Assembly (NCBI GenBank): GCA_964579165.1
Contig: CAZOFF010000034.1
Coordinates: 1-5,523 of the forward strand
Source of the DNA: Candidatus Woesearchaeota archaeon
GTDB taxonomy: Archaea; Nanobdellota; Nanobdellia; Pacearchaeales; GW2011-AR1
Length of the DNA: 5,523 nt
Direction: 5' to 3'
Part shown: positions 1-5,523 of the stretch, one piece after another
How the letters are laid out: each line of letters begins with the position of its first letter
Position numbering within the stretch: the stretch's first letter is position 1
Made by a program: the position numbers and the translations under genes
The notes under the pieces: generated by a model
Database searches by the model: none
Seen by the model: only the letters and a program-made list of their open reading frames with translations
Told to the model about the DNA's origin: nothing

Positions 1-103
1 TACTTTGTCCCAAAAAATAAATAAATGTTGCAATAAACATTACATAAATTGCTGTTGATAGAGAATTAATAAAAGCATAACTTAAGATTTTCCCTTTCTT
101 CAT
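1..103 (-). CDS. Partial CDS, N-terminus only, continuing past the left window edge; predicted membrane protein
   Basis: Hand translation of the minus strand from the ATG at 103..101 gives MKKGKILSYAFINSLSTAIYVMFIATFIYFLGQS with no stop before position 1. The pattern is a basic N-terminus followed by a hydrophobic helix-like stretch. It is too short for the ORF track and has no recognisable family. Confidence 0.35.
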   Translation of the reverse strand, partial: MKKGKILSYAFINSLSTAIYVMFIATFIYFLGQS

Positions 104-286
104 GACAGAAAAACGAAATAAGTGTTTAAGAAGATTATGTAGGGTTTTTATATGTAGTTAAACTGCTCTGATTTATTCATAATTTTTAAAAAACATTATA
201 ATCTTTCTTGCTTGTTTTCAATTTCAGAAGAAGAAAATTATGAATTGCCTAAGATAATTAGCAACTCCTTACATTGTTGGATCTTC

Positions 287-625
287 TTAGACTTGTCTTA
301 ATTTTCCCTCACCATTCTCCATGCAGTAAATCCTTAAAGACAGTTCTGCTTCTGGTGAAACAGTTATTCCAGGAGTAAAAGTATCAGAGGTTTTTGGCTC
401 CGGAATAGCATCCATTAAATCTTCATACTTAACCCCAAAATATTTTCTCATTGATGCTAACTCTGCATATGAAGGATAATGTTCTCCTGCCATTGATTTG
501 ATTAATATCTCTGTGCTTATCCCCATATCCTTTGAAATTGTATCAAGACCTAATTCTGAAGATTTTACAAGTGTGCTTAATCTCTCACCAAATCTCTTTC
601 TTTCTTCAGAAAATCTAGTTGCCAT
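287..625 (-). CDS. XRE / Cro-C1-type helix-turn-helix transcriptional regulator (112 aa)
   Basis: The N-terminal ~65 aa (FGERLSTLVKSSELGLDTISKDMGISTEILIKSMAGEHYPSYAELASMRKYFGV) follow the HTH_3 pattern. That pattern is a helix, then a hydrophobic-G-hydrophobic-S/T recognition-helix start, then a short spacer and an x-L-x-x-hydrophobic-A/S helix. The C-terminal ~45 aa have no recognisable domain. Stop TAA is at 289..287. Confidence 0.7.
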   Translation of the reverse strand: MATRFSEERKRFGERLSTLVKSSELGLDTISKDMGISTEILIKSMAGEHYPSYAELASMRKYFGVKYEDLMDAIPEPKTSDTFTPGITVSPEAELSLRIYCMENGEGKLRQV

Positions 626-645
626 TTTAGTGATAATTACAAAAA

Positions 646-651
646 TTTATA
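646..651 (-). promoter_or_regulatory. TATA-like box (TATAAA) about 21-26 nt upstream of the XRE ATG; implies a leaderless or very short-leader mRNA
   Basis: The minus strand upstream of the ATG at 625 reads ...AATAGTATAAATTTTTGTAATTATCACTAAA-ATG. No Shine-Dalgarno-like purine run lies before the ATG. Confidence 0.3.
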
Positions 652-702
652 CTATTTAATAATTGTTATATTATTATTTGTAAATTTTATACTTATAAAC
701 AA

Positions 703-775
703 CGCCCCGACCGGGATTCGAACCCGGGTCACTGCCGTGAAAGGGCAGCATACTTGGCCTCTATACTATCGGGGC
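703..775 (-). tRNA. tRNA-Glu (anticodon UUC), 73 nt, no intron, CCA not encoded
   Basis: The minus strand folds by hand as GCCCCGA-TA-GTAT-AGAGGCCAA-GTAT-G-CTGCC-CTTTCAC-GGCAG-TGAC-CCGGG-TTCGAAT-CCCGG-TCGGGGC-G. This gives a 7-bp acceptor stem, a 4-bp D stem with two G-U pairs, a 5-bp anticodon stem, a 7-nt loop with TTC at positions 34-36, a 4-nt variable loop and a canonical T arm. Confidence 0.93.
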
Positions 776-780
776 GCGAG

Positions 781-915
781 GACACCAGAGGTTTCCTTCG
801 CTTAACCTTCCTTCACTAAAGTCACTATGACACTCAAAGTTTCTTTGCTTAACCTTCCTTCACTAAAGTCACTATGACACTCAAAGGTTTTCTCCAACCT
901 TCCTTCACTAAAACC
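781..915. repeat. Three tandem ~47-bp units (781-828, 829-875, 876-~915) starting 5 bp from the 5' end of tRNA-Glu
   Basis: The 40-nt block GCTTAACCTTCCTTCACTAAAGTCACTATGACACTCAAAG is identical at 800-839 and 847-886. The 17-mer AACCTTCCTTCACTAAA occurs at 804-820, 851-867 and 896-912, giving periods of 47 and 45. Each unit begins GACAC(C/T)CA.AG.TTTC. The array is more G+C-rich than the surrounding intergenic DNA. Confidence 0.85.
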
Positions 916-1022
916 TAAGGCGAGAACTAATCTAAATAATTAGTTTTATTCAAATCAGTTAAAAGAATTAAATTTATTTGCTTTTTAAAGCTAACTAACT
1001 AATAACAGAGTGTATCTTTTTG

Positions 1023-1226
1023 TTATCTTTTTTCAGGTATTATAAGCCATGCGATTAAATAAATTAGGATGCCTACAATAAATGCCGTGAATACTGTTAT
1101 CGCACTCCAAATTAATCTAACTATTGTTGGATCTGCATTTAGATATTCAGCAATTCCCCCGCAAACACCCCCAAGTATTCTTTCCTTCTTACTTCTATAA
1201 AGTCTTTTTTTTACCATTTTTACCAT
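1023..1226 (-). CDS. PspC-domain membrane protein (67 aa; alternative start at 1217)
   Basis: RLYRSKKERILGGVCGGIAEYLNADPTIVRLIW followed by one hydrophobic helix is the classic PspC-domain signature. The 5' end is a direct duplication, ATGGTAAAA-ATGGTAAAA, so the start could be 1226 or 1217. It lies 18 nt downstream of the preceding gene's stop. Confidence 0.85.
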   Translation of the reverse strand: MVKMVKKRLYRSKKERILGGVCGGIAEYLNADPTIVRLIWSAITVFTAFIVGILIYLIAWLIIPEKR

Positions 1227-1244
1227 TTAATTAAATTGAACTTA

Positions 1245-1532
1245 TTATATAAATTTGCTTATTCTTTCCATTGCAGTGAATGGGAAAGGTTTAGTATTTG
1301 AAACGGATGTCAAATACCTTGTAAACTTATATTTTTCAGTATTCCAATACTCACAGAATTCTGCAATATCTTTGTTTCTTTTGCCAGAAATTAAAGTTAT
1401 AAACCAATTAATTACTGCAAGCAAAATGACAAGATATCCAAAAAGAGCGAGAATAATTCCTGACGCAATCAAAACAATTATCCTCATTAAAGCTTCTTTT
1501 CTTTCTGCAGATTTCCTTTTATCTTTTGCCAT
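1245..1532 (-). CDS. DUF4389-like small membrane protein (95 aa)
   Basis: A hydrophobic helix pair is followed by WFITLISGKRNKDIAEFCEYWNTEKYKFTRYLTSVSNTKPFPF. This resembles the DUF4389 pattern (W-F-x-x-L-x-x-G-K/R ... R-Y/V-x-x-Y-L ... P-F-P-F), recalled from memory and not searched. A GAGGT Shine-Dalgarno-like motif lies just upstream. Confidence 0.7.
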   Translation of the reverse strand: MAKDKRKSAERKEALMRIIVLIASGIILALFGYLVILLAVINWFITLISGKRNKDIAEFCEYWNTEKYKFTRYLTSVSNTKPFPFTAMERISKFI

Positions 1533-1536
1533 CTTT

Positions 1537-1541
1537 ACCTC
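1537..1541 (-). promoter_or_regulatory. Shine-Dalgarno-like GAGGT, 4 nt upstream of the DUF4389-like ATG
   Basis: The minus strand reads CCAAAAGAGGTAAAG-ATG. GAGGT is complementary to the conserved CCUCC-containing 3' end of 16S rRNA. This fits an operon-internal gene. Confidence 0.45.
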
Positions 1542-1572
1542 TTTTGGTATAATAACTATGTAACTTTATCTT

Positions 1573-1773
1573 TTAAATCTTATTAGTTATATCTTTTTCA
1601 TTCTTTTCTGCAATAAGATTATTTGTTCTATCTGTTGCAGGATTATAATTAGTAGGTTTATAATTCTGACAAACCAATGGATGCCCATATGGCCCGCATA
1701 AACTAAGTCTAGTCTTTATATATTTTAAATAATCTGGAGATAATTCTTGTTCATTATTTTTTATGGATGCCAT
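1573..1773 (-). CDS. Hypothetical small protein (66 aa), doubtful
   Basis: An ORF only, with no recognisable domain. Its ATG lies 14 nt after the 3' end of tRNA-Ile, with TGATTTTATAAAAA in between. That stretch could instead be the tRNA terminator or a TATA box for the downstream operon, in which case this ORF would not be translated from this ATG. Confidence 0.3.
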   Translation of the reverse strand: MASIKNNEQELSPDYLKYIKTRLSLCGPYGHPLVCQNYKPTNYNPATDRTNNLIAEKNEKDITNKI

Positions 1774-1787
1774 TTTTTATAAAATCA

Positions 1788-1963
1788 TGAGCCTACCAAG
1801 ATTTGAACTTGGGACCCCTGGCTCTCTTAGACGTAAGAACACCTAACGGTTTTCTTACCAACTTACCCTTGAATTTGCTTCAAGAGTGATCTAAAAGATC
1901 AACAATCCTATTGGATTGACGTCATATAAGACCAGTGCTCTAACCTGGCTGAGCTATAGGCTC
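1788..1963 (-). tRNA. tRNA-Ile (anticodon UAU) interrupted by a 101-nt intron at the canonical 37/38 position; exons 1963..1925 and 1823..1788; mature length 75 nt; CCA not encoded
   Basis: On the minus strand, exon 1 is GAGCCTA-TA-GCTC-AGCCAGGTTA-GAGC-A-CTGGT-CTTATA. Exon 2 is A-GCCAG-GGGTC-CCAAG-TTCAAAT-CTTGG-TAGGCTC-A. Once the intron is removed the arms pair, with one terminal U-G wobble closing the anticodon stem. The spliced anticodon loop is C-T-TAT-A-A, so the anticodon is TAT. The discriminator is A. Confidence 0.88.
1824..1924 (-). other. Archaeal-type tRNA intron (101 nt) bounded by a helix-bulge-helix-bulge-helix (BHB) motif
   Basis: The pre-tRNA reads CTGGT-CTTA-[TAT]-GACGT...ACGTC-TAAG-[AGA]-GCCAG. 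This gives a 5-bp anticodon stem, a central 4-bp helix CTTA/TAAG flanked by two 3-nt bulges on opposite strands, and an outer 5-bp helix GACGT/ACGTC. Cutting after the second nucleotide of each bulge gives exactly the 7-nt anticodon loop. The intron interior contains further hairpins, described in the findings. Confidence 0.85.
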
Positions 1964-2192
1964 GCTGTTTGTGTTTTGTGCCTTATAGCGAATGTTAATT
2001 CTTCTTGGAGGAAGGGTTAACATAAGGGAAACCTTTGGTGTCCCCTGTGAGCTATAGGCTCGTTGTTTGTCATTTTTACTTCGATTACCTATAGCGATTA
2101 TTCTCCTTGATGGAAGTGCTCATTGACTTTCTCCTTGTAGGAGGGGTTACTGTAAGGGGAACTTCTAGTGCCCCTCATGAGCTATAGGCTCG
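1950..2192. repeat. Direct-repeat array upstream of tRNA-Ile: units 1950-2047 (98 bp), 2048-2177 (130 bp) and a truncated third unit from 2178, each headed by a copy of the tRNA-Ile 5' end
   Basis: TGAGCTATAGGCTCG is the reverse complement of tRNA-Ile nt 1-14 plus one flanking nt. It occurs at 1950-1964 (the real gene), 2048-2062 and 2178-2192. The DNA between copies is itself homologous: YTGTTTGT..., then CCT(T)ATAGCGA, then TTCTYCTTG, then a GC-rich core (2007-2047 versus 2138-2177). Unit 2 carries an extra internal partial duplication, with TTCTCCTTG at both 2101 and 2129. Confidence 0.85.
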
Positions 2193-2235
2193 TCGTTTTT
2201 TATTACTATACACAACTACTTATTCTAATCCTAAC

Positions 2236-2244
2236 ATATTTAAA
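2236..2244 (+). promoter_or_regulatory. TATA-like box ATATTTAAA centred about 26 nt upstream of the ZIP transporter ATG (leaderless mRNA predicted)
   Basis: The sequence is CATATTTAAAGG at 2235-2246, with the ATG at 2266. There is no SD-like motif in between. Confidence 0.35.
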
Positions 2245-2265
2245 GGTTTTTCCATTATTCTATTT

Positions 2266-3003
2266 ATGCTACAATATATTCTTTTAAGCAGTTTAGTGGT
2301 TAGTTTAATCTCTTTTGTTGGTCTTTTTCTCTTGTCTAAAAGGTTAAAGTCTCATAGGTTCTTATTTATTTTAGTTGCTTTTGCTGCTGGTGCAATGTTG
2401 GGAAATGTTTTTTTTCATATATTACCCGAGTCTTTAGAAAATTTAGAACCCATAAAATTCTCATTTATATTTCTCTCTGGTTTTATTGCTTTTTTTATTA
2501 TAGAAAAATTGACTCATTGGAGACATTGTCATGATCATGATTGCTCTCATAAACACGATGTTAAACCTCTTGGTTTTTTGAATCTTATTGGTGATGGAGT
2601 TCATAACTTTTTAGATGGATTACTTATTGCCATATCTTATTTAGTAAGTTTTGAAATAGGAATAGCTACGACTATTGCAATAATTGCTCATGAAATTCCT
2701 CAAGAAATAGGGGATTTCTCTATTTTGTTATTTAGTGGTTTTACAAAGAAAAAAGCTTTATTCTTTAATTTTATTTCAGCAATTTTAGCAGTTTTAGGTT
2801 CTTTAATTGGGTTTTTTGTTTTAAGAAGTGATTCTATTATAATTTATGCACTGCCTTTGGTTGGTGGTTCTTTGGCTTACATAGCAACAACAGATCTCAT
2901 TCCAGAATTACATAAAGAAACAAGATTGAGGAGATCTTTTGTTTTATTGTTATCTTTGATTGTAGGATTATTGTTATTGTATGCATTAAAAGTTTTTTTA
3001 TAA
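2266..3003 (+). CDS. ZIP-family (Zrt/Irt-like) divalent metal transporter (245 aa)
   Basis: It is a multi-helix membrane protein with a His-rich loop (HWRHCHDHDCSHKH). It carries the paired ZIP metal-site motifs GDGVHNFLDGL and HEIPQEIGDFSILL. The second resembles the HEXPHEXGD signature of the LIV-1-like branch, with Q replacing the second H. Confidence 0.92.
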   Translation: MLQYILLSSLVVSLISFVGLFLLSKRLKSHRFLFILVAFAAGAMLGNVFFHILPESLENLEPIKFSFIFLSGFIAFFIIEKLTHWRHCHDHDCSHKHDVKPLGFLNLIGDGVHNFLDGLLIAISYLVSFEIGIATTIAIIAHEIPQEIGDFSILLFSGFTKKKALFFNFISAILAVLGSLIGFFVLRSDSIIIYALPLVGGSLAYIATTDLIPELHKETRLRRSFVLLLSLIVGLLLLYALKVFL

Positions 3004-3040
3004 AATTCTCTTATAAATCTTAGACTGAATAATATAAAAT

Positions 3041-3049
3041 AATATAAAG
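3041..3049 (+). promoter_or_regulatory. TATA-like box AATATAAAG 21-29 nt upstream of the ATG at 3070
   Basis: AATATAAA is directly duplicated at 3031-3038 and 3041-3048. The second copy is at the spacing expected for a leaderless transcript starting at or near the ATG. Confidence 0.3.
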
Positions 3050-3069
3050 TTTAATTTTTTAATTAACTA

Positions 3070-3519
3070 ATGGTTTTAGAAGATAAACTTGAGAGAAGTA
3101 TTGCGGAATTAAATAGCTACAAAAATTGTGAAGACTATGAAGATTATAAAGACCTGTATTTTTATCTTAAGAAGATTGAAGTAGCAAGACATATTATTAA
3201 TGAATCTTTAAAAATAAAGCATATCTTAAAAGAGCAAGGGCCAATAACTGGTTCTGTTTTACTTGAGAAATATTTACGGCAAGCCCATCACGCGAGAAAA
3301 AATCCAGACGTTTTAGGAATGCTAATGGCAAAACAAGATTTTGATGATTGTCTTAGTTTATTAGTTAATAATTATGAGATTGATTTTTATGGCGGTTTAT
3401 ATTATCCGGAATATCAAGATGAATTTGATAAAGATTTAGATAATGAGGATAAAGATTATTGTGATGATGGTTTTTTTGGTGAAGAGAATTTTGACGACGA
3501 AGATGATGACTATGTTTAA
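3070..3519 (+). CDS. Hypothetical, strongly acidic protein (149 aa) with a D/E-rich C-terminal tail
   Basis: It is the only long ORF in this interval, on the same strand as and 66 nt after the ZIP gene, with its own TATA-like box. The last ~45 aa are dominated by D/E/F/Y (DEFDKDLDNEDKDYCDDGFFGEENFDDEDDDYV). I recognise no family. Confidence 0.6.
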   Translation: MVLEDKLERSIAELNSYKNCEDYEDYKDLYFYLKKIEVARHIINESLKIKHILKEQGPITGSVLLEKYLRQAHHARKNPDVLGMLMAKQDFDDCLSLLVNNYEIDFYGGLYYPEYQDEFDKDLDNEDKDYCDDGFFGEENFDDEDDDYV

Positions 3520-3670
3520 AATGATTAAGGCAGTTTTATTTAATATTTAACTTGCCATTTGTTAATAATTATTCTAATTATTGTTTATTTAGATTTTTTA
3601 TATGGCTGACATAATGAACAGAAATGGATTAAAAGACATATTGTCAATAATGTTGTAGATATTAGATTAG

Positions 3671-4372
3671 TTATCCTATTTTATTAATTTCTGCAATTTC
3701 TTCATGAGTTATGGAGCATCCTTTAAATTTCACGGCATATAACAATGCATCTAAAACTTCTGGGCTTTTTCCTACCCTAACTAATCCTTTTTTGTAGGCA
3801 ACATACATTAGTTCACTGGATCTTATAAATCTAAAACCTTTAAAGAAATCATAATTTTCTTTTTTTGCTGTTATATTTGCATGCAGTTTTTTTCGTAATA
3901 ACTCTTCTAAATTTTTTGGCATCTCTCCCAATACTCTTGTTGTTCTTTCATCAATACAAATAATGTTGTTTATTCCTTTTTCAGTTAGTATTCTTGATAA
4001 AGCTAAACATGAGATTTCTCCGCTTTGAAGGATTTGTATTGCTTTACTCTTTTCAAAAAAAGTATTATTTGCGACATCAATAATCTTTTTTATTTCTTTA
4101 TCTAATTCTTTATTATTGACTCCTATATCTTTTGGAAGTTGTAATACTTTTTCTTCATACAGATTCCTAAGTTTCAAAGCTTCCAACGCAAATCTTTTTA
4201 TAGTTAATGGTCTATCTAAAACTTCTCTTTTTACATCTTCAGTAATAATAAAATACCCATTAAATATTTCTTTTAATGCTTTTAATTCAGGAAACAATCC
4301 ATTCATTGCTAAACTAATTAATGATCCAGAGTCAAATATCAAAACTTTATTAAGCATATTTTTTTTAGACAT
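3671..4372 (-). CDS. PIN-like nuclease-domain protein, DUF3368/VapC-like (233 aa from the ATG at 4372; the ORF track extends to 4423)
   Basis: VLIFDSGSLISLAMNGLFPELKALKEIFNGYFIITEDVKREV, LQSGEISCLALS and NIICIDERTTRVLG place conserved acidic residues where PIN/DUF3368 domains have them: D after strand 1, a GE motif, and D-D/E-x-x-x-R. The start at 4372 (MSKKNM...) is preferred because the 4423 start would overlap the upstream gene by 44 nt. The 4372 start lies 7 nt after that gene's TAA. Confidence 0.72.
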   Translation of the reverse strand: MSKKNMLNKVLIFDSGSLISLAMNGLFPELKALKEIFNGYFIITEDVKREVLDRPLTIKRFALEALKLRNLYEEKVLQLPKDIGVNNKELDKEIKKIIDVANNTFFEKSKAIQILQSGEISCLALSRILTEKGINNIICIDERTTRVLGEMPKNLEELLRKKLHANITAKKENYDFFKGFRFIRSSELMYVAYKKGLVRVGKSPEVLDALLYAVKFKGCSITHEEIAEINKIG

Positions 4373-4379
4373 TTTAGGA

Positions 4380-4940
4380 TTATTTGAAGAAGTCCATAGC
4401 AAGTTTAATTCTCGTTTTAACATCTTGAGTTTTTGTTAAAGAAACATCTGTTACTCCTTTTGCTCCCGCATAATTGGCAACATCCCACATAGTTATTCCT
4501 AAAATTTCTGCTGTTTTTCCTAATGATATTCCATGTTCATAAATTTTAGATGCTTTGTTTATCTTTGCTTTTTCAAAAACATCCCTAACATAGTTTTTTA
4601 ATTCTGGGGAAAGTGTGTTAATAGATTTAATGATGCCTTCCAAATTTCTAGAAAATTCTTTAGTATTATTTGCATTTAAACTGGCCAAAGCTTTTTCTAA
4701 AAATAAACTGGCTTTTTTACAGAATTCATCGCAACCTTTTACTTTTCCTCCATTTTGCCTTTCAATTATTTTGCCTAAAGAATATAATATTACTGCTAAC
4801 ATTATGCTATCTGTGTCTTTGTATATGGAAGCAGAATGTATTGTTTCATTACTTAAAGATCTTAGTTTTATTACATCTCTTTTATGTAATGCATTTCTTG
4901 TTTCTCTTAAAATTTCCAGAACGTGCTCTTTTTCATGCAT
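4380..4940 (-). CDS. Helical protein (186 aa) with a C-terminal UPF0175-like HTH domain (antitoxin-like partner of the PIN protein)
   Basis: The C-terminal ASKIYEHGISLGKTAEILGITMWDVANYAGAKGV matches the UPF0175 pattern (hydrophobic-x-L/I-Y-x-x-G-x-I-S-L-G-K-A-A-E-L-x-G-x-x-x-x-E/D-F/V ... G-I/V), recalled from memory. The ~125-aa N-terminal region is predicted helical and I could not assign it. Confidence 0.7.
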   Translation of the reverse strand: MHEKEHVLEILRETRNALHKRDVIKLRSLSNETIHSASIYKDTDSIMLAVILYSLGKIIERQNGGKVKGCDEFCKKASLFLEKALASLNANNTKEFSRNLEGIIKSINTLSPELKNYVRDVFEKAKINKASKIYEHGISLGKTAEILGITMWDVANYAGAKGVTDVSLTKTQDVKTRIKLAMDFFK

Positions 4941-4961
4941 AGATTATAAAATAAAAATAGA

Positions 4962-4969
4962 TTAATAAA
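4962..4969 (-). promoter_or_regulatory. TATA-like box TTTATTAA 22-29 nt upstream of the ATG at 4940 (leaderless operon start predicted)
   Basis: The minus strand reads ACATTTATTAATCTATTTTTATTTTATAATCT-ATG, with no SD-like motif. Confidence 0.3.
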
Positions 4970-5000
4970 TGTTGGGTTGGCTGAATTTATTTGTAAATAA

Positions 5001-5523
5001 TTAATCAGTGCATCTGTTATCTGCATGTTGATATTTAAGCCAAATATTAAATTCATCATTTGTTGTCCAGTAGGGGATTACAACATTTTCATAATCCCTA
5101 AAAACTATAGAGTCTGGATTGTCTAATTCCAAGAAATCTTCGCAAATCAATGAGCATCTGCAATTTTTGGTATGTAAAAGATAATTGTTTGTCTTTTGTG
5201 GTTCATCGCCAAAGATTTTAAATACTTGTGTTGTTCCAATTCCATAATCGCCTGCTTGTGATGGAGAAAGAACTATCTTTGAACTTTTATCTACAGCATC
5301 AGTATACACACTTGTTGGATAAATTGTGTTTAATTGATTAAGATTTGAGTCATAAAAGCTAACTTCACCATTAGAGGCAACATCAATAGCAAAGATTTGG
5401 CGAAAATCTTCTAAGAATGCTACTTCCTCTTCTGAGGGTGCTACATCTTTTTTGACTGTAGCGCCAGTGGGCAAGATACTAAAAACATCTACACCCGCTA
5501 CTTTTGGTGCGCCTAAAGATATG
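5001..5523 (-). CDS. 3' portion of a larger CDS entering from the right window edge; hypothetical protein
   Basis: The track ORF begins at a TTG at 5474. Hand translation of the same frame upstream (…ISLGAPKVAGVDVFSI-LPTGATVKK…) shows no stop codon up to position 5522, so the reading frame is open to the edge. I recognise no family. Four Cys residues cluster in the last ~60 aa. Confidence 0.6.
   Translation of the reverse strand, partial: ISLGAPKVAGVDVFSILPTGATVKKDVAPSEEEVAFLEDFRQIFAIDVASNGEVSFYDSNLNQLNTIYPTSVYTDAVDKSSKIVLSPSQAGDYGIGTTQVFKIFGDEPQKTNNYLLHTKNCRCSLICEDFLELDNPDSIVFRDYENVVIPYWTTNDEFNIWLKYQHADNRCTD

Follow-up and report, generated by a model that had tools for sequence, protein, structure and literature searches.

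Two tRNA genes in the 5,523-nucleotide stretch of archaeal DNA analyzed here (the window) carry in their 5' flanks a short G+C-rich motif in opposite orientations, and the locus raises the question of what this motif is and how it came to stand beside both genes. The original prediction described three copies and two partial ones, and offered four readings: a tRNA promoter or leader, a small structured RNA, recombination sites that could invert the block between them, or decayed scars of tRNA-targeted integration.

Copies of the motif in the window

All three principal copies were confirmed by sequence, by identity counts and by a covariance model: the minus strand reads AGTGAAGGAAGGTTAAGCGAAGGAAACCTCTGGTGTCCT at 817..779, and the plus strand reads GGAGGAAGGGTTAACATAAGGGAAACCTTTGGTGTCCCC at 2007-2045 and GGAGGGGTTACTGTAAGGGGAACTTCTAGTGCCCCTCA at 2140-2177. 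The similarity between the copy next to tRNA-Glu and the first copy upstream of tRNA-Ile, judged by eye as 30 of 37 columns, does amount to 30 identical positions, but over 42 aligned columns. The two tRNA-Ile upstream copies are identical in 28 of 41 columns, and the tRNA-Glu copy and the second tRNA-Ile copy in 25 of 43. The 17-mer GGAAACCTYTGGTGTCC occurs twice in the window versus an expectation of 0.02 (200 shuffles). The covariance model was built from 29 motif copies, three from the window and the others from elsewhere, and it brings the total in the window to three strong copies, two weaker tandem copies, which are the partial copies proposed for the tRNA-Glu array, and a sixth copy in the intron of tRNA-Ile(UAU). 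The expected G+C-rich islands in AT-rich intergenic DNA are also present: the copies are 49-55% G+C, compared with 30% for the window and 7-25% for the other spacers, except the two flanking the tRNA-Ile-side copies (35% and 38%). The features are as follows.

703-775, minus strand: tRNA-Glu(UUC), mature 5' end abutting copy G1 (Rfam tRNA, 62.8 bits; ARAGORN)
772-816, minus strand: copy G1, subtype A (covariance model, 47.9 bits; the hairpin is the minimum-free-energy fold, z -2.65)
820-863, minus strand: copy G2, a weakened tandem copy in the second 47-nt array unit (covariance model, 19.4 bits, E 5e-5)
871-908, minus strand: copy G3, the most decayed tandem copy (covariance model, 8.1 bits, E 0.25; alignment)
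1788-1963, minus strand: tRNA-Ile(UAU) with intron (Rfam tRNA, 51.5 bits with a 102-nt insertion; ARAGORN with introns allowed)
1829-1871, minus strand: sixth copy, in the tRNA-Ile intron (covariance model, 11.9 bits, E 0.015; same hairpin, fold z -4.17)
1835-1889, minus strand: 55-nt block within the tRNA-Ile intron (intron comparison)
1950-2192, plus strand: tandemly duplicated tRNA-Ile upstream region (repeat search, families D1, D2 and D16)
2007-2051, plus strand: copy I1, subtype A' (covariance model, 46.9 bits; fold z -2.36)
2137-2181, plus strand: copy I2, subtype B (covariance model, 44.5 bits)

Copy G1 consists of the head AAGGAAGG, the linker TTAA and the hairpin GCGAAGGAAACC-TCT-GGTGTCCTCGC. 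It ends in TCGC, with its last base at 776, and tRNA-Glu +1 (775) follows immediately; except for the loop, it matches copies in more than 15 other archaeal contigs exactly. G2 and G3 are contained in a tandem array at 791-912 (period 47, 2.6 copies, TRF), and in G3 the hairpin is damaged and the head intact.

The tRNA-Ile(UAU) intron, missed by default ARAGORN, is 101-102 nt long (about 1824-1924) and equals the orthologous 46-nt intron of locus L143 plus the 55-nt block, which L143 does not have. The block is ordered as TCACTCTTGAAGC, a small hairpin CTTGAA/TTCAAG, the head GGGTAAG and the hairpin GTAAGAAAACC-GTTA-GGTGTTCTTAC, and a block of TCACTCTTGAAGC plus motif is also found upstream of tRNA-Met and tRNA-Arg in L173 and L174. 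The duplicated region upstream of the same tRNA is built of 98- and 130-nt units, each with one motif copy and one inverted partial copy (GCCTTATAGCGA at 1980-1991, CCTATAGCGA at 2088-2097). Direct copies of TGAGCTATAGGCTCG are found at 1950-1964, the real tRNA-Ile 5' end, and at 2048-2062 and 2178-2192, and GAGCTATAGGCTC, the reverse complement of tRNA-Ile nucleotides 1-14, stands at these same three places. Copy I1 points away from tRNA-Ile and is followed 2 nt on by one of these reverse complements; the third directly abuts copy I2, a GGGG/CCCC version with a U-A closing pair that is near-identical to a copy upstream of the 23S rRNA in L090. The same upstream architecture recurs in L147, L173 and L174.

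A covarying hairpin with an invariant apex

The element is about 40-60 nt long, and its consensus is a purine-rich head, (T)TAAAGGARGG (core AAAGGARGG), a short linker and a hairpin. Within the family the linker, or TTAA segment, is conserved least, and in some copies it is G+C-only. The basal stem of the hairpin varies and covaries, and the apex, G(R)AACC-UYU-GGUG(Y)C, is almost invariant, with an A.G mismatch kept in 55 of 55 rows; the fold is a stem with this 1x1 mismatch and a 3-nt loop. Paired cells make up 87% of the observed alignment versus 77% after shuffling, a value reached in none of 500 shuffles, and cells with changes on both sides number 75 versus 24.8 in shuffles. Such changes affect seven of the ten hairpin pairs, and controls slid to other positions were 43-54% paired. 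A structured element had been anticipated correctly, but the fold differs from the proposed one, in which two G-runs compete for one C-run. G.U and A.C pairs are equally frequent (15 and 13), indicating that neither strand, and neither RNA nor DNA, is favored, and both strands of the hairpin fold equally well. The two ends of the element (TTAAAGG.. and ..CCTCGC) do not form an inverted repeat. The family has neither terminal inverted repeats nor a constant short target duplication, which counts against an insertion element.

Distribution across genomes

The motif is a previously undescribed hairpin-forming repeat and not a local duplication accident, since the same module recurs in many DPANN archaea, CPR bacteria and a few other bacteria. 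Among 185,579 genomes scanned, all exact 17-mer matches in DPANN genomes have the same head and extended stem. There are 68 matching metagenome loci, about 40 of them low-GC archaeal, and the covariance model gives 88 matches in 313 kb, with up to five or six per locus; decayed copies are present in the family. Many tiny groundwater archaea carry the repeat. The DPANN and CPR lineages, with some of the smallest and most compact cellular genomes, carry a conserved, multi-copy, structured non-coding element that is described neither in the RNA-family library nor in the literature searched, where the core sequence was not found. The Rfam scan proposed with the prediction bears this out: with E values up to 1 allowed, Rfam 15 matched nothing in the window besides the two tRNAs and a sub-threshold match overlapping tRNA-Glu, and 36 related loci gave tRNA and rRNA alone at the gathering score.

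Viral, phage and plasmid collections contain zero copies. Among the best 25 of the 113 families matched by 126 ORFs within 4 kb of copies, no transposase (Y1_Tnp included), integrase or reverse transcriptase recurs; no recombinase gene lies near the window copies, and neither tnpA nor tnpB is found beside any copy in the loci examined. Such gaps, in mobility enzymes among the families listed and in the viral, phage and plasmid collections, count against an insertion element.

Association with tRNA genes

It had been asked whether matches always sit beside tRNA genes. A 42-kb sample chosen via a ZIP homolog, independently of the motif, contains three clear matches and one weak match (11.3 bits, E 0.17), and all four adjoin tRNA genes or lie within them: tRNA-Met has two in its flanks, tRNA-Arg has one, and the fourth falls in the intron of the adjacent tRNA-Cys. 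Across archaea and Saccharibacteria the copies likewise adjoin tRNA genes in either orientation, in tRNA flanks, tRNA introns and the rRNA spacer next to a tRNA, but in non-CPR bacteria the copies lie away from tRNAs. By an estimate from tRNA coordinates and covariance-model matches, only about one tRNA in two in the sampled loci has a copy.

The placement is precise. The hairpin foot lies 0-3 nt from tRNA +1, from the tRNA 3' end (after TT) or, in four introns, from the 5' splice site 37/38; the foot-to-+1 distance is 0-2 nt and the head-to-+1 distance 37-42 nt. Numerous copies point away from tRNAs and exons or run antisense into them. That the foot falls exactly 0-2 nt from tRNA +1 or an ATG in many lineages looks functional and counts against an insertion element, and no model accounts for the way this end abuts RNA-terminus positions.

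Direct repeats of a tRNA end, 12-20 nt long, together with an inverted partial copy, flank motif segments in the window, L036, L147, L173 and L174, and in the Saccharibacteria loci L074, L093, L130 and L136. In Saccharibacteria the motif unit has the intact tRNA on one side and, on the other, 16-20 nt of that tRNA's 3' end as a direct repeat, and in L036 the repeat is 13 nt of a tRNA-Ile 3' end. The DNA between the tRNA-end repeats is 55-200 nt in every case and contains no gene.

Gain and loss at orthologous sites

Copies have been gained or lost as units at otherwise orthologous sites, and the element can sit in frame inside protein genes. The Kae1 gene of L107 and L112 has a 57-nt in-frame insert (19 amino acids) containing the reverse-complement motif, which is absent from Kae1 homologs at 92% and 86% identity; other lineages have different inserts at this site. 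At the motif, Elp3 of L143 is about 11 residues longer, in the loop before QHxGxG. A copy precedes an ORF in L180 and is missing from the L175 ortholog.

Copies are also multiplied locally in tandem, in numbers that differ between strains: three in the window versus two in L003, a contig from another sample without one 47-nt unit of the tRNA-Glu array, and three in L135 versus two in L162. The arrays are not CRISPRs; their periods are 47, 60 and 64 nt with identical "spacers" rather than unique ones. Nor is the hairpin an archaeal bulge-helix-bulge intron motif, as it shows a single 1x1 mismatch, and bulges of no more than 1 nt, instead of two 3-nt bulges separated by a 4-bp helix. In the tRNA introns the bulge-helix-bulge is provided by other intron sequence, and none could be drawn by eye around the Kae1 insert.

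The idea of tRNA-targeted integration scars points the right way, as the direct repeats and the filled and empty sites show, but the cores are far from decayed: few non-coding sequences in these genomes are better conserved. The element reshapes tRNA loci through longer introns and duplicated gene ends, adds peptide loops to the essential enzymes Kae1 and Elp3, and lies flush with tRNA and ORF 5' ends. The long-standing proposal that mobile DNA is connected with archaeal tRNA introns and fragmented tRNA genes gains a concrete example in it.

Comparison with known repeat systems

Close resemblances are to bacterial REP/REPIN sequences, which are mobilized by RAYT transposases of the Y1 HUH type. 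These are imperfect palindromes of 35-40 nt with a conserved non-palindromic head and a conserved mismatch; they form several sequence subtypes per genome, have no coding capacity, and are clustered, mostly extragenic and multi-copy, in both orientations. With its multi-copy hairpin, AGGARGG head and invariant A.G mismatch, the present element agrees with the REP pattern of a multi-copy, extragenic imperfect palindrome of 20-40 nt with a conserved head. REPs, however, are species- or genus-specific, whereas this core is conserved across archaeal orders into bacteria, and they show no tie to tRNA genes, do not occur in ORFs or introns and have no host-sequence repeats at their flanks, all of which the present element does. 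The REP system includes a RAYT gene in the genome, typically with REPs on either side; none was seen near the present copies, among the families listed.

Rickettsia palindromic elements, reportedly introduced by Ogata and colleagues in 2000 as selfish palindromic DNA in frame in protein and RNA genes of reduced genomes, are also small palindromic repeats of host-dependent organisms with tiny genomes. Their sites, too, include intergenic DNA, RNA genes and in-frame positions within conserved proteins, and their mobility enzyme is not known; the Kae1 (+57 nt) and Elp3 (about 11 residues) insertions, the former absent from close homologs, are of this kind. They are 100-150 bp long and confined to one genus, whereas the present element is cross-domain and tRNA-associated with an invariant apical loop.

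MITEs such as the Correia/NEMIS elements of Neisseria are similarly short, non-autonomous and multi-copy, often lie just upstream of start codons, and may fold in mRNA and supply expression signals. A MITE needs terminal inverted repeats and a fixed short target duplication, and the flanking repeats here are 12-20 nt of tRNA sequence or are absent. The subterminal hairpins of IS200/IS605, recognized by TnpA, are imperfect, combine a conserved irregularity with an adjoining short single-stranded segment that is also conserved, and occur in both archaea and bacteria. We rejected this assignment: the hairpin is of one type only, with no separate left and right forms, the copies examined have no adjacent tnpA/tnpB, and no conserved cleavage tetranucleotide was identified in the element.

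Origin and role of the element

Our preferred reading, to which we assign about an even chance, is that the motif is a non-autonomous, structure-dependent insertion element of the REP/RPE/MITE kind, amplified locally in tandem. One copy would have been placed flush against tRNA-Glu +1 and then duplicated twice as 47-nt units; another would have entered the tRNA-Ile intron; and the tRNA-Ile upstream region (tRNA nucleotides 1-14, inverted partial copy and motif copy) would have been duplicated in tandem as the 98- and 130-nt units. The invariant apex and mismatch may be what a trans-acting enzyme recognizes when it moves or copies the element in folded, single-stranded form. Such an enzyme could be an HUH/Y1-type transposase, the kind that acts on REP and IS200/IS605 ends, or an integrase, or else a reverse transcriptase that uses RNA ends derived from tRNAs. 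Copies that are kept may have a secondary role for the neighboring gene, as leader, trailer or promoter-proximal sequence. If mobile, the element would represent tRNA-seeking mini-elements of a new class, and would probably cause contig breaks and mis-annotated tRNAs in these metagenome-assembled genomes.

Unlikely, though to be taken seriously, is the view that leaderless transcripts have in the motif a portable core promoter, or a module close to the promoter. The head would be BRE-like and the linker (TTAAGCGA, TTAACATA) a weak TATA box, with transcription starting just past the hairpin foot to give tRNAs and mRNAs without 5' leaders, as in Nanoarchaeum equitans, which belongs to the same GTDB phylum. 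In N. equitans, which has no RNase P, a box A located 26 nt before the start directs tRNA transcription (PMC3491384). As in such BRE/TATA promoters, and as the original prediction had it for the spacing, the subtype A head is found at -39..-31 and the TTAA-containing octamer TTAAGCGA at -30..-23 from tRNA +1 (window, L117/L166, L139). The L180 copy keeps this register relative to ATG one position further out (TCGCA|ATG), the L150 copies end at an ORF ATG, and older nested copies end at the ATG of ORFs whose N-termini we take to be those of EF-2, DNA ligase and RFC. In L133 and L118, as we read them, the sole classical TATA/BRE nearby suits the divergent 5S rRNA gene, leaving the tRNA without another obvious promoter. 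The register, however, holds for one subtype only. Elsewhere the center of the TTAA..AA segment is variable, and the presumed TATA box is the least conserved segment, G+C-rich or absent in many copies (GGCGTCC in L146, CAAAT in L042) and part of a covarying stem; it is the foot, not the head, that keeps a near-constant distance to +1. Copies in antisense orientation, in introns, in ORFs and in bacteria do not suit a promoter, and ordinary TATA promoters serve the ZIP gene of the window (2236-2245) and the L090 16S rRNA gene.

Slightly less probable still is a host RNA element, in which the hairpin would mark or protect ends, or bind a conserved protein, at processing sites in pre-tRNA and mRNA leaders, trailers and introns, for example by blocking exonucleases or by guiding RNase P/HARP, RNase Z or the splicing endonuclease. 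The 0-3-nt distance to cleavage sites, the covarying stem with its invariant apex and mismatch, the equal folding of both strands, a core kept at the nucleotide level even within an ORF, and the L090 copy about 85 nt upstream of 23S rRNA, in the rRNA spacer, are all consistent with this. Against it, the copies occur in both orientations relative to the host transcript, and two different RNAs (AGGAAGG.. and ..CCUUCCU) would therefore be made; no bias of G.U over A.C marks a transcribed strand, and tRNAs lacking a copy and copies remote from tRNAs in non-CPR bacteria are not expected. If functional, the element bears on how tRNA ends are made in relatives of the RNase P-less Nanoarchaeum.

We consider it doubtful that the element spreads through RNA ends, with a reverse transcriptase joining the 3' (hairpin-foot) end to tRNA-derived termini, by primer extension or template switching, and the hybrid cDNA recombining into the tRNA locus. 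The targets would be mature 5' and 3' ends, 5' exon halves and 14-nt 5' fragments of abundant tRNA-derived RNAs. DPANN and CPR genomes commonly encode reverse transcriptases of the DGR or group II type, and hybrid cDNA insertions at tRNA genes are said to occur with the Neurospora Mauriceville retroplasmid and in U6-L1 chimeras. These have junctions exactly at tRNA-derived RNA termini, sometimes with one or two extra bases, but the parallel is an analogy only, with no reverse transcriptase linked to the present copies among the families listed. Such spread would explain the junctions exactly at RNA-terminus positions in both orientations, the inverted and direct tRNA-end copies flanking the core, and a hairpin common to both domains. 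Alternatively, the conserved hairpin could be recognized by a universal factor that defines RNA ends where RNase P is reduced.

Quite improbable are att remnants of larger tRNA-targeting integrative elements (viruses, plasmids or islands), with the motif as an integrase- or accessory-protein-binding arm left after deletion. The Saccharibacteria units give the classical attL/attR picture, the L036 repeat agrees with it, and some copies border putative mobile-element-like gene sets (primase-like in L146, phage-like ORFs in L121). The uniformly short segments between repeats, the tRNA 5'-end repeats (nucleotides 1-14) with an inverted copy, which tyrosine-integrase sites would not be expected to produce, the copies in introns and ORFs, and the lack of a recurring integrase among the families listed and of copies in the viral, phage and plasmid collections weigh against it. 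The suggestion of inverted recombination sites flipping the 1023-1963 block, drawn from the opposed copies on its two sides and in keeping with an inverted tRNA-Ala beside two oppositely oriented copies in the L090 rRNA spacer, is very improbable: all six population contigs, from different samples, have one orientation, copies beyond the bracketing pairs occur singly, in direct tandem arrays and in introns, and no recombinase gene is nearby.

Conservation of the core is stronger than expected for selfish DNA, which speaks against an insertion element. The 37-nt subtype A is identical across contigs of 28-44% G+C, and the 33-nt core is 100% identical between L107 and L112, where the neighboring Kae1 codons are roughly 75% identical (a by-eye estimate), suggesting nucleotide-level selection on resident copies, or gene conversion.

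Copies of the motif in the window

The window has a G+C content of 30% and recurs without change within 13-kb contigs of the Rifle groundwater metagenomes; Rpb7, Spt4, S24e and S27e are among its neighbouring genes, which identifies the organism as an archaeon. By its low G+C and its relatives, it belongs with DPANN lineages of the Woesearchaeota/Pacearchaeota type. The tRNA genes and motif copies are as follows.

703-775, minus strand: tRNA-Glu(UUC), found by ARAGORN and Rfam
772-816, minus strand: strong motif copy (Glu-proximal)
820-863 and 871-908, minus strand: two weaker copies
1788-1963, minus strand: tRNA-Ile(UAU) with a 101-nt intron at the canonical position, found by Rfam and intron-aware ARAGORN only
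1829-1871, minus strand: copy inside the tRNA-Ile intron
2007-2051, plus strand: strong copy (Ile-up1)
2137-2181, plus strand: strong copy (Ile-up2)

Default ARAGORN missed tRNA-Ile(UAU), whose intron is 46 nt long in the ortholog on contig L143 and 87 nt in that on L048. The three sequences quoted in the original prediction are present where it placed them. Pairwise, identical columns number 30/42 for the Glu-proximal copy versus Ile-up1, 28/41 for Ile-up1 versus Ile-up2, and 25/43 for the Glu-proximal copy versus Ile-up2, and a shared 17-mer occurs twice in the window versus 0.02 expected. The two partial copies predicted in the tandem array (47-nt period) ahead of tRNA-Glu were borne out by the covariance model and by the tandem-repeat array, and the intronic copy was found as a sixth. 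The description of G+C-rich copies in A+T-rich spacers also holds, the copies having 49-55% G+C and nearly all other spacers 7-25%.

The motif belongs to a family of hairpins in archaea and bacteria

An exact pattern was scanned against one genome per prokaryotic species. The 93 matches are near the chance level by our own estimate, and every match in DPANN archaea has the same flanks, with AGGAAG(G/A) upstream and a continuation of the stem downstream. The consensus of the commonest subtype is TTAAAGGAAGGTTAAGCGAAGGAAACCTTTGGTGTCCTCGC. Re-reading of the same matches revealed true copies in bacteria also, in Curtissbacteria and Saccharibacteria (CPR); further bacterial copies are found in two Bacillota-type MAGs (two copies each), a betaproteobacterium, and a Syntrophobacteraceae MAG. 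A metagenome scan with a two-part pattern gave 68 loci; archaeal low-GC contigs of groundwater or sediment origin account for about 40 of them. Chance or a purely local duplication is ruled out by the genome and metagenome scans, and the window motif truly belongs to a new hairpin family that spans archaea and bacteria. Viral, phage, and plasmid collections returned no matches, and an origin there was rejected. Rfam returned only tRNA and rRNA for the window and 36 related loci, with no other known RNA family in the window. Nothing relevant to the core sequence or the topic was found in the searchable literature.

Two groups of matches are unrelated to the element: a family of 42-nt matches in human-gut contigs (L105-L168), which is conserved coding sequence, and conserved 17-mers in Vibrio/Rheinheimera and picocyanobacteria (L029, L052, and L056 among others). 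The CPR-type bacterial contig L156 carries five copies in 9 kb. There, at 600-8720, a second conserved palindrome, CAAATTTGGATCCGGCTTTGCCGGTTCAAATTT, precedes each copy, giving a unit of about 95 nt, and three units stop 2-5 nt short of the ATG of pilN, a pilO-like ORF, and trmD. Two independent assemblies (L117 and L166) both start about 250 nt upstream of the motif/tRNA-Glu junction, which suggests that the repeats break assemblies.

Conserved anatomy and covariation of the hairpin

Near-invariant across subtypes are the head AAAGGARGG and the apex G(R)AACC-UYU-GGUG(Y)C. The centre of the motif varies (TTAAGCGAA, TTGATTGTTAA, TGAGAGCTTA, CAAAT, GGCGTCC, and others), and on this ground a TATA box there was rejected as a family feature. 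The variable part pairs with the sequence after the apex, for example, GCGAAGGAAACC/GGUGUCCUCGC, UGAGAGGGAACC/GGUGCCCUUUCA, and CCGGAGAGGGAACC/GGUGCCCUCUCCGG. Among 64 distinct copies, 87% of cells are paired versus 77% in shuffled controls (reached in 0/500 shuffles) and 43-54% with slid partners as the control; seven of ten pairs are changed on both sides, and an A.G mismatch never varies. Minimum-free-energy folding yields this hairpin for most copies and for those in the window, among which the intron copy folds best (z −4.2). The original suggestion of a small structured RNA was right in spirit, though this hairpin differs from the fold put forward there. G.U pairs (15) are as common as A.C pairs (13) and neither strand folds better than the other, so that the folded strand, and RNA versus single-stranded DNA, are left undistinguished.

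A BHB motif is absent from the hairpin, and a CRISPR-like array was rejected because the "spacers" are identical. By-eye likenesses to 16S helix 45, an extended Shine-Dalgarno, SRP RNA helix 8, 5S rRNA loop C, the fluoride riboswitch, and the attC core were inconsistent across subtypes and were taken as coincidence.

Placement at tRNA genes and ORF starts

A 42-kb sample was fetched via a ZIP-transporter homolog, blind to the motif. Scanned with the covariance model, it yielded three clear hits plus a weak one (11.3 bits), all beside or within tRNA genes: two flank tRNA-Met, one flanks tRNA-Arg, and one lies in the adjacent tRNA-Cys intron. The association of copies with tRNA genes in archaea is strong. 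Across all loci, sense copies are flush at the tRNA +1 position of Glu (two lineages), Thr, Val, Leu, and Ala; copies in the opposite orientation lie 2-5 nt past the 3' end of Leu (twice) and Met; and copies facing away lie upstream of Ile (twice), Thr, Met, and Arg. Within tRNA introns, two sense copies lie 13-14 nt ahead of the 3' exon, and four antisense copies begin 1-3 nt beyond the 5' splice site (Ser, Gly, Cys, and Leu; the Gly case was confirmed by Rfam). Other copies are found in an rRNA spacer and directly ahead of ORF start codons. It is the hairpin-foot end (..CCTCGC) that contacts tRNA-derived sequence, and the contacted position corresponds to an RNA terminus, namely the mature 5' or 3' end, the end of the 5' exon, or that of a 14-nt 5' fragment. 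Saccharibacteria copies are 60-120 nt downstream of tRNAs, and other bacteria have multiple copies away from tRNAs.

A leader-trailer processing stem around a tRNA was rejected, the required inverted pair being found in no tRNA. A gene-specific leader or riboswitch was ruled out by the unrelated genes that the module precedes: tRNAs of at least 10 kinds, the CPR-bacterial pilN, pilO-like ORF, and trmD, and ORFs reading as EF-2, ligase, and RFC. Upstream of the latter ORFs (L141, ligase; L171, RFC; L023, EF-2), a subtype-A copy is apparently nested in an older copy of a different subtype, with GGAGGTTGAATGTCAA upstream and GTGTCTTAC(C/A)ATG downstream. In a Nanoarchaeota rRNA operon (L090, 3100-3620), the 16S-23S spacer tRNA-Ala is on the strand opposite to the rRNAs; a subtype-A copy precedes it, and a second copy, of subtype B, faces the 23S gene.

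Gain and loss of units

On contigs L107 and L112, the Kae1 gene carries the motif in reverse complement as an in-frame stretch (..EIGKITRAERAPKVPSHTPSFNLGVTPDD..), whereas the corresponding sequence of homologs 92% and 86% identical is ..EIGKVTGAKDP.., a DNA difference of +57 nt. Five more lineages have different inserts in the same loop, and one of these is a diverged motif copy. In an alignment of DPANN Kae1 homologs, lineage-specific, in-frame inserts of 6-45 residues fall at three or more hot spots, following EIGK.T, KLA.., and LKQKxE. The tRNA-Ile intron of the window equals the 46-nt L143 intron plus a 55-nt block (1835-1889), which in relatives recurs ahead of tRNA-Met and tRNA-Arg. In L180, a copy with the end TCGCA|ATG stands ahead of an ORF and is missing from the L175 ortholog, Elp3 in L143 has about 11 extra residues at the site of a sense copy, tandem arrays vary in copy number between strains, and decayed copies exist. 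Mobility, as gain and loss of units, is shown by these comparisons.

Direct repeats of a tRNA end enclose the segments that carry the motif. The repeat is tRNA nt 1-14 in L147, L173, L174, and the window, and the last 13-20 nt of the tRNA in L036 and four Saccharibacteria. On the inner left side lies a partial, inverted copy of this tRNA end, which pairs with the second direct repeat as an outer stem around the core. This architecture accounts for the three TGAGCTATAGGCTCG copies and the GCCTTATAGCGA/CCTATAGCGA pieces in the window. Since whole units are alike, the unit was subsequently multiplied by tandem duplication.

Insertion element, promoter, or both

The proposal that the copies are scars of tRNA-targeted integration was partly right, in view of the tRNA-end direct repeats and the filled versus empty sites. 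Inversion of the block between the two tRNA loci found no support; in the synteny check, ZIP homologs at 64-66% identity were not syntenic with the window. We consider the chances about even that the family consists of small insertion elements, which in DPANN archaea and Saccharibacteria would markedly favour tRNA loci. Among known systems, REP elements and Rickettsia palindromic elements resemble it most. A purely selfish element is argued against by the identity of subtype A in many lineages, by a Kae1 core identical in two species where about a quarter of the flanking codons have diverged (by eye, not computed), and by the lack of any recurrent mobility gene family among the matches listed for 126 neighbouring ORFs (within 4 kb). 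It is also argued against by the type A head and linker, which occupy BRE/TATA positions for a start at tRNA +1 or ATG.

This register, which recalls leaderless tRNA transcription in Nanoarchaeum (PMC3491384), is what favours reading the copies as core promoters. We regard that reading as improbable, because its "TATA" segment differs between copies and is base-paired, the interval from head to start (37-42 nt) is less constant than that from foot to start (0-2 nt), and many copies are antisense or lie in introns, in ORFs, or in bacteria. Classical TATA promoters also occur: at 2236-2266 (plus strand), a TATA-like box, ATATTTAAAG, lies about 26 nt upstream of the ZIP transporter ATG, and ordinary promoters therefore exist beside the motif. 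The spacing of this box suggests that the ZIP transporter mRNA may be leaderless. The tRNA promoter or leader module originally proposed is unproven. Flush copies of the motif could, plausibly, have been co-opted as promoter-proximal or leader/trailer elements.

Other features of the window

An overlapping gene pair at 3671-4940 (minus strand) comprises a 186-aa ORF with a weak UPF0175 match and a 250-aa ORF with a faint precomputed match to DUF3368, which we take to be PIN-like; judged from these matches, the pair looks like a putative toxin-antitoxin module. The ORF right of 5000 (5001-5474, minus strand) is called as 157+420 aa, 373+260 aa, or 586 aa across contigs of the same population (L003 and L004 compared), which may reflect a large gene that is variable or frameshifted. 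On the same contig, about 6 kb to the left of the window (L002, 710-1777) is a 355-aa RVT_1 reverse-transcriptase gene, presumably of a size typical of DGR or retron-type reverse transcriptases.

Follow-up and report, generated by a model that had tools for sequence, protein, structure and literature searches.

Why should the start of a tRNA-Ile gene be repeated twice in front of the complete gene, each time followed by sequence that does not belong to the tRNA? This question is raised by a stretch of 5,523 nt of archaeal DNA, the whole of which is called the window here. The 15-mer TGAGCTATAGGCTCG occurs in the window exactly three times, on the plus strand at positions 1950–1964, 2048–2062 and 2178–2192, with an expectation of 0 in 200 shuffles. 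The three starts are spaced by 98 and 130 bp, and the sequence is the complement of nt -1 to +14 of a tRNA-Ile(UAU) gene located on the minus strand. The explanation that we favour, with a probability of roughly 0.5, is that an intron-like mobile hairpin cassette was inserted serially at the start of this gene and the target thereby duplicated. There is less support for attachment (att) sites of a classical integrase, pieces of a split tRNA and neutral slippage.

The tRNA-Ile(UAU) gene and the copies of its 5' end

The tRNA-Ile(UAU) gene extends over positions 1788–1963 of the minus strand, with exon 1 at 1925–1963, an intron of 101 nt at 1824–1924 and exon 2 at 1788–1823. The Rfam tRNA model (cmscan) matches it from end to end at 1788–1963 (model positions 1–71, 51.5 bits), and the alignment contains an insertion of about 102 nt following the anticodon UAU. 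A scan for bulge-helix-bulge (BHB) motifs identified a perfect 12/12 motif, ...CUUAUA/U GACG ... CGUC UAAG AG/A GCCA, which places the 101-nt intron at 1824–1924. ARAGORN missed the gene in its default mode and called it when introns were allowed. This matters for annotation, where default tRNA finders overlooked the gene and its 5' fragments could pass for att sites. Within the intron a 54-nt insertion is found (1832–1885, minus strand), composed of a CUCUUGAAGC box and a hairpin element that has the same orientation as the tRNA, GUAAGAAAACC-GUUA-GGUGUUCUUAC. A tRNA-Ile(UAU) gene that closely resembles this one and has nearly identical exons, at the related locus L033 (L-numbers denote the related loci that we compared), lacks the insertion, a single case.

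That the 15-mer is present in triplicate and in direct orientation had been described in an initial annotation made from the letters alone, and exact matches at 1950, 2048 and 2178 bear this out. Likewise as described there, only copy 1 (1950–1964, read on the minus strand) runs into a complete tRNA. It constitutes the genuine nt -1 to +14 of the tRNA (CGAGCCUAUAGCUCA) and is the sole copy that belongs to the gene. Copy 2 (2048–2062) and copy 3 (2178–2192), which have the same orientation, turn after A14 into a GC-rich motif, located at 2009–2047 and 2139–2177, respectively. Beyond copy 3, the most distal one, the sequence is unique, and the order within the 5' region is repeat, insert, repeat, insert, repeat, unique sequence.

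Insert A (83 bp, 1965–2047) and insert B (115 bp, 2063–2177), both read on the minus strand, have no coding capacity. In the direction of the tRNA, insert A holds hairpin element A in reverse orientation (AGGAAGGGTTAACATAAGGGAAACCTTTGGTGTCCCCTG on the plus strand, 2009–2047, with the core hairpin at 2027–2043), a CCUUCCU tail and an inverted copy of tRNA nt 3–11 (plus-strand GCCTTATAGC, 1980–1989). Insert B consists of hairpin element B (AGGAGGGGTTACTGTAAGGGGAACTTCTAGTGCCCCTCA on the plus strand, 2139–2177), a CCCCUCCU tail, an aborted partial repeat (2101–2114 and 2129–2142) and an inverted copy of tRNA nt 4–11 (plus-strand CCTATAGC, 2088–2095). In element B the loop-adjacent pair has changed on both sides, from C-G in the consensus to U-A. 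Motif A is nearest to the subfamily of L022 and L036 (85%), whereas motif B is 92% identical to the element of L010, 90% to that of L012a and 74% to motif A. The origin of the two inserts from different subfamilies fits two arrivals and would explain why identical 15-mers stand beside differing inserts. A TATA-like element had been proposed to precede each copy of the 15-mer. Boxes of the type TCGCTATA(A)GG are indeed present, and a TATA-like CTATAGGT is found at -33 to -26 relative to copy 2, but two of the boxes repeat the tRNA 5' end in inverted form, unlike the TGTATAG box before copy 3.

The tRNA-Ile layout is not an assembly artefact, because the 492-bp intergenic region is without any difference in eight independent assemblies, which represent essentially one population. 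These are the assemblies that contain an identical or at least 90%-identical ZIP protein. Among them we found neither presence/absence polymorphism at the tRNA-Ile locus nor variation in the number of 15-mer units, and the drift of copy number between strains that the initial annotation had considered did not appear; since the eight are essentially one population, this is a weak test. Synteny was also followed by means of the ZIP transporter, homologues of which (P0002, P0003 and P0006, 64–66% identity) are located in unrelated contexts without a tRNA-Ile gene and offered no orthologous spacer between ZIP and tRNA-Ile for comparison.

A hairpin element at tRNA genes, introns and rRNA genes

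The core motif had initially been regarded as foreign sequence. It is instead a chromosomal hairpin element of about 38 nt, conserved within the same archaeal lineage; four Nanoarchaeota/Woesearchaeota MAG contigs and 33 metagenome contigs contain it. It occurs in both orientations, with 46 matches in the 200 kb searched. Its settings are the immediate vicinity of tRNA 5' ends, the start of canonical tRNA introns and the neighbourhood of rRNA genes, as well as tRNA 3' flanks and regions upstream of protein genes. The hairpin structure is real and is kept by compensatory changes: the inner R:Y pair is A-U in 13 cases, G-C in seven and broken in none, and the outer stem covaries over at least seven subfamilies. 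The canonical introns of a tRNA-Gly (L021) and a tRNA-Ser (L029) start with the element, and the composite element of the tRNA-Ile intron is also present in the leaders of a tRNA-Arg (L047), a tRNA-Met (L048) and an SSU rRNA (L012). In its behaviour the hairpin element is akin to an intron and prone to insertion. Terminal inverted repeats were not seen on it.

In the window itself, a hairpin element of the V1 subfamily (776–812, minus strand) lies directly against the 5' end of the tRNA-Glu(UUC) gene (703–775), and a tandem array of decayed hairpin elements, with 2.6 copies of a 47-nt unit, is located upstream of this gene (791–912, minus strand). A dimer of the same array, with the same spacer, adjoins the 3' end of a tRNA-Leu gene in L044. 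Tandem arrays are also found elsewhere, as 60-nt arrays in L027 and L042 and as four 100%-identical units of 64 nt beside the tRNA-Thr gene of L022. The latter four perfect units indicate that plain tandem amplification happens in this system.

One could imagine that the hairpin element is a complete promoter, in which the AGGAAGG box would be the BRE, the AT-rich spacer the TATA box and the tRNA start position +1. The positions match for hairpin elements that abut tRNAs. However, the elements of the window lack the TTTAA which precedes the promoter-type copies, and covariation of the stem would not be expected for a promoter. Rfam scans with E-values of up to 1 for the window and up to 5 for L047, L048, L033 and L036 returned only tRNAs, and neither a ribozyme nor a C/D-box RNA nor another Rfam family matched the hairpin or the leaders. 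Some further candidates were rejected: GUGAUGA/CUGA boxes in the leaders of L047, L048 and L012, considered as C/D-box or hammerhead cores, have the wrong order and spacing and match no model; in L012 the reverse element resembles helix 45 plus CCUCCU at the 16S rRNA 3' end, but too weakly; and for ORB (replication origin) boxes, CRISPR repeats, integron attC sites and diversity-generating retroelements the context and the defining features are missing. Literature searches with the motif sequence and with keywords yielded no description of the hairpin motif and the fragment pattern.

Recurrence at other tRNA genes, promoter spacing and leader folding

The duplication of a tRNA start is not restricted to the tRNA-Ile gene of the window. 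From related tiny (DPANN) archaea 35 tRNA genes were sampled, and eight of these possess upstream a direct repeat, 12 nt or longer, of their own first nucleotides, starting at nt -1/+1 and comprising the first 12–25 nt of the tRNA. In the downstream control no such copy was found for any of the 35 genes (Fisher p = 0.005). Across loci, the duplicated target measures 6, 12–16 or 18–25 nt. We found no description of such recurrent upstream copies in DPANN relatives. The order of fragment, hairpin element, inverted copy and tRNA is seen as well in L036 (tRNA-Ile GAU), L047 (Arg) and L048 (Met). In L024 (Ser) the arrangement is related, but the small hairpin is another one and the inverted copy only weak, and in L033, L022 (Leu, Thr) and L025 the upstream copy exists without an inverted copy. 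The tRNA-Ile(GAU) gene of L032 is plain, with neither fragment nor cassette. Where an inverted copy exists, it follows the respective tRNA, reading GCUAUAGG versus GCUACAGG for tRNAs with A7 or G7, GAGCUACG for tRNA-Arg and AGCUACACA for tRNA-Met, and in L036 the inverted-copy box is altered jointly with tRNA position 7.

The distal copies diverge from the tRNA after nt 12 in L048 and after nt 11–12 in L022-Leu. In L024 the distal copy carries a G6 that breaks the 6:67 pair, whereas the proximal copy retains C6:G67. The proximal copy must therefore be the functional one, and the leader must be removed.

In plain tRNA genes of the related loci a TTTAAA(A) box ends at -24 to -26. In L033, L036, L047 and L048 it is the distal copy that stands at this plain-gene distance from a canonical TTTAAA, and in L033, L047 and L048 a canonical box before the proximal tRNA is absent. 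This spacing suggests that the gene originally started at the distal copy. In the window, the intergenic region contains a single canonical box A, the palindromic TTTAAA at 2239–2244, 21 nt before the ATG of the ZIP gene. With regard to copy 3 it is situated at -53 to -48, which is 22 nt too far, and copies 1 and 2 do not have the canonical distance from it either. The promoter argument therefore rests on the other loci.

In the window as well as in L047, L048 and L036, the predicted minimum-energy fold of the leader pairs the fragment with the inverted copy (z = -3.2 to -6.5). For the leader fold of insert A, copy 2 is predicted to pair with the inverted copy at z = -4.3. With 16 nt of the tRNA start included in the fold, the inverted copy is predicted to pair with the real 5' strand instead in L047 and L036.

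Origin of the layout and comparison with known systems

If cassettes were inserted serially, the three 15-mers would be copies of one target, the 5' end of tRNA-Ile, which would have become duplicated twice. The duplicated target would comprise nt -1 to +14, perhaps together with about 13 nt upstream, and each duplication would enclose a non-coding cassette of 83 or 115 bp, built from the hairpin element of about 38 nt against the end of the fragment, a CCUUCCU-type tail and an 8–9-nt inverted copy of nt 4–11. The cassettes may have entered the same site one after the other, in two insertions, or a single insertion may have been followed by unequal recombination of the copies at its flanks; the second unit could also come from tandem amplification with later conversion of the motif. 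Transcription from upstream would read through the cassettes. The upstream 15-mer would pair with the inverted copy, by which the cassette may be closed as a domain of its own and the real 5' strand left free, and RNase P, or some activity equivalent to it, would cut the leader off at +1, so that tRNA-Ile would be made from a long structured leader. Removal at the proximal +1 by way of a BHB was also considered and discarded, as the models reached at most 10–11 of 12, in unconstrained scans of the leader too, and gave senseless splice products. Against serial insertion it has to be said that an inverted copy of its own target inside an insert fits no standard transposition mechanism, and that the varying length of the duplication is unlike the fixed staggered cut of a single enzyme.

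The proposal that an integrase should be sought led to a negative result: neither Pfam and NCBIfam scans of the window ORFs nor gene calls on the 13-kb contigs revealed an integrase or recombinase, and no transposase or other mobilising enzyme was identified in either. As a candidate enzyme only one group-II-like reverse transcriptase came up nearby; it is about 9 kb off and scores below the family cut-off. Matches of the region to viral contigs, phage records and plasmids were likewise absent, in collections which are poor in DPANN elements.

Slippage or unequal crossing-over might have copied the tRNA 5' end together with the upstream sequence and a resident hairpin, the copies then diverging without any insertion or function. 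We regard such a neutral tandem duplication as somewhat unlikely. It is supported by the four identical 64-nt units of the same type next to tRNA-Thr in L022, the 60-nt arrays of L027 and L042 and the 47-nt array flanking tRNA-Glu in the window, and also by the homology of units 1 and 2 outside the motif (z = 2.6) and the aborted repeat inside unit 2. Yet the sequence past the third 15-mer is unrelated to the two units (flank test, z = 0.08 and -1.2), so the region is not an array of 2.4 copies, and each hairpin element is nearer to elements of other genomes than to its partner. Furthermore, the 15-mers are perfect and the 13 nt adjoining them are only 77% and 69% identical; if the copies had diverged in situ at the rate of these 13 nt, identity over 15 of 15 positions would have p = 0.02 and 0.004. 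The number of units is constant in the eight assemblies from essentially one population, and all eight upstream copies in the sample of tRNA genes begin at nt -1/+1, with none downstream, unlike what random end points would give. Since the layout recurs in 8 of 35 genes and is anchored at nt +1, pure slippage, which the initial annotation had counted among the alternatives, is unlikely to be the whole story. An unlikely explanation, too, is that the leader is a regulatory switch selected for control of tRNA-Ile maturation, which would be compatible with an origin by insertion. Pairing of the upstream 15-mer (F1) with the inverted copy (IR) would free the tRNA, and pairing of the inverted copy with the real 5' strand (F2) would block folding or processing. 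The predicted F1-IR pairing in L047, L048, L036 and the window, the alternative IR-F2 pairing in L047 and L036 with 16 nt of tRNA, the covariation of the inverted copy with the tRNA (A7/G7, Arg and Met versions) and the common architecture of tRNA-Ile(UAU) and tRNA-Ile(GAU) genes in different genomes are in agreement with such a switch. But the inverted copy is missing in L033, L022 (Leu, Thr) and L025, the distal copy of L024 is already decaying, the plain tRNA-Ile(GAU) gene of L032 shows that the architecture is dispensable, and no regulator or signal can be named.

The remaining readings have to do with introns and with split or integrated tRNA genes. It would be quite speculative to see in the cassettes an undescribed class of small, intron-like mobile elements of these Woesearchaeota-like archaea, homing to tRNA genes at their first ~15 nt, possibly with the inverted copy as a guide to the site, the distal 15-mer possibly being the true exon 1 and the cassette plus the proximal copy being removed as a new D-loop intron in a leaderless and possibly RNase P-less lineage. 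Were this the case, the locus would capture an intron at its birth and tRNA genes at the outset of becoming split. The narrower assumption of a hidden intron, with a leaderless start at the distal 15-mer as true exon 1, splicing of the cassette and the next 15-mer at 14/15 and RNase P absent as in Nanoarchaeum equitans, appears very doubtful. The junction between fragment and reverse hairpin does resemble the exon 1-intron junctions of L021 and L029, a TTTAAA box precedes the distal copy in L033, L036, L047 and L048, and the self-complementary AGCU (nt 9–12) gives a central helix of 4 bp with CA/N bulges exactly at position 14; moreover, the TTTAAA(A) at -24 to -26 of plain genes corresponds to the leaderless geometry of N. 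equitans (PMC3491384). However, in the window the BHB at 14/15 reaches 4/4 in the central AGCU/AGCU helix and, with weak flanking helices, a total of 9–10/12, four of these for free, compared with 12/12 in the genuine intron. The broken acceptor pair 6:67 in the distal copy of L024, the early divergence of distal copies in L048 (after nt 12) and L022-Leu (after nt 11–12) and the location of copy 3 in the window, 22 nt beyond the proper distance from TTTAAA, also speak against it. Finally, decayed attL/attR sites of an integrated virus or plasmid, or in a variant the pieces of a trans-spliced split tRNA, are highly improbable. Both had been brought up in the initial annotation. Direct repeats of a tRNA segment do enclose inserted non-tRNA DNA here, a similar 5' fragment exists in Caldiarchaeum, and the GC-rich stretch after the 15-mer fragment has a complement (17 nt, 94%) ahead of tRNA-Glu. 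Yet the repeat comprises nt -1 to +14 and not the 3' part of the tRNA as in att sites, the inserts of 83 and 115 bp are devoid of coding capacity, an integrase is absent from the window and the 13-kb contigs as are viral, phage and plasmid matches, the inserted DNA belongs to a chromosomal element family, and it is implausible that several independent loci have all decayed to about 100 bp. The split-tRNA idea fails on its main point because a complete tRNA-Ile adjoins the fragments, with a weak BHB at the joint, and tRNA-Glu is itself a complete gene, so that no partner piece is needed.

The proposed serial insertion of cassettes at a tRNA 5' end can be compared with several known systems. The origin of interrupted, permuted and split archaeal tRNA genes is an old question for which few intermediate loci are available. 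The window and the related loci provide a recurrent, structured intermediate, in which the first 12–25 nt are duplicated around a conserved hairpin cassette, and they connect a dispersed repeat family with intron gain and the formation of 5' fragments within one lineage related to N. equitans. In that organism, which has no RNase P, Randau et al. reportedly found split tRNA halves in 2005 and 2008. The window resembles it by belonging to the same GTDB phylum, by the TTTAAA about 26 nt before +1 in plain genes and by a GC-rich stretch after the tRNA 5' piece. It differs in that the fragments are 14–15 nt long and not half a tRNA, that the complete tRNA-Ile is contiguous and that neither a partner piece nor a convincing BHB was found in the window. 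The tRNA promoters of N. equitans are leaderless, with the box about 26 nt before nt +1 (PMC3491384). A closer parallel is the tRNA-Thr(GGU) gene of Caldiarchaeum subterraneum, where a fragment identical to nt 1–27 of the tRNA lies upstream of the intact gene with a mobile element in between (Sugahara et al. 2012, PMC3293823). This insert has 1.87 kb and encodes a putative recombinase, and the authors tie such disruption of genes to intron gain and split tRNAs (PMC3293823). Common to both cases is the sequence of a 5' tRNA fragment, repeated and apparently mobile DNA and an intact gene; the inserts of the window, in contrast, are short (83–115 bp) and non-coding, carry a 38-nt hairpin and an inverted copy of the target and stand two in series.

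Casposon and CRISPR-spacer integration by Cas1 creates target duplications of 14–15 bp, often at tRNA genes. The series of repeats and inserts with a 15-bp target derived from a tRNA looks like serial integration at a wide staggered cut, but Cas1 or a casposase and terminal inverted repeats are absent from the window, the tRNA end concerned is the 5' and not the 3' end, and the duplication measures 6 to 25 nt, depending on the locus. REP/BIME and MITE-type repeats of bacteria are short imperfect palindromes that form dispersed intergenic hairpins. The hairpin element has in common with these the compensatory changes, the abundance of intergenic copies in either orientation and the local arrays in tandem. 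In contrast to them, the element has no linked RAYT/Y1 transposase, is conserved nearly base for base across genomes and environments instead of being species-specific, and is placed with nucleotide precision at the ends of RNA genes. In Thermoproteales, Fujishima et al. are said to have reported in 2010 that similar short introns occur across tRNA genes and positions, suggesting mobility. The hairpin module is comparable in that it starts the introns of tRNA-Gly (L021) and tRNA-Ser (L029) and is found inside that of tRNA-Ile; it differs from those introns in being located outside tRNA bodies as well, where, at 5' ends, it is accompanied by the duplication of the tRNA start.

Three copies of the tRNA-Ile 5' end

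The 15-mer TGAGCTATAGGCTCG of the plus strand is found exactly at 1950, 2048 and 2178, at spacings of 98 and 130 bp, where none would be expected by chance. The Rfam tRNA model aligns over its full length to 1788–1963 on the minus strand (51.5 bits); an insertion of approximately 102 nt follows the anticodon UAU, and a bulge-helix-bulge (BHB) scan custom-written for this analysis places a 101-nt intron with a perfect 12/12 motif at 1824–1924, resulting in the anticodon loop CUUAUAA. Thus, the 15-mer is the complement of tRNA-Ile nt -1 to +14, and the three direct repeats described in the initial annotation, with the tRNA on the minus strand, are confirmed. The gene body continues from the proximal copy (1950–1964) only. 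ARAGORN in its default mode reported tRNA-Glu only and missed the neighbouring tRNA-Ile, which was recovered when introns were allowed. A tRNA-Ile with anticodon UAU is rare and known from Nanoarchaeum and Korarchaeum. The spacer of 492 bp that separates a 66-aa ORF from the ZIP transporter gene does not differ between eight independent assemblies, therefore the repeat structure is real. The contigs carrying it, from aquifer metagenomes, also hold Spt4, Rpb7, S24e and S27e; hence the host is an archaeon.

Read along the tRNA strand, the distal copy (2178–2192) is followed by hairpin element B (2139–2177), a tail, an inverted copy of tRNA nt 4–11, the middle copy (2048–2062), hairpin element A (2009–2047), a tail, again an inverted copy, and the tRNA. 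The boxes TCGCTATA(A)GG, previously taken for TATA-like elements, are in fact these inverted copies. At the tRNA-Ile(GAU) of locus L036, one of the related loci fetched for comparison, the layout is the same, position 7 is G instead of A, and the box is GCTACAGG versus GCTATAGG. The two inserts (1965–2047, 83 bp; 2063–2177, 115 bp) are homologous in their non-motif parts (z = 2.6), and the flank beyond the distal copy shows no homology to the units (z = 0.08 and -1.2). With elements in other genomes hairpin B shares 92% and 90% identity, against 74% with hairpin A, which in turn shares 85% with those of L022 and L036. We therefore see three repeats that enclose two inserts, each of its own subfamily, and a 2.4-copy tandem array is rejected on the same grounds.

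Recurrence, promoters and a probable tRNA leader

For each of 35 tRNA genes identified in the fetched loci, the first 26–30 nt were sought within 300–400 nt upstream. Of the 35, 8 had an exact direct copy of 12 nt or more, each beginning at nt -1/+1; in the downstream sequence of these genes there was none (Fisher p = 0.005; approximately 0.04 cases expected by chance). Besides the tRNA-Ile of the window, these are tRNA-Ile(UAU) in L033 (18 nt exact, 25 nt with one mismatch, no hairpin element between), tRNA-Ile(GAU) in L036 (14 nt), tRNA-Arg in L047 (16 nt), tRNA-Met in L048 (12–13 nt), tRNA-Leu in L022 (12 nt), and tRNA-Ser in L025 (19 nt) and in L024 (16 nt with one mismatch). The full architecture, with an inverted copy of 8–11 nt matched to its own tRNA, recurs in L036, L047 and L048; the layout in L024 is related, with a different small hairpin and a weak inverted copy. 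In addition to the eight, the tRNA-Thr of L022 has a 6-nt copy within four perfect 64-nt units.

In plain tRNA genes of the fetched loci the TTTAAA(A) box has its end at -24 to -26; a strongly conserved RAAA-CTTTAAAA box with this end was noted in L020, L021, L032, L036, L042, L044 and L046. The geometry is that reported for the leaderless tRNA genes of N. equitans (PMC3491384), an archaeon free of RNase P, which raises the question whether these relatives, too, make leaderless tRNAs. The TTTAAA(A) box precedes the distal copy in L033, L036, L047 and L048 and is absent ahead of the proximal tRNA in L033, L047 and L048, suggesting that the distal copy is the ancestral gene start and that what is new is the DNA from there to nt N+1. 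The only canonical box of the window (2239–2244) is shared with the ZIP gene and is 22 nt too distant from the distal copy; the middle copy is preceded at a suitable distance by the TATA-like CTATAGGT.

In predicted folds the inverted copy is paired to the upstream fragment, so that the cassette of hairpin, tail and inverted copy is closed off as a separate domain (z = -3.2 to -6.5). A BHB between position 14 of a distal copy and position 14 of the proximal one would receive its central helix free from the self-complementary AGCU; its flanking helices are weak, with 9–10 of 12 versus 12/12 for the real intron. A change in the distal copy of L024 breaks the acceptor pair 6:67, which the proximal copy retains, so that in this locus at least the proximal copy provides the functional 5' strand and a leader of 75 nt has to be removed. 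On this evidence leader removal appears more probable than splicing.

A conserved hairpin element

The GC-rich core of the inserts had been regarded as foreign. It turned out to be a conserved element of the lineage: in inverted orientation it directly abuts the 5' end of the window tRNA-Glu, and pattern scans found it in four Nanoarchaeota/Woesearchaeota MAG contigs among species-representative genomes and in 33 metagenome contigs, with none among viral contigs. Rfam holds no family for it and a literature search found no description. The element reads (TTAA)AGGA[A/G]GG, 9–12 variable nt, GG[A/G]AACCTTTGGTG[C/T]CC and a 3' arm. Its inner hairpin contains one conserved mismatch and an R:Y pair that is A-U in 13 cases, G-C in 7 and broken in none, under a search pattern permitting mismatched combinations; the outer stem varies in sequence across at least 7 subfamilies with complementarity kept. 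The reverse-orientation element (hairpin, then AACCCCUCCU) resembles the 16S rRNA 3' end (helix 45, UGUAGGGGAACCU, then GGAUCACCUCCU), as seen when L012 3621–3660 (-) was compared with the consensus, and the forward box AGGAGG is Shine-Dalgarno-like; both may be coincidence. The core was also observed in high-GC contigs (L025 10807–10843, L028 8757–8793), beside tRNA-Ala genes and close to a terminator hairpin of bacterial type, and may thus reach beyond AT-rich DPANN genomes.

Among 46 matches in 200 kb of non-redundant loci the placement rule is geometric, with the hairpin side toward the RNA or gene end and the AGGAAGG box outward. In six tRNAs (Glu twice, Thr, Ala, Val, Leu) the mature 5' end is 3–7 nt from the hairpin base of a forward element. 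Forward elements also stand approximately 85 nt upstream of an LSU rRNA and precede the ATG of three different protein genes by 14 nt with the common linker GCGTGTCTTAC(C/A); these genes are unrelated (EF-2-like, RFC-like and one other). Where they abut tRNAs, the AGGAAGG box and an AT-rich spacer fall at BRE/TATA positions (-37 to -24); elements so positioned or linked to an ATG are in L019, L030, L012 (3425–3535), L020, L026, L008, L032 and L045. As a portable module, the forward element could supply a promoter or a leader. Reverse elements lie 5–13 nt past gene 3' ends. In L021 (tRNA-Gly, verified with cmscan) and L029, canonical tRNA introns begin with the element. In L012 (1–5072) the rRNA genes look like separate transcription units, with tRNA-Ala between SSU and LSU on the opposite strand and two divergent elements, one toward tRNA-Ala and one toward LSU. 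In L020 (4244–4358) and L026 (3844–3958) a 5S rRNA gene diverges from a hairpin-preceded tRNA, and the additional block TCARCCTTGAG is found upstream in both.

The leaders of tRNA-Arg (L047), tRNA-Met (L048) and SSU rRNA (L012, approximately 150 nt upstream) contain a longer composite of hairpin, CUUCC tail and UUCAAGAGUGAU, which is also present in opposite orientation inside the window tRNA-Ile intron. In an alignment of this gene with the tRNA-Ile(UAU) of L033 the exons are near-identical, and the window gene has a clean insertion of 54 nt in its intron (1832–1885). By this presence/absence in closely similar introns, the element behaves as an insertion in one case.

Origin of the repeats

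Tandem amplification is clearly at work in these loci as well (L022, L027/L042, tRNA-Glu array). Upstream of tRNA-Glu (776–912, -), decayed hairpin elements form a 47-nt tandem array with the spacer ATAGTGACTTTAGTGA. In L044 (9835–9935, -) the dimer recurs with almost the same spacer in another context, against a tRNA-Leu 3' end; this composite may itself have moved. The four 64-nt units of L022 (9031–9290), 100% identical, each combine the reverse complement of tRNA-Thr nt 1–6 and 19 nt from upstream of it with the hairpin element; the array looks like a very recent amplification. Its unit junctions are the palindrome CCTCA|TGAGG.

The nearest precedent in the literature comes from Caldiarchaeum: a fragment of tRNA-Thr (nt 1–27) is found 1.8 kb ahead of the intact gene, with a mobile element that bears a recombinase in between (PMC3293823). 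The tRNA-Ile repeat region is a miniature, non-coding and serial version, to which the inverted copy of the target is added. No integrase or transposase was found nearby (window ORFs, 13-kb contigs), and phage, plasmid and viral collections gave no match to the repeat region. Neither the variable duplication length (6–25 nt) nor the inverted copy is accounted for by a standard mechanism. We give a probability of about one half to an intron-like hairpin cassette inserting at the tRNA 5' end, either serially or once with later unequal recombination; the 5' target would be duplicated upon insertion, and tRNA-Ile would be expressed through a structured leader. Directly shown are the repeats, the element family, its insertion in one case, the recurrence and the promoter positions; the movement of the element, the transcripts and the 5'-end processing are inferred. 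The initial interpretation is partly supported: the repeats and their bracketing of inserts stood, two of the TATA-like boxes and the foreign core did not.

A reverse transcriptase gene (RVT_1) is located approximately 9 kb from tRNA-Ile in L002 (710–1777, +); its best match is a group II intron RT/maturase (141 bits, below the cut-off of 300), and it may be of DGR or defence type. In the window, a toxin-antitoxin pair may be encoded by two overlapping ORFs at 3671–4940 (-): one, of 186 aa, has a weak UPF0175 match below the Pfam cut-off, and the other, of 250 aa, no more than a faint DUF3368 (PIN-like) flag.
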